Assembly: GCA_963754945.1 (NCBI GenBank)
Contig: CAVWIG010000014.1
Location: 37,648-101,647, forward strand
DNA length: 64,000 nucleotides
DNA from: Methanotrichaceae archaeon
GTDB taxonomy: Archaea > Halobacteriota > Methanosarcinia > Methanotrichales > Methanotrichaceae
Reading direction: 5' to 3'
The translations under genes and the position numbers were made by a program. Of the stretch, positions 1 through 64,000 are shown piece after piece. The notes beneath the pieces were generated by a model, which saw only the letters and a list, made by a program, of their open reading frames with translations, was not told where the DNA came from and made no database searches. The first letter of the stretch is position 1, and every line of letters starts with the position of its first letter.

Positions 1-154
1 TTCTGCCACCGTATTAGCTCTTGTATCGTCTTCTACAACCAAACCACGTCGCGCCTTTTTTGTACATGAACCTGAGCAGTTATTCCGCGATTTAGATAAG
101 GATCTGTTATACGTAACATCATTATAAGGTTAATGGTGACGTTCACAATATTGT

Positions 155-829
155 TTAACTCAATTTCCAGCTTGGATTAATCGAATCCAGATATTTTATA
201 TCATCGAAGCTGTAGGGAGCCGTATAATATACATCATCTGTCATGACTCCGTAATAACTATCAACGGCCAGCCATTTTCCGCGCCGGTCCTTGTCTTCTA
301 CCGTTACCCAAAGGTGTCCCTGGGTGTATCCGCCTGCACTGGGATCGTACATGTAAGATATGTTATATCCAAAGCTACTGTAAGTTCTGGCAACTTGCTG
401 AGATCCATCGAAGCACATTCCCAGAGGTGCAACGGGAAATATAAGTGTTCTAGTGACTGCCTTTATGAAATCTGGGTTTGTGGCCTTGGCGTAGGTCAGA
501 TTTTTCTTTATGGCTTCAGTTGGAATTACTCTAATGGGACCCGAAGCTTGTGTTGGCGGTGTCATCCACAGATCAGCGAGGCCAGGCGAGGCACCGTTGG
601 GCGTCAGATACACCTCTTTGTTGCTGGAGAACTTCACGGTCACATACGTATCGTGGGGCTCAGCATTGTAGCCGTGGGTCTCCAGAAAGAAGGCCAGATC
701 TTTTACGGTGATGCCTAAGTCCTCGTAGCTGGATAGCAACAACCAGAGGTCATTCTCTTCTGTCCCACTGCAATATAAGACTAATATGAATAATGCAGCG
801 ACGACTATAGCACCGACTACCTTAATCAC
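155..829 (-). CDS. Secreted/membrane-anchored hypothetical protein, possible transglutaminase-like fold
   Basis: 224-aa ORF with hydrophobic N-terminus; C-terminal GMCF...GHLWV...AVDS pattern. Confidence 0.7.
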   Translation of the reverse strand: MIKVVGAIVVAALFILVLYCSGTEENDLWLLLSSYEDLGITVKDLAFFLETHGYNAEPHDTYVTVKFSSNKEVYLTPNGASPGLADLWMTPPTQASGPIRVIPTEAIKKNLTYAKATNPDFIKAVTRTLIFPVAPLGMCFDGSQQVARTYSSFGYNISYMYDPSAGGYTQGHLWVTVEDKDRRGKWLAVDSYYGVMTDDVYYTAPYSFDDIKYLDSINPSWKLS

Positions 830-958
830 GCGAGTCCTCTGAAGTCTTTGATTCTCCTATTGTCTACAATTAATATATTAAGTATGCGTTGCACAATAGG
901 CTCCATCATTGAGCATATTTATGATCGTGGATTGGATTTGCGTGATTAGATTCTGTAT

Positions 959-2229
959 GGCAGTGTAACGATTTTTCTGTACTTTGATAATAAGAATGAT
1001 TATCGGCCCTGTATCCTATCCAATCTTGAGAAAAGGAGGACACAGGACCATGATACCCATAGCACTCTTGGAAGATTACCTTATCGATCAGGAAGATGGA
1101 CTAAAGAAGCTTCTGACCTGGTTCTTGAACCTTGTAATGCAGCTAGAAGCGGCGCAACAGGCAGATGCAGAACCGTATCAGAGAGTCGAATCCCGAAAGG
1201 CACATAGGAATGGCTACAAGGAAAGATCTCTGAAGACGCGAGTTGGAGAGCTCCGACTCAAGAAACCTCAATTCCGTGAAATTTCCTTCGAAACCAAGGT
1301 GTTCGACAGATTTTCGCGCGTAGAGAAGGCTTTGGTCAACGCTGTACTCGAATCGTATCTCCAGGGGGTTTCAACCAGGAGAATCCAAGATATTGTCTCT
1401 CGATTTGGCATCGAGAATTTATCTGCCTCTAGCGTTTCCAGGATATCCAAAGAGCTTGACGAGAAGGTAGAAGAATTCCTGAAGAAACCTATCGAACGTC
1501 CTATTCCTTATCTTTATGTAGATGCAAGCTACTTCAAAGTAAGAACAGAATCAAGATATGTTACCAAAGCTTTCATGATCGTCACAGGTGTTAGAGATGA
1601 CGGTTATCGCGAGATACTTGGCGCAAGAATAGCTGACAGTGAAGATGAACTCTTCTGGTCGGGATTATTTCAAGATCTGGCGGATCGTGGGTTGTCCGGA
1701 GTAAAGCTCGTGATATCAGATGGTCATAAGGGAATCCAGAAAGCGGTTGAGAAATCATTTCTTGGTGCTTCATGGCAAATGTGTCACGTTCACTTTTCAA
1801 GAGCGGTCTTGAGAAACGTTGCCAAGAAGTATCATAAGGAGATCGCCGATAAGATCAAGATCGCTCTGGAAGACGAAATCAAGATACAGGACTTAGCGAA
1901 AGAATTGAGGGAAAGAGGTTATGCGAAATCTGCTGACACTATCGACCGCTTCAGATTCAGTCTGTGGAATTACAGGGCATTCCCCAGAGGTCACTGGAGA
2001 AGGATTCGGACTACAAACGGGCTGGAGAGGATCAACAAGGAGCTGAAAAGAAGATCCAGGGTAGTCGGTGCCTTCCCAAGTGAGAGCTCGTTCATGAGGT
2101 TAGGGGTTTCGATCCTCATCGATATCAACGAAGAATGGCTGACCGCTAAAAAGTATTTATCTATGGATGCTGATTGAGTATGTTGGGATACAGGGCAACT
2201 CCAAATTACAGAAATCTCGGCACACTACC
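959..2229 (+). mobile_element. IS256-family insertion sequence, intact copy
   Basis: Terminal IRs GGCAGTGTAACGATTTTTCTGTACTTTG / CAAATTACAGAAATCTCGGCACACTACC; 8-bp target duplication TTCTGTAT at 951-958 and 2230-2237. Confidence 0.95.
1050..2177 (+). CDS. IS256-family (Mutator-like) DDE transposase
   Basis: YLYVDASYFKVR, VISDGHKG, WQMCHVHF and RTTNGLERINKELKRR motifs; AGGAGG RBS before ATG 1050. Confidence 0.95.
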   Translation: MIPIALLEDYLIDQEDGLKKLLTWFLNLVMQLEAAQQADAEPYQRVESRKAHRNGYKERSLKTRVGELRLKKPQFREISFETKVFDRFSRVEKALVNAVLESYLQGVSTRRIQDIVSRFGIENLSASSVSRISKELDEKVEEFLKKPIERPIPYLYVDASYFKVRTESRYVTKAFMIVTGVRDDGYREILGARIADSEDELFWSGLFQDLADRGLSGVKLVISDGHKGIQKAVEKSFLGASWQMCHVHFSRAVLRNVAKKYHKEIADKIKIALEDEIKIQDLAKELRERGYAKSADTIDRFRFSLWNYRAFPRGHWRRIRTTNGLERINKELKRRSRVVGAFPSESSFMRLGVSILIDINEEWLTAKKYLSMDAD

Positions 2230-2414
2230 TTCTGTATTCCTTGGCATGGCATTTCTTGGAGAAGGAGTGTATATTATATTAGCGAATTGAATATATTATT
2301 TTATTCGAACGTCTTGCGTTGCTAGAGCTTATTATTAAGAGTTGTTTCTTAACAAACATCAGTAATTATTTAAACTAATCCCGAAGAGAGATACGCTCAA
2401 TCACAATTTTTAAC

Positions 2415-5400
2415 ATGAGGGGAAAGATGGCAAAATCGGAGAAGGACAAAACCAGTCTGAGTGAAGATGAATTTAGTAAGCAATTCCATTATGAAGCGAA
2501 TTCGGACCGACGGTTTGCTGACGTAGTGAATTTCCTTCCTGACCCAACCTTTGTCATAGATAAAGAAGGCATTGTCATCGCCTGGAACCGGGCCATTGAG
2601 GACCTAACTGGCATCACGGCCCAAGATATATTAGGCAAAGGGAACTGTGAGTATGCTGTTCCATTCTATGGAGTCAAACGACCTGTTTTGGTTGATCTGG
2701 TCTTCCACCAAGATCTAAAACTAGAGTCAGAATATAATAGCTTGCAAAGAGATGGCATGAACCTTACAGGCGAGTTATTCTTGCCATTCTTTGGCAAGAA
2801 TGGCTCTTACATTTGGGCTAAGGCTGCCCCGCTATATGACGACTCAGGCAATATTATCGGGGCAGTAGAATCCTTGCGCGATATAACGGAACGCAAAGAG
2901 GCAGAAGAAGCTCTCAAGGAAAGCGAGGCCAAGTTCCGGCTGCTGTTCGAACGATCTGCTGATGCCATGTTTCTGTTAGACGGCGAGAAGTTCATCGACT
3001 GCAACAGAGCTGCTATGGATATGATGAAATGCACTACAAAGCAAGAGCTACTGAATCTTCATCCATCTCAAACTGCCCCGGATAGACAGCCAGACGGTAG
3101 TCTATCCTTTGAAAAGGCAGAGGAGATGATGAGAATTGCCTTTGAAAAGGGAACACATAGATTCGAATGGGTCCGTCGCAGAACCAATGCCGAAGAGTTT
3201 CCTGTCGAGGTTACGCTAACAGCGATCCCCTGGAAAGGCAAGCAGATCTTACACGTCGTAGTAAAAGATATAACTGAACAAAAGCTCGCTGAAAAAGCCT
3301 TAAAGGAATCCGAGAATAAATATAGAACCATTTTTGAGAATACGTGTGCAGCCACAGTTATACTTGAAGAAGATACTATCGTATCGCTTGCCAATGCAGA
3401 ATTCGAAAAGTTAACCGGTTATTCAAAGGGAGAGATAGAAGGCAAAAAAAGCTGGACAGAGTTCGTCGAAACAGAAGACCTGGAAAAAATGATAAAGATG
3501 CATCGTCTAAGAAGAGAAAATCAGGATCTGTCTCCCAAAAGCTATGAGTTTCGGCTAACGGATAAAAGGGGTCAGATCAAGGATATTCTATTGACCGTTG
3601 ACATGATCCCCGGAACAAAAAAAAGTGTTGCCTCTCTTTTGGACATCAGCAAGCGAAAACAAGCTGAAATTGCCTATCAAGAGAATTTGAGATTTCTTCA
3701 AAATTTGATTGATGCCATTCCAAACTCTATCTTTTACAAAGACACAAAAGGTATTTATCAGGGCTGTAATTCCGCCCTTGAGAAATTCTTGGGTTTGAGC
3801 AAAGAGGACATTATAGGAAAATCGGTATACGACTTATATTCGATTGATCTCGCCGATAGCTACAATAAAATGGATCAGGCGCTATTTGCCAAGCCCGGCT
3901 CCAAGGTCTATGAATCTTCTTTGCACTATGTTGATGGCACAATGCACGATGTCATCTTCAACAAGGCCACTTATACTGATGCAAACGGCAGATTATCCGG
4001 GCTGGTAGGGATCGTCCTCGACATAACAAAACGCAAGCGTGCGGAGGAGGCGCTGCGTGCATCACATCAAATCATCGAAGGAATTATCAACGCGATACCT
4101 GTAAGAGTATTCTGGAAGGATAGAAATCTCGTTTACTTGGGCTGTAATGCGATATTCGCGCACGATGCGGGTTTTGCCGATCCGAAAGACGTAGTCGGCA
4201 AAGATGATTACCAGATGGGGTGGCGTGACCAGGCGGAATTATATCGCAGCGATGACTGTCAGGTCATCGAAAGCGGCCGCCCCAAATTACTCATCGAAGA
4301 ACCCCAGACGACCCCCGAAGGGAACACCATCGTTCTTCTTACGAGCAAGATACCTTTGCGCAGTTCTGAGGGGAAGATCATCGGCGTGCTCGGAACGTAT
4401 ATGGATATCACTGAGCGCAAGCGGACGGAGGAAGCGCTGCAGGAGAGTGAGGAGCGTTTCAAAGCTCAATACCAGGGTAGCCCTGCTCCTACGTTTACGT
4501 GGCAAAAGCACGGGGCCGACTTTGTACTTGTAGATTTCAACGAGGCTGCAAAGGCTATCACCGATGGGAAGGTCACTGAGTTCGTTGGACTAAAGGCAAG
4601 TGAATTGTACGCAGATAGACCGGAAATACTGCGAGATCTCCTACGGTGTCATGATGAAAGAGAAGTCATAAAAAGAGAGATCAGATCCCAGAATTTCGTG
4701 CCTGGTGCACTTGTAGTAACCACTTTTGCATCTGTTCCGCCTGACCTAGTATTGGTGCACTTGGAAGATATCTCCGAGCGCAAGCGAATGGAGAAAGATC
4801 TGAATCGGTCGCGGGATGATTTGAAGCAGCGGGTTAGAGCGCGGACTGCAGACCTTGAGGCTAAGAACGCGGAGATGGAGCGATTCATCTACACGGTTTC
4901 TCATGACCTGAGGACTCCACTGATAAGCATGAGCGGTTTCCTGGGCTTTCTCAAAGCAGATGCAGAGAAGGGCGACATGAAACGATTGGATGCTGATCTT
5001 CGAATTGTCAGTGACGCCGTTACAAAAATGGACAGACTTCTTCTAGAAACCTTAGAACTATCCAGGATAGGTCGCATTATCAGTCCTCCGGAAAATGTGC
5101 CATTCAGAGAAATCGTCAGCGAAGCCCTTGCGCAGTCTTCAGCAAAGATGAGTTCTAAGAATGTCTTAGTCACGGTGGAAGAGGATTTGCCTATCGTCCA
5201 GGTAGACAGGATGAAGCTTGTGGAAGTCCTGGTAAATCTATTCGAAAATAGTGTGAAGTACATGGGCGATCAGCCACAACCGGAGATAGCGATAGGCAAA
5301 CGATTGGACGGTGAAAATACCGTCTTCTTTGTCCGTGACAACGGAATCGGAATAGACCCCAGCCAGCACGATAAAGTCTTCGAGCTGTTCTATAAAGTGG

Positions 5401-5552
5401 ACAAAAAAAGCAAAGGTAGCGGAGCAGGTTTGGCTATTGTCAAGAAGATTATAGAGGTCCACAGAGGAAGTATCTGGGTAGAGTCTGGATTAGGAAAAGG
5501 ATGCACAGTATGCTTTACGATACCACATGCCCAAGATATAATTGAACCTTAA
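2415..5552 (+). CDS. Cytoplasmic multi-PAS/PAC sensor histidine kinase
   Basis: About six PAS/PAC repeats (DITERK ends); H-box VSHDLRTPL; HATPase motifs DNGIGI and GAGLAIV. Confidence 0.92.
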   Translation: MRGKMAKSEKDKTSLSEDEFSKQFHYEANSDRRFADVVNFLPDPTFVIDKEGIVIAWNRAIEDLTGITAQDILGKGNCEYAVPFYGVKRPVLVDLVFHQDLKLESEYNSLQRDGMNLTGELFLPFFGKNGSYIWAKAAPLYDDSGNIIGAVESLRDITERKEAEEALKESEAKFRLLFERSADAMFLLDGEKFIDCNRAAMDMMKCTTKQELLNLHPSQTAPDRQPDGSLSFEKAEEMMRIAFEKGTHRFEWVRRRTNAEEFPVEVTLTAIPWKGKQILHVVVKDITEQKLAEKALKESENKYRTIFENTCAATVILEEDTIVSLANAEFEKLTGYSKGEIEGKKSWTEFVETEDLEKMIKMHRLRRENQDLSPKSYEFRLTDKRGQIKDILLTVDMIPGTKKSVASLLDISKRKQAEIAYQENLRFLQNLIDAIPNSIFYKDTKGIYQGCNSALEKFLGLSKEDIIGKSVYDLYSIDLADSYNKMDQALFAKPGSKVYESSLHYVDGTMHDVIFNKATYTDANGRLSGLVGIVLDITKRKRAEEALRASHQIIEGIINAIPVRVFWKDRNLVYLGCNAIFAHDAGFADPKDVVGKDDYQMGWRDQAELYRSDDCQVIESGRPKLLIEEPQTTPEGNTIVLLTSKIPLRSSEGKIIGVLGTYMDITERKRTEEALQESEERFKAQYQGSPAPTFTWQKHGADFVLVDFNEAAKAITDGKVTEFVGLKASELYADRPEILRDLLRCHDEREVIKREIRSQNFVPGALVVTTFASVPPDLVLVHLEDISERKRMEKDLNRSRDDLKQRVRARTADLEAKNAEMERFIYTVSHDLRTPLISMSGFLGFLKADAEKGDMKRLDADLRIVSDAVTKMDRLLLETLELSRIGRIISPPENVPFREIVSEALAQSSAKMSSKNVLVTVEEDLPIVQVDRMKLVEVLVNLFENSVKYMGDQPQPEIAIGKRLDGENTVFFVRDNGIGIDPSQHDKVFELFYKVDKKSKGSGAGLAIVKKIIEVHRGSIWVESGLGKGCTVCFTIPHAQDIIEP

Positions 5553-6308
5553 ACAATGGCAACAAAAATTGTGTGGTGTGAACATGAAATCCAAGGAGCA
5601 ATAAATGGGTTCTTCCATAGATGCCAAATCGTTCATCTCGTACAGGAATGCCAAGGTACTGGCAAGCCTCTTTGTGCTAATTAGTTTGACGATAACAATT
5701 TTATTTAGAGAGAATCTAGCAGTTCGCACCTATTTTGGCGATGTATCTGTTACGGTGGCGAGCTGCTTCGGGGCAGCTGGAATGGTCTATGCTCTGTTAA
5801 ACGCTGGCGAACAAGAGAAGAATGTTCGAATCGCATTGATTTTGATGGTATCAGGGCTAATTTTCGACGTTCTTGCGGAGGTTGTCTGGACAACCTTCGA
5901 AATTGTGCTTCACCAGCAACCGTTCCCTTCTTTGGCAGACGGATTCTATCTTATGTACTACCCTCTGTTCGCGTTGGGGATAATGTTCTTGCCTGCTGAT
6001 CGGTTATCCGCCCGAGAACGAAATAAAATTATAATAGATATTGTTATAATAATGATGGCTGCCGTTCTGATATTCTGGGATTTCATAATCGAGCCCATCT
6101 TAGCAAACGGCGGCGAGAGCTTGCTGGCCCTAGCGTTGTCCATAGCCTATCCGACCCTGGATATAGTGCTTCTGTTTGCTCTTTTAGAATTGCTGTATCG
6201 GCGGTGGAACTCCCTGCACATGGGGCCGATGTTGTTCTTGTTAACTGCAATCGTTGCTTCCATAGTTTCTGACATCTATTTTAGCATGCAGAGCAGTGCA
6301 GAAACATA

Positions 6309-7595
6309 TGAGAGTTTCGAAAAACTAATCAATCGAAATACTTATATACTATTAATACTATAATATAATGCATGAGGACTCTCATTGATTTTGCCATTCG
6401 AGCAGAATATGCTCGAGTAAAAGCCCTCGGAGATGATCTATCCGAGATCGGATCGTTGATCAATTGGGAGCGTTTCAGATTTTTGGAACCATTGATATAC
6501 AAAAATAAAACTAGCCGCGGAGGTCGTCCGAACATTGACATCGTGATTATGGTGAAAGCTCTCGTAATTCAGCATTGGTTTGGTCTAACAGATCCAGAAC
6601 TGGAGCGACAGGTTGCGGATAGGATCTCTTTTCGTATTTTCCTTGGCACCACTGAAGTAATTCCTGATTTCAGCACAGTTTGGCTATTCCGTGAACGTTT
6701 GATTAAGTGCGACGTATACGATGATCTTTGGAATGAGCTTCAAAGGCAGCTCGATGAGATGGGGTTTACTGTAAAGAATGGCACTATCCAGGATGCAACC
6801 TTCATAACTTCGGACCCAGGTCGGAAGAGGAACAAGAAAGACGAGCAAGGCGGGGACAAAAAGGAAGGTCAAGATTCCGAAGCCACCAGTACGAGCCTGA
6901 ATCAGGAGTTTGATAAAGAGCTAATTGGTATTTCAAATAATATTATTGATGACAAGGCCAAACCACAGAGACTCGAAGAAGAGCCAATAAATGAGGGAAG
7001 TTGGGCAAAAAAGGGTGTCAAATCCTTTTTCGGATATAAAGGTCATATCTCAATCGATACCAATTACCACCTTATCAGATATTTTGAGACTACAACTGCT
7101 TCTGTACACGATAGTCAGGTAGATCTTGGAATTGAAGGGCTACCACGTTACGCCGATAAGGGATATGATGGTGCAAAAACTCGAGGATATGATGCAGCCA
7201 TGAAAAAAGCTACAAGAGGTCACAAGCTTGGAATCATAGATCTTCTGAGGAATAAGAGAATCAGTAAAACGCGATCGCACATCGAAAGATGCTTCGCTGT
7301 TATGAAGCGGGGGCATAAGGGAGCACATGTTTATGTAACAACTGTCGCAAGAGCTGGAGTAAAATTCATGATGAATTCGGTCGTTTACAACCTGGAACAG
7401 TTGAAATATTTAGTGCATAAACAAACAGCCTAGCGGAAGCTCTCTAAAAAAGCGCAAAAATTAGAAACAACAAGGTAAATTGAAATCTAATAAGCCAATT
7501 TAGGGGTGAAATATGCTAAAAAACCACTATAAAGATTGAAAATATTAACGCAAGAATTTAAGGCTTCATTAACCAACACTAAATCGAAACCCTCA
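6309..7595 (+). mobile_element. IS5-family insertion sequence, copy 1 (1287 bp)
   Basis: TIRs TGAGAGTTTCGA / TCGAAACCCTCA; TA duplicated on both sides (ATAT reading also possible). Confidence 0.93.
6372..7433 (+). CDS. IS5-family transposase
   Basis: GGRP, LTDPELE, IPDFSTVWLFRE, IQDAT, FFGYKGH, ADKGY and RSHIER motifs. Confidence 0.93.
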   Translation: MRTLIDFAIRAEYARVKALGDDLSEIGSLINWERFRFLEPLIYKNKTSRGGRPNIDIVIMVKALVIQHWFGLTDPELERQVADRISFRIFLGTTEVIPDFSTVWLFRERLIKCDVYDDLWNELQRQLDEMGFTVKNGTIQDATFITSDPGRKRNKKDEQGGDKKEGQDSEATSTSLNQEFDKELIGISNNIIDDKAKPQRLEEEPINEGSWAKKGVKSFFGYKGHISIDTNYHLIRYFETTTASVHDSQVDLGIEGLPRYADKGYDGAKTRGYDAAMKKATRGHKLGIIDLLRNKRISKTRSHIERCFAVMKRGHKGAHVYVTTVARAGVKFMMNSVVYNLEQLKYLVHKQTA

Positions 7596-9921
7596 TATGT
7601 ATCCGGCGGCCTAGTCGATCTGGGATACGTGTTGAGCTACTCTTTTTTCGGACTAGCAGGGGTATCTCAGGCCGAAAAATGGGGACTTCCTCTGACGAGG
7701 ACTTCTATAAGGACTAGGTACGATCAATCGGCCTGGACTCGATATCTGCCGTACTTTGGATTAAGTGCTGCCTATCTGCTCCTAATCTGGAATCAGGCCC
7801 ACCTATTACCCTTTGATTTATCTATTACTACTTGGGGGGTCGGGGGAATCATTGGGCTCGTCCTCGTTCGTCAGATCATGGCTTTGAATGAGAACAATAG
7901 CCTGTACATAGAAGCCAAGATAGAGAATGAGGAACGAAAAGCTGCGGAAGAAGCTCTAAGTGTATCAGAGGACAAATACAAGGCCATCTTTGAGAATACA
8001 GGTACTGCCATGCTCATTGTCGAAGAAGACACCACAATCTCGCTTGCAAACAAAGAGTTCGAAAAACTGACCGGTTATACCAAGAACGAAGCAGAGGGCA
8101 AGAAGAGCTGGACAGAGTTAGTCATGAAGGATGACTTGGATAGAATGATAAGCCAGCACCGTCTAAGAAGGCAAAATCCTGAGGGCGCCCTCAAAACCTA
8201 TGAGTTCCGGTTAATGACTAAAAGCGGTCCGATCAGGGATATTCTATTGACCGTCGACATGATTTCCGGAACAGGAAAAAGCGTTGCGTCTCTAATGGAT
8301 ATCAGCGAGCGAAAGAGCGCAGAAAAGCGTCTTACATCTCTACTTCGTTTCCACAATGAGATGCTGGACACCGCAGCCATCTGGATCGACATGTTCGATG
8401 CCAAAGGTTGCACCACTTTCTGGAATCTAGCAGCTGAGCGTATCTCTGGCTACTCTAGAGACGAGGTACTGGGCCATGCAAGAATATGGGAGTGGCTATA
8501 TCCCGATCCAGAGTACCGATCTAGGATGATCGACGCTGTGAAGAGCATGCTGATAAGAAATGAACGCCTGGAAAACTATGAGACAGTGATCAGGCGCAAA
8601 GACGGCGAGGAGAGGATTATTCGCTGGCACTCCAACAATTTCGTTGACAAAGAAGGAAAGATCTTAGGTGGTATCGGCATCGGAGACGACATCACCGAGC
8701 GCAAAAGGTCAAGTGAAGCGCTAAAAGACTCCGAGCGGCGTCTGTCGGACATCATCGACTTTTTGCCCGATGCCACCTTTGTCATAGACAGAGATGGCAA
8801 AGTAATATCGTGGAACCGTGCCATTGAAGCCATGACTGGAGTCGAGGCAAAAGACGTTCTGGGAAAAGGCGACTATGATTATGCTGTGCCCTTCTACGGT
8901 ATAAGGAAGCCCATCCTAATCGATCTGGTGCTCAAATCTGATGAAGAGATTGAAAGAAACTACTTTAACATGGAAAGAAAAGGCGGAATCCTGGAAGGAG
9001 AAGCATACATGCCGAACCTGAAGGGTGGTGAAACCTATCTTTTCGGAACTGCTACTGCTCTATGTGACTTCAGGGGCAATATTGTAGGAGCTATTGAATC
9101 GATACGCGACATCACCGAACGCAGGCAAGCAGAGGAGGCGCTGCGCAAAGCGCATGATGAACTGGAACGCAGAGTTAAAGAGAGGACTGCTGAGCTGGAG
9201 TCCAGGAACGCGGAGATGGAGAGGTTCGTTTACACTGTTTCCCACGAACTGAGGTCCCCCCTCATCTCAGTTGGCGGAGTTTTGGGTTTTCTGAAAAAAG
9301 ATCTAGAGATCGGGGATACAGAGGTGGTCGGTAACGACTTGAGGTTGATCGGAGGTGCCGTCACCAGGATGGACAAGCTACTAGGCGAGACACTGGAGCT
9401 GTCCAGGATCGGTCGGGTTGCGAACCCGACAGAGAACGTACCCTTCGGCGAGATCGTCAGCGAAGCCCTAGACCAGGCAGCAGAGCGGATTCGTTCGAAT
9501 AATGTCGAGATCTCCGTTGGCGAGGATTGGCCTGTGGTTTATGCAGACAGGATGAGGCTTGTCGAGGTCCTGGTCCATCTAATCGAAAACAGTGCAAAAT
9601 ATATGGGCAACCAACCTCGGCCACGAATAGAGATAGGCTACAAGCTTGACGGATCACTTCCAGTTTTCTTTGTCCGAGACAACGGTATCGGAATAGATCC
9701 CAGCCAGCACGATAAGGTCTTCGAGCTGTTCTATAAGGTAGGCGGGACGACCGAAGGAACAGGAGCAGGTCTAGCCATTGTCAAGAGGATCATCGAGGTT
9801 CACGGCGGACGGATCTGGATAGAATCTGGCTTAGGAAAAGGGTGCACTATATGCTTTACACTGCCCCTGGCATAAATCCTGTTCTAATCGGTGAGAGCTG
9901 ATTGATTGATTTCATAATTCG

Positions 9922-10683
9922 CTACTCCTGACTTTCAGTAGCCCCCAAAGCAGGCCTCTCACTCTGCAGCACATTCAGGCTTTCCAAAACAGCCGTTTCA
10001 GACTTGTTCTCCAACACTGCACTAATTCCTCTGGTTCTGATCATTTCAAGGATTGGCTCGAATTCTATATTCCCCTGGCCCAGCGGCATATGATCATCGC
10101 TGCAACCTGCATTATCGTGAAGGTGAACGTGCTGTACGTCCTGCTCGGCCAGGAATTCATCCAGCGAGCCGCAGGTGTTGGCATGGCCCACGTCCAAGAC
10201 TGTTCCAAGGCCCCTGAGGTCCAAGCCCGGATGGGTATAGAATAGCCAATCGCTCTTGGGCATGTTCTCCACGCAGATCGAAATCCCAAACTCATCCTGC
10301 ATCAGCCGTAGCTCCTCCAGAGATTTATCAAGAGATTGTAGGGCTTGATCTCTGTAAAAGGGCCAGCTTGTAAAGCCTGGATGAACGACATAGACGCTAG
10401 CCCCCGCGACAGCGCTCGCCTCAACAGCCTTACGGTGGAGCTCGACTGAGGCGGACCTGATGGTATCGTGTATGCTGGCTATGTTGACGTCGGTTATCAA
10501 TCCATGGACTGTGTATTTCAGGCTGAAAGAATCCAGAGCCTTCAGATTAGATGGATCAAGAAGACTGTGCTGCGCTTCGCAAAGGATCTCGGCGTTGTCT
10601 GAGAGCGAGACAATCCGCTCCAGAGCATCGCTGAGGGATAGATCCTGATAAGCCCATGTGGAAATTCCGATTTTTGTGGTCAT
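9922..10683 (-). CDS. Sugar phosphate isomerase/epimerase (xylose-isomerase-like TIM barrel, AP endonuclease 2 family)
   Basis: VVHPG, VENMP, LDVGHA, HLHDN..DDHMPLG.G motifs. Confidence 0.85.
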   Translation of the reverse strand: MTTKIGISTWAYQDLSLSDALERIVSLSDNAEILCEAQHSLLDPSNLKALDSFSLKYTVHGLITDVNIASIHDTIRSASVELHRKAVEASAVAGASVYVVHPGFTSWPFYRDQALQSLDKSLEELRLMQDEFGISICVENMPKSDWLFYTHPGLDLRGLGTVLDVGHANTCGSLDEFLAEQDVQHVHLHDNAGCSDDHMPLGQGNIEFEPILEMIRTRGISAVLENKSETAVLESLNVLQSERPALGATESQE

Positions 10684-10807
10684 TTTTTCTTCGAACTTTC
10701 TAAATCAAAGATCTAATTAAATCCTGCGTGCTCTAATTTATCTCGAAGCTCTTTCCCTCGCGTCAACCTTAATAAAGAAGGCTGCAAAGGGCGAAGCGTG
10801 GTATAAT

Positions 10808-12058
10808 ATGTCATGCGAGATCGAAAGAATTCACGCCCGCGAGATCCTGGACTCGCGAGGAAACCCAACAGTAGAGGTTGATGTCTGGACTTGCTGCGGC
10901 TTCGGACGGGCGGCGGTACCGTCGGGCGCGTCCACAGGAACCCACGAGGCCCTGGAACTCCGCGACGGAGGCGAGAGGTACGGCGGAAAGGGCGTCCAAA
11001 AGGCTGTGAAGAACGTCAACGAAGTCATCGCCCAGGAGGTCCTCGGAATGGATGCCTCAGCACAGCGAGAGCTTGACGATATGATGATCGAGCTGGACGG
11101 CACGCCAAACAAGGCAAACCTTGGAGCCAACGCCATCCTCGGTGTCTCTCTAGGCGCGGCCAAGGCTGCAGCTTCATCGATGGGCATGCCGCTGTACAGG
11201 TACTTGGGAGGCGTGAACACGTGCCGCCTGCCCGTCCCGTCCTTCAACGTCCTGAACGGCGGCCAGCACGCCGGGAACGAGCTGTCCATCCAGGAGTTCA
11301 TGATCCAGCCGGTCGGCGCTGATAGCTTCAGCGAAGGGTTGCGTATGGCAGCGGAGACCTACCACGCCCTGGGTAAGATCCTGCAGGGAAAGTACGGAGT
11401 CGGCGCCACGAATGTGGGCTTCGAAGGAGGATACGCACCGCCCCTTACCAAGACAAGGGACGCCCTGGATGCAATCATGGCTGCTCTGGATGTCACGGGC
11501 TATGTCGAAGAGATCAGGATCGGCCTGGACTCTGCAGCCTCAAGCTTCTACCTGGACGGCGGCTACTCTGTGGACGGAAACAGGCTGACGCCTGGAGAGC
11601 TTATCGATTACTATGTGGATCTGGTTCACACCTATCCCATTATACTTCTGGAGGACCCCTTCGAGGAGGAGGCCTTCGAGGACTTTGCCAAGCTCACAGC
11701 CAAGATTCCCCAGACGATAATTGTCGGAGACGATCTCTACGTCACCAACATAAAACGCCTGGAGAAGGGCATCAAGATGTGTGCCACCAACGCCCTGCTG
11801 CTCAAGCTCAATCAGATAGGTTCAGTCTCTGAGGCCTTTGATGCAGCCCAGATGACATTCCGCAACGGATGGAAGGTCATGGCTTCCCACCGCTCGGCAG
11901 AGACGGAGGACTCGGCCCTTGCTGACGTTTCTGTGGCTCTTGGCACAGAGCTGCTCAAGACAGGAGCGCCAGCCCGTTCGGAGAGGACGGCCAAGTACAA
12001 CCAGCTCCTGAGGATACAGGAAGAGCTGGGAGACGCTGCGGCCTACGCTAAGATTTAG
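10808..12058 (+). CDS. eno: Enolase
   Basis: DSRGNPTVEV, VPSGASTG, LLKLNQIG, SHRSAETED and RSERTAKYN motifs. Confidence 0.98.
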   Translation: MSCEIERIHAREILDSRGNPTVEVDVWTCCGFGRAAVPSGASTGTHEALELRDGGERYGGKGVQKAVKNVNEVIAQEVLGMDASAQRELDDMMIELDGTPNKANLGANAILGVSLGAAKAAASSMGMPLYRYLGGVNTCRLPVPSFNVLNGGQHAGNELSIQEFMIQPVGADSFSEGLRMAAETYHALGKILQGKYGVGATNVGFEGGYAPPLTKTRDALDAIMAALDVTGYVEEIRIGLDSAASSFYLDGGYSVDGNRLTPGELIDYYVDLVHTYPIILLEDPFEEEAFEDFAKLTAKIPQTIIVGDDLYVTNIKRLEKGIKMCATNALLLKLNQIGSVSEAFDAAQMTFRNGWKVMASHRSAETEDSALADVSVALGTELLKTGAPARSERTAKYNQLLRIQEELGDAAAYAKI

Positions 12059-12146
12059 GCTAAGCTATTGCGCTATATTTGCCCTTGGCGCGATTTCGCC
12101 TGAGGGCGATTTTTATTCTTTCTTATTCAGCGCTCGAACCTTAGTG

Positions 12147-12590
12147 GAGCTTGGTCGGGTGCCTGTCTGTGCTCTGTGCTCATCTCGAACTTCACTCCTA
12201 AGGGACCACGCTGATCCTTTCGATGCTCTTGTGCAAGAGGACAAAGAGCATGGCCTTGATTAAGAAACTGAACAAGGCTGAAAAATTAGTCTCCTGCAAT
12301 TTTGAAATCACAAATATGTAGATTATAAATAATAATAGCAATAGGAGAAAAACAAAAATGTATATCTGTTCCCGGGTTATCTCCGAAGGTTGATCTATTT
12401 TGCTGAGAGCACGAAGGTTTCTAATTGCCTTGACGTTCTTTATATCCAGCCTTATAGCTGCTGAAATCTCATCCCTGGCGCTATCGTAGAGCTTCTTCTG
12501 TGTGTACACACAGCCCAGGTTGATGTGAATCTCAGATTTGACAGAGTCGTTCGCATCCAGTGGTCTCATGTGGTAGGGCTGGCTATTCAT
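12147..12590 (-). pseudogene. C-terminal fragment of a TPR-containing membrane protein
   Basis: Single TPR (HINLGCVY...AIRLDIKNVKAIRNL) plus two TM helices; N-terminus missing; frameshift near 12200. Confidence 0.55.
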
Positions 12591-12728
12591 TCAGATGCCC
12601 TCCGGACGGAATATCCTTAGGCTACCATCCTCCAATATCTGGAAGTGCAGATCATCGCTCTTTTTAACTCCGAATGCAGCGCAGCTAATATGTTGAATTC
12701 TGCGCCATCCTATAGTTGTGGCTTGCAT
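12591..12728 (-). CDS. Small AbrB/MazE-like DNA-binding protein (45 aa, apparently internally deleted)
   Basis: Manual translation MQATTIGWRRIQHISCAAFGVKKSDDLHFQILEDGSLRIFRPEGI; below the ORF-track cutoff. Confidence 0.5.
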   Translation of the reverse strand: MQATTIGWRRIQHISCAAFGVKKSDDLHFQILEDGSLRIFRPEGI

Positions 12729-12850
12729 GAGATCATATTGTCAGGTATTAATATTTATTACGCCATTAAAGTTGTCCTTTTTTGAAAACCGGACAACTTG
12801 AAGGCAGCCTGACAAAAACTATTTTAATGATTGAATTAGTATAGACTTTA

Positions 12851-13711
12851 ATGGATGTCAGTGGACCCTTATCACACAATGTTCTTCAACTTCTAGCTGA
12901 TGGCATAAAATATACTGAAATAGGTTTGATTGAAAAAGATATAACATGGCAACAAAGAAATGTTGCTTTTTTTCTCTCATCTGCTATTGAGAACTTTAAT
13001 AAACACAAGGAAGAATATTTGATAGAACATGTCGCCTCTTTTCATGGAAAAATCAAACCCATCGATCCAGGTAATTTATCAAAAACCGTCAAGAACCTAT
13101 GGGGATTAAGATTTATTTGCCATAAATTAGTCATTAAAAAGGGAAAAGAATATCACTTATATTATCTTCAATGGCCAGATTCATATTATATTATCCTTAA
13201 TTACGCTAAACACCTTGAGAAAAGGTACGCTCGTGAGATGGATGGATTAAACCTTGCAGATCCGAAACAATTAAAGACGTATAAGAATATCGATAAAAAA
13301 CGCGATTTATGCAGACAAACAGTAGCTATATTTAATTTCTGGATAGAAGAGTTTGAAAGAAAACAGAAAATGGAACTGGAAGCGGCCTTCTTAAACGAGC
13401 ACTATCCTATTGCTGAGCCCTGGTCGCCTGACTTGTCGAAATTCAAGAAACTGGTCACTTCAATCAAGCCGCTTTGCAAGATTCCGGACAAAAATAGTGG
13501 TCCTGAGGACGCATTTGCAGATGTGATAGTATATCGGTTACGACCTGGGCTGTTGGAAGCCCATTTTAAATGGCTAGAGGAGAATCCGCTTCCTGCCACA
13601 TGTGATGATCGAAGAATTCGATATGACGGCTACTCTTATTGGTATCACCTATCTGATGCACCGTTTCAGCCTTCCCAAAAAGGCCATTTTGAAGCAGATG
13701 GAATGAAGTAG
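12851..13711 (+). CDS. Hypothetical protein (AT-rich)
   Basis: 286-aa ORF, divergent from the AbrB-like gene; no family recognised. Confidence 0.7.
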   Translation: MDVSGPLSHNVLQLLADGIKYTEIGLIEKDITWQQRNVAFFLSSAIENFNKHKEEYLIEHVASFHGKIKPIDPGNLSKTVKNLWGLRFICHKLVIKKGKEYHLYYLQWPDSYYIILNYAKHLEKRYAREMDGLNLADPKQLKTYKNIDKKRDLCRQTVAIFNFWIEEFERKQKMELEAAFLNEHYPIAEPWSPDLSKFKKLVTSIKPLCKIPDKNSGPEDAFADVIVYRLRPGLLEAHFKWLEENPLPATCDDRRIRYDGYSYWYHLSDAPFQPSQKGHFEADGMK

Positions 13712-13723
13712 AAATGGGATCGC

Positions 13724-13825
13724 TCAGCTACCTAGCTGCGATATATGCGCCAGATAGCTCCCTCAGCTCTCTCTTGTCGATATAGTTGAGAATCGATAGC
13801 CTCATCTCGCGCTTCTGCCCTCAAG
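13724..13825 (-). pseudogene. C-terminal relic of a tyrosine recombinase/integrase
   Basis: Frameshifted translation LRAEARDEAID/NYIDKRELRE/YLAHISQLGS* resembles the LRGD..EAIDIY.HID..ELRE.YLAHI.QLG tail of methanogen Xer-like integrases. Confidence 0.6.
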
Positions 13826-13882
13826 CTTTAGGGGTATGATGCCCAGCTTACATCATGCTTTGATGGCTTTTTAGGCACGCTT

Positions 13883-14209
13883 TCAATATTGCATATATGT
13901 AGTTTCGCCTGGGGTTCCATCAAGTTTATGTACCGGCTTAAAGTGGTCGAAGGTCGATATGTCTGGGACAGTATTGTTATTTGAGATCATCTTTGGAAGC
14001 CACATCTTTGATGCATTGCCGCTGAAAGTTTGATTCAAGTGGTCGTTGAATTGCTGTATAGCAATATTGTACTGACCTACATCATTGACTAGCTGCCCTA
14101 GCTTCAGGCCTTCTTTCACGCCATCGATATATGCCTGCTCTACAGGAGACAGAGCCATGCTTGGCGCAACGAGCACAAGCAGTACTGTCAAAACTATAAC
14201 TGATCTCAT
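13883..14209 (-). CDS. Small secreted hypothetical protein
   Basis: Signal-peptide-like N-terminus, 108 aa. Confidence 0.7.
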   Translation of the reverse strand: MRSVIVLTVLLVLVAPSMALSPVEQAYIDGVKEGLKLGQLVNDVGQYNIAIQQFNDHLNQTFSGNASKMWLPKMISNNNTVPDISTFDHFKPVHKLDGTPGETTYMQY

Positions 14210-14312
14210 TCTAACGATGAATGGTTTTAGTTGATTTAAGCTTTCTTGAGTAACGGGAATTATCAGACCACCATAGCAAAAAGGGAGAGAAAAATAGATG
14301 TTAATTGAGCTC

Positions 14313-14702
14313 TCAAGTTTGGGGCCCGTTCAGCCACATGTTGGACCAATAATACCAGTTATCTGCGCTTTGAGAGTTTTGGTAAATATTGTTCCACTTT
14401 TGAATTGCTTTATAAGTATTTGCCAGCTCCAGTGCAGCTTGCGGATCCGTGAGCGCATAGGGATTTTGAAGTGCTGTATATGGATTTCCGCCTAGCGACG
14501 TAACCTGATAGATGTTCTTCTCGGACGTATTCTGAATCACCTTAAACAGTCCTTCACGCTCTTGTGCAGTTTGAGGGGCCTTGCCATAGTTAGAGTTAAA
14601 GTAACTCTGATCAGCAGCACCATTTCCTAGCATCATCGCTGTTAGGAAGACTGCAATGCAGAGGCCGGCGGAAAGGAATCCCGATATCTCCTTACCTTTC
14701 AT
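14313..14702 (-). CDS. Small secreted hypothetical protein
   Basis: Signal peptide; GGTGA RBS upstream; 129 aa. Confidence 0.7.
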   Translation of the reverse strand: MKGKEISGFLSAGLCIAVFLTAMMLGNGAADQSYFNSNYGKAPQTAQEREGLFKVIQNTSEKNIYQVTSLGGNPYTALQNPYALTDPQAALELANTYKAIQKWNNIYQNSQSADNWYYWSNMWLNGPQT

Positions 14703-15049
14703 TTCTTATCACCAAGTATCTAATCTCCACGATTAGTTTCCATCTTATTACCTTGCACTAATAACACGCTTTGAGAGATATATGAAGGTAAACATCATAT
14801 GAGATCTCTAAGAGTCCCATGTAGAGTCTTCAATGTACATTTTATGACTTAAATAAACAGGTTGAAACATCTTAAGGCCCAGATCAGCGGATTTATTATG
14901 CCCGGTCAATGGAAGGATGAAAGAGAGACGTCTCTAGTCTCATGGCTGCGATCTCTCGGCCCGATCTCTCTGCCTGGAGCAAGATTCTTCATTATCTTCA
15001 AATTATCCAAAACCTTTATAAGATAACGATCGTTACATAATTCACAATC

Positions 15050-16459
15050 GTGAATTGTCCTTTCAGCATAGCGGTCGCTGAAATTTGCAGAGTATTGCAG
15101 AAAATGAGAAGAAGGTTTTCAGCATTGACACATAGAGATGGAAGCCAAAAAGGAAGAAGCCTGAAAGGATACCAAATGCTTCTCATAGTGGCGGTTTTGG
15201 CTCTCGCTTTCTTCTGGATGGCTAGCGTCTTCAAAAACAGAGCCGCATTGCTGCCCCTTCAAGCCTCGATGCTCCTCCTCTTTGCAATCGTCTTTGGCAG
15301 GATAGCGCGCAAGCTGCATCAGCCGCCGGTTCTCGGTGAGATTGTCGGAGGAGTGATGATAGGGCCTACCATCCTTGGAACATTGGACCCGTCTGCTTAC
15401 TCCTGGATATTTCCGCCATCGCCTGAGCTGAATGCGCTCACTTATTTCGGTCTGCTCTGCTTTGTTTTCACGGCAGGCATGAGCGTGGACATATCCTGCC
15501 TTAAGCGCCGAGCAAGAATCACTGCGCTGACAAGCATCTCGGGCATCCTCCTGCCTTTTGCTTTGGGCTTCTCTATGGTCTTGCTGCTTCCGGGATTATG
15601 GGGATCACCTGCAGCCAACCTGTGGATCTTTGCCCTTTTCATGGGTACCGCGCTATCCATTTCAGCTCTCCCGGTGATAGCCAGGATACTAATGGACCTG
15701 GACCTACTTAACAAGGAGCTGGGAGCGATTATACTAACAGCGGCAACCATCGACGACATGACGGGATGGACCCTCTTCGCTCTGATCCTGAGCTTCCTGA
15801 ACATTGGAGGGAATCCCTTGATCAACCTCTGCATGACCCTGGGGATCTCTGCCCTAACAGTCTGTCTGATATATCTCCGTGCCAAATACAGTGCGAGCGA
15901 CCTGTTAGACCGCGTCGTAGCGTTAACCGCTCTGGCCATGCTGGTTGTATCTTTCATTGCTGAATTTTCAGGTTCCAACGGAATCTTTGGCGCCTTCTTG
16001 TCTGGAGTGGTTTTGTCTCAGGCACCTAGAGAAAGAAACCTAATCAACGGAATGGCGTACCCTGTGGTAATGGGGATTCTCGCACCGATCTATTTCGCTT
16101 CCATTGGGCTAAAGGCAAACTATGCAGCCAGCTTTGACCCGATGATCGTTGTTTTGATACTGATGGTGGCCTGCATAGGCAAGCTCCTGGGCTCTAGCCT
16201 CGGGGCAATTGCCGCCGGGATCGGCTGGAGGAATGCCCTTGCTGTTGGGTTTGGCATGAACGCACGAGGGGCGATGGAGATAGTCCTGGCATCAGTGGCC
16301 CTTGATTATCACCTGATAGACAATCGAATTTTCGTGGCTCTGGTGGTAATGGCCTTCACAACGACAATGATCAGCGGCTCGATGATCCAGTATTTAATTT
16401 TGTCTGAACATTTTGCTGAAGCCGGGCCCAAGGTCAGAATTGCTCCCACTAATCATTAG
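15050..16459 (+). CDS. Cation:proton antiporter (CPA2/Kef-type); true start possibly 15104 or 15176
   Basis: QPPVLGEIVGG..IGPT, SISALPVIARIL, AATIDD and GMNARG motifs; multi-TM. Confidence 0.88.
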   Translation: MNCPFSIAVAEICRVLQKMRRRFSALTHRDGSQKGRSLKGYQMLLIVAVLALAFFWMASVFKNRAALLPLQASMLLLFAIVFGRIARKLHQPPVLGEIVGGVMIGPTILGTLDPSAYSWIFPPSPELNALTYFGLLCFVFTAGMSVDISCLKRRARITALTSISGILLPFALGFSMVLLLPGLWGSPAANLWIFALFMGTALSISALPVIARILMDLDLLNKELGAIILTAATIDDMTGWTLFALILSFLNIGGNPLINLCMTLGISALTVCLIYLRAKYSASDLLDRVVALTALAMLVVSFIAEFSGSNGIFGAFLSGVVLSQAPRERNLINGMAYPVVMGILAPIYFASIGLKANYAASFDPMIVVLILMVACIGKLLGSSLGAIAAGIGWRNALAVGFGMNARGAMEIVLASVALDYHLIDNRIFVALVVMAFTTTMISGSMIQYLILSEHFAEAGPKVRIAPTNH

Positions 16460-16652
16460 AAAGTTTTATCTTCCAAGTTATTGATCAGCAATAAGAAGCA
16501 ATCGGACGATGCTAATTTATGTGGCCTGTGGCAATAATTTAGAATCTCCTGTGGTTCGGACATGAGGATGCAAGGAGCTTTCAAATATGCTGCTGATGGA
16601 TAGGCAAAATAGCTGTTGCGGAAAATGAAGCGTCTGATTAGAGGAAATATAT

Positions 16653-17270
16653 ATGATGGTTGGGAAAGTTGGCCTTGGATTCATCGTCGTAATAGCTAGC
16701 GTAGCCTTTGTCGCGGCGATAGTGATGTCTACGTGCGTTACAGGCACTGTATCCGAGAGGGCTTACAGTGATAAGGGAATGCTCTATGATGAGTCCTCAA
16801 TAGTCAAGGGTACAGGAGATGTTTCCATCAAAGGGTCCTTTAACGACCGCGCCATGGATTCTACAAGCTGGATGAAAGGAACTGGGTCCATGAACCTCGA
16901 ATCCCTGCGCAGCATGGACAAGAACCGCCCAATGGTAAATTTCACTCAGAAGAGCGATCTGGTATTCGAGGGAGGACAACTCAAAGGCGAAAAGATACTG
17001 GAATCTCCTCTATTCTATGGACGTATAGGAGCAAGCGTCTATGAGAGGTTCAATGTGAGCCATGTGGACAAGAGCGAGACCGACTTGATCAGTTCCATCA
17101 ACCGTTGTGATAACACATTGGGGTTCAAAGAAGATCAGGCATTCGATGGGCTCTGGGCTTTAGTGACCAAACAAGGTTGGTCGTTCAATGCGAAAAAAAG
17201 TGAACAGCGATATTCAGGATCCTTCCAAACTCAAAAGAATATCCAGTTCCAGGATCTTGGGAAAAAATGA
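16653..17270 (+). CDS. Secreted hypothetical protein
   Basis: N-terminal hydrophobic helix, 205 aa. Confidence 0.7.
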   Translation: MMVGKVGLGFIVVIASVAFVAAIVMSTCVTGTVSERAYSDKGMLYDESSIVKGTGDVSIKGSFNDRAMDSTSWMKGTGSMNLESLRSMDKNRPMVNFTQKSDLVFEGGQLKGEKILESPLFYGRIGASVYERFNVSHVDKSETDLISSINRCDNTLGFKEDQAFDGLWALVTKQGWSFNAKKSEQRYSGSFQTQKNIQFQDLGKK

Positions 17271-17941
17271 GGAGTTAATATCAGCCAATTCCCGGACCTC
17301 ATAGGCCTTGAGCCACTGGCCCGGGAGTTGAGAGATTTTACCAGCATTAGTGACTATGTCTTCATCACGGCTGCCTAAGATGTTCGTGATACTTTACAGA
17401 CAAACTCGCGAACATCAGCTCCTTCGATTGAATCTTGCCCGGCATGATAAGATCACCTGGAATCAATTTAGTTAAGGTTAGATGATGTTTCAAAGTATGA
17501 TATTAGAAGGTTTTGACTGTTTGGAGCCCCCCGGCAATGCTTCTCAAGGATAGGCCCCAGGGTAGAGGACGGAAGTATCCGTGCGATGCTTCGGCTTTGA
17601 TGGAGTCGTTGAGGAGTATTACAAACTCAATGGTCAAGGGCCTGGACAGTCTAGATTACAACATAGGCAGCCTAGAGAATAATGATTTTGTAACCCGACT
17701 TATGATGACGGCCTGGCCTTCTCGGAGTATTGGGGCAATATCAAGCAATCCATCTTTCGGCCTGAAGACGAGGCCACATGCGGGCATAACTCGCCGGAAG
17801 GTTGGACGTTTCATGTGTAACAGCCCGCCAGGTCCACAGAGATGTAGAATCAATTGATATACGATCGGGATACTCTATCAGCATATAGATCTAACAATTG
17901 GCTTATGTGAATCATGTGGTAGAACTCGAGAGGTGTAAAGT

Positions 17942-18130
17942 ATGAGAAACGAAACCTGTAAAAGCTGCAAACTTGATAATGTGACGCCACGAACTGAAAA
18001 GAACATGCTCTGCAACATATCCGGGTTCCAGAGTTATAAACCCGGGGTTCCTCCATGTGGTAGCTGCCCCGCACCCGGGCACGGTGAAGATTGGTATAAA
18101 CAACATCCGACGGTGGAAAGAATGAAATAG
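17942..18130 (+). CDS. Small Cys-rich (putative Zn-binding) protein
   Basis: GAGGTG RBS; CxxC...C...CxxC; 62 aa. Confidence 0.55.
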   Translation: MRNETCKSCKLDNVTPRTEKNMLCNISGFQSYKPGVPPCGSCPAPGHGEDWYKQHPTVERMK

Positions 18131-18190
18131 ATGTGTTGCTATTTTTTGCCGATATGCTAGATGACAGCATGGGCCACGGTAGGTGATGAT

Positions 18191-18277
18191 ATGGCTGACA
18201 AAAACCGAGCCCAAGGCAAAAGTAAAAAAGCGATGACCAAAAAGGCAAGGCTAGAAAAGAAGAAAGTGAAATCATGA
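18191..18277 (+). CDS. Very small basic protein (28 aa)
   Basis: AGGTGA RBS at 18181; MADKNRAQGKSKKAMTKKARLEKKKVKS. Confidence 0.45.
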   Translation: MADKNRAQGKSKKAMTKKARLEKKKVKS

Positions 18278-18384
18278 GCGAAGCAAGAGATAAAAAAATG
18301 AAACTTAAGCGCAGACTAGAGGAAGAGAAGGCCATTAGAGTCATGAGAGCTTGCAGGTTCAGGCGGTATGATGAGAATCGGTGA
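18274..18384 (+). CDS. Very small basic protein (36 aa)
   Basis: ATGA overlap with the previous ORF; MSEARDKKMKLKRRLEEEKAIRVMRACRFRRYDENR; followed by a T-tract. Confidence 0.45.
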   Translation: MSEARDKKMKLKRRLEEEKAIRVMRACRFRRYDENR

Positions 18385-18652
18385 GCCTTCTTTTTTTCCG
18401 CCGAAAATGTCCGTGACATTCTGTGCGACGCTTGAGAAAATGTCATAGACCGATTTTGAAGTGTGGCCCAGATAAGGACGATCTTTTGCCGAGCATAGCC
18501 ATTCTCCCCACAGCTCTGAAGAGATCACTGGCCAGGTCCTGCCCATTCATTGTTGGAAGAGAACCGGGCCTTAAGGTCTTCAAGGATTTTTTTAATCTAC
18601 AGATCTAATGGGTATGGGATTTCTAGGAGAACAAGCCGGGTACAGAGAGTTA

Positions 18653-19084
18653 TCATATTCCCTTCTGCTTGTTCAGCCTAGCATCGATTATCTGCGTCTC
18701 CTCGATCACTAGACCTGTCTCAGTCCAGATCTTTGTTGAGATTGCTGCAGGAGTATACTCCTCTTCTTCAAGCTCTCTGATCCTCTTGAGAATCTTGGGC
18801 GGGATATCAGACTCGACGGCTGGCTCAACAGGCTGGCTTGTCCTGGCCGATTCGAGCTTGGATTGGGATGATTTTATCTCAGGAGTCTTGCCTTCATCCT
18901 TGGGGGTCTGGTGGGCTTCCTTGGGCCCCTTTCTGGTCATGAATGTGATTCTGCCTCGGACCCGCTGCCATGTAAGGAAAATATCACGTTTTGCTAGCTC
19001 TTCGGAGATCTCTCGGCTTGTCTTCCCTTCAGCATTCATGCGCTTGATTTCTTCATCGACTTCTGGAGCCATCTGAGTATCCAT
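18653..19084 (-). CDS. Hypothetical protein with two HTH-like repeats
   Basis: EGKTSREISEEL and EEYTPAAISTKI helix-turn-helix-like segments. Confidence 0.6.
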   Translation of the reverse strand: MDTQMAPEVDEEIKRMNAEGKTSREISEELAKRDIFLTWQRVRGRITFMTRKGPKEAHQTPKDEGKTPEIKSSQSKLESARTSQPVEPAVESDIPPKILKRIRELEEEEYTPAAISTKIWTETGLVIEETQIIDARLNKQKGI

Positions 19085-19770
19085 CGAACGTCCTTATTCT
19101 TCTCTGGTTCGGTTGGCTTCTCGGCGGGACTGTTTTGGAGATATCTTATGTTGCCCCTTGAAAATACGACCTGGGTAGCATAGGATGTGGTTGTTGATAA
19201 ATAGAAACTTGCATTGCCAAACTCCAATTCAGCACCTTCAAGGTCATTCTTTTCTTTTCCCATTTATCCAGGCCTTTTTTCATAATTAGAAGATGATTCA
19301 GACAGAAACTTTAGCATATTCATCTATCATGTTCTGTCCAATCCAGATCTTTGGAGACATTGTGCTCCTTTTTCTGGACTTTTTAATTCTCCAAGACATT
19401 TTTCAAACGTCCTTACTATTTCTTTCTTAGAGTCCTCATTTTGATTATCACTTTTTTTTGTTAATTTTCTAAATCCCAAATTGCATAAATGGATATCAAT
19501 AGAGCTTCTAAGCCTATAATCCCCATAGCCATCCAGGTAATGCTTCTAATAAGGAGACAAGATCTGACACTGGCATTAAGGTAGCATAAGGTATATAATA
19601 TTATCTACTTTGTGCTTTAATCTCCCAAGCCTAAAGCAATCTGGAGGACATAAACCAGCAGTATTCATCAGGATTTACACAAGTGATCATAATATTGCCT
19701 TCACAGACCAGGCATCTTCCGGGCCAAAGGCTATTTCTTTTTGCCATGTCAAAAATATCATGGTGTTGCG

Positions 19771-20751
19771 ATGGATTTACTCTGGCTATCCGAGGACGAT
19801 GTTAAATCATTACTGGACATGGACAATACAATAGCGGCTGTCGAAAATGCCTTTCGAGATCACGGTATGGGAAAGACGCAGATGCCGCCGAAGTCCTATC
19901 TGTACTTTTCCAAGTACGAGGGCGATCTGAGGACTATGCCGGCTTACCTGGAAGGACTGGATTCGGCTGGAGTGAAGATCGTCAACGTACACCCCAAAAA
20001 TCGAGACATCGGGATGCCTACTGTCATGGCCGTGTTTGTCCTTAACTCTCCAGAGACAGGCGCTCCGCTCGCGGTCATGGGAGCGACCTATCTTACCAGC
20101 ATGAGAACTGGAGCTACAGGTGGTATTGCTGCCAAACACTTGGCCAGACCCGAATCCAGAGTGGTGGGAATGGTAGGTGCCGGGGCCCAGGCCAGGACTC
20201 AGCTCATGGCTCTGAGCAGGTTCTTCGAGATAGATCTGGTGATCGTGTACGACCGCTCCATCGAAGGCTGTAGGGCTTTTGAGAGGGATGCCAGGGCTTT
20301 TCTGGACTGCGACTACAAGCTGACCACAAATCCACTAGATGCCTGCGACTGCGATATTTTAGTTACGACGACACCCGTGCGCTCGCCCATCGTAAAGGAC
20401 TCCTGGGTCAAACCTGGAACACACATTAACGCAATAGGAGCAGACGCGAAAGGAAAGCAGGAGCTAGAGACCGCACTGACCAGAAGGACAAAGATCGTAG
20501 TCGACGATGCGGCCCAGGCGATCCACTCAGGGGAGGTCAACGTGCCAATATCCGAGGGCAAGCTTAAGCCCGAGGAGATCTATGCCCAGATTGGAGAAAT
20601 CGTAGCCGGAAAAGTCACAGGCAGGACCAACAAGGATGAGATCACAATCTTTGACTCCACAGGGCTTGCTATTCAAGACGTGGCAACTGGACGGATTGTC
20701 TATGAGACGGCTCTAGAATCCAGCAAGGGGTTAAGGCTGAAACTTATGTGA
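19771..20751 (+). CDS. ala: Alanine dehydrogenase, archaeal ornithine cyclodeaminase/mu-crystallin type
   Basis: GDLRTMPAY, GVKIVNVHP, MRTGA, GAGAQA and FDSTGLAIQD motifs. Confidence 0.9.
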   Translation: MDLLWLSEDDVKSLLDMDNTIAAVENAFRDHGMGKTQMPPKSYLYFSKYEGDLRTMPAYLEGLDSAGVKIVNVHPKNRDIGMPTVMAVFVLNSPETGAPLAVMGATYLTSMRTGATGGIAAKHLARPESRVVGMVGAGAQARTQLMALSRFFEIDLVIVYDRSIEGCRAFERDARAFLDCDYKLTTNPLDACDCDILVTTTPVRSPIVKDSWVKPGTHINAIGADAKGKQELETALTRRTKIVVDDAAQAIHSGEVNVPISEGKLKPEEIYAQIGEIVAGKVTGRTNKDEITIFDSTGLAIQDVATGRIVYETALESSKGLRLKLM

Positions 20752-20833
20752 CTTCATTCGTGAGTTGGATCTTCCAATCTTACAAGCCGAGGATCACAGA
20801 TATATCTGATAGATGCATAAGTGAAGATAAGAT

Positions 20834-21406
20834 ATGTACGCGATCATTGCCTGTGGCGTTTTCCAGAAAGAGCTCGAGAGGATAGCGGATGATCTTGGAT
20901 TTCCCTTCGAAGCGCACTATTTAGGTGCGGGACTCCACGTCGACTTCGATGAGCTGGCGGATGCATTGAAGACCGAGCTGGAGAAGTGCAAAGGCTGCGA
21001 GGGCATAATTGTGGCGTACGGTGAGTGCCATCCCAAGATCGCGGAAATCCTCGAACCTTACCATGCGGCTCTGATCAACTGCCAGAACTGCATAGACGCC
21101 TTCGTCACCAGGAAGGCCGTTGAGAACATAGCCAGGAAGGGGCTTTACTTTTATCTCTCGCCAGGCTGGATGGAGTGCTGGAGGGAGATCCTCGCCAGAC
21201 TGAACTGGGGCCAGGAGGAGGCCAGGCTGCAGCTAGGATCATTCAAGGGCTCGGTCTTCATGGACACCCTGAATAACGCTGCAGACTACGAGCAGGATCT
21301 GATAGAGTTTCTGGATTTCACCCTGCTCCCTTACGAGATCATGCCCACCGATCTGGAACACTTCAAATCGCTTATCTTAGAGGCCAAGAACCGACTGGAG
21401 GAGTAA
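20834..21406 (+). CDS. DUF1638-like protein
   Basis: IIACGVF, GLH, YGEC, NCIDAF and FYLSPGW motifs. Confidence 0.75.
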   Translation: MYAIIACGVFQKELERIADDLGFPFEAHYLGAGLHVDFDELADALKTELEKCKGCEGIIVAYGECHPKIAEILEPYHAALINCQNCIDAFVTRKAVENIARKGLYFYLSPGWMECWREILARLNWGQEEARLQLGSFKGSVFMDTLNNAADYEQDLIEFLDFTLLPYEIMPTDLEHFKSLILEAKNRLEE

Positions 21407-21408
21407 GC

Positions 21409-21816
21409 TTGGACGAACTTGATGAGATAAGAAAAAAGAAAATGGAGAAGATAATGAGCGAACAGAACAAGCCTTCTATGCCCAATGTCGAGTATCCCAG
21501 CAAGCCTGTCATCGTTACCGACAGCACTCTGGAAGCAGCACTGAATCAATATCCATTGCTGATCGTGGACTGCTGGGCTGAGTGGTGTGGTCCTTGCCGG
21601 ATGATAGGTCCGATAATAGAGGATCTGGCAAAGGAAATGAGTGGCAAAGCCGTCTTCGGGAAGCTGAATGTGGACGAGAACATGCAGACGTCGAACAAGT
21701 ACAGGATATCTGCTATACCTACTCTGCTGGTCTTCAAGGATGGAAAGCTCCTGGACAAGCTGGTAGGGGCCTACCCTAAGGCCACACTGGCCGGAAAAAT
21801 TCAGAAGTATCTCTGA
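21409..21816 (+). CDS. trxA: Thioredoxin
   Basis: WCGPC active site. Confidence 0.95.
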   Translation: MDELDEIRKKKMEKIMSEQNKPSMPNVEYPSKPVIVTDSTLEAALNQYPLLIVDCWAEWCGPCRMIGPIIEDLAKEMSGKAVFGKLNVDENMQTSNKYRISAIPTLLVFKDGKLLDKLVGAYPKATLAGKIQKYL

Positions 21817-21863
21817 GGAAAGACCTCAGAGATATCGATTCTTTATGCGGGATTTTTTTAAAT

Positions 21864-22694
21864 TCAAGCGGCGCTGCCGGGCACCTTGACTCTGGAGTAG
21901 CCCTCCAGGTTGACGACTGGCGTGCTCTGGTTGTAGCTGGAAAGATCGGTGACTTGGTTAGGTGCAGAGTAGCCAGGGCTGTAGAATGGTTTTGTCGGGT
22001 TGTTGTTCTCTATGCTGACCAGAGGCTTAACAACGTTCGTGACTGTCTGTAGCGGCTTGACATGAGAGTATGCGCTCACATTGTAGGCGGGCTTGGTGTT
22101 GGAGTAGGCCTCGATGTTGTAAGTGGACTTGTTTCCGTACATGTCTACGTTGTTGATGGATTTAGGTGGTAGGCCCACAGTATCGACAGCCTTGACGGAA
22201 GTCATCCCAACATGGATTGCAGGTTGGGAAACCGTCTGGTTCAACTCTGGGGTGTTATTCGTCGGCATGGTGTTGTTCAACAGAACCGCATTGTTCCCAG
22301 GGACTGGGTTGCTCACAAGTGAGGAGTTGCTAATCGGAGTTGTCTGGTCCATCAAGGCAGTGGGAGACGCGGGAGCGATATTGTTATCAAGCGATGTGTT
22401 GTTCGAAGGAGTGGAATTGTTTGCAGGTATGGTGTTGTTCAACGGAGCAGTATTGTTCCCATGGATTGGGTTGTTCACAATCGATGAGTTGTTCATCTGA
22501 ATTGCCTGGTTCGTCAAAGCGACGGGAGTTGCGAGGGAAGTATTGTTAACAAGTGATGTGTTGTTCGAAGGGGTGGTATTGTTTCCCATTATGATCTGGT
22601 TCGCCGAAGCGGTCGTATTTTCCTGTGCGGTGGCTAGCAGCATTAGGGTAGCCAGTAACAAGGAACACGCTAAGTAAGCTATTTTTGTACTCAT
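21864..22694 (-). CDS. Secreted Asn/Thr/Pro-rich putative glycoprotein with internal repeats
   Basis: Signal peptide; many N-x-S/T sequons; two ~55-aa repeats. Confidence 0.8.
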   Translation of the reverse strand: MSTKIAYLACSLLLATLMLLATAQENTTASANQIIMGNNTTPSNNTSLVNNTSLATPVALTNQAIQMNNSSIVNNPIHGNNTAPLNNTIPANNSTPSNNTSLDNNIAPASPTALMDQTTPISNSSLVSNPVPGNNAVLLNNTMPTNNTPELNQTVSQPAIHVGMTSVKAVDTVGLPPKSINNVDMYGNKSTYNIEAYSNTKPAYNVSAYSHVKPLQTVTNVVKPLVSIENNNPTKPFYSPGYSAPNQVTDLSSYNQSTPVVNLEGYSRVKVPGSAA

Positions 22695-23221
22695 ATTGAT
22701 CCTCGGCTGGGACAGTTGTAGCTATGTGCTTATCAATTTTAGGTACGGAAAGCTGGCGATGAGTCCGGCAGATCAATCGAGTTATGATGTCGGCAACAGT
22801 GCATAGTTTAAAGCAACTTTTGACCGCTTCCATCTACGCTTCGACCTCGTGCTGTCTCAAATCCCTTTTTCCTGGATCGTTTTTAGGATTCGTTCCATGG
22901 ATGGCCTATTTCTGCGGGCCTCGGCCAGCGAGCGGGAGCGGTTGCCTTGTCCACTGCCTCGTCGGGTCAGGCAGCGTCTACCAGAATCCACACGGAGTAT
23001 AGTATTTAACTAAATGATTCATAAGCAGAAATATGTTCGATCAAGCTATGCATAGCGGTCATAAGTTTCATATTTTGGGTTAAACACGATAATTGCCAAC
23101 AACACTGAAGGATGAAATTGGTCTTTCCAGGATGCAGCCGAGGTATCTGGCGGGCATCGTCTCAATTCTGTCCCTTGTGCCCGGAACTGATTCGTCAGCT
23201 TTCGCAATCCATATAGCTTAA

Positions 23222-23350
23222 GGCAGTCACAGGCAATTCAAGCACCCATTCAAACGAGGCCGCGTGATGATTGCACGCAAGCTTGATATGAACCTGCATC
23301 CGAAGACACTAAAAAGTATATTAAAGCAGGCAGACATAGTGGAGATCTAG
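23222..23350 (+). pseudogene. HicA toxin relic (N-terminus missing)
   Basis: GSHRQFKHPFKRGRV...LHPKTLKSILKQA. Confidence 0.8.
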
Positions 23351-23351
23351 G

Positions 23352-23567
23352 ATGGCAAAATATGCGATAATCATCGAAAAGAGTGAAGGGAATTACTCTG
23401 CATACTGTCCAGATCTCCCTGGCGTAGTTTCTGCAGCCGAGACCGAGGAGGAGACAGCGGAACTAATGAAAGAGGCGATAGAGTTTCATCTTGAAGGGCT
23501 GAAAGAGGATAGGATACCGATCCCGGAGCCGACGATCTCCGCTAGGTGCGTTGAAATCGTTGTATAA
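23352..23567 (+). CDS. HicB-family antitoxin
   Basis: YSAYCPDLPG...AET.EE...MKEAIEFHLEG. Confidence 0.9.
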   Translation: MAKYAIIIEKSEGNYSAYCPDLPGVVSAAETEEETAELMKEAIEFHLEGLKEDRIPIPEPTISARCVEIVV

Positions 23568-23574
23568 AAAGCCG

Positions 23575-23698
23575 ATCGACAGAAAGGCAACCGTAACCAT
23601 TCCGGTCTTCGGGAAATCTCAAGATTGTTTTTCTCAAAATCAGAAATATGAAGACGGGACCGGATGATGAGGAGTTCTTGAGGCTCTTAAAGGGTGAT
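23575..23698 (+). pseudogene. Degraded second HicA-like toxin relic
   Basis: Fragments ATVTIPV and DEEFLRLL before the second HicB; no intact frame. Confidence 0.45.
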
Positions 23699-23703
23699 TG
23701 AAT

Positions 23704-23928
23704 ATGGATTATACGATTCTAATACACCAGGCGGAGGAAGGCGGCTTCTGGTCCGAGGTTCCGGCTCTACCCGGCTGTTACTCTCAAGGAGAGACCATCG
23801 ATGAGACCATGCAGAACACTAAAGAGGCCATAGAGGCTTATCTTCTGGTTTTGAAAGAGGACCAGGTTTCGGCTCCAGTCGATGAGAGTCTTATCATAGG
23901 TAGGGTCAAGGTGGAAGTCGCAGACTGA
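23704..23928 (+). CDS. HicB-family antitoxin
   Basis: EEGGFWSEVPALPGCYSQGETIDE...KEAI. Confidence 0.9.
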   Translation: MDYTILIHQAEEGGFWSEVPALPGCYSQGETIDETMQNTKEAIEAYLLVLKEDQVSAPVDESLIIGRVKVEVAD

Positions 23929-23973
23929 TGCCTCTACGTAATGCTTTTCCGCAGCTTTGAAATCCGCTTCGCT

Positions 23974-25011
23974 CTAGACTATCCTCGACCGTCTGAGCAA
24001 AACTGCCGCTACCAAAGCTGCAACGCTCAGTTCAGGAGATAACGGGCTCTGTTTCTGAGTCGTGGTGTTGTTGCCCGACTTGGGAAGGGGCTTGGCCTCA
24101 AACACGCTCTCTTTGACATCTCTCACATCACCGCTGTTGCCCAGCAGAACAACACTTAGCTGATAGACCCCTGGATCCAGGGTTTTGTTCCATGATATCT
24201 CAACAGTCTCATCTTTGCCTGTGAGCAGCACAGGAGTCTTCTTTTCGATGGTCTTCAGAACTGTCCCGTTGTGGGTTAGCGTGAACCTGAGCATTCCCAT
24301 GAAAGGAACCCTGGAGTCGCCGAGAACAGTAGCGCTGGCTCCTGTCTCGTCCTCGTAGGTCTCCGTGATTACTGCGTCGTCCTTCGCGACAAAGTTCATC
24401 ATGTAGGCCCTGGTCTGATTGTGGCTGGGCTCGACTATCTTGACCCTTCCAGAGTAATTTTTTCCATCAACCAGGATCTGGTGCCAGGGCCTGTCGAGCT
24501 CCAGGGCCACCCCGGTGGAAATGGGCACAGACTTATCCTCCGATATGTAAATGGCCTTGTTTCCGGTGATGAGCATGTAGTAGATGTCCACGATTGTTGG
24601 GTCTTGTGAGAGTATGGAGAGATGGATGCCTCTGGAGTCTGCGTTGAAATCCCTGACATCGAATCTTACTGGAGTTTCACCGGCGTAGAAAAACCTGTAG
24701 TTCCCTTCTGAAAGGGTCTTGTTGTTTCTCAGTAGATTGGCGCGGACCTGGTAGGATCCTTTTTCGGCCTCGAAGGAATCCCAGGCAGATATCCAGGTGC
24801 CCGGCCCGTCCAGGTTTAGAAGCCTTGTCTGGAGAACCTGGTCCCCAAAGATCAGATCTAAGCGGAGCTGGTCGCCAGCCACGTCTCCTTGAACTGTGAC
24901 ATCGGATGACCCGATGTTGGAGTAGACATCCGTGATCTCCTGTGACTGCGTTAGTCCAATAAGTGCCAATATGGCGACCGCAAACCAGATGGGATAGGTT
25001 CTCATGTGCAT
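23974..25011 (-). CDS. Cell-surface protein with C-terminal archaeosortase-type sorting signal
   Basis: Signal peptide; C-terminus T-rich spacer, SPL motif, hydrophobic helix, RR..R. Confidence 0.75.
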   Translation of the reverse strand: MHMRTYPIWFAVAILALIGLTQSQEITDVYSNIGSSDVTVQGDVAGDQLRLDLIFGDQVLQTRLLNLDGPGTWISAWDSFEAEKGSYQVRANLLRNNKTLSEGNYRFFYAGETPVRFDVRDFNADSRGIHLSILSQDPTIVDIYYMLITGNKAIYISEDKSVPISTGVALELDRPWHQILVDGKNYSGRVKIVEPSHNQTRAYMMNFVAKDDAVITETYEDETGASATVLGDSRVPFMGMLRFTLTHNGTVLKTIEKKTPVLLTGKDETVEISWNKTLDPGVYQLSVVLLGNSGDVRDVKESVFEAKPLPKSGNNTTTQKQSPLSPELSVAALVAAVLLRRSRIV

Positions 25012-25098
25012 TACCTGTCAATTGTCTGTGATGTCTCAAGAGGGTTTAAAATTAACCCCAAACCCTGTCTTTAAAGAGGAAAGTTAATCAAGAAGCAG

Positions 25099-26281
25099 AT
25101 GGATGGTGCGCTGTTCGAGGAGATCTCGGTGCTCGCACCTTTCATAGCGTTAAGACATATAACAACGCGCAGAAGGCAGACCATCCTGTCTGTCCTGGCC
25201 ATCGGAGTGGCCGTAGCTGCGGTTCTTGTATTCATTTCGCTACAGGACGGGTTCCAGGGGATGCTGTTCAATATAATAGTTGATGATTTGTCCCACGTCA
25301 CCGTCACCCCAAAGGAAGGAGACGACTACATCTATCTATACAGAAACCTCATGGACAGGATTTGGTCAATTCCAGGAGTAACGGCTGTTTCTCCTGGCTT
25401 AGGCACGACGGCAACCTTCACTCACAAGGACAATGTAGAAAACGTGGCCATGTCAGGAGTGAATCCCTCCGATATGGACAAAATCTACAAAATCGGCCAA
25501 TACGTGATCCGTGGAGATCTGGCGTCCATCCAGGATGGGAACAAAGTAGTTTTGGGCCAAAAGTTGGCAGACAACCTGAAGGTGAAGCTGGGAGACACAG
25601 TCGACGCCAGCTTTCCCGATGCAAGAAGTACCAGCCTCGTGGTCTCTGGAATATTCAATTCGCCGACAGGCTGGCCTGAGGACATAGCCTTTGTCTCTCT
25701 TTCCACTGCCAGGAATTTCCTGAACAAAGGAGACGTTGCCTCATCAGTGGACATTAAGCTGGAAGATGTCTATCAGGCAGATGCAGTGGCAAGTTCTTAG
25801 AGGGTACGGCTACAAGGCTGATAGCTGGCAGCAGCTTTACCCTGAGATCCTTCGCACTTTAGTCATCGAGCGCTTCCAGAACCTACTGATAAACCTGTTA
25901 ATACTGATCATTGCCGCCTTCGGGATAGGGAGCGTGATGTACATGCTCGTAAACGAGAAGACGAGCGAAATAGGAATGCTCATGGCCCTGGGAGCGACAA
26001 GCCATGCCATAAGGAATATTTTCTTAGTGGAAAGCGGCATCCTAGGATCGATAGGCGGGGTTGCTGGAGCTATTGTAGGATTGCTTATTTCCCTGTACCT
26101 GAAGAGCAAAGAGATCCGGATGGAGGCACCAGGAGGTCAGATGATCACTCTGCCCGTGGTGATCAATCCGTGGAACTTTCTGATCATCGTGATGTTGGCG
26201 GCTGCCTTGAGCGTTATAATCAGTGCATATCCGGCCTGGAAGGCGTCCCGCCTTGACCCAGTGGAAGCCATAAAGGGTTAG
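25099..26281 (+). pseudogene. ABC transporter permease (LolE/FtsX/MacB-like), frameshifted near 25797
   Basis: N-part ORF 25099-25800 and C-part (EIGMLMALGA...YPAWKASRLDPVEAI) in different frames; may be a sequencing indel. Confidence 0.8.
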
Positions 26282-26286
26282 CCACC

Positions 26287-26928
26287 ATGTACGAGTTCAC
26301 CGTCGCTCAGAAACATATATTGAGAAACCCTAAGATGGCTCTGTTCACCATCGCTGCTGTAACCCTCGCTGTGGCTGTCGTTGTTGTTCTAATGGGCCTC
26401 ATGAGCGGCTTCCAGGACGAGGTCATCACAACCACTGTCGAAAACAATCCTCATATCTTAGTTCAACCGAAGGAGGACGAGAAGTATGTTTACCTCTACA
26501 GGACCGTCTCAAGCATACTTTGGAATTACCCTGAGGTGAAGGCTGTCTCGGCCCGGCTTAGTGGGAAGGCTGCTGCAAAGTACAAGGATAAGGTCAGGGG
26601 GGTCGATTTCTTGGGGGTCGATCCGTCTGATGAAGACCGACTGATGGACATTCAGAAGGATATAGTCTACGGCAATTTCCAGGATCTTCGGACCAGGAAG
26701 TACTCAGCGTTCATTGGGACAACGCTTGCGGAAGAACTCAAGCTACATCTGGAGAACGATTTTTTGCTTTCCAGGGGAAATAAATCCGTCAGGCTCAAGG
26801 TGGCAGGACTATTCGAGACTGGATCAGCCAGGGACAAAACCCTGGTATACATCCCGAGGTCCACTGCTCAGGACCTCCTAGGCAAGGGAGACGTCGTCTC
26901 CGAGGTGGATGTCAAGGTGAAAGACATA
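26287..26928 (+). pseudogene. Second LolE/FtsX-like permease truncated by IS5
   Basis: Paralogue of the upstream permease; stops at the IS5 left end and its C-terminal half is absent from the window. Confidence 0.85.
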
Positions 26929-28215
26929 TGAGAGTTTCGAAAAACTAATCAATCGAAATACTTATATACTATTAATACTATAATATAATGCATGAGGACT
27001 CTCATTGATTTTGCCATTCGAGCAGAATATGCTCGAGTAAAAGCCCTCGGAGATGATCTATCCGAGATCGGATCGTTGATCAATTGGGAGCGTTTCAGAT
27101 TTTTGGAACCATTGATATACAAAAATAAAACTAGCCGCGGAGGTCGTCCGAACATTGACATCGTGATTATGGTGAAAGCTCTCGTAATTCAGCATTGGTT
27201 TGGTCTAACAGATCCAGAACTGGAGCGACAGGTTGCGGATAGGATCTCTTTTCGTATTTTCCTTGGCACCACTGAAGTAATTCCTGATTTCAGCACAGTT
27301 TGGCTATTCCGTGAACGTTTGATTAAGTGCGACGTATACGATGATCTTTGGAATGAGCTTCAAAGGCAGCTCGATGAGATGGGGTTTACTGTAAAGAATG
27401 GCACTATCCAGGATGCAACCTTCATAACTTCGGACCCAGGTCGGAAGAGGAACAAGAAAGACGAGCAAGGCGGGGACAAAAAGGAAGGTCAAGATTCCGA
27501 AGCCACCAGTACGAGCCTGAATCAGGAGTTTGATAAAGAGCTAATTGGTATTTCAAATAATATTATTGATGACAAGGCCAAACCACAGAGACTCGAAGAA
27601 GAGCCAATAAATGAGGGAAGTTGGGCAAAAAAGGGTGTCAAATCCTTTTTCGGATATAAAGGTCATATCTCAATCGATACCAATTACCACCTTATCAGAT
27701 ATTTTGAGACTACAACTGCTTCTGTACACGATAGTCAGGTAGATCTTGGAATTGAAGGGCTACCACGTTACGCCGATAAGGGATATGATGGTGCAAAAAC
27801 TCGAGGATATGATGCAGCCATGAAAAAAGCTACAAGAGGTCACAAGCTTGGAATCATAGATCTTCTGAGGAATAAGAGAATCAGTAAAACGCGATCGCAC
27901 ATCGAAAGATGCTTCGCTGTTATGAAGCGGGGGCATAAGGGAGCACATGTTTATGTAACAACTGTCGCAAGAGCTGGAGTAAAATTCATGATGAATTCGG
28001 TCGTTTACAACCTGGAACAGTTGAAATATTTAGTGCATAAACAAACAGCCTAGCGGAAGCTCTCTAAAAAAGCGCAAAAATTAGAAACAACAAGGTAAAT
28101 TGAAATCTAATAAGCCAATTTAGGGGTGAAATATGCTAAAAAACCACTATAAAGATTGAAAATATTAACGCAAGAATTTAAGGCTTCATTAACCAACACT
28201 AAATCGAAACCCTCA
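26929..28215 (+). mobile_element. IS5-family insertion sequence, copy 2 (apparently identical to 6309-7595)
   Basis: Same 1287-bp length, same TIRs, TA on both sides. Confidence 0.93.
26992..28053 (+). CDS. IS5-family transposase
   Basis: Translation identical to 6372-7433. Confidence 0.93.
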   Translation: MRTLIDFAIRAEYARVKALGDDLSEIGSLINWERFRFLEPLIYKNKTSRGGRPNIDIVIMVKALVIQHWFGLTDPELERQVADRISFRIFLGTTEVIPDFSTVWLFRERLIKCDVYDDLWNELQRQLDEMGFTVKNGTIQDATFITSDPGRKRNKKDEQGGDKKEGQDSEATSTSLNQEFDKELIGISNNIIDDKAKPQRLEEEPINEGSWAKKGVKSFFGYKGHISIDTNYHLIRYFETTTASVHDSQVDLGIEGLPRYADKGYDGAKTRGYDAAMKKATRGHKLGIIDLLRNKRISKTRSHIERCFAVMKRGHKGAHVYVTTVARAGVKFMMNSVVYNLEQLKYLVHKQTA

Positions 28216-28780
28216 TAAGTACAATTCTTCCCTACTTTTGTATACGAAGACCTTATCAACTTCTTAACCTATATTAGCAATTAGGAATAGATCTATGGAA
28301 CCTATCTTAGTTCCCTCCTAATAGATCTATTCTTTTCCCCTCAATTCTTTTACAATCGGATGGGATGTTCTAAAAATGTATTATCACTTTGATGATTCTT
28401 TCAAAAAAATAGCATATAACGATAAATAGTCTATACCCTAACGGTATATTGCGAAATTCTAGAACATCTTGGATAACCAAGAATTGAAAAGAAGAGTGGT
28501 AAAGAGCTAGCTGCTAAGATGATCGACTGTGGATATGAGAATGCAGTATATGAGCAGGAGAAGGAGTTCAGGGAGTACAATAAGAAAGGCGAAAGCTCAG
28601 GAGGCCCGGCACCCACAGGTAGAGCCTGTGTACCTCTGACCTTTGATGAAGATATCTCAAGCCCAAAGCTATAGGCTATAGGCCATTAAGCCGATGGGAC
28701 CTACCCTCCCCTTTGGAGAGCTATCGATTTTGATGTGGGCAATTCTCAGTGCTGTTATGTGCATCCTCAATTCAGTTCTA

Positions 28781-29026
28781 TTACCTTTTCTTAATCCATC
28801 CAACAACGAACAGCAACACGATCGCTCCAAACACTGCAGTGATAAGAGATCCTATGAGCCCACTCGAAGATAGACCAACCAGGCCGAAAAGAAATCCACC
28901 TACAAGAGCTCCGATCACCCCTATAACCAAGTCTCCAATGAGGCCAAATCCACTTCCTTTCGTTAGCTTGCCTGCCAACCAGCCAGCAATCAATCCTATG
29001 ATCAGAAACCAAACAAACTCGAACAT
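28781..29026 (-). CDS. GlsB/YeaQ/YmgE (transglycosylase-associated) membrane protein
   Basis: IIGLIAGWLA...GLIGDLVIGVIGALVGG...AVFGAIVLL. Confidence 0.88.
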   Translation of the reverse strand: MFEFVWFLIIGLIAGWLAGKLTKGSGFGLIGDLVIGVIGALVGGFLFGLVGLSSSGLIGSLITAVFGAIVLLFVVGWIKKR

Positions 29027-29320
29027 AATAGTCACCCATATCAAAAACGCATTATAAAGTTAAAATACTTTTGATTGTGAAACGATTAACCACAAGACGC
29101 ACGCCATGAAAGTGGCCGTGAAAATCGTTTTTAATGCTGAATCTCTTGCAGGAAGAGCGAGAGAGGGAAAAAGTGAATGGGAAAGCCGACAAAGTAGGAG
29201 GGATTCCTAGGTGACTAAAGGTATTGTCGACTCTCACCTAAGGGATACTTAGACAATTGCCGATATAAACCTATATGGCTAATATGAGTGCCATATAACC
29301 GAAAACCCCGGAAGGCCCTG

Positions 29321-29612
29321 TTATGCGCGATCGTATTCTTGAATACTGATCGGCAACGGTAGAAAGATGGAGCGGAGAAGATTGAGCACGCACATGAATG
29401 AGATTTGATCCTGCGGCTGTTTCACAAGTGCTTTTATAACATATATATTTTTCAATAGCTCATCGGGTAGGCCATGACGCTCTTTCAAATATTCTGGTTT
29501 ATTGTAAGAAAGCCAGACTCTCCCCAGTTCGTCCTCCCACGCTAAAACCTTTAGAGGAAGATCGATAGCTACGCTGGGCGAAGCCAAAATCAATGGCGTT
29601 CCTGCCTTGGGA
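29321..29612 (-). pseudogene. DUF302-family C-terminal fragment
   Basis: PKAGTPL..SPSVAIDLPLKVLAWED..GRVWLSYNKP..L..RH; N-terminus absent. Confidence 0.7.
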
Positions 29613-29769
29613 GTGGATAATAATTTATCTAAAAAGTTAGGACTTTGAGATTATGAGCGCGTTCACTAGTGTATGGCTTCCAAAATGAACTGACAATGGA
29701 ACAAAATGCATTAAGACCGTCTGATTGCTAGGTTATTTTGGAATCGCTATACTAGCCAGGCACATAAGG

Positions 29770-30216
29770 TTACTTGACAGCGGCATTCGCTAGTTTCTTT
29801 CCTGCTTCGGTGCACTTTGCCAAGATCTCGGGCGACGGTGCCCTCTCAGCAGACACGCCCTCAACGACTTTATTAAATTTGAATGAACCGCATATGCGAT
29901 CAAGCACCTCAAGAGCCCTGTCTCCGCCTCTCCCACCGGTAGCGAATGCAACATATGGCTTTCCTGTCACTTTGCCTTGGGAAGGATAGTAAGTTCGATC
30001 GAAGAAATCCTTGAGTGCTCCTGCGATGTAGCTGAAATAATCAGCAGACCCGAGAGCTATTGCGTCGCAACCGAGAAGATCTTCCAGGGTCGCATCCAAC
30101 GCTTTCTTGATGACAACCTCGGCACCCTGGACGCTCTTCACGCCTTCAGCTAAAGCCATCGCCATCTTTTCAGTGTTTCCTGATAGCGTATGATACACAA
30201 TCAATACTTTGGTCAT
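29770..30216 (-). CDS. Flavodoxin-like NAD(P)H-dependent oxidoreductase (WrbA-like)
   Basis: VLIVYHTLSGNTEKMA FMN-binding loop. Confidence 0.88.
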   Translation of the reverse strand: MTKVLIVYHTLSGNTEKMAMALAEGVKSVQGAEVVIKKALDATLEDLLGCDAIALGSADYFSYIAGALKDFFDRTYYPSQGKVTGKPYVAFATGGRGGDRALEVLDRICGSFKFNKVVEGVSAERAPSPEILAKCTEAGKKLANAAVK

Positions 30217-30502
30217 CTTTTCACCATAATCCCTTTTCTTGGTCAATTACATTACACCGATCGCTCTTATAGATGTTCATAAACTCTATCTAGCTCTATC
30301 GCAAAGCGGCATAAAAATGTGTCTGCTATTTCATAAAGCAGAGAAGATTAATTTTTAAAATAACCTTTACGGCCCTTAATACCGCCCTTCAATGAATCAT
30401 TGCCATGGCCAAAGAAAGCTAGAAGGCTTTGGATGGCTGTCTAGGACAGGCAAAAGATTCTAAAGCTCCGGCTCCATCGTATGAAGAGGCCCAAAAGAAA
30501 GG

Positions 30503-30717
30503 ATGGTGGAAGTTATGGAAATGACAGGCCCATTTCAGTCTCCGCGTGATCGTGTCCTGTGGATACTGGCCCACCACGGCGGGAAGATGAAGCGAAGCAG
30601 ATTGAGAGCAGCCACAAAGATGCGAGAAGCCTACTTGAACCGATCCTCGGGGAGCTGGAAAGAGAGGGAAGGATCAGGATATCTGGGGATATCATAACAC
30701 TGGAGAAGGTGATCTGA
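30503..30717 (+). pseudogene. Small winged-helix protein, frameshifted
   Basis: RDRVLWILAHHGGKMKRSRLRAAT continues in a shifted frame as ILGELEREGRIRISGDIITL. Confidence 0.55.
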
Positions 30718-31010
30718 TTCATAAGCCAAGAAGATTATTTTTAAAATGGCCTTAAGGCCCCTTAAAACATCCGTTAATGATCATTGGCCTGGCCACAGAA
30801 GGCTAGAAGGCTATGGGATGGCATGGCCAGGTCGGATGCCGGAGGCCAGGGTTAAGCCTAGCTTCTGGCGGATCATTTATTAGATAAGACAGGTAAGATT
30901 AGGCATTAGAAAACAGATAGAAATTCGCGCTTTCAATCACGATTGACTTCCTCTGGATAATTAATAAACAGCGTCTATAAATACTAAAAAGAACACATGA
31001 AGCTGATAAT

Positions 31011-31193
31011 ATGGCATGCTCAGATAACATTGGGGAGAAGAAGAAATTAATGATCTCCAACATTACGGAGGAAACCGCGCTGGAAGAGTTTAAGGCTGGC
31101 GTAGTTCGGAGCATGAAGCAGTACAATGCAGGCTTAGTGAAGACGTTCACTGATATAGACGAGTTCCTGGACGACTTGCACAACCCAGAGTAA
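31011..31193 (+). CDS. Putative antitoxin
   Basis: Acidic tail GLVKTFTDIDEFLDDL; directly upstream of a RelE-like gene. Confidence 0.7.
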   Translation: MACSDNIGEKKKLMISNITEETALEEFKAGVVRSMKQYNAGLVKTFTDIDEFLDDLHNPE

Positions 31194-31203
31194 TCTTCTT
31201 TCT

Positions 31204-31479
31204 ATGCAGTATAAAGTTGGCCGAACACAGGAATTCGTTGACCAATTTAGAAAATTGACCAGGAAAGACAAGGCATTACAGGAAAGGCTTGACAAGAAAA
31301 TCAGACAAATCAGAGAAAATCCATACCTGGGCGATCCAAAAACCTATAATCTGAAATACACTCGCGGAACACACGTAAATCCTTACGTCATTGTTTACAT
31401 GATCGTCTGCGATACGATTTTGTTCTTATATGTAGCTCATCATGATGTCGTTTACGAAGAAGCCCCTAAAGTGTTTTAG
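31204..31479 (+). CDS. RelE/ParE-superfamily toxin (possibly extends to 31552 if a +1 T is an error)
   Basis: F..QFRKL...LDKKIRQIRENPYLG...YVIVY...HHDVVY. Confidence 0.75.
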   Translation: MQYKVGRTQEFVDQFRKLTRKDKALQERLDKKIRQIRENPYLGDPKTYNLKYTRGTHVNPYVIVYMIVCDTILFLYVAHHDVVYEEAPKVF

Positions 31480-31837
31480 GGATATAGAACTTGAATTTCC
31501 TGAACTGTGGGCTGTGATGTCACCCGATTTAAAACGCTACTTAAGACGGTGAGTAAGCGCCAAATGCGCGCATTGAAAGAGCATAATCGAAGAAGCAATT
31601 CGCTAGCTGGAGCAGCCGGAAGATAATTGTAAGAATTGCAACCAAGTTCGGGACTGCGATTTAAGCGCTAATTCTCTGGCCATCCCATTGAGAAGTCATT
31701 ATGCCAAAGGTGATCGAAGATCGCCGGGCGCGTGACTGGCCGGAGCTGAGGAGCTTTGTGATTAATTGCCTCCTGCCCTTCCCGCCAGCGAAAAAGAGCG
31801 TGATTGCAGCTTTGGAAGAGGTGAAAGATGAGGCTGG

Positions 31838-32053
31838 ATGATTGAAGAGGCGGCTTTCGGCCTTTCCTTAATCCGGTCGAGGTTGCCGTTATATCAGGCC
31901 GTTGCGGCTATGTCCGAAGAAGAGCAAGATGCAGCTCTCGTGACCCTGGATCTGGAATTGGACCAATCTTGTCTGATTCATCCAGCATGTCCACACTGCC
32001 TGGAGTCGGCGGCATGGCTGAGGAGGAACTTGATGCTATATTGGCTAGGCTGA
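31838..32053 (+). CDS. Hypothetical protein
   Basis: 71-aa ORF with C..HP.CPHC; ATGA-coupled to a 46-aa upstream ORF (31701-31841). Confidence 0.5.
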   Translation: MIEEAAFGLSLIRSRLPLYQAVAAMSEEEQDAALVTLDLELDQSCLIHPACPHCLESAAWLRRNLMLYWLG

Positions 32054-32352
32054 AAAAGATCAACGAGGGCATCAATATTCACAGATGTCCGAAGTAGAGC
32101 TTGAGTCTTGAATCCAGCAAAAACGAACGATTCTGATGAACAAAATCATGGATTCAGGTCACTCTTTCTAGTCAATACCCTTATGAGATCATTGAAGATA
32201 TTCCTGGGCTGGTAGAGGTTCACCTACCATCATCTCTTCATCAGGTCAATAACCTGAGAGATGTCTTTCCAAAGGCTAGTGACTGACATTGAAAAGAGGA
32301 GGCTCAAACCCTAGGTAGAAGAGATCTTATCATGTGGGAGTAACCAGATTCC

Positions 32353-32961
32353 CTACTTAAGATACCCATCTTTATCAAAAATAACATTATACTGAGATTC
32401 ATATATATCTGTGATAAATAAGCTCAACAATTGTCGCGTAGGCACATCCTCTTCTGAAAACCCGACTTCTGATCTTATATTACGATATAACTCAGCCATT
32501 CTTTTTGCTGTTGTAATGTTGTCATCCTTTCTCTCTAATCCTGCCTTTATAATCAATGTGTAAATATCTATCACTTTGGGGGAAGCATAGACAATCAATT
32601 TTGGGCGGAGCTTTCTCAAGTCCGTTTCTATTTTCCCAGAGCTATCAGGGTCTTTCTCCTTTGTCATTTTGGAAATATTTTCCATCATCTTAAGAAATTC
32701 TTCATATGTCTCCTTCCTTTGTTGGTGGATTCTAAATTGAATTTCCCTCTCTTTTGTGGCCTGGACCTGGTAGCTAATTGCTATGGCTGCAATAGCAATA
32801 GAGGTAAATTGTCCCAGCGCAGTCAGCACCTTAAGCTTATCGTCAAAATTTGACTGCTGGGATATAAAATGATTATATACTGTTAAATCGATAATTATAA
32901 TAACTAGGATTAAGATGACTAATAATAGATTCAAACTCCAAAATAGCCATCTGTGCTTCAT
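32353..32961 (-). CDS. Hypothetical two-TM membrane protein (AT-rich)
   Basis: 202-aa ORF. Confidence 0.7.
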   Translation of the reverse strand: MKHRWLFWSLNLLLVILILVIIIIDLTVYNHFISQQSNFDDKLKVLTALGQFTSIAIAAIAISYQVQATKEREIQFRIHQQRKETYEEFLKMMENISKMTKEKDPDSSGKIETDLRKLRPKLIVYASPKVIDIYTLIIKAGLERKDDNITTAKRMAELYRNIRSEVGFSEEDVPTRQLLSLFITDIYESQYNVIFDKDGYLK

Positions 32962-33337
32962 TAAGATCCTCTTTGGAATCAGAAAGCATCCCTCAAGATA
33001 AGGCCATGATGACTACCTATGACTTAAACATTTAGGTAAGAGATTCAAAGTCTCATGGCATTTGGGCTGTATAATGACTCCCTGGAAAAATGATCCCATA
33101 AGCTTCAAGGCAAGCCACAAGAGGCCTAGAGAGACATGGTCAGCCTATTTCTGAGACAAGAGAAAATATAGTTTCGAAGGAGAAAGATAAGATATTATCT
33201 ACGGAAACGACGAATGAAGGGTTCTGAAAGCTTTCATCACGATATTTCAACAAAGGCAGAAAATTTTCGTGAAAAGCATGAGAAGTCAGTAGAACCACAA
33301 AGGCTCTACTGAACTTCCTAGCTTACGGGATTTTAGG

Positions 33338-33410
33338 CGCCCGGACCGGGATTCGGACCCGGGTCGAAAGCTCGACAGGCTTTCATGATAGGCCACTACA
33401 CTATCCGGAC
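33338..33410 (-). tRNA. tRNA-Asp (GTC)
   Basis: Cloverleaf GTCCGGA...AAAGC CTGTCGA GCTTT...CCGGG TCCGAAT CCCGG TCCGGGC G. Confidence 0.95.
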
Positions 33411-33418
33411 ACAACAGA

Positions 33419-33528
33419 TCCCGCCTCCCAGATTCGAACCGGGGACATCGCGGTGACTGCGCGTAGCACCCTTCGGTGCGAACTTACTTACTACAGCCGC
33501 GCACTCTACCAGGCTGAGTTAAGGCGGG
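33419..33528 (-). tRNA. tRNA-Tyr (GTA) with 36-nt intron at canonical 37/38 (intron 33455-33490)
   Basis: CCCGCCT acceptor stem; CGCGG CTGTAG^A CCGCG anticodon arm; GTTCGAAT T-loop. Confidence 0.93.
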
Positions 33529-33739
33529 CCTCTGGGTACGACGTATTTCTAATACTTAGACCTTTCGACACGAAGTGCACCGGTGGGTTTGGCTTTGGTT
33601 TCTTGGGTCGATTGGCATTTGCTCGGATATCGGTTCGTCAGATAGTGATGGCATTATCAAGGCCGTAGGTATGTCCGAGTGATTATCAGATAAGGCTAAA
33701 GTAGATAGCTGCTTTTGCGTATATTCGAAAGGTGATATC

Positions 33740-34270
33740 ATGCTCATTGGAATTATGTCCGACTCTCACGACAACATCCAGGGAGTTAAGGATGCGCTTA
33801 AGATCTTTCGGGAACGAGGGGTGAAACTGGTCCTCCACGCAGGCGACATGATCGGCTCGGGAAACTGCTACACCTTTGAAGGCTGCGGCATGGACGTTAA
33901 ACTGGTCTACGGGAACAACGATGGCGACAGAGTCGGCCTGATGAGGGATTTTGGGCGCGTCGGCGGAGAGTACCTTGGGGACTTCGGGGAGATCGAGGCA
34001 GATGGCCGAAAGATCGCCATGCTACACGGTACAGACGAGCCCCTTGTAAATGCGGTCGTGGCCTCGCAGCTTTACGATGTGGTTGTCAGGGGCCACAACC
34101 ATCGTGCTGAAGCGACACAGCACGGCAAGACGCTGCTCGTAAATCCCGGTGAGGTCTGGGGCCACTTCACGGGCATGAGGTCCGTGGCTGTGATGGATAC
34201 ATCGAATCTTAAGGTCGAAATGGTTGAGATGGGAAGATGCAAGTCATTCCGGGAGATGCTCAAGGAATGA
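33740..34270 (+). CDS. YfcE/MJ0936-type metallophosphoesterase
   Basis: SDSHDN, HAGD, GNND, HG, GHNH and NPG motifs. Confidence 0.9.
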   Translation: MLIGIMSDSHDNIQGVKDALKIFRERGVKLVLHAGDMIGSGNCYTFEGCGMDVKLVYGNNDGDRVGLMRDFGRVGGEYLGDFGEIEADGRKIAMLHGTDEPLVNAVVASQLYDVVVRGHNHRAEATQHGKTLLVNPGEVWGHFTGMRSVAVMDTSNLKVEMVEMGRCKSFREMLKE

Positions 34271-34731
34271 ATGAAAGGGTTAGCATCGTAGAATGCGCTC
34301 GCTTCGAAGCACTGGGCTGCTACCTCGTAGTGGAGCGGCTCGGAAACAAAATCACAAAGGTCTTCTTTTCGGCCGAACAGCCATCCCCCTCAAGGAGTTC
34401 TGAGCTTGCGGAAGGACTCATCAAGTACGTTACAGACGGCACTTCGTGCCCCGAGGTTGAACTGGACCTTTCGGGCTTCAATGATTTTCATAGAAAAGTT
34501 ATATCAGTTGTCATGGGCATTCCCCGCGGAAGAAGGATGACTTACGGGCAGGTTGCCGCATTGGCCGGCCATCCGGGAGCTGCACGGGCTGTGGGAAGTG
34601 TCATGGCCAAAAACCCTTTCGTCATCCTCGTGCCCTGTCACCGAGTGGTCGCTAAGGAAGGGCTGGGCGGTTTCGCCTGGGGAATTGAGGCGAAGAAGAG
34701 GCTGCTGGAGTTCGAGGCTTCCAATCCCTAA
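34267..34731 (+). CDS. ogt: Methylated-DNA--protein-cysteine methyltransferase
   Basis: TYGQVA, AARAVG and VPCHRVV motifs. Confidence 0.92.
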   Translation: MNERVSIVECARFEALGCYLVVERLGNKITKVFFSAEQPSPSRSSELAEGLIKYVTDGTSCPEVELDLSGFNDFHRKVISVVMGIPRGRRMTYGQVAALAGHPGAARAVGSVMAKNPFVILVPCHRVVAKEGLGGFAWGIEAKKRLLEFEASNP

Positions 34732-34785
34732 AATTTATTACCAAATAGCTCATTATCTTTTGTGAGTTTCATTATGAGGCTATAG

Positions 34786-35148
34786 ATGGTAAGAAGACTA
34801 AAGGACCTCAGTCCATCGGAGCTTGGTCTGCTTCCGAACACATCCAGCGATCATTCGAGCATGGGCGAAGAGATGATTTACTTGCATCTGTTCAACCGCA
34901 AGAAGATGAACTGGTACCTGGCAGGGTACAGCTCGATAAGCCGGAAGTTCTTCGGATACTTTGAAAACCCAGAAGACACGATAACCTCAGGGTCCTACAC
35001 CTTTGAGGGTATCCTGAGCTACGGAAAGAAGGGTGAAGACTGGGAGCCGATAGTGGATGATGGCTGGAAGCCCATGTTGGCAAAGGATATTCCGCCGCTT
35101 CAGGGGTATATCGAATTCATCAGAAATGGGACTGATGATTTCACTTGA
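34786..35148 (+). CDS. Hypothetical protein (DUF2958-like pattern)
   Basis: LF...NWYLAGY...FFGY pattern; 120 aa. Confidence 0.6.
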   Translation: MVRRLKDLSPSELGLLPNTSSDHSSMGEEMIYLHLFNRKKMNWYLAGYSSISRKFFGYFENPEDTITSGSYTFEGILSYGKKGEDWEPIVDDGWKPMLAKDIPPLQGYIEFIRNGTDDFT

Positions 35149-35333
35149 TTTTTAGACGGATTCTTTTGATGAATACCCGCAGCCACTTGTGCCACCGCAA
35201 ATCCTGCTGAATATCTATCTCCCTTGGGTTCTAGACCCGTTTATCAAGGCGGCAAGTGCAGTTGCAAGGTAGGCTCTTCGTCGGCTTCGAAGCGTTTCGG
35301 TCAGGTAGAGGTAGGTAGCGGTTTGTACAGGGC

Positions 35334-35998
35334 CTATCCAGGTCGTTCATCCAGCGCTCTTTTGACCTGGTTGACGTACTCATGGGCTAGCCTGCAGGGT
35401 TCAGGGAGCTTGTGATCTGTAAGATACTCACGTGCCAACTCAAGCGACGCGTCGACTGAGACCCGGTGTCCAGGGGCTATAACTATTGGCCGGCACCCTT
35501 CTTTGATCTCAGTAGGTGGCCGACCTGTTTACCGTTATAGATAAGTGGCGTGGATTCGCCAGCCCTCTCCGGCAGCTTGTAATCACCGCACAACACGCTT
35601 TTGCTGACTCCTATCGTGGGCAGATCTAGGGCGGCGCCAACGTACGTCGCCAGTCCTGCTATCCTGGGATGGTTTATGCCGCAGCCGTCAACGAAGAGAA
35701 GGGTGGGTCTCACTGAGAGCTTTTTCACGGCTCTGACGGCCGCAGGCCCCTCCCGAAATGAGAGCAGTCCTGGTACGTAAGGAAAATAGGTCTTGACCGA
35801 ACAACTGGCCTTGTCGGTGACTTCGAAGCTCGGACCGAGGACCACCGCACCTGAAAAAACGAGATCACCATCAAAGGCCTGATCTACTCCAGCAACCGCT
35901 TCTGTGGAGTAGCTGTTCTCTAAAATCACGCGAGAGGCTATCTTCCTCTGGACTTCAAAAAGATGTCTTTCCAGAAGTCTGCCTTCCGGGCGGTTCAT
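35334..35998 (-). pseudogene. nfi: Endonuclease V with a single frameshift near 35496 (possible sequencing error)
   Basis: AGVD, FPYVPGLLSFRE and VDGCG.NHPR motifs; C-terminus CRPIVIAPGHRVS...KLPEPCRLAH in a shifted frame. Confidence 0.85.
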
Positions 35999-36014
35999 CC
36001 CTCGTGGCCTATCG

Positions 36015-37037
36015 TCACGTTCGCGTGCTAGAAGCAGCTTTTGGCTCGACCATGGCATGGCTCAGGTTTATGGTCAGCTCGCCTATGTTCATTATGTAAT
36101 CTAACATACGCTCTATGCTGCTGGCCACAATCAGCCTAACCATCATCTCGCTTCTGTCCTTCAGTTTGGTTGAGTTGGCCAGAATCTGAACCTTATCGCG
36201 GATCTCTCTGGTCTTATCTATCAGCGCGTTGGCCTTCTCTGAGTTCATCTGGAGCAGGAAGGTGATGGAGTCGTCGATCAGCTCACCGAAGGTTGATTCA
36301 AAACCAGTGAGCTCTGCTACTATCTCATCCGATAATGTGTACTCGCACTTGCTGGCCATCTCTGCAATCCTGGATGCGTGGTCTGAGATTCTCTCCAGGT
36401 TTGATGAAGCCTGCATGTAATTGAACGCGGTTATCGAGTTGAGGGTCTCCTGTTTAACCGAGCCTGATCTCAGAATCTCTGTGAACTGGCGCGAAATTAG
36501 CAGGTTCAGCCTATCGACGTCGTTATCCCTCTGGATCACATCATTGGCGAGATCCTTGTTCTTGGTCACCAGGGCATTTATCGAATCCTGGATCATGGAC
36601 TTCACAACCGTCCTGATCCGCCGGAGGGCTCGCTCAGACTGAAGCTCCTCTGAACTCAATAGGTCCTGCATGACCACACGGTTGATGGTCTCCTCCAGGA
36701 TCTCCGGGCCGATGAGCTTGCCCACGATGCTGTGAATATCCTTCTTCTGCGCAGAGGACATATGGCTGGAAATGACGTCTATCGTCCGGTAGCCGGCAAC
36801 ATAACACCCTATGATGTCCCTTATCAGAGGCTCTCCCGACTTGTCTCCTATGTCGAGCTTTATCTTGAGATCCTGCTCGGACCTGTCCGTTGAGAGCAGC
36901 AGAGACCCGTTATCGCTCTGGGTGATATAAATTATCGAGCCGGCCTGGACCCCGTTCTTCGTCGCCCAGTTCTTCGGGAGGGAGACTATGAAAGTAGACT
37001 TGCCGGTCCTCTGTACCTTTCTGGTGTCCATGATCAT
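36015..37037 (-). CDS. Phosphate uptake regulator (AbrB + PhoU domains)
   Basis: RKVQRTGKSTFIVSLPK N-terminus; DNDVDRL and LERISDHA PhoU motifs. Confidence 0.9.
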   Translation of the reverse strand: MIMDTRKVQRTGKSTFIVSLPKNWATKNGVQAGSIIYITQSDNGSLLLSTDRSEQDLKIKLDIGDKSGEPLIRDIIGCYVAGYRTIDVISSHMSSAQKKDIHSIVGKLIGPEILEETINRVVMQDLLSSEELQSERALRRIRTVVKSMIQDSINALVTKNKDLANDVIQRDNDVDRLNLLISRQFTEILRSGSVKQETLNSITAFNYMQASSNLERISDHASRIAEMASKCEYTLSDEIVAELTGFESTFGELIDDSITFLLQMNSEKANALIDKTREIRDKVQILANSTKLKDRSEMMVRLIVASSIERMLDYIMNIGELTINLSHAMVEPKAASSTRT

Positions 37038-37703
37038 CTAGTTCAGGTGCTCTCTCTTTGCTTCTACCATATATACAATGGCCTCACAAATGTTGCATAT
37101 GTGATCTCCGGCCCGCTCAATTTGCCTGTTAACCATCAGTAGTGATATCGCATCGTCTATGAACTTCGGATTCTCTATAACTATCTTAAGCAGCGAGTCC
37201 CTGGCCTTTACGTACAACCCGTCTATTTCATAATCCCATTTGGTAGTCTGCCTTGCCAGATCAGCATCATCGTCCTTGAGGGCCTCCATCGCCTGGTCAA
37301 GCATTTTCCTGGCGATGTCTGCCATGCGTGGTATGTATTCGAACTGGGCTATACGGGCCTTGTCCCTGAGCTGGATTGTTACCCTGGCAATGTCCACAGC
37401 CAGATCCCCGATCCGTTCCAAGTCTATTCCGATCTTCAGTATGCCTATGATCATCCTCAGATCCTTTGCCATAGGCTGCTGAAGGACGAGAAGCTCCGTG
37501 CACCTCTTCTCGATCTTCTGGTTGAGCTCGTCAACCAACTGATCCTGTTGGATCACCTCCTTGGCCAGATCCAAGTTCGACTCCTCCAAGGACTTTATCG
37601 ATTGCTCTATGGCGGTGCTGACCTGATCAGCCAGACTCTCCGTGAAGACCTTCAGATCATCGAGCTGCCTGTGATACTTCTCTCTGTACGGACTAATCTC
37701 CAC
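37038..37703 (-). CDS. phoU: Phosphate signalling protein PhoU
   Basis: QQPMAKDLR, LERIGDLA and IERAGDH motifs. Confidence 0.93.
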   Translation of the reverse strand: MEISPYREKYHRQLDDLKVFTESLADQVSTAIEQSIKSLEESNLDLAKEVIQQDQLVDELNQKIEKRCTELLVLQQPMAKDLRMIIGILKIGIDLERIGDLAVDIARVTIQLRDKARIAQFEYIPRMADIARKMLDQAMEALKDDDADLARQTTKWDYEIDGLYVKARDSLLKIVIENPKFIDDAISLLMVNRQIERAGDHICNICEAIVYMVEAKREHLN

Positions 37704-37766
37704 TCCACCTTCGTTTATTAATTGAATTATATTGATTTAGATTTGTTAATCGAAAATCCGATATGC

Positions 37767-38513
37767 TCAACCGAATCTTCCCGTTATGTAATCTTCAGTG
37801 CTCTTCTCCTTTGGCATCTCAAACAGGCGCTTAGTCTCTCCCACCTCGATCAGTTCGCCAAGGAGAAAATAGGCCGTGTAATCTGAGATCCTAGCCGCTT
37901 GCTGCATATTGTGGGTGACAATGATCTGGGTGTACTTCTCTTTGAGCCCATCCATCAGGCTCTCAATTTTGCTGGTAGAGATAGGATCGAGTGCGCTACA
38001 AGGTTCGTCAAAGAGGATCACATCCGGCCTCATAGCCATCGTCCGAGCTATGCACAGCCTCTGCTGCTGGCCTCCGGACAGTCCCATCGCAGGCACATCC
38101 AATCTATCGCTTACTTCTTCCCAGAGGGCGGCCTCTTTCAGGCTTCTTTCCACTATCTTGTCTATGTTTTTGGCACCGTGGATCCTGGGCCCGTAAGCTA
38201 TGTTGTCGTATATGGACATGGGGAAGGGGTTTGGCTTCTGAAAGACCATTCCTATCCTTTTTCTGATCTCCACAACATCGACATCTTTGCAGTAGATGTT
38301 TGTGCCTTCATACAGCACCTCTCCCTCGACTCTTACTTTATCAATGAGATCGTTCATCCTGTTCAGGCAGCGTATGTAGGTTGACTTGCCGCATCCGGAT
38401 GGACCGATCAGTGCTGTGATCTTGTTCTCAAGGACACCCAGGTTAATGTTCTTCAGGGCTTGCTTTTCGCCGTACCAGAGGTTCAGGTTCTTGGACTCAA
38501 TCTTGAAACTCAA
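37767..38513 (-). CDS. pstB: Phosphate ABC transporter ATPase
   Basis: [30 protein letters not shown] and YITGRFG motifs. Confidence 0.97.
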
Positions 38514-38600
38514 TGCAGGTCTCCTTCCGATACTCTAACAAATTGCAAATATCCCCAACTAATTCCATTGCTGCTCATACTGTGGCTGATTCCGGAATCC

Positions 38601-38631
38601 CTATATAGAATCTTCCTATATAGTCTATATG
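38601..38631. promoter_or_regulatory. Repeated CTATATAG elements upstream of pstB (putative phosphate-responsive boxes)
   Basis: CTATATAG at 38601 and 38616, CTATATG at 38625. Confidence 0.35.
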
Positions 38632-38711
38632 TCATTTCCCAAACAGACCACGGAAATATTTATATAGAACTTTAAACTGCTAATAAGCAAAGAAGCTTGG
38701 GAGGATTCTAT

Positions 38712-40340
38712 TTGGCTGGCTTGAGCGGCATACCAATAATCATATTGAAAGAAGGAAGCAAACGCGAAACGGGAAAGGATGCACAGAGGAGAAACATCGC
38801 GGCGGCCAAAGCAGTAGCTGATTCGATCAGGACCACTTTGGGGCCCAAGGGCATGGACAAGATGCTCGTCGACAGCATGGGCGATGCCACCGTAACCAAC
38901 GACGGCGCAACCATTCTCCGAGAACTAGACGTCGATAATGCAGTTGCTAAGATGATAGTCGAAGTTGCCAAAGCTCAGGACGACGAGATCGGCGACGGGA
39001 CCACTACGGCGGTTATAATAGCGGGAGAACTGCTCAAGAACGCTGAGGCCCTTATCGATCAGAACGTCCATCCAACTATAATCGTCTCTGGGTATAGGCA
39101 GGCCCAGACTAAGGCCCAAGAGATCCTGAAGGATATGGCTGTCGATGCTTCGGGAGACCGTGAGATGTTATTGAAGATCTCTCAGACTGCCATGACTGGA
39201 AAGGGAATCGAGCTTTTCATGAAAAAGCTCTCTCAGATTGCGGTAGATGCAGCCACCGCAGTGGCAAAAACCGAAAGGGTGGACCTTGAGGAGAGCGTTA
39301 AGATCGTAAAGATAACTGGCGGTTCTATTAAGGATTCTGAGATCAACTATGGCCTCGTGTTGGAGAAGGAGAGGCTAGATCCGATGATGCCCAAAAGGGT
39401 AGAGAACGCCAAGATCATGCTCTTAGAGGGAACCCTGGAGATCAAGAAGCTCTCGACGGATGCCAAGATAACCATAACCGACGCTCACGAGATGGCCAGC
39501 TTCAAACAGGGCGAGGAGAAGGTCATGGCCGACCAGGTGGACGCCATTGTTCGATCAGGCGCGAATGTGGTCTTCTGCCAGAAGGGAATAGGACAAGCTG
39601 CCTCTCACTACCTGTCCAAGAACGGAATCTTGGCCGCTAGAAGGGTCAAGGATGAGGATTTGAAACTTCTCGCACTGGCCACAGGTGCAAAGATCGTCGG
39701 AGACGTCATGACTGTGACCGCCAAGGACCTGGGAAGCTGCAAGCTGGTCGAGGAGCGAAAATTGGGCAAGGACAAGAACATGATCTTCGTTGAGGGATGC
39801 ACCAAAGCTAAGGCTGTGTCCGTGATTCTCCATGGATCCACCGAGGTCTTTCTCGACGAGATGGAACGGGCCCTTGAGGATGCACTCTACGTCGTCCTGG
39901 ATGTGATCCGCTCGGGAAAGATAGTTCCTGGCGGAGGCGCTCCTGAGATAAGAGTTGCAGAGAAGATCAGACAGTACGCAACAACTCTGACCGGCAGAGA
40001 GCAGTTGGCGGTAACCGCCTTTGCAGACGCAGTAGAGTCGATACCCCTGGCCCTAGCAGAGAACGCCGGGTTCGACCCTGTCAATACCCTCATGGCCCTA
40101 AGATCGAAGCACCAGAAAGGGCTCCAGAATTTTGGCCTAAACATAAACACAGGAGATCCAACCGACATGTTGGCAGAGGGTGTGGTCGAGCCTCTGAAAG
40201 TCAAGACACAAGCCATAAAATCTGCAACTGAGGCGGCAACTATGATTCTCAGAGTAGACGATGTCATAGCGGCCAAGCAGGAAGGGCTAAAACCCAAGCC
40301 GGGACAGAGTCCCAGCGATTACACCAGGCCACAATATTAG
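38712..40340 (+). CDS. Thermosome (group II chaperonin) subunit
   Basis: [25 protein letters not shown] and GGGAPE motifs; GGAGG RBS with TTG start. Confidence 0.96.
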
Positions 40341-40418
40341 AACCAAAGCCGGCATTTGATGTCGGCTAATCCCCTCCCTTGAATTAATTCTTTGGTTTCC
40401 TACATCAGCGGTGAAACT

Positions 40419-40955
40419 ATGGCTGAAGTGAAAACAGACGAGGTTGAAGAGATCGAACCTGAGGAAAGCGAGCTGATACAAGAAGGCGAGCTGATCCAAA
40501 ACTCGGAATCGAAGGACCTCTTCGAGCTCAAGAAACGGCTGGAAGAGGCACAAAATCTGGCCGAAGAGCGCTTGGACCAGCTTAGGCGGTGCAGGGCGGA
40601 TCTGGATAACACCCTAAAAATCGTGGCCAGGGAGAGAGAAGAGCATGCCAGATATGCTTCTGAGAAGCTGGTTTCAAAGCTGTTGTGCGTCCTGGACAGC
40701 CTGGAGCAGGCATCGAAGCACGACGAGGGTTGCAAGGTGCTGTACAATCAGCTTTTGGATGTCCTGAAGGGTGAAGGCCTTGAGCCCATAATTGCTTTGG
40801 GTCAGAAGTTCGATCCTTACAAACATGAAGCCTTGATGCAGGTCAAATCGGATGAGCTCGATGAGGATTATGTGGCCCAGGAGATCCAGCGCGGATACAC
40901 TCTGAACTCGAAGGTTATTCGCTTCTCCAAGGTGGCCGTTGTTAAGCGGCGATAA
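40419..40955 (+). CDS. grpE: Nucleotide exchange factor GrpE
   Basis: FDPYKHEA and QRGYTL motifs; precedes dnaK. Confidence 0.93.
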   Translation: MAEVKTDEVEEIEPEESELIQEGELIQNSESKDLFELKKRLEEAQNLAEERLDQLRRCRADLDNTLKIVAREREEHARYASEKLVSKLLCVLDSLEQASKHDEGCKVLYNQLLDVLKGEGLEPIIALGQKFDPYKHEALMQVKSDELDEDYVAQEIQRGYTLNSKVIRFSKVAVVKRR

Positions 40956-41008
40956 GTTTTAAATATTTATGATGTATTGGTACTGTTCAATTTCAGGAGA
41001 TGAATATC

Positions 41009-42874
41009 TTGGCTAAAATTATCGGTATAGATCTGGGAACCAGCAATTCGGCTGCAGCGGTTCTCGTCGGCGGTCGGCCAACAATAATACCCAGCGCAGA
41101 GGGAACCAGCCTCGGAGGCAAGGCTTTTCCGTCGTACGTAGCCTTCACTCGAGATGGGCAGGCGCTTGTGGGCGAGCCAGCTCGAAGACAGGCAGTGACA
41201 AATCCAGAGGGCACAATAACCGGGATCAAGCGCAAAATGGGAACAGATTACAAAGCAAAAGTGTATGGAAAGGATTACACCCCCGAAGAGGTTTCTGCCC
41301 AGATTCTGAGGAAGATTAAGAAAGATGCAGAGACCTACCTTGGCGAGTCTGTAGAGAAGGCAGTCATAACCGTTCCTGCTTACTTCAACGACAACCAAAG
41401 GCAAGCAACAAAGGACGCAGGAACCATAGCCGGCCTGGACGTTGTCAGGATCATAAACGAGCCCACTGCAGCCGCCTTGGCCTATGGCCTGGACAAGGTC
41501 GGTGAGCACAAGCTGCTGGTCTTTGACCTGGGCGGAGGAACCCTTGACGTTACCATCATGGAGATAGGTGAAGGCGTCTTTGAGGTACGATCGACTTCCG
41601 GTGATACGCAGCTTGGCGGCAGGGACATGGACGAAAGGCTCATGGACTATGTCCTTGAGAAGTTCAGGCAGGAATCGGGCTTAGACCTGCGCAAGGATTC
41701 CATGGCCATGCAGCGACTGCGGGAAGCAGTAGAGGTGGCCAAGATAGAGCTGTCCTCGGTCCTGCAGACCAACCTCAACCTGCCCTACATAACAGCGGAT
41801 GCGTCAGGCCCTAAACACCTGAGCATGACCTTATCCAGGGCCAAGCTGGAAGAGCTTATCAACGACGTCATGGAGCGGTGCAAAGGCCCCATGATTCAGG
41901 CCATCAAGGACTCCAAACTAGAGAAGACGGTCATCGACAAGATCATCCTGGTGGGCGGACCAACCCGCATGCCCATCGTTCAGGATTTCGTCAAGAACTT
42001 CATGGGCGAGGACGTGGAGCGCGGGGTTGACCCCATGGAGTGCGTAGCGATGGGCGCGGCCATCCAGGCTGGAGTTCTAGGTGGAGAGGTCAAGGATCTT
42101 CTCTTACTGGACGTCACGCCTCTCAGCCTCGGCATAGAGACCCTTGGCGGAGTGACTACAAAGCTCATCGATAGGAACACAACCATTCCTACCAAGAAGA
42201 GCCAGATTTTCACCACCGCCGCAGACAGTCAGACAAGCGTTGAGGTCAACGTTCTCCAGGGAGAGAGGCCTTTCGCGAGAGATAACATCACTCTAGGCAG
42301 GTTCACTCTGGTCGGGATACCGCCCGCTCCCCGAGGAATACCCCAGATCGAGGTAACCTTCGATATAGACGCGAACGGCATCATCCACGTCTCGGCTAAA
42401 GATCTGGCAACCAAAAAAGAGCAGAAAATAACCATTACCGCTCCGCACAAGCTCAACAAGGATGAGATCGATGCCAAGGTAAAAGAGGCAGAGCGTTTCG
42501 CTCAAGAGGATTCCCAGCGCAGAGAGGAGATCGAAGTTCGGAACCAGGCCGACTCTCTCGTGTACTCCTCGGAGAAGATGCTGAAAGAGGCTGGCGACGT
42601 GGCCACGGCAGAGCAGAAGGATAAGATCCAGAAGGGAATTACCGAGCTCAAGGATGCCATCTCCGGCGGAGATGTGGCCGCTATCAAAGCCAAGACCGAA
42701 AGCCTGCAGAGCTCCATCTACGAGCTGTCCGCAGCGATGTACCAGAAAGCCTCGCAGCAGCAACAGCAGGCCGGGCCGTCCGCTGGTCAGACCGGACAAG
42801 CCTCTGGTCAGCAGTCAGGACCACAGGGCAATTATGTGGACGCGGACTACGAGGTAGTAAACGATAAGAAGTAA
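41009..42874 (+). CDS. dnaK: Chaperone DnaK
   Basis: [17 protein letters not shown] and DLGGGT motifs. Confidence 0.98.
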
Positions 42875-42901
42875 GGACTAGAAAGGAATTCGAAGATCAG
42901 T

Positions 42902-44077
42902 ATGCCGGAGAAGAAGGACTACTACGAAGTGCTTGGGGTACCCAAGGAGGCGGGTGAGAAGGACATCAAGAGCTCCTATCGCAAGCTCGCCATGAAGTAC
43001 CACCCCGACAAGTCGGATGCACCCGACGCAGAGGAGCGGTTCAAAGAGATATCAGAGGCGTACGCGGTCCTCTCCGATCCGGATAAGCGCCGGCAGTACG
43101 ACCAGTTCGGCCATGCCGGAATCAACAGCCAGTACTCCCAGGAAGACCTGTTCCGTGGAGTGAACTTCGAGGACATCTTCCGGGGTTTTGGTGGTGGAGA
43201 GTCCATCTTCGATATGTTCTTTGGGGGAGGACGGAGGCGTGGGCCATCACCGGGCAACGACCTTCGGTACGACCTCGATTTAACCCTTGAGCAAGCAGCG
43301 TCAGGCCTCGAGACCACCGTCGATGTTCCGAGGGCTGAGGTCTGTCCAACCTGTTCCGGTAGTGGATCCCGGCCGGGGACCAATCCTGTGAAGTGCGCTA
43401 GCTGCGGGGGTACAGGCCAGTTCACCCGGGCACAGAACACGCCCTTTGGCCAGATGATCTCCTCCAGTGCCTGTCCCAAGTGCGGTGGAAGAGGGCAGAT
43501 TGTTACCACTCCGTGCGAGGACTGCCGGGGAGCAGGGAGAGTTCACCGCAGGCGGAAGATAAACATAAAGATCCCCCAAGGAGTAGACTCCGGTCAGCAC
43601 CTCAAGCTCAGGGGACAGGGCGAAGCCGCCCCCGAACCTGGAGGCCAGGCGGGAGATCTCTACGTTTTCATAAACGTCCGGCCCCATCCCAGGTTCACCA
43701 GGTCGGACAGCGATCTAATGCTTGAATCGCCCATCAGCATAACCCAGGCTTCCCTCGGATCGGACATCGAGGTGCCAACTCTCAACGGCAAAGCAAGGAT
43801 TAAGGTACCCTCAGGTACCCAAACCGGATCTGTCTTCCGGCTGAAGGGAAAGGGCATGCCCAGGCTTCATGGATCTGGAACCGGTGACCTGCACGTCAGG
43901 GTAAACGTCAGAACGCCTCCGGCGCTCACGGCTCGCCAAAAGCAGCTTCTTGAAGAACTGGCGGCCGAGTTCGGTGAACCGAAGGCTGCAGAGAAAGGCG
44001 ACAAAAGGAAACCTGAAAAGGGCGAAAAGAGTTTTATCAATAAGATAGTGGACGAGGTGAAGGGCGCGGTTCAGTAG
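42902..44077 (+). CDS. dnaJ: Chaperone DnaJ
   Basis: HPD motif; four CxxCxGxG repeats. Confidence 0.98.
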   Translation: MPEKKDYYEVLGVPKEAGEKDIKSSYRKLAMKYHPDKSDAPDAEERFKEISEAYAVLSDPDKRRQYDQFGHAGINSQYSQEDLFRGVNFEDIFRGFGGGESIFDMFFGGGRRRGPSPGNDLRYDLDLTLEQAASGLETTVDVPRAEVCPTCSGSGSRPGTNPVKCASCGGTGQFTRAQNTPFGQMISSSACPKCGGRGQIVTTPCEDCRGAGRVHRRRKINIKIPQGVDSGQHLKLRGQGEAAPEPGGQAGDLYVFINVRPHPRFTRSDSDLMLESPISITQASLGSDIEVPTLNGKARIKVPSGTQTGSVFRLKGKGMPRLHGSGTGDLHVRVNVRTPPALTARQKQLLEELAAEFGEPKAAEKGDKRKPEKGEKSFINKIVDEVKGAVQ

Positions 44078-44086
44078 ATCCGCTCT

Positions 44087-47000
44087 TCAATTTGGTTGTA
44101 TTTTATTTCCAATTTCAGCTTCAAGCGCTGCCTTCACGCGCTCGAATTCGGTCTCTACCTGGGCGGCTTTTTCTACAGATCCCTCAAGGGCACCGCTTCG
44201 CCCCATGAATTCGAGCTCCTTAGAGATTGCCGACAGCTTCAATGCACCGACATAAGAGCTGCTTGACTTGAGGCTGTGCGCCGCCATCTCCAGTGCCTTG
44301 GCGTTTCCTTCTGACGCTGCTTTTTTTATCGTTGCAATCTTATGTGGAGCGTGTTTTAAGAACAGATCGCCTACCTCAGCTACGATGTCCGGCTCGCCCT
44401 CCTCCTGTAACTCTCGCAGGCTGGCCAGAACGGACCTGTCCAGGACTTCCTTAGAACCCTCTGCTAAATCAGTCATTACAGTACATCCCGTCAAACACCC
44501 TATCAAAAGCGTTTGAGCTGATGGGTTATTCCACTTCTGGCTTTTCATTCTTTTGCTTCGTAAATCCCCGCCACATGAGCTGAAAATTGTCGTCTGCAAG
44601 GCCCGGAACTTCATACGCGCGAAATATTCTTTTTCCTGATAGACGGATACTTGCACAAGGGCGCCGATCAGTTCTTCCATTCTCATAGGCTTGCTGATAT
44701 AGTCGTTCATGCCGGCATCAAGACATCTCTGCCGGTCCCCTTCCAGGGCATGGGCTGTTACCGCGATGATGTGCGGGCTCTCTTCACCAGGCCAGTGCTG
44801 CCTAATGAATTTTGAAGCTTCCAGGCCGTCCATCTCCGGCATCTGGATATCCATGAGGATTATTTCGTATGGCTGACGCTCCAGAGCCTGTAAGACCTCC
44901 AATCCATTGGCCGCTACGTCTGCCCTGATTCCGAGTTTATTGAGCATTCGCAGGGTTACCTTCTGGTTTACCTCGTTGTCCTCAGCCAGCAGAAGGCGCA
45001 GAGGACCAAGCTGATATGGTTGAAGGTGGTTCTGAAGAGGAAGCTCTCTAGCCTGGACCGGCTCTGCGATAGGCGCAGGATCTGCAAATATGCTGAAGAA
45101 AAAGGTGCTTCCCTTACCAGGCTCGGTCTCGACCCATATTCTTCCTCCCATCAGCTCTACGAGCTTTTTGCTTATGGCCAGCCCTAGGCCAGTTCCTCCG
45201 TACTTTCGAGTTGTAGACATGTCCACTTGGCTGAACGGTTGGAATAGTCGGGCAGTGAGGTCCTCGGGAATTCCTATGCCTGTGTCGCTTACTGAGAAGT
45301 TTAGCTTGAGGCGGTGATCTTGATGCTGGCTTGTAACTGAGATAGATATCTCGCCGGAGAACGTGAACTTGACTGCATTGCCAAGAAGGTTGACTAGAAC
45401 CTGGCGAAGTCTTGTAATGTCGCCAATCAGATTCTTAGGCACATCATCGTCTACAATATATGTTATGGTGAGGCCTTTCTTTGCAGCCTTAGACGCCAAA
45501 AGATCGATGGAGCCTTCGATGCAGCTTCGCAGATCGAAAGATTGGTGCTCCAGCTCCCTTTTTCCGTCTTCCATCTTGGAGAAGTCGAGGATGTTGTTGA
45601 TGACGGACATGAGAACTTCTCCACTGTTGCGAACTGTCTCAACCAAGTCGAGCTGATCAGGGTTGATAGGTGTATCCAGAAGAAGGCCGGTAATACCGAT
45701 AATCGCGTTGAGAGGTGTCCTGATCTCGTGGCTCATATTTGCTAAGAATTCCGACTTGGCCTTTATTGCAACTTCAGTTTTTTCTTTGGCCTGCTGCATG
45801 TCCTCCATAGCGTGCTTTTGCTCAGTGATGTCCCTAATTGACTCGATGGCGCCTGATATTTTTCCATCGAAGTCGTATAGGGCTGCTGCAGTACCAAAAA
45901 GATAAACTTCTCCGCCCCTCAGGTTGGGCATGTAGGCTTCGCCCGAAAGTGTGCCGTCTTCAGATCTCTTTGTAATGGCGTACGTATTTTCAAAACGCGG
46001 CTCGGGCCTGAGCACTAGATCTATAAGTATCGGCCTTCTCTCGCCGTAAAACGGCAGGGCGTATTCATAGTTGCCCTTGCCCAAGATCGCCTCTGCCCCG
46101 ATACCTGTAAGAGCCTCGATGGCACGGTTCCAGGCTATCACCTTACCATCTCTGTCAATCACAAAAGTGGGGTCGGACAGGAAGTTGATGATGTCCGTCA
46201 GGTGTCGCTCTGACTCTTTTAGAGCATTCTCGATCCTCTTGCGATTGCTGATATTCACTGCAACGTTGACTACTCCGGTTACCTTTTCATTTGCGTCTTT
46301 GATGGGGCTGCTGCGAGATAACCAGGTTTTGCCGTTCGGAGTGACGAGCTCGCCTTCCTGAGATTGGCCTGTCTGAAGGGCTTTAACTACCGTGCAACAC
46401 GGACACGGCTCATCGAGGCCTTGAATTAGCCCATAGCAATGCCTTCCCCTCAACTCATCCTCGGAAAGGCCGAGGAACTTTTGCACGGCGGTGTTCAACC
46501 AGATGATGCGCATCTGAGGGTCTAGGTATTGAACTGCCACGTTCTTCAAGCCGCTGAGAACGGCAGCCTTTTCCTGTTCAGACTTGCGCAGGGCTTCCTC
46601 AGCCTGCTTGCGTTTATTGATATCTGTTAATACCCCTCGAAGGCCAACGATGTTACTCTCCTTGTAGATAGGGCGGCTTGAGCCTTGCAACCATTTAACT
46701 TCCCCCGAACTTGTATAAGTCCTAAACTCTAAGGATTCAGCGCTGCCACCTAGAACCTTCTGAATACGTTCTACGACAACAGGAAGGTCCTCCTCAAAGA
46801 TGAAATCGCTGAAGCTCCTGCCCGTAATCTCTGAAGGGTCGTATCCGCCTAGATGTTTCACTGCAGGGCTAACATATGTGAACACACCTTTCTCGTCAAG
46901 GGAATAGATTATTTCGCTGATGTTCTCCACAAGGTCGCGGTATTTCTCCTCTGACCGGCGCAGCATGTCTTCTTTGAGCCTGTGGTCCGTGACATCTAAC

Positions 47001-47713
47001 ATCATTCCCACTATTCCTGCAACATCTTCAGAATCATTTGTCAAGGCCGCCTTTTTAAAGCAGAAATCTCGCCGGATCCCGTCAGAGCACTGCACCTGGG
47101 ACTCATACATCTGGATGCCACCCTCATTGATCAGTTTCCTATCTTCATTATAATATATATTTGCTAAATCTCGCGGAATAGCACATTCCAAGTCGTAAAT
47201 TGAACGGCCAACGATTTTTCCCTTGGGCATTCCGAGAATTTGCTCGGCAAATACTTTATTACAGCCCCGGTAGATACCATCTTTATCTTTATAAAAAACC
47301 GGGCTTGGGATGGTGTCGACTATAGTGTCCAGAAGACGCAAGTTAGCATGCAACGCCTCGTCTACCCGCTTGCTATCGGTTATGTCTTCGCAGCTGATCA
47401 GGTTCCCCCCATCTTGCTGCTGTACAGCAACGAACTTGATGGTCTTCTTAGTGTCATCTTTGCAGGTAACTGTGAAGGTCCTGGGCCTTTTTTCTCCAGG
47501 CTTGGAACCCTTCAGGTCATTAATCCAAGCTGATATCGTCTCGTGCCTGTAAACCGGGTCGGGATAGCCCTTTCTAAACCATTCTCTCCCGCAAGGAATG
47601 TCCGATAGATCGTAACCGAACATCTCTTTGAACTTAGGATTAATGTAGCTGAAAGTGCCGTCTTTGTCGATAAGGGCAATCCCGGGTCGTGGGTGAATAT
47701 TGCTGAAAATCAT
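44087..47713 (-). CDS. Hybrid sensor kinase PAS(n)-HisKA-HATPase-REC-Hpt; 5' end disrupted
   Basis: FLANMSHEIRTPLN, GGTGLGL, LAEDN...MDIQMP and AHSLKSSS motifs; probable true N-terminus in ORF 47788-48012. Confidence 0.88.
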   Translation of the reverse strand: MIFSNIHPRPGIALIDKDGTFSYINPKFKEMFGYDLSDIPCGREWFRKGYPDPVYRHETISAWINDLKGSKPGEKRPRTFTVTCKDDTKKTIKFVAVQQQDGGNLISCEDITDSKRVDEALHANLRLLDTIVDTIPSPVFYKDKDGIYRGCNKVFAEQILGMPKGKIVGRSIYDLECAIPRDLANIYYNEDRKLINEGGIQMYESQVQCSDGIRRDFCFKKAALTNDSEDVAGIVGMMLDVTDHRLKEDMLRRSEEKYRDLVENISEIIYSLDEKGVFTYVSPAVKHLGGYDPSEITGRSFSDFIFEEDLPVVVERIQKVLGGSAESLEFRTYTSSGEVKWLQGSSRPIYKESNIVGLRGVLTDINKRKQAEEALRKSEQEKAAVLSGLKNVAVQYLDPQMRIIWLNTAVQKFLGLSEDELRGRHCYGLIQGLDEPCPCCTVVKALQTGQSQEGELVTPNGKTWLSRSSPIKDANEKVTGVVNVAVNISNRKRIENALKESERHLTDIINFLSDPTFVIDRDGKVIAWNRAIEALTGIGAEAILGKGNYEYALPFYGERRPILIDLVLRPEPRFENTYAITKRSEDGTLSGEAYMPNLRGGEVYLFGTAAALYDFDGKISGAIESIRDITEQKHAMEDMQQAKEKTEVAIKAKSEFLANMSHEIRTPLNAIIGITGLLLDTPINPDQLDLVETVRNSGEVLMSVINNILDFSKMEDGKRELEHQSFDLRSCIEGSIDLLASKAAKKGLTITYIVDDDVPKNLIGDITRLRQVLVNLLGNAVKFTFSGEISISVTSQHQDHRLKLNFSVSDTGIGIPEDLTARLFQPFSQVDMSTTRKYGGTGLGLAISKKLVELMGGRIWVETEPGKGSTFFFSIFADPAPIAEPVQARELPLQNHLQPYQLGPLRLLLAEDNEVNQKVTLRMLNKLGIRADVAANGLEVLQALERQPYEIILMDIQMPEMDGLEASKFIRQHWPGEESPHIIAVTAHALEGDRQRCLDAGMNDYISKPMRMEELIGALVQVSVYQEKEYFARMKFRALQTTIFSSCGGDLRSKRMKSQKWNNPSAQTLLIGCLTGCTVMTDLAEGSKEVLDRSVLASLRELQEEGEPDIVAEVGDLFLKHAPHKIATIKKAASEGNAKALEMAAHSLKSSSSYVGALKLSAISKELEFMGRSGALEGSVEKAAQVETEFERVKAALEAEIGNKIQPN

Positions 47714-47787
47714 TGCCCAAATCAGGTGCTAAGGGTCGATTTCCCGGTAAATATCCATTTGGACACTTGTTAGCGCTTTTCAGTAGC

Positions 47788-48012
47788 TCACATACACGAC
47801 CCAATCCCGAAAGGGGCATTTTCTTCAAAGGTCCACTGGTTTTGCTCTTCATTATGCAGATCCTCAAGGCAGTTCCTGAGATCATTTAGGATTGGTTCTA
47901 TCTGATTTGACTCCGGATTACCAGCTAATCGTTGTTGGAGGTCGTCTATCCTCGACCGAAGCTCTTCAAGCTTATCTTCAAAGTCGCTTCCATTCATGGA
48001 GACCGCTGCCAT
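47788..48012 (-). pseudogene. Detached coiled-coil N-terminus of the downstream hybrid kinase
   Basis: LEELRSRIDDLQQRL...FEENAPFG resembles a PAS-kinase start; stop and frameshift separate it from 47713. Confidence 0.5.
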
Positions 48013-48113
48013 GGATACAATATTCTTTCACATTGATATCCATTTCGATGTTTTTAATATCGTCAGAAAAATGAGCTATTGAGTATCAAACAAGAAAAAG
48101 AAATGCTGACATT

Positions 48114-48407
48114 TTACTTATTTTTGTAGGTCTCCAGTTTGGATTTCATAGAGATCTCCTTGTCCAAGCGGTAGTCGATGTTGATGGTTGTGAGGATCCT
48201 CTGAACACCTCTCTCTGCCAGCACTTGATTGGATTGCTCTACGACATCAAATAGATCGTCAAGATAATCCACTTCAAGAGCTGTGGACATGGGGCCAGGC
48301 ATGTATTTTATCCCTTCTTCATCCAGAATATCGTGGACGGCTTTAACGTGCTGACTCATGCTGGTGCCCGTGCCCACGGGTACTATCCGGATATCTGCTA
48401 CTATCAT
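48114..48407 (-). CDS. MTH1187/YkoF-like thiamine-binding protein
   Basis: IVPVGTGTSMS..V...GPMSTALE...ID.R.DK. Confidence 0.85.
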   Translation of the reverse strand: MIVADIRIVPVGTGTSMSQHVKAVHDILDEEGIKYMPGPMSTALEVDYLDDLFDVVEQSNQVLAERGVQRILTTINIDYRLDKEISMKSKLETYKNK

Positions 48408-48528
48408 GAATCTGACAATGGTCATTCGAAAGTATAGAAGACTTTTGAAACTGCTTTTCTATCCATCTTTACATTTTATCTATACTTATTATATTTATTT
48501 ATATTTGCGTTTTTGTCTTTATCTTCTT

Positions 48529-49179
48529 TTACCTATAATTCCGAATATCCGATTCTATGCGTTTCAATGATGCAATTGGGTCTTCTGATGATGTTACTGA
48601 CCTGCCAATAATCAAGTAGTCCGCACCAGCTTCCAGGGCAGCTCCTGCAGATCCGCCCTGGACGCCCACTCCGGGTGATATGATGATCTTGTCGCCCACG
48701 ATTGACCTGATCAGCCTGATCCTCTCTGGCCTCGTAGCTGGAGCCACCACTCCATCTGCTCCGGCATCGACGGCCAGCCTGGCCAGCTTCTCCGCCAGGG
48801 GAGCCATGAACTCCTCCGCTCCAGGGTGGCTCATCTCAGTGACGGCGAAGACTTTTGCATCGTAGCAGGCTGCAGAGTCCACACATGCCCTCAGGGAATC
48901 GCTGCCCGGAAAGGCATGGGCTATGAGGCCCTCTGCGCCCGCTCCAAGCGTAGCTTCACAGATCAGCCTGTTTGTGTTCGGTATATCGGCGATCTTCAGG
49001 TCGGCTATGACAGGCGCATAGGCCGATATCTCCCTCACAATTTCCAGACCAGTGGCTAGAATCAAAGGATAGCCGACCTTAATGGCATCAAAATAGTTTT
49101 CCAGCGATTTGACTAGAGACAGTGCCCTTTCTCTGGAAGTGACATCAAGAGCCAGGATCAGTCGAGTATCCTTTTCCAT
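48529..49179 (-). CDS. pyrF: Orotidine-5'-phosphate decarboxylase
   Basis: LILALD, DLKIADIPNT, SPGVG.QGG and IGRS motifs. Confidence 0.96.
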   Translation of the reverse strand: MEKDTRLILALDVTSRERALSLVKSLENYFDAIKVGYPLILATGLEIVREISAYAPVIADLKIADIPNTNRLICEATLGAGAEGLIAHAFPGSDSLRACVDSAACYDAKVFAVTEMSHPGAEEFMAPLAEKLARLAVDAGADGVVAPATRPERIRLIRSIVGDKIIISPGVGVQGGSAGAALEAGADYLIIGRSVTSSEDPIASLKRIESDIRNYR

Positions 49180-49245
49180 GAAAAGAGCAATAGCTCGATT
49201 ATATTTATCCTTTTCATGAAGCAGCAAAAAGGTTCAGTAGTGATT

Positions 49246-49884
49246 TCAGGCAAAGCTGTCTATCTGCTCGACAGCCTCTCGAAGGTCGCCAACTACCTCG
49301 CTGCCACTCCTTATCCCTTTGCGGTCAAGGAAAAGAGCATCCAAACCCGCTTCCAGCGGAGATTCGTAATCGTAGCTGTAGTGATCCCCAATGTGCATGA
49401 CCTCCAAGGGTTTGGCTTTTAGCTGTCTGCAGACCGCACCATAGACCAGGGGCGACTTTTTGACCTCTCGGAAGTCGCTGGTGGCAGAGAATGTCTCGGA
49501 AAAGTAGTCTGCTAGGCCGTCCAGCTCCATCTCGATGAACTCTCTGGCAGCGTTAGATGTGACAACTAGCTCGTAGTTCTCGGAGAGGCGGTCCAGGGCT
49601 TCAGTGACCTCTGGATAGGGCTCAATATGGTCCTCGAACCTCTCCAGAATGCTCCCTGGGCTGGATTTTAGCTCGAACTTGTCCAGCCAGTACTGCAGGT
49701 TGTACCACTCCAGTTTATCGCTGCCTATCTTCATGTACTCGCCGACAACTAACTCCTTTGCCGCCTCGAAATCCAACCCGTGTTTCTCCGCGTACAGCTC
49801 GGGCATTCCTTGCATCCATACCAGGTCCACGAACCTGGAGTTGACCAGGGTTCCATCCATGTCCAGGGATACGAAACGAATCAT
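49246..49884 (-). CDS. HAD-superfamily hydrolase
   Basis: DMDGTL, TSN, K and GDH..YD motifs. Confidence 0.9.
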   Translation of the reverse strand: MIRFVSLDMDGTLVNSRFVDLVWMQGMPELYAEKHGLDFEAAKELVVGEYMKIGSDKLEWYNLQYWLDKFELKSSPGSILERFEDHIEPYPEVTEALDRLSENYELVVTSNAAREFIEMELDGLADYFSETFSATSDFREVKKSPLVYGAVCRQLKAKPLEVMHIGDHYSYDYESPLEAGLDALFLDRKGIRSGSEVVGDLREAVEQIDSFA

Positions 49885-50416
49885 CTAATTCTCCGGTTGA
49901 TGAGATCTAAGTCAGCCTATGGGTTATTATGCTTTTTGGGACGAAAGAGGCAGAACAGAATCGTTTCATTCCGATGCTCTCGCGAGTGTGAGAATTAAAT
50001 GATCTCGATTTTTTAACGGCAGATACAAAATGTATATTCATTGAGATACAAAATTTATATTCATTGAAGTCGAGTACACTGCATGCTGTAAGTATGAACA
50101 GCATGCCTGATCTGGCAATCTTTGGTCATGATGGGATCTGTGCTTTTGTAAGCGCTAAGAGAATATCTGTTTATCGGGCTTTTGGGCTCGGTTCAGAATT
50201 ATTTCCGATTCAGTGCGCTTGATCATTATCTCCTGACGTACGGGCTAGACCTTGGGCATAAAAACCATCTACATCTGGCGACCGGAGCCGAAATACGGCA
50301 AGACGATAGTCAGGACGGATGAGTACGAGAAGGGCTTATCTCCACTATCTTCCACGACCAGATGTAGACGTTGCTGGAGAAATAGATGGATGCTGGGCTT
50401 CGTACCTGAGCCGGAG

Positions 50417-50580
50417 TAGCCTCGGGGGATATCTGCTGCAGCGCCTTTCGAAAACAACTACCTATTCCTCGGCCTATGCAAGGGCGGCTTCGACTTTGAA
50501 GACACCTGAGTTAAGTCTTCCTCCAAGATTGCCTTCATCTCTGGTGTTCCATATCTGAAATCAATGGGGTGAATAGCTAT
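50417..50580 (-). pseudogene. purB: Adenylosuccinate lyase 5' relic, copy 1
   Basis: (I)AIHPIDFRYGTPEMKAILEE...KVEAALA; start mutated to ATA; frameshifts. Confidence 0.8.
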
Positions 50581-50952
50581 GAGCGAGAGGATTGCCAAAG
50601 GGATTGATGGAACTTTGGGCAGGGAGAGGATGGCAACCTTTGCGCGATCGGGGCTATAGCGAATATCGCGAATTATGTGCTGAGAAAGGACATAAAAAAG
50701 CGCAGCTTCTTTCGCGAAACCCAGGATATAACATGCATTACTAGCAAGCTTTAGAGATTTTTTTTGCGTGTAGTTGATGGATAATTGTTCCACAACGACG
50801 GCTACGTGCGGAGGATGAGACTTGCATGGTTGATGCATTAGATTAAGAATTGGACAAAATAATTCGTCTATCTACTTGAGGAAGTGATAGACAATAATCG
50901 TGTGTAGCTTGGTTACAAACTCTCGATAAGTATTTCCTAACTAAAAGCCCTG

Positions 50953-52705
50953 ATGATGTGCATGTCGATCCGGAGAAAGACCCTGCTCATAATTTCCACT
51001 ACTACACTATTTCTCGTTTTGCTTCTCTATGGAACCTCAGAAACCTTCTTGCTTGGCAACTTTGCAAATCTTGAAGAGCATATGGTTCTCCAAAATGTCG
51101 ATCGTGTCCAGTTGGCTCTATCATCCGACATCGACCAACTGAACTCAACAGTAAGCGACTGGGCTCCGTGGGATGATACATATAACTTCATAATGGATCG
51201 AGACCAAAATTATATTGATAGGAACCTTGATGTTGAAACCTTATCTAATCTTAGGCTCAATCTAATATTGTTCATCGACCCCTCAGGTCAATTAGTCTTC
51301 GCCAAGGCCATAGATTTTCAGGCCAAAAGTGAACTGCCAATTTCGCAAAATTTGCTGAATAACCTCTTTTCTAAGGGAAATCTGGTCTGCCACAATGAAT
51401 CAGACAGGTTCAAAGGCATTGTCCTCCTTCCGGAAGGCCCCATTCTTATTTCCTCACAGCCAATCTTGACCAGCACGTGGAAAGGACCTGTTAGGGGGAC
51501 GCTCATTATGGGACGCTACCTCGAATCAGACTTAGAGCGTCTGAGTGAACTGACACAACTGCCTCTCGTTAGCCGTAGAATTGATGATGTAAAGATGTCA
51601 TCTGACTTTGCTGCTGCGAAGTCTTCTCTTTCGAAAAAAAGACCTGTTCTAATTAAGCCATTATCGGAAAATTCAATTGCCGGATACACTCTTATACAGG
51701 ACGTTTACGGGAATCCAGCTCTCATTTTAAGAGCTGATATGCCCAGAGATATCTATCAGCAAGGTCGGACCACGAGTTATTATCACTTTTTATTTATTTT
51801 ATTAAATGGAATGATCTTTGCGGCTGTGACCCTCATTTTGTTGGATAGAACAGTTCTCTCCAGGATCGGTCAGCTTAGCTCCAATGTTCGCAACATTGGC
51901 TTGAGCGGAGATGTTTCGACGCGAGTTCAGGTTTCGGGGAAAGACGAGCTGTCGAGCCTCGCAGGCATGATCAACGATATGCTTGACAAGATCGACAAGT
52001 CTGAAGGAAAATTACGGAGAAGCGAACGGATGGCTACCATAGGCAAGACGGCAGTGATGGTAGGTCATGATCTGCGTAACCCCTTGCAGACCATAGTGGT
52101 TACCACTTACCTGGCTAAGGCAAAAATAGACAACCTATCCACTCAGGAACGGATGAACTTGGAGAACCAAGGCATTCTGGAAGACCTCAGGACTATCGAT
52201 AAACAGTCGAATTACATGAACAAAATAGTCTCCGACTTGCAGGACTACGCACGACCCCTTTAGCCCGGAGATCATGGACATTGAGCTTCATCCATTCGTA
52301 AAGCATGTTCTTGCAGAAGTGAGAATTCCAGAAGACGTAGAGGTTCAAACGGAAATCGAAGGCGGATTGACCTGGAAGGTTGACCCAACTATGATGGAGC
52401 GAGTCCTGATAAACATTGTAACCAATGCCGTCCAAGCAATGCCCAATGGCGGCAAGCTGGTCATATCCGGGGCTAGTTCGAAGGAAGATACGATACTAAA
52501 TGTCGTGGACACGGGTGAAGGCATACATCCTGAGCATATCTCCAAGATCTACGATCCACTCTTTACCACCAAGTCCAAGGGCATGGGCATGGGTCTGGTG
52601 GTTAGCAAGAGACTGGTGGAAAGCCAGGGAGGGAGTCTCAACATAAGTAGCGTGATGGGCAAAGGTACAGTCGTTGTTGTGAGGATGCCTAGCAGAAAAA
52701 CTTGA
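50953..52705 (+). pseudogene. CHASE4-HAMP sensor histidine kinase, frameshifted at ~52261
   Basis: DWAPWDDTY (CHASE4), HAMP DELSSLA, GHDLRNPL; HATPase in ORF 52274-52705; one extra T in CCCCTTTAGC. Confidence 0.85.
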
Positions 52706-52812
52706 ATATTTTGACGTATGAACTGGTCTGATCGATGAGTCACTCGCCTAAAATAAAGGTCTGAGTATGTTGATCGCATCTACCCGATTCCACAGTTCAT
52801 TTTATCGTAATA

Positions 52813-52939
52813 CCCCACAGCTCTGCTGTGGGGATGAAGTGCATAATCCAGCTTGGGAACTGATCAGCTAATATGTTTCCGTCTTCATGCGGCGGCGCCT
52901 CGCATGCCCCGTCAGCTCTGCTGCGGGGTGCGCCGCCGC
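52813..52939. repeat. Twin GC-rich hairpins sharing a CAGCTCTGCTG core (IS200/IS605-end- or REP-like mini-element)
   Basis: CCCCACAGC-TCT-GCTGTGGGG (52813-52833) and GCCCCGTCAGC-TCT-GCTGCGGGG nested in a 10-bp GCGGCGGCGC/GCGCCGCCGC stem. Confidence 0.65.
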
Positions 52940-53054
52940 TCGTTTGACTTTGAAGGGAGCATTTCTCGACCTTCGAGAGATGCTTAAGTTGCATTCAACC
53001 CTGCCCGTCCCTGGCGGCCACGATAGTGCAAGTTATTGAGAAAAATTATGTGAA

Positions 53055-53510
53055 TTATGCCCATCGATCCATATTTTGCCCATCTTGCGCTCTTAATCTC
53101 AGCAGATAATCCACCGTATCCTCGTACAACATATCCCCAGCTTCTTGTTCTGCTAGTTTGTTAGCGATAAACTCTAGCAGTTTGCCTGGCATCACCGGCT
53201 TTTTCAGATATCCATCAGCTCCAAGGTTCAGAGAATCAATCGCATATTCCTCAGTGGAATAACCCGTGATCACTATCTTTTTCATCTTCAGTCCAAGCTG
53301 CTGAAAAGCCAAAAGCAGCTCAGTCCCCTCCATATCCGGAAGCCTGATGTCTATCAACGCCAGGTTGTAAAAGCCATCGCATACCCTCATCATGGCCTCT
53401 CTGCCATTTTTCGCTGTGTCCACCCTGAACCCATTCATCTCCAGGAGAGACTTGAGGCTTGCGAGAATGGCAATATCATCATCAATTATCAGTACGCATT
53501 TCTTATCCAT
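53055..53510 (-). CDS. Stand-alone response regulator receiver protein
   Basis: LIIDDD, IDIRLPD, ITG and KKP motifs. Confidence 0.92.
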   Translation of the reverse strand: MDKKCVLIIDDDIAILASLKSLLEMNGFRVDTAKNGREAMMRVCDGFYNLALIDIRLPDMEGTELLLAFQQLGLKMKKIVITGYSTEEYAIDSLNLGADGYLKKPVMPGKLLEFIANKLAEQEAGDMLYEDTVDYLLRLRAQDGQNMDRWA

Positions 53511-53649
53511 TTTAGCACACCTTATCTGTATCTAAGTGGTCGCTGTAGTTCGTATAGTTATATGAACAAATGCCAATATAAATTTTTGCATGTTATTATT
53601 TTGAAGACCTCCAGCTCTGTTGCGTGATGCGTCGCTGCAGTTTGACTTC

Positions 53650-54043
53650 TAAACAGCGATTTCAGTGCGCTGCAAGGTTCTGACCTCAACGAAGATCTTG
53701 TCGACATTTAGGCCGCGAGCGACATCCAGCAGATCATCTCAGCGTGTCTGTTGCGCCGAGACGAATCCCCTCGCCTGAGCGAGGACAGACTTCCATGGCC
53801 AGGACAGTTGCCATCATATCGTGGCCGATCTCATCCTCGATCTGCTTGGCGCGTTCTGGGCTTGCCTTCAAAGCAGCCTCGTCGATATCTCTGCAGCAGC
53901 GCCTTTCGCAAGCAGCCTGACCTCTTACTCGGCCTAAGCAAGGGCGGCTTCGACTTTGAGGAGACACATGAGCCTGAAATCTTCCTTTCAGATTGCCTTC
54001 ATCTCAGGTGTTTCATACCTGAATCAATGGGATAAATAGCCAT
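53650..54043 (-). pseudogene. purB: Adenylosuccinate lyase relic, copy 2 (stops, internal deletion)
   Basis: MAIYPID.RYETPEMKAI*...KVEAALA...IEDEIGHDMMA...LGAT, then jumps to DKIFVEVRTLQRTEIA. Confidence 0.85.
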
Positions 54044-54849
54044 GAGCGAGAGGATTGCGGAAGTGATTGATGGAACTTTTGGTCAGGGAGATGATGGCAA
54101 GCCATGTGCAGTCGGGATATCGCGTTGCAGAGGACTAATATAAAGCTAAACAGTTATTCATGAATCCCCCAGCCTTGTAAAATGATCACCAGTGAGTTTA
54201 GAGAATAATTTCTCATATGCCTGTGGATAACTGATTCTGCAACTATGATTACGTGCGGAGGATGAGAACCCTCACACTTTCCCATTTTGCTTATGCTTGT
54301 AATCAGGTGCTTATCGAACAACCGAAAAACCTAATACGCAAAGAGGAATGATTATACTATGAAAAAATTGCCAAGAATAATAGCGAATGCCTTGCTTGTG
54401 AGCGTTCTTGTTCTTCTGCTTTTGGAAACTGTGAGTGGTGCACCGTACTGCTTGCTTCGAGCACCATATAATCCGCCACAAGGCAACTGCTTCCAGTTCT
54501 ATTTAGCAGACACGACGACGTCACCAGCAAGGGCAACTGCCGCTGGAGGCGTCTGTGCCGTCACGCCTCTAGCCGCCCGTGAAGGATGGGAACCTGATCC
54601 CACATTCCCTGGGCCACTTTCAACTTGGGCCGCTGGGGATGCGGCGATGGGTGTAGTGAGCCCGTATTTCGGCGATGCCTATGGATGCCAAGCGTCAGGC
54701 GGTAATAGTACGGGGGTCGGAAATGGTGGGGGAGTCAGTAGTAGTGGAGGGGCTGCACAGTACTGCCTGCTCCGAGCGCCTTATAATCCGCCACAAGACA
54801 ACTGCTATCAGTTGCCATGAAAACGCCCTAAATAAAAGGATCAGCGGCC

Positions 54850-56100
54850 TTAACCGCCTTCCCTGTATTCGTTTCTCCTCACCTCATATCCTGCTTTGAT
54901 GATAGTTTTGATCATTTCATCGAGGCTCATCGATGTAGTTGAATGTACACTGGAATGCTTAACACATCTTGGTTTGCTGAGCAGGTCATCTTGATAGAGC
55001 TCTTGACTGATCAGCAAATGATAAAGTATGCAGAGCACTTTTCTTGCAAGAGCAACGACACCAATTTTTGTACCTCTTCTTGCCTTGATCCTCAAGAAGA
55101 ACTTCTTGAGTTTCGAGTTTCGCTTTGATCGAATAATGGCATGTGCCACCTCAATAATCATCCCTCTTATGTGAGGTGAACCATGCTTTGTGATATGGCC
55201 GTTTATCTGCTTGCCTGCCGATTGATAAACAGATGGCACAAGTCCGCAATAAGCAGCAAGCTTATTCGGGGAACTGAAGTCTCTGAAATCTCCGACCTCT
55301 GCCAGGATAGTAGATGCAGAAACGACTCCCATTCCCGGCATGGATAAAGCGATCCTCATGTCTTCATTCCGTGAAGAGATCTGATCCGAAATCTTAGCGT
55401 CGATTTCTACAATCTGTTTGGTAATGGCATCAATCATATTCAGATGAGATCGAAGGAGAAAGATCTGTGAAGGAGATAGGTTAGCCTGGATGATTCCACG
55501 TATCTCCTCTTTAATCGCTCTTACCCTTTTCGAAGGTATGCTTTCCAATATCTTCTCCAAATCCATGCCGTTAAGAAGTCCATCGACGATATGTCTTCCT
55601 GACTTGCCAAAAACGTCAGATAGCACCGAGGAAAGCTTGATACATGCAGCCTCTAGCTCGTGAGTAACCCGATTCTTGATCTTGGTTCTTACTTTAATCA
55701 GGCTCTCTCTCGTCCTTGTAAGAGATCTCAATTCGCGGTGATCTCTGGGAAAGATTCGGGATGGAGAGATCAGATTCTTCAAACAAATCTCCGCAATCCA
55801 CTCGGAATCCAGCGCGTCTGTCTTTCTTCCTGGAATATGCTTAATCTGATAGGCATTTGCCAGAATAAAATTTACAGACCCCTCTAAGACATTGTAAATC
55901 GGAAGCCAGTAATTGCCCGTAGATTCCACAGCCACTTTATGGCAACCATTCTCCTTTAGCCAATTCTTGAACTTCAAAAGCTCTTCTAAGCTTGTTTCAA
56001 ATCGATCTTGAAGCTTCAAGCCGTCGCTGGAAAGAATAGTCGCCACAATAAACTTATTGTGTACATCAACTCCGCAAGCTATTTCTCTTTTTCCAGACAT
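54850..56100 (-). CDS. IS110-family recombinase (DEDD RuvC-like + Tnp20 domains)
   Basis: GVDVH, VESTGNYW, GRKTDALD and GLVPSVYQSAG motifs. Confidence 0.95.
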   Translation of the reverse strand: MSGKREIACGVDVHNKFIVATILSSDGLKLQDRFETSLEELLKFKNWLKENGCHKVAVESTGNYWLPIYNVLEGSVNFILANAYQIKHIPGRKTDALDSEWIAEICLKNLISPSRIFPRDHRELRSLTRTRESLIKVRTKIKNRVTHELEAACIKLSSVLSDVFGKSGRHIVDGLLNGMDLEKILESIPSKRVRAIKEEIRGIIQANLSPSQIFLLRSHLNMIDAITKQIVEIDAKISDQISSRNEDMRIALSMPGMGVVSASTILAEVGDFRDFSSPNKLAAYCGLVPSVYQSAGKQINGHITKHGSPHIRGMIIEVAHAIIRSKRNSKLKKFFLRIKARRGTKIGVVALARKVLCILYHLLISQELYQDDLLSKPRCVKHSSVHSTTSMSLDEMIKTIIKAGYEVRRNEYREGG

Positions 56101-56300
56101 TATGCCCTCGCAGTTGCGATATGGGCAGATGAGTAATCCCTGGTGGTGAATTGCCATTCGCGTTCAGCGACGCATTTGGGTGCTCAAGAAGTCTGGCTAC
56201 TTTCTATGACGGGATCCAAGTCCCGAACTAATTAGCAGCCTTCACTACCCATATCAATACTGCAATCCGCTGCAATCGTTTTCATAGTTTTGGGTGCGAA
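56101..56300 (-). ncRNA. Putative IS110 bridge RNA (ends approximate)
   Basis: Stem-internal loop-hairpin at 56195-56240 with guides matching both target halves; AUGGCAA at 56151-56157 matches the element end. Confidence 0.75.
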
Positions 56301-57440
56301 TCAGGATTCATGATTGCTTTCTATGTAGCATCCACGACAACTTCAGCAGCAAGGGCAACCGTCGTGGGTGGCGCCTGTGCTGTCACGCCTCTGGGGGCTC
56401 GTGAAGGATGGGAACCCGATGCACTCTATCCTGGACCGTTCTCAACTTTTTCCGAAGCGGATGCAGCGATGAGTAAAGTAAGCCCGTATTTCGACGATGC
56501 CTATGGATGCCATGCTACAGGCGGTAATAATTCATCCGGTAATGGTGGAAGCGGTTGTCCATCAGGCCAGACAAATTGTGGTGGAACATGCACTGATACA
56601 AGTTCCGACACACAGAACTGTGGTTATTGTGGAAACGTTTGTGGATCAGATGCTAGCTGTGTGAGCGGGAGCTGTATGAGTGTCTCATGTCCATCAGGTC
56701 AGACGAGTTGTAACGGGACGTGTATTGATACCAGTTCCGACTCAAATAACTGCGGTTATTGTGGCAACGTGTGTTCATCAGGCACTAGCTGTGTTAGTGG
56801 AACCTGTTCGGCCTCCAATGGAACCAGCGGACAAAATGCTGCAAACGGAACTTCATATCATAAAGGGTCGCTTCTTGCAGGGCCGATATCCCTTCCAGCC
56901 AATTTGTCCACATTCCAAGACGTCGTCTTCCTGGACAAGGACAAGCCTTACTTCGTAGTGGGTGAAGGGGTATGTAGCCTTTGGGACGACCACACAGACG
57001 GCGTTGACTCTGTTTTCTGCTATGCTCAATGGAGAATTGGAGATACTCCGCAGGTATGGGGGCAGCTCGAGCTATCTGACCCTTCAATTCACCTAAGCGA
57101 TCTTATAGCGCAGAATACAGGGAATCCCGCTATATACAATCCATCCCATGTTTACGAGGCAGTAGTTATCGGTGAAGGGAAAACTCTTAAAGCCAGGGTT
57201 TTCGATGGCGGAGGTTATTCGGACAACCACGGAGAGCTGAGAATCAGCGTTTACCAGGCAGTTGCGAATACTTAGGCCTCTAAAACTCGAGAGCAGGTAA
57301 TGTACAACCTGCTCGTCTTCTTCTTTTAGGTTAGGCACAGGATCTAATTTTTATAATAATTTCCTAAACCCAATATTGGACCTGGTCTTCCAGTTGGCGT
57401 GCAGCCTATCGTATTTGGTAATTGGTAAATCGTTTTTTAT

Positions 57441-57541
57441 TTCTGGGCTCACTTCAAGCAGCCTCGGCGATATCCGCTGCATCGCCTTTCGGAAGCAGTT
57501 CCCGACCTCTTCTTTTGGCCTATGCAAGGGCGGCTTCGACT
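57441..57541 (-). pseudogene. purB: Adenylosuccinate lyase relic, copy 3
   Basis: Shares AGCAGCCTCG..GATATC..GCCTTTCG and GGCCTATGCAAGGGCGGCTTCGACT with copies 1 and 2. Confidence 0.7.
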
Positions 57542-58112
57542 ACGATCTCGTGAAGGATCTGGAGGGCTACGTGGTCAAGCTTTGCAAGTTCGCGAAATGT
57601 GCGCAGATCTTAAAGAACTCCATGGCGTAAAAGGAGACGGCTAGCGAGAGGTTCGCGATGAAGGATCTATAAGTATCGAGGAAACAGAGATTGGGGGCGC
57701 TTTTGCAAGGAATGCGAACTTCTGATCATGCTGTGCCTTTTCTATATGGCATTTTATAGATTATCCTACATATGTCATAGAAATATTACACGCACCAATA
57801 GCGTTTGTTGCTCAAAGGCTATTATACAATCATTAAGATCCAGCCAAAATGCTTTTTATCTTACAAATGATCCCAGAGACTATAAGCACAAATCCGTTAG
57901 CTAGCCTGCTATTGATCTATTGCTGGCACAGCATAGTGGTTTTGATAATCTAGAACCTGGAGCGTAAAGGCATACGCCTTTGCATTTGAAGATGGTATTA
58001 TAAAATACGGCCCTGGATTTGGAGATGCCAAAAACGGAAGATTGAGTTTGCAGGTTATATATAGGAAGAGCTGGGATGGCTCTAATATCCCAACTCCTTT
58101 TTATCCCTTGCC

Positions 58113-59545
58113 TTACTTCTTCGGATCGAACTTTATAGCCCTATCATACAGGATCTCTGAGTAGGATGGACCTGTTTTTGTGGCCTTTTCCATGTAGAGT
58201 CTCCAGCCAATGAAAAGCGGCTGATCCAGACCTATACCATAGGCTCCCGGACCAGTAGGAACCTTAAAGCAGTGTGGATCGCCATTACAATTCCTGGCAA
58301 CCTTATAGACGTAGAGGTATTTCGCGTTAGGATTGTCAGGGAGGTATTCCTTAGCAGTTCCATTGAACTCCGCATCATTAATTGATCCAACGCCATTCCA
58401 TCCATCTGCTCCATAGAGGACGAAGTTCGAGTACGTAGCCTTCACTGTGGCTACATGGTTAACACCATAGACGATTATGAACTCATTGGAATCATTGCCC
58501 AAAGTAATTGCTTGAGGCCGTAAGAAATCATAGTACTGCGAGAGATTAGGGAAAGGTGGTGTCGGCAAATCGGCAGTTCGGTTTGCTGACCATAGATAGC
58601 AAGCATCGTTGGCAGGTCCTACAGCATCGATTCCTCTCTGAATAGCATCACTCCCCGATGGGACTGCTATACTGGTTGGAAGCTCCGTGGCTTTCAAATT
58701 GCTATATTTATTGAGAATCGCCTTCCTCAGCTGTTCGAGATCATTCGCAAGGTCAAACTCTGTTTTGCCCGTTCCACGTACCTTTAGCTCTGGATAAGTA
58801 TACGGATCTAGCTTTGTAGTTTGGTTGGGAGTAATCCGGAAAATAGTCGCTGGTGTGTTATTGAGGTAGTCATCGCCAGCTTGCTTATCCTTGTAAAAAT
58901 TAGGCCGAATAAGCATTATAAAATTATCGGAGCTATTCTCTAAGCCCATGTTCAACATAGCCGAAGGAAACACCTGGGTGTTGAATATATCGCTCGAATA
59001 TCCTACAGATAGGGCAGCAGCCCGGATGCGTTGATCAATGCCCCTATCGGCCGTAGCGACCATCACAGTAGTTTGATTGAACGGATTTCCAGCCGACCCA
59101 TTTGGCGTTCCTTCGGTATTGATGGTTAAGCTGTTCACTGTGTCGGCTAAGTTGGCAAAGAGCCATCGGGTCTCATTTCCATATGTCCTGGACAGTATAT
59201 AATCATCGTAACTGAAGTATCTGCATTCAGGCGGTGTCCGTCCTACGAAAACAATGGCTTCATCTGGACGAATATTCCAGAAGGCAGATACGTTCGTGCC
59301 CATGCCAAGCGCTACGGCTATTTTAGCAAACAGTCCAGGTACCTTATAGCCACGTGCCGGTGGAACAAAATATGTCAAATATTTTGTAGCAGGGTTGTTT
59401 CCATATGCTGCAGGCAACACTCCCCTGTCATATAATTTGATCAGATCCAAATAACCTATCTTGCCTTGTTGTACAGTAAATCCATCCTTTTCTAAGGACT
59501 GTTTAAAAGCCGTTACATTGCCTATGTTCACATCCTTCGCAATGC
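58113..59545 (-). pseudogene. Large secreted-type hypothetical protein, 5' end cut by IS630
   Basis: Long open frame begins at the IS630 boundary; no signal peptide found on the far side of the IS. Confidence 0.7.
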
Positions 59546-59547
59546 TA

Positions 59548-60729
59548 GTGCACCATAACATTAATTTTGCAAATTAATATAATGCCTGTTTAGCTTTAAT
59601 CTTGCATCATTCTTCGTGAATTTCCATCTTACAGTAGTTTTTTTTGCGTTACGTTCTTGTGCCCACACCGAAGCCTCTTTGGTTAAAGTATCGATGTCTC
59701 CAATCCGACGATCGAGGCATTGCTTCGATAGGGCTGAGAGTTCTATCTCAGCCATGTTGAGCCAGCTACCTTTCTTTGGCGTATAATAATATTCGAACTC
59801 CTTAGCCAGCTCAAACGCCTCTTCAGGCGCAAAAGCATTATAAAATGAGCCTGAAGTATGCGTATTGAGATTATCCTGGACCAATCGAATGGATTCTACA
59901 CCTGGATATTGCTGGGTAAGTTCTTTCATGAAATGGGCGTAGTCCACCCTTGTCCTGTGCTCCATGACACGAATCATTCTTTTTCCTGCATGAAGATCAA
60001 AAGCAATAAGGATGCAACATGTCCCGTTACGGACGTATTCATAATGCACCTTCTTCGGACTGCCTGGTTTCATGGGTATAGGCACTAAGACATCGCCTAT
60101 CAGTTGGCATGGCCTCTCGTCGAAACAAACCACAGGATGCCTCGGATCATATGGTTGCTCGTACAGAGTTAATACATTTTCCATGTTCCAGATATATTCG
60201 CTCGTCATGCTCCCTATGCACCATCGCTGTTTGAGCCATGGCTTTATTTCATTTTTTTTAACGCTCTGCAAACGCTCATTCCTGAGATCGAGTCCACTTC
60301 CCCCAGCTCAACAAGCTTGTCGGCCAATAGATTCAGCGTCCATCTCGATCTGCCTTCAGGCGGATCTGAGCAAGCAATGCCGGTCAGTTTAGCCTCAACT
60401 CGTGCATCTATCTTCGGAGGCGCTCCACTGCGAGATCTTTCATTCAATGCAGATTCCAGGCCACCCTCGAAATATCTCTTTCTTATCCTCACTATTGTCG
60501 TTCTGCTCGCCTTCAATGCATCAATGATCTCCGCATCGGATTGCCCTTCGTCGGCCAGGAGCAGTATTCTTGCGCGAGTTAAACTCCTTGCAGACGACTT
60601 CCCACGACGGATGTACTGGTTCAACTCTTCTCGTTCTTTCTCTTCCAGTTTCACACAGAATTTTGTTTTTCTTGCCACGATCTATATTCTAGACCTTTTA
60701 TAAGATTTAAAACTTGCGTTATGGTGCAC
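59548..60729 (-). mobile_element. IS630-family insertion sequence
   Basis: TIRs GTGCACCATAAC / GTTATGGTGCAC; TA duplicated (CTAG context). Confidence 0.93.
59561..60678 (-). CDS. IS630 transposase, two ORFs joined by a -1 frameshift at an A8 run (60252-60259)
   Basis: HTH ORF 60244-60678; DDE ORF with VCFDE, VQDNLNTH and SWLNMAEIE motifs. Confidence 0.9.
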
Positions 60730-60898
60730 TAGAGCGGTTTTCTCTCGGTTCTCCTTCTTTTTGTTGGGCGATTCATCATAAGATTAGCATTTTTATCATG
60801 GTGGTTGGTGGTCAGCTTTTTACAGAAAAACAGATGAAAGTGCAGAATAGTATTCATGTAGTTCATGTCTCATTCCAGTGCGTGCCCTCAATCTGCCT

Positions 60899-62182
60899 GG
60901 CAGTGTAACGAATTTTCTGTACTTTGATAATAAGAATGATTATCGGCCCTGTATCCTATCCAATCTTGGGAAAAGGAGGACACAGGACCATGATACCAAT
61001 AGAATTCTTGGAAGATTACCTTATCGATCAAGAGGATGGACTAAAGAAGCTCTTGACCTGGTTCTTGAATCTCGTAATGCAACTTGAAGCGATGGAGCAA
61101 ATAGATGCAGAACCATATCAACGAGTTGATTCCAGAAAGGCCCATAGAAATGGCTACAAAGATAGATCTCTGAAGACGCGAGTTGGCGAACTCAAACTCA
61201 AGAAACCGCAATTCCGTGAAATATCCTTTGAGACTAAAGTTTGAGACTAAAGTCTTTGACAGGTATTCGCGAGTTGAGAAAGCTCTGATCAATGCCGTGA
61301 TTGAATCATATTTGCAGGGAGTATCAACCAGAAGAGTCCAGGATATCGTTTCTCGATTAGGTGTTGAAGATCTGTCTGCCTCTAGCGTATCAAGGATATC
61401 CAGAGAGCTTGATGGAAGGGTGGAGGAATTCCTTAAGAGACCTATCGAACACTCAATTCCTTATCTTTTTGTTGATGCGAGTTACTTCAAGGTCAGAACT
61501 GATTCAAGCTACATCACCAAGGCTTTTCTGGTTGTTACAGCCGTCCGTGATGACGGCTATCGAGAGATACTGGGCGCAAGAATAGCCGATGGAGAAGATG
61601 AACTCTTTTGGACTGGACTTTTTGATGATCTGAAGGACCGAGGGTTATCTGGAGTAAAGCTTGTAGTGTCAGATGGTCATAAGGGAATCCAGAAAGCAGT
61701 AGATAAATCCTTTCTGGGTGCTTCATGGCAGATGTGTCACGTACATTTCATACGGGCTGTCTTAAGGAATGTAGCCAAGAAATATCATAAGGAGATTGCG
61801 GATAAGATCAAAATAGCTCTAGAAAGTGAAACTGAGATGCAGCAACTGTGCCTCGATCTGGAAAGCAGAGGCTATTCTAAATCTGCGGTCCCATTGAGCA
61901 TTTCCGATTCAGCTTATGGAATTTCAGGTCATTCCCCAGAAATCACTGGAGAAGAATAAGGACTACGAACGGACTTGAAAGGATCAACAAGGAGCTGAAG
62001 AGAAGAACAAGGGTTGTAGGAGCATTTCCCAGCGACCAGTCCTTTATGATGCTAGGTGCATCAATTCTGATAGATATCAATGAAGAGTGGATGACAACTA
62101 AAAAGTATTTATCTATGGATACGGATTGAATATGTGTGGGATAACAGGGCTGTCCAAATTACAGAAATTTCGGCACACTACC
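60899..62182 (+). mobile_element. IS256-family insertion sequence, divergent defective copy without TSD
   Basis: Same TIR type as 959-2229; flanks ATCTGCCT and CAGCAATA differ. Confidence 0.92.
60990..62129 (+). pseudogene. IS256 transposase pseudogene
   Basis: 13-bp tandem duplication at 61227-61252 and a second frameshift near 61890. Confidence 0.88.
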
Positions 62183-62650
62183 CAGCAATATGAGGCCGAG
62201 AGGAGCTTCATCCTTGGAGCAGTGGGCGAAAAGATTCTCTCCATAGATCACATAGGCAGCACCTCAGTCCCGGGTCTGGAAGCTAAATCGATAATTGATA
62301 TAATGGTTGGAGTGGCAGACATGAAGACGGCGGAGGAGATCATAGGGATCTTGAAGCCTCTTGGATATAATCATATAAGTAAGGGAGAATATCCTGACTG
62401 GTTCTGCTGCGCCTGCCGTATCGCCGGAGGGGTTCGTTTTCACTTGCATCTGGTTAGGTATGATAGCGATTTTCATCGGAAGCTCATCCTCTTCAGAGAC
62501 TGGCTCAGGGTTCATCCGGAGGATGTCAGGAGATATTATGAACTGAAGGTGGATTTGGCCAGGAAATATAGTCATGACACGATTGCCTATGCCGATGCTA
62601 AGACCGATTTTATTAAAAGCATAGTGGAGAAGGCTAAAGGAAGTAAGTAG
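62183..62650 (+). pseudogene. GrpB/UPF0157 nucleotidyltransferase-like protein, N-terminus removed by IS256
   Basis: HIGSTSVPGLEAKSIIDI, FRDWLR.HP and Y..AKT.FI motifs. Confidence 0.85.
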
Positions 62651-62775
62651 AAAAGCAATGTCAAATGAAGGAATAGAGGTGGATTGGGGGCACTTCTTTA
62701 GCATCTCGGCCAGTTCCCTCATTTTTCCTAAATATTGTCCGACACTTTCGGCATTCATGGATAAAAACGCTTCTT

Positions 62776-63291
62776 CTACAACCGAGTCGTATAGCTGACC
62801 CTTCTTACAGTGCCGGACGAGACTGCAGTATTGTTATTGAATACGCTGTACGTCTTCGCAGGTGTCTGGCCACTCAAGTCCAGAGATAGTGAGTAATGCT
62901 CTTTGCCAATCACAGGAACTACATCCATCTTGAGCACGTTGCCTGAGTAAGAGCCTTTGGCCGTCGCCTCTTGAGATGCATTGCCCGAAGTCACATTGCC
63001 ACGGCCAGAGACCAAGCTACCTGATTGAGTGAGGATCAAGTTGATGTTTGTTCCATTTCCCAGCTCAAGATGCCAGCTGCCAGTAAGGTCTTGTACCGAT
63101 GCCAATGGAGTATCCATTGCATTTTCCATCTCGCTTATAGCGGGGTCGTCTTGAGAGTGCACCAGAAACACGAGACAGACAAGTCCCGCGATCACTAACG
63201 CTAATCTACTATACGTCAATCTACCCACTCCAGGACCTTTATGGAGTATTCTGGATATGAAGACTTTGTTACATACACCTCGTTTGCACAC
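62776..63291 (-). CDS. Secreted beta-rich hypothetical protein (start uncertain, possibly GTG ~63228)
   Basis: Hydrophobic signal; DLTGSWHL...LTQSGSLVSG beta-barrel-like pattern. Confidence 0.7.
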   Translation of the reverse strand: MCKRGVCNKVFISRILHKGPGVGRLTYSRLALVIAGLVCLVFLVHSQDDPAISEMENAMDTPLASVQDLTGSWHLELGNGTNINLILTQSGSLVSGRGNVTSGNASQEATAKGSYSGNVLKMDVVPVIGKEHYSLSLDLSGQTPAKTYSVFNNNTAVSSGTVRRVSYTTRL

Positions 63292-64000
63292 GACTCAAAT
63301 CGAGTCATTGCCAGCTTGGTACTGGGTGAGCAAGTTGAGTTGTTCTCCGAGATCTGCCTTCAATCATCATCCAAGAATCGAATAGCTCTCTTCTAGCAAC
63401 ATTTACAACATTTCTTGAATTAAACAAGTGAACTTTACTCAGGTCCTTACGTAAGAATTCTTATTCGATATACAGCCTTTGCTACTTGATACGTGAGGAG
63501 AAGCTGCCAGAACTACATGAGGTCCACGGGCTTCAGGGCGATGTCTCACTCCGCTGTTGGCCGAGGACACTGGCCCAAGTCGGCTTTCCGATTGGCAGCC
63601 CGTCCAACTGGCCAAGGGCGACATGATAGCTGGTTCTAAGCAAACTAAATTCTATGACATTGAGGAAGATATTGTAAAAAATGTCATAGAACAAATGCTT
63701 TAGTTACTGTACAGTGGCAAAGGAACAAGTCTCTACAATCAGGAATCCTCGATTTTTCCGCAGGTGCCCTTGCGAGTCGTTTCTCAATGGCCGGGGTGTC
63801 ATATAATTTTTGAATAAACGTGGGGGGTGCTGAGTGCCCTCAAGCAAGCGGATGATCCCGATGACCACTGCATCTGGATGAAGGGCGAGATCTCCTTTCT
63901 GAGGAGGACGTCGGGGAAGCACACCAGTCTCCTTTCGCAGTCTCCTCACATACGATGCAATGTCCCCTGAGCTTTGCCACTGATCAACTTTCTGCGGTTG

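What the first reader, a model, noticed from the sequence alone, without database searches (positions are those of the whole stretch)
54812..56320. Archaeal IS110 whose non-coding end encodes guides matching its own insertion site (bridge-RNA recombination system)
Seen: minus-strand 56240-56195 reads GGCUGCU-AAUUAGUU-CGGGA cuugga UCCCG-UCAUAGAA-AGUAGCC, a 7-bp stem, a symmetric 8+8-nt internal loop and a 5-bp hairpin. The reconstructed empty site is TATCAG-TT-CTATGT. The 5' loop strand matches TATCAGTT at 6/8 (plus one G:U), and the 3' strand is complementary to TTCTATGT at 7/8; both include the TT core. Downstream, AUGGCAA (56157-56151) is complementary to the donor end TTGCCAT at 7/7, next to a CGC/GCG hairpin; the other donor guide matches only weakly (AAUGCGU vs ATTGCTT). 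The paralogous site in repeat 1 (TTCCAG-TT-CTATTT, 54497) fits worse and is empty. Established: IS110 recombinases use bispecific bridge RNAs (IS621, CT core). Inference: a compact methanogen bridge system with a TT core, long right guides and target/donor top strands antisense to the recombinase gene; a candidate programmable recombinase.
Basis: partly seen in the sequence, partly recalled or inferred. Interest (0 to 1): 0.85.

Follow-up and report, generated by a model that had tools for sequence, protein, structure and literature searches.

The report
Methanogen IS110 element with bridge RNA
This is a recently active jumping gene in a methane-producing archaeon that appears to choose its landing sites with a self-encoded guide RNA, a mechanism already known from bacteria, so it is a real but fairly expected addition to a known class.

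Summary
Window 54814-56318 is a 1505-bp IS110-family element between two TT copies. It has three near-identical copies in this mcrA-bearing Methanotrichaceae genome. Across 36 related non-coding ends, 11 of 27 base pairs show compensatory changes. In 15 guide classes both target-loop strands track the elements' own flanks, and no permutation of 10,000 reached the observed score for either strand. The 3' donor-loop strand (AUGGCAA) tracks the element's 3' end plus core in 18 classes.

- The proposed second donor guide (AAUGCGU) is invariant scaffold.
- The 5' donor-loop strand instead copies, in the same sense, a site 22-30 nt inside the left end. This is unexplained.
- The guide order is the reverse of IS621 and matches what is reported for IS1111 seekRNAs. 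A Bacillus relative and a second methanogen family share it.

RNA ends, strand, recombinase binding and circle formation are not shown. Bridge RNAs have been predicted family-wide, so I rate this a new member of a known kind.

The parts
54812..54813 (.). Core dinucleotide TT (AA in gene sense), copy at the recombinase-3' (RE) junction
   Evidence: The same TT flanks both ends in the window copy and in the second full copy.
54814..56318 (-). IS110-family insertion sequence, 1505 bp
   Evidence: three copies at 100% identity in the own genome, one of them truncated; the flanks differ; contigs of DNA run X2 break at 54810 and 56322.
54814..54849 (-). Right end (RE), 36 nt. In gene sense it ends ...CGUUUUCAUGGC. 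A GC hairpin encloses the stop codon and is followed by a T-rich box.
   Evidence: 25 related right ends aligned.
54817..54825 (.). Subterminal inverted repeat, RE arm (ATGAAAACG on the + strand), 3 nt from the element end
   Evidence: pair I21: 9 nt, 100% complementary to 56277-56285.
54850..56100 (-). Recombinase gene: 416 aa from the conserved start MSGKREIACGVDVH..., stop included
   Evidence: PF01548 at 4.4e-26 and PF02371 at 4.5e-23. IS621 transposase 8wt6 at E 6.4e-11, with the D, E, D, D positions and the serine in YQS aligned; homologues align from this start.
56101..56318 (-). Left non-coding end (LE), 218 nt, encoding the bridge RNA
   Evidence: RNA-library contigs of three runs cover 56118-56304, with strand and ends unknown.
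56118..56128 (-). P1 closing stem, 3' strand (CUGCCCAUAUC)
   Evidence: helix 1 has 13 pairs, 6 of them with compensatory changes. pair I2.
56151..56157 (-). Donor-loop 3' strand AUGGCAA. Same sense as the element's 3' end plus core (CATGGC-AA), so it would pair with the bottom strand.
   Evidence: summed match 123 against 69.3 +/- 6.7 permuted, 0 of 10,000.
56160..56173 (-). Donor-loop central hairpin GCGUC-GCUGA-ACGC
   Evidence: helix 4: 4 pairs, invariant in 36 of 36 sequences.
56175..56183 (-). Donor-loop 5' strand GCACCCAAA. Same sense as the LE segment 56289-56297.
   Evidence: 119 against 84.6 +/- 4.8, 0 of 10,000. Function unexplained.
56195..56240 (-). Target-binding stem-loop: outer stem 56234-56240 with 56195-56201, and inner hairpin 56210-56225
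   Evidence: helices 2 and 3 are 92% paired, and 5 of their 10 pairs show compensatory changes.
56202..56209 (-). Target-loop 3' strand UCAUAGAA. Same sense as the flank next to the LE plus core.
   Evidence: all 3 of 3 copies have CATAGAA; 119 against 66.7 +/- 5.3, 0 of 10,000.
56226..56233 (-). Target-loop 5' strand AAUUAGUU. Complementary to the gene-sense top strand of core plus the flank next to the RE.
   Evidence: 6/8 in the window copy and 3/8 in the second copy; 84 against 56.3 +/- 4.7, 0 of 10,000.
56245..56255 (-). P1 closing stem, 5' strand (GAUAUGGGUAG)
56277..56285 (.). Subterminal inverted repeat, LE arm, 33 nt from the element end
   Evidence: pair I21.
56289..56297 (-). LE segment GCACCCAAA (LE +22 to +30), copied in the same sense by the donor-loop 5' strand
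56319..56320 (.). Core dinucleotide TT, copy at the LE junction

Best explanation
The element is a recently active IS110-family insertion sequence of a Methanotrichaceae methanogen. Its upstream non-coding end encodes a bridge RNA.

**RNA architecture.** The RNA core is about 150 nt and is closed by a long-range stem, P1. It carries two arms:
- a target-binding stem-loop with an 8+8 internal loop;
- a donor-binding loop built around an invariant GCGU/ACGC hairpin.

**Inferred mechanism.**
[quoted passage not shown] - The DEDD/serine recombinase then exchanges strands at the shared AA (TT on the window's + strand) core and inserts the element without a duplication beyond the core.

**Shown here.** Element ends and copies, the recombinase family, RNA structure covariation, and guide-to-flank and guide-to-end covariation.

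**Inferred by analogy with IS621, ISEc11 and ISEc21.** That the RNA is made in this orientation, that it binds the recombinase, that a circle forms, and that pairing directs recombination.
For: **Element and recombinase**
- There are three copies at 100% identity with different flanks.
- The gene is intact and carries both Pfam domains. It is homologous to the IS621 transposase, with the catalytic positions aligned.

**RNA structure**
- In 36 related non-coding ends, 96.0% of cells are paired, against 27-46% when the 3' partners are slid.
- 11 of 27 pairs have compensatory changes, and 0 of 500 shuffles reached this. RNAalifold found 10 of 24.

**Target guides**
- In 15 guide-class representatives the match of the 3' strand to the upstream junction sums to 119, against 66.7 +/- 5.3 permuted.
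- The reverse complement of the 5' strand against the downstream junction sums to 84, against 56.3 +/- 4.7.
- Both were reached in 0 of 10,000 permutations.
- Examples of concerted change are CACAAAG against CGCAAAG, AAACGGCGG against AAATTGCG, and AATGTGGGT.

**Donor guide**
- The 3' strand against the right end plus core sums to 123, against 69.3 +/- 6.7 (0 of 10,000; 18 classes).

**Independent lineages with the same logic**
- A second methanogen family, genome G152.
- A Bacillus thuringiensis plasmid element for which an empty site is available.

**Other**
- RNA-library contigs from three runs of three studies cover the non-coding end.
Against: - No experiment has been done.
- The RNA contigs cannot show strand, ends or even transcription.
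- Rfam has no matching family.
- The second full copy matches the 5' target strand at only 3/8.
- The assembly holds 131 sites that match the 3' guide 8/8. It also holds at least 92 unoccupied sites that match both guides as well as the window's site. Pairing is therefore far from predicting occupancy.
- I found no RNA segment complementary to the core plus element start, which is the canonical fourth guide. The tests were reached in 2934 of 10,000 and 8923 of 10,000 permutations.
- The guide classes are related by descent, so the permutation counts overstate independence.
Confidence: 0.87

Rival explanations
1. This is a seekRNA-type mechanism. Only the target stem-loop acts as a guide. It recognises both the new target and the target halves that flank the resident copy, as proposed for IS1111 and ISEc21. 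The 'donor loop' is scaffold or a regulatory part of the leader.
For: - The guide order is the one reported for IS1111 seekRNAs.
- Only one donor-loop strand fits the canonical rule, and no guide for the element's start was found.
- The target-loop 3' strand match runs 2-3 nt into the element: AAAG in ours and AAAC in most relatives.
Against: - The donor-loop 3' strand changes in step with the element's 3' end. The variants are GGC, GGG, GGT, AGG, GCG and GTG before AA in 18 classes, and no permutation of 10,000 reached the score.
- That concerted change is hard to explain for mere scaffold.
Confidence: 0.08
2. The non-coding end is an ordinary conserved mRNA leader. The protein chooses the target, and the loop-to-flank matches are chance or reflect an A/T-rich site preference.
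For: - Many flanks are A-rich, and the junction motif AAAC is shared by loop and element in most relatives. This raises background matches: cross-pairs average 4.3 and 3.6 nt.
- Occupied sites are not the best-matching ones.
Against: - Own-pair matches average 7.7 and 6.3 nt, against 4.3 and 3.6 for cross-pairs.
- Non-A-rich guides track their flanks, for example GTCACAG, AAACGGCGG and AATGTGGGT.
- No permutation of 10,000 reached the observed sums.
Confidence: 0.03
3. The copies are inert relics spread by duplication, so the RNA no longer functions.
For: - One copy is truncated after element position 1351.
- A decayed RNA-only relic lies on contig C7.
Against: - The two full copies are 100% identical with open 416-aa frames and unrelated flanks.
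- Environmental contigs show further flanks.
Confidence: 0.02

Closest known systems
IS621 bridge RNA system (Durrant et al. 2024, PMC11208160; structures 8wt6-8wt9)
   Same: - A DEDD plus Tnp_20 recombinase.
- An RNA encoded in the end upstream of the gene.
- Two loops, each strand reading one DNA strand around a shared core dinucleotide that is included in the pairing.
- No duplication beyond the core.
   Different: - The strand order is reversed. [quoted passage not shown] Here the 3' strand does.
- The core is AA/TT, not CT.
- The recombinase is 416 aa against 328, and only remotely similar (E 6.4e-11).
- A long P1 stem closes both arms.
- The subterminal inverted repeat is 9 nt, against the 2-3 bp reported for the IS110 group.
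- The fourth guide is not canonical.
IS1111-type seekRNAs and bridge RNAs (ISEc11, ISPa11, ISKpn4; Siddiquee et al. 2024, PMC11187229)
   Same: - The top-strand complement lies 5' of the bottom-strand match.
- Subterminal inverted repeats are present.
- Ten nucleotides separate the two CATG motifs nearest the ends once those ends are joined (GC-AA-AGCAAT). This compares with the 7+3 terminal extensions described for IS1111 (my reading).
   Different: - The RNA lies upstream of the gene, not downstream.
- The recombinase is 416 aa, against the 330-350 aa stated for IS1111.
- The best inverted-repeat arm on the left lies 33 nt inside the end, not 7.
- I did not test placement on a tree with named IS1111 proteins.
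ISEc21 (IS110-type seekRNA; same paper)
   Same: The non-coding region lies upstream, and short matches to both target strands sit in one stem-loop.
   Different: In ISEc21 the top-strand match is 3' of the bottom-strand match, which is the opposite of this element.
Bacillus thuringiensis plasmid IS110-family element (NZ_CP050184.1, WP_086411369.1). It is among the nearest bacterial relatives found, at about 40% amino-acid identity.
   Same: - Homologous ends: CAATCATGA... at the start and ...TTTTCACAGAAA at the end.
- An AA-type core.
- The 3' loop strand GUAAAAUAAAC equals the upstream flank, and the 5' strand GGCUUUUU complements the downstream flank.
- The donor strand ACAGAAAAA equals the right end plus core.
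   Different: - The covariance model built from the archaeal RNAs does not find it.
- Its right end is longer, about 170 nt.

Membership tests
IS110-family bridge-RNA system | [quoted passage not shown] | tested here: met
   E-values 4.4e-26 and 4.5e-23; alignment to IS621 shows GVD, VES, KTD, ALD and YQS opposite IGID, IEA, KTD, TVD and YES. The roles of these residues are recalled, not taken from a call.
IS110-family bridge-RNA system | A long non-coding end encoding a conserved structured RNA | tested here: met
   27 pairs, 96% paired, 11 with compensatory changes, 0 of 500 shuffles; the model matches 52 of 151 genomes of the class.
IS110-family bridge-RNA system | A target loop whose two strands pair with opposite strands of the target on either side of the core, with the core included | tested here: met
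   0 of 10,000 permutations for each strand.
IS110-family bridge-RNA system | A donor loop whose two strands pair with the two element ends around the core | tested here: inconclusive
   The 3' strand meets the rule (123 against 69.3, 0 of 10,000). The 5' strand is not complementary to the core plus element start (8923 of 10,000). Instead it copies LE +22 to +30 in the same sense (0 of 10,000).
IS110-family bridge-RNA system | The same core dinucleotide at both junctions, with scarless insertion | tested here: met
   The reading frame and the paralogous repeat support it. A weak hint comes from an RNA contig reading CAACTGCTATCAG|TTCTATG, with only 13 letters left of the joint, below the tool's 31-letter rule.
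IS110-family bridge-RNA system | The RNA is expressed and bound by the recombinase | tested here: inconclusive
   contigs of three RNA libraries cover 56118-56304. Strand, ends and transcription are not shown. Binding is not testable here.
IS110-family bridge-RNA system | A circular intermediate whose joined ends form a promoter | not tested
   No circle joint appeared in the four runs laid (table 5: none). A related element in G094 lies head to tail with a circle-like junction. The T-rich box 17-21 nt before the right end is ambiguous and could be a terminator or a TATA box.
IS621-like (IS110 group) guide topology | The 5' loop strand has the same sense as the flank next to the RNA-coding end, and the 3' strand complements the other flank | tested here: not met
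   this assignment gives 55 and 54, at or below the permutation means of 66.7 and 56.3.
IS1111 group | Subterminal inverted repeats of 11-13 bp with 7 and 3 nt extensions, non-coding region downstream of the gene, and a transposase of 330-350 aa (as stated in PMC11187229) | tested here: not met
   A 9-nt perfect repeat lies 3 nt from the right end but 33 nt from the left end. The non-coding region is upstream and the protein is 416 aa. Only the guide order fits.

The most novel reading that the evidence does not exclude
This methanogen and Firmicute clade reads its donor differently from IS621. Both donor-loop strands have the sense of the same DNA strand. One copies the right end plus core. 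The other copies a site just outside the left copy of the subterminal repeat. The two sites lie on either side of a conserved left-end palindrome.

The joined ends could therefore be recognised as a folded or cruciform strand, with the repeat forming a stem and the RNA internal loop pairing with a DNA internal loop. Alternatively, the left end could carry a mimic of the right end.

If so, this would be a third donor-recognition geometry for RNA-guided DEDD recombinases, in an archaeal host.
Probability: 0.15. Interest if true: 0.65.

Novelty: new member of a known kind. Interest (0 to 1): 0.38.

Why it matters
It gives a well-supported archaeal example of RNA-guided transposition. At least 17 naturally reprogrammed target loops occur within one family of methanogens, and the same RNA scaffold occurs in a second methanogen family with large, complete genomes.

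This is a ready comparative data set for guide rules: an AA core, guides of 8-11 nt and 7-10 nt, and tolerance of mismatches on one strand. It is also a possible starting point for a site-directed insertion tool in methanogens.

It also shows that the strand order of IS621 does not hold for all elements that encode the RNA upstream of the gene.

It does not change the picture of how such elements work, unless the odd 5' donor strand turns out to mark a different way of reading the donor.

Tried and rejected
- **Rfam.** Nothing relevant. The only match was a sub-threshold microRNA model inside the coding region, at 25 bits against a cut-off of 160.
AAUGCGU against ATTGCTT is rejected as conserved scaffold.
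- **A third single-stranded segment as the missing guide.** I tested the GAGGGUUUU-like segment 3' of the donor loop as the guide for the element's start. It fits two classes 8-9 nt but shows no family-wide signal (2934 of 10,000).
- **Empty site for the truncated copy's locus.** I searched the two sister genomes. Only the occupied, 79%-identical flank of G001 was found.
- **The archaeal RNA model on bacterial relatives.** It did not find the RNA in five bacterial relatives. I read the Bacillus one by hand instead.
- **Other copies of the Bacillus element within its own plasmid record.** Only the element itself was found.
- **Circle joints and RNA ends.** No joint was listed. Parts without cover prove nothing. 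One contig whose adaptor abuts 56118, the 3' end of P1, is a single weak hint.
- **Joined-end promoter.** The T-rich box in the right end could equally be the terminator of the recombinase gene. I make no claim.
- **A 10-nt perfect complement.** 56183-56192 complements 55101-55110 (pair I14). About one such pair is expected by chance in 1.5 kb by my estimate, so I dropped it.
- **Literature.** Searches listed no paper on a methanogen or archaeal bridge RNA.
  - The search was loose, and most of its hits were methanogen ecology papers.
The supplementary tables of PMC11208160 and the database of 10.64898/2026.10.21.760802 may already list this family.
- **What I saw of each paper.**
  - PMC11208160: passages and section 5.
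  - PMC11187229: passages.
  - 10.1101/2024.06.21.599552: passages.
  - 10.64898/2026.10.21.760802: passages and section 8.
  - PMC11208158, PMC13626964, 10.1101/2025.10.25.684509 and 10.64898/2026.08.31.748434: search listing only.

**Rows dropped before the counts**
- One search kept only loci with one tblastn segment covering query residues <=15 to >=400 at >=45% identity, which left 43 rows.
- One search then dropped L001 and L005 (duplicates of L019 and L061), L006 and L062 (no RNA scaffold) and L059 (truncated non-coding end). That left 36 elements in 17 classes, of which 15 had both flanks.
- Searches also dropped L054, which has a deletion in the target loop.
- One search used 36 of the 40 distinct RNA regions listed. 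Left out were L059, L054, L050 and one of the two L021 copies.
Full report
**1. What is there**

Window 54814-56318 is a 1505-bp element. Its left junction reads tatcag-TT|GCCATG and its right junction reads GATTGCT|TT-ctatgt. The minus strand carries one long frame. From the start shared with all homologues (ATG at 56100) it encodes 416 aa with Pfam DEDD_Tnp_IS110 (4.4e-26) and Transposase_20 (4.5e-23). The nearest solved structures are the IS621 and ISCro4 transposases (E 6.4e-11 and 5.2e-09). The acidic positions and the serine in YQS stand opposite those of IS621 in the printed alignment. Which residues are catalytic is recalled, not taken from a call.

The element interrupts a secreted, cysteine-rich repeat protein with a Stig1 domain downstream. 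Removing the element and one TT restores the frame, in parallel with the first repeat of the same gene.

**2. Copies and host**

- The genome is 2.97 Mb in 54 contigs, 87.7% complete. It holds a second full copy and a third copy truncated after element position 1351, all at 100% identity, plus three diverged relatives.
- In gene sense the flanks next to the RNA-coding end are GCTACATAG-AA, GATACATAG-AA and ATGTCATAG-AA.
- The flanks at the other end are AA-CTGATAGC and AA-ACTCTCAT.
- The genome carries mcrA. Named relatives of the recombinase are Methanotrichaceae, Methanothrix or Methanosaeta assemblies.

**3. The RNA**

The same non-coding end is conserved in the order. 58 of 105 genomes have a recombinase homologue at E <= 1e-40, and 48 distinct upstream regions align well.

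On 36 of them the consensus structure has four helices:
- a 13-bp closing stem, P1 (GAUAUGGGCAG with CUGCCCAUAUC);
- the outer stem of the target arm;
- the inner stem of the target arm;
- an invariant 4-bp hairpin in the donor arm.

96.0% of cells are paired, against 27-46% when the partners are slid. 11 of 27 pairs carry compensatory changes, and 0 of 500 shuffles reached this.

A covariance model built from this alignment finds five places in the own genome: the three copies, the C15 relative and a decayed relic on C7. It matches 52 of 151 genomes of the class:
- 40 of 74 in the own family;
- 9 of 67 in a second family, all in one genus;
- 2 of 4 in a third family.

**4. Guides and targets**

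Between the conserved stems the two loop strands are hypervariable. I oriented all elements by the gene. I took 12 nt of upstream flank plus 3 nt, and 12 nt from the core downstream. I then measured the longest exact match.

| Comparison | Own pairs | Cross-class pairs | Sum over 15 class representatives | Permuted | Permutations reaching it |
|---|---|---|---|---|---|
| 3' strand (same sense) against upstream junction | 7.7 nt (n=34) | 4.3 nt (n=544) | 119 | 66.7 +/- 5.3 | 0 of 10,000 |
| Reverse complement of 5' strand against downstream junction | 6.3 nt (n=29) | 3.6 nt (n=464) | 84 | 56.3 +/- 4.7 | 0 of 10,000 |

The opposite, IS621-like assignment gives 55 and 54.

Clear cases of concerted change:
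- ACACAAAG with flank CACAAAG, against ACGCAAAG with flank CGCAAAG;
- UCCGCCGUUU with AAACGGCGG, against UCCGCAAUUU with AAATTGCG;
- ACCCACAUU with AATGTGGGT.

The classes are related to one another, so these counts overstate independence. However, the measure is identity between two different places in each element, which common descent alone does not produce.

**5. Donor side**

The strand 3' of the invariant hairpin copies the last nucleotides of the element plus the core in every class whose right end is known. The variants are ATGGC-AA, ATGGG-AA, ATGGT-AA, ATAGG-AA, ATGCG-AA and ATGTG-AA. The sum is 123 against 69.3 +/- 6.7 (0 of 10,000; 18 classes).

The strand 5' of the hairpin is not complementary to the core plus element start (8923 of 10,000). 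Instead it repeats, in the same sense, 9-10 nt located 22-33 nt inside the left end. The sum is 119 against 84.6 +/- 4.8 (0 of 10,000). That site lies just outside the left arm of a 9-nt perfect subterminal inverted repeat, whose right arm is 3 nt from the other end.

I cannot explain this. Two ideas are in the notebook and in the novel case.

**6. Comparison with what is known**

[quoted passage not shown] The RNA is transcribed from the joined ends into the left end.
- Siddiquee et al. state that in IS1111 seekRNAs the top-strand complement comes first, and that in the IS110-type ISEc21 it comes second.
- The element here encodes the RNA upstream, like the IS110 group, but has the IS1111 order.
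- This is not an archaeal peculiarity.
  - A Bacillus thuringiensis plasmid element at about 40% identity has a real empty site in a sister plasmid. It shows the same order and the same donor rule.
  - The element of the second methanogen family does too, with target ATAA-AA-ATAAG in ten copies.

**7. Limits**

- The second full copy fits the 5' target strand poorly, at 3/8.
- The assembly holds 131 sites with 8/8 to the 3' guide. It also holds at least 92 unoccupied sites that fit both guides as well as the window's site.
- Contigs from three peat RNA libraries of three studies cover 56118-56304, but they cannot show strand, ends or transcription.
- One RNA contig reads the uninterrupted gene across the insertion point, with only 13 letters on one side.
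- Other contigs show further flanks (TTCTATGACATT...; ...GATA-AGTT).
- No circle joint was listed.

**8. Verdict**

It is not surprising.
- Bridge RNAs were predicted in 85.7% of IS110 and 93.0% of IS1111 entries of ISfinder.
- A 2026 preprint models 32,190 of them with 86 covariance models.
- 662 archaeal IS110 recombinases have been counted.

In my searches I saw no paper on a methanogen bridge RNA. Supplements that might list it were closed.

I rate it a new member of a known kind. One unexplained feature, the 5' donor strand, deserves a bench test.

Noticed in passing
L021 (G094:C139:41-3069): Two related elements lie head to tail. The right end of one meets the left end of the next as CATGGT-AA-ACGCCGCATG. 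This is the junction expected of an excised circle, or of an insertion into a donor junction.
   Followed up: partly
L082 (JAQVXF010000281.1, 2650 bp): A contig binned as Syntrophomonas sp. carries a 59%-identical recombinase and the same RNA scaffold (113 bits). This could be mis-binning of a Methanothrix contig or transfer between syntrophic partners.
   Followed up: no
L003 (G000:C17:102800-104150) and L009 (G001:C3:467-669): The truncated copy and a 91%-identical decayed copy in a sister genome sit at the same locus. Their flanks are 79% alike and both read GTCATAGAA, the best match to the guide (11 of 11 in L003). This is either an old shared insertion or repeated use of a preferred site.
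   Followed up: partly
window 54359-54820 and 56310-57275: The interrupted host gene encodes a signal-peptide protein with two copies of an AP/QYCLLRAPYNPPQ...GWEPD repeat and Stig1-like cysteine-rich modules. RNA-library contigs of runs X15 and X16 cover its downstream part at the highest depths in the stretch.
   Followed up: no
window 54826-54849 and related right ends: In 25 aligned right ends, the stop codon sits in or beside a GC-rich hairpin. A T-rich box follows, 17-21 nt before the element end. It could be the gene's terminator, an archaeal TATA box that fires across joined ends, or both.
   Followed up: partly
G000:C7:68139-68292 (L004): This is a decayed copy of the RNA region (58 bits, 76% identity to the element's left part). 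The target loop is still recognisable, but the match does not extend over the rest of the element.
   Followed up: no
window 56118: In RNA run X15, one 122-nt contig carries adaptor sequence directly against 56118, which is the last base of the P1 stem. This hints at a 3' end of the RNA there, but it rests on a single record.
   Followed up: no
G034:C1 (L051, L052, L054, L055, L058): Five copies of the 53%-identical element share 143 nt of upstream flank, and four of them also share their downstream flank. The element therefore sits inside another repeated sequence at one fixed site.
   Followed up: no
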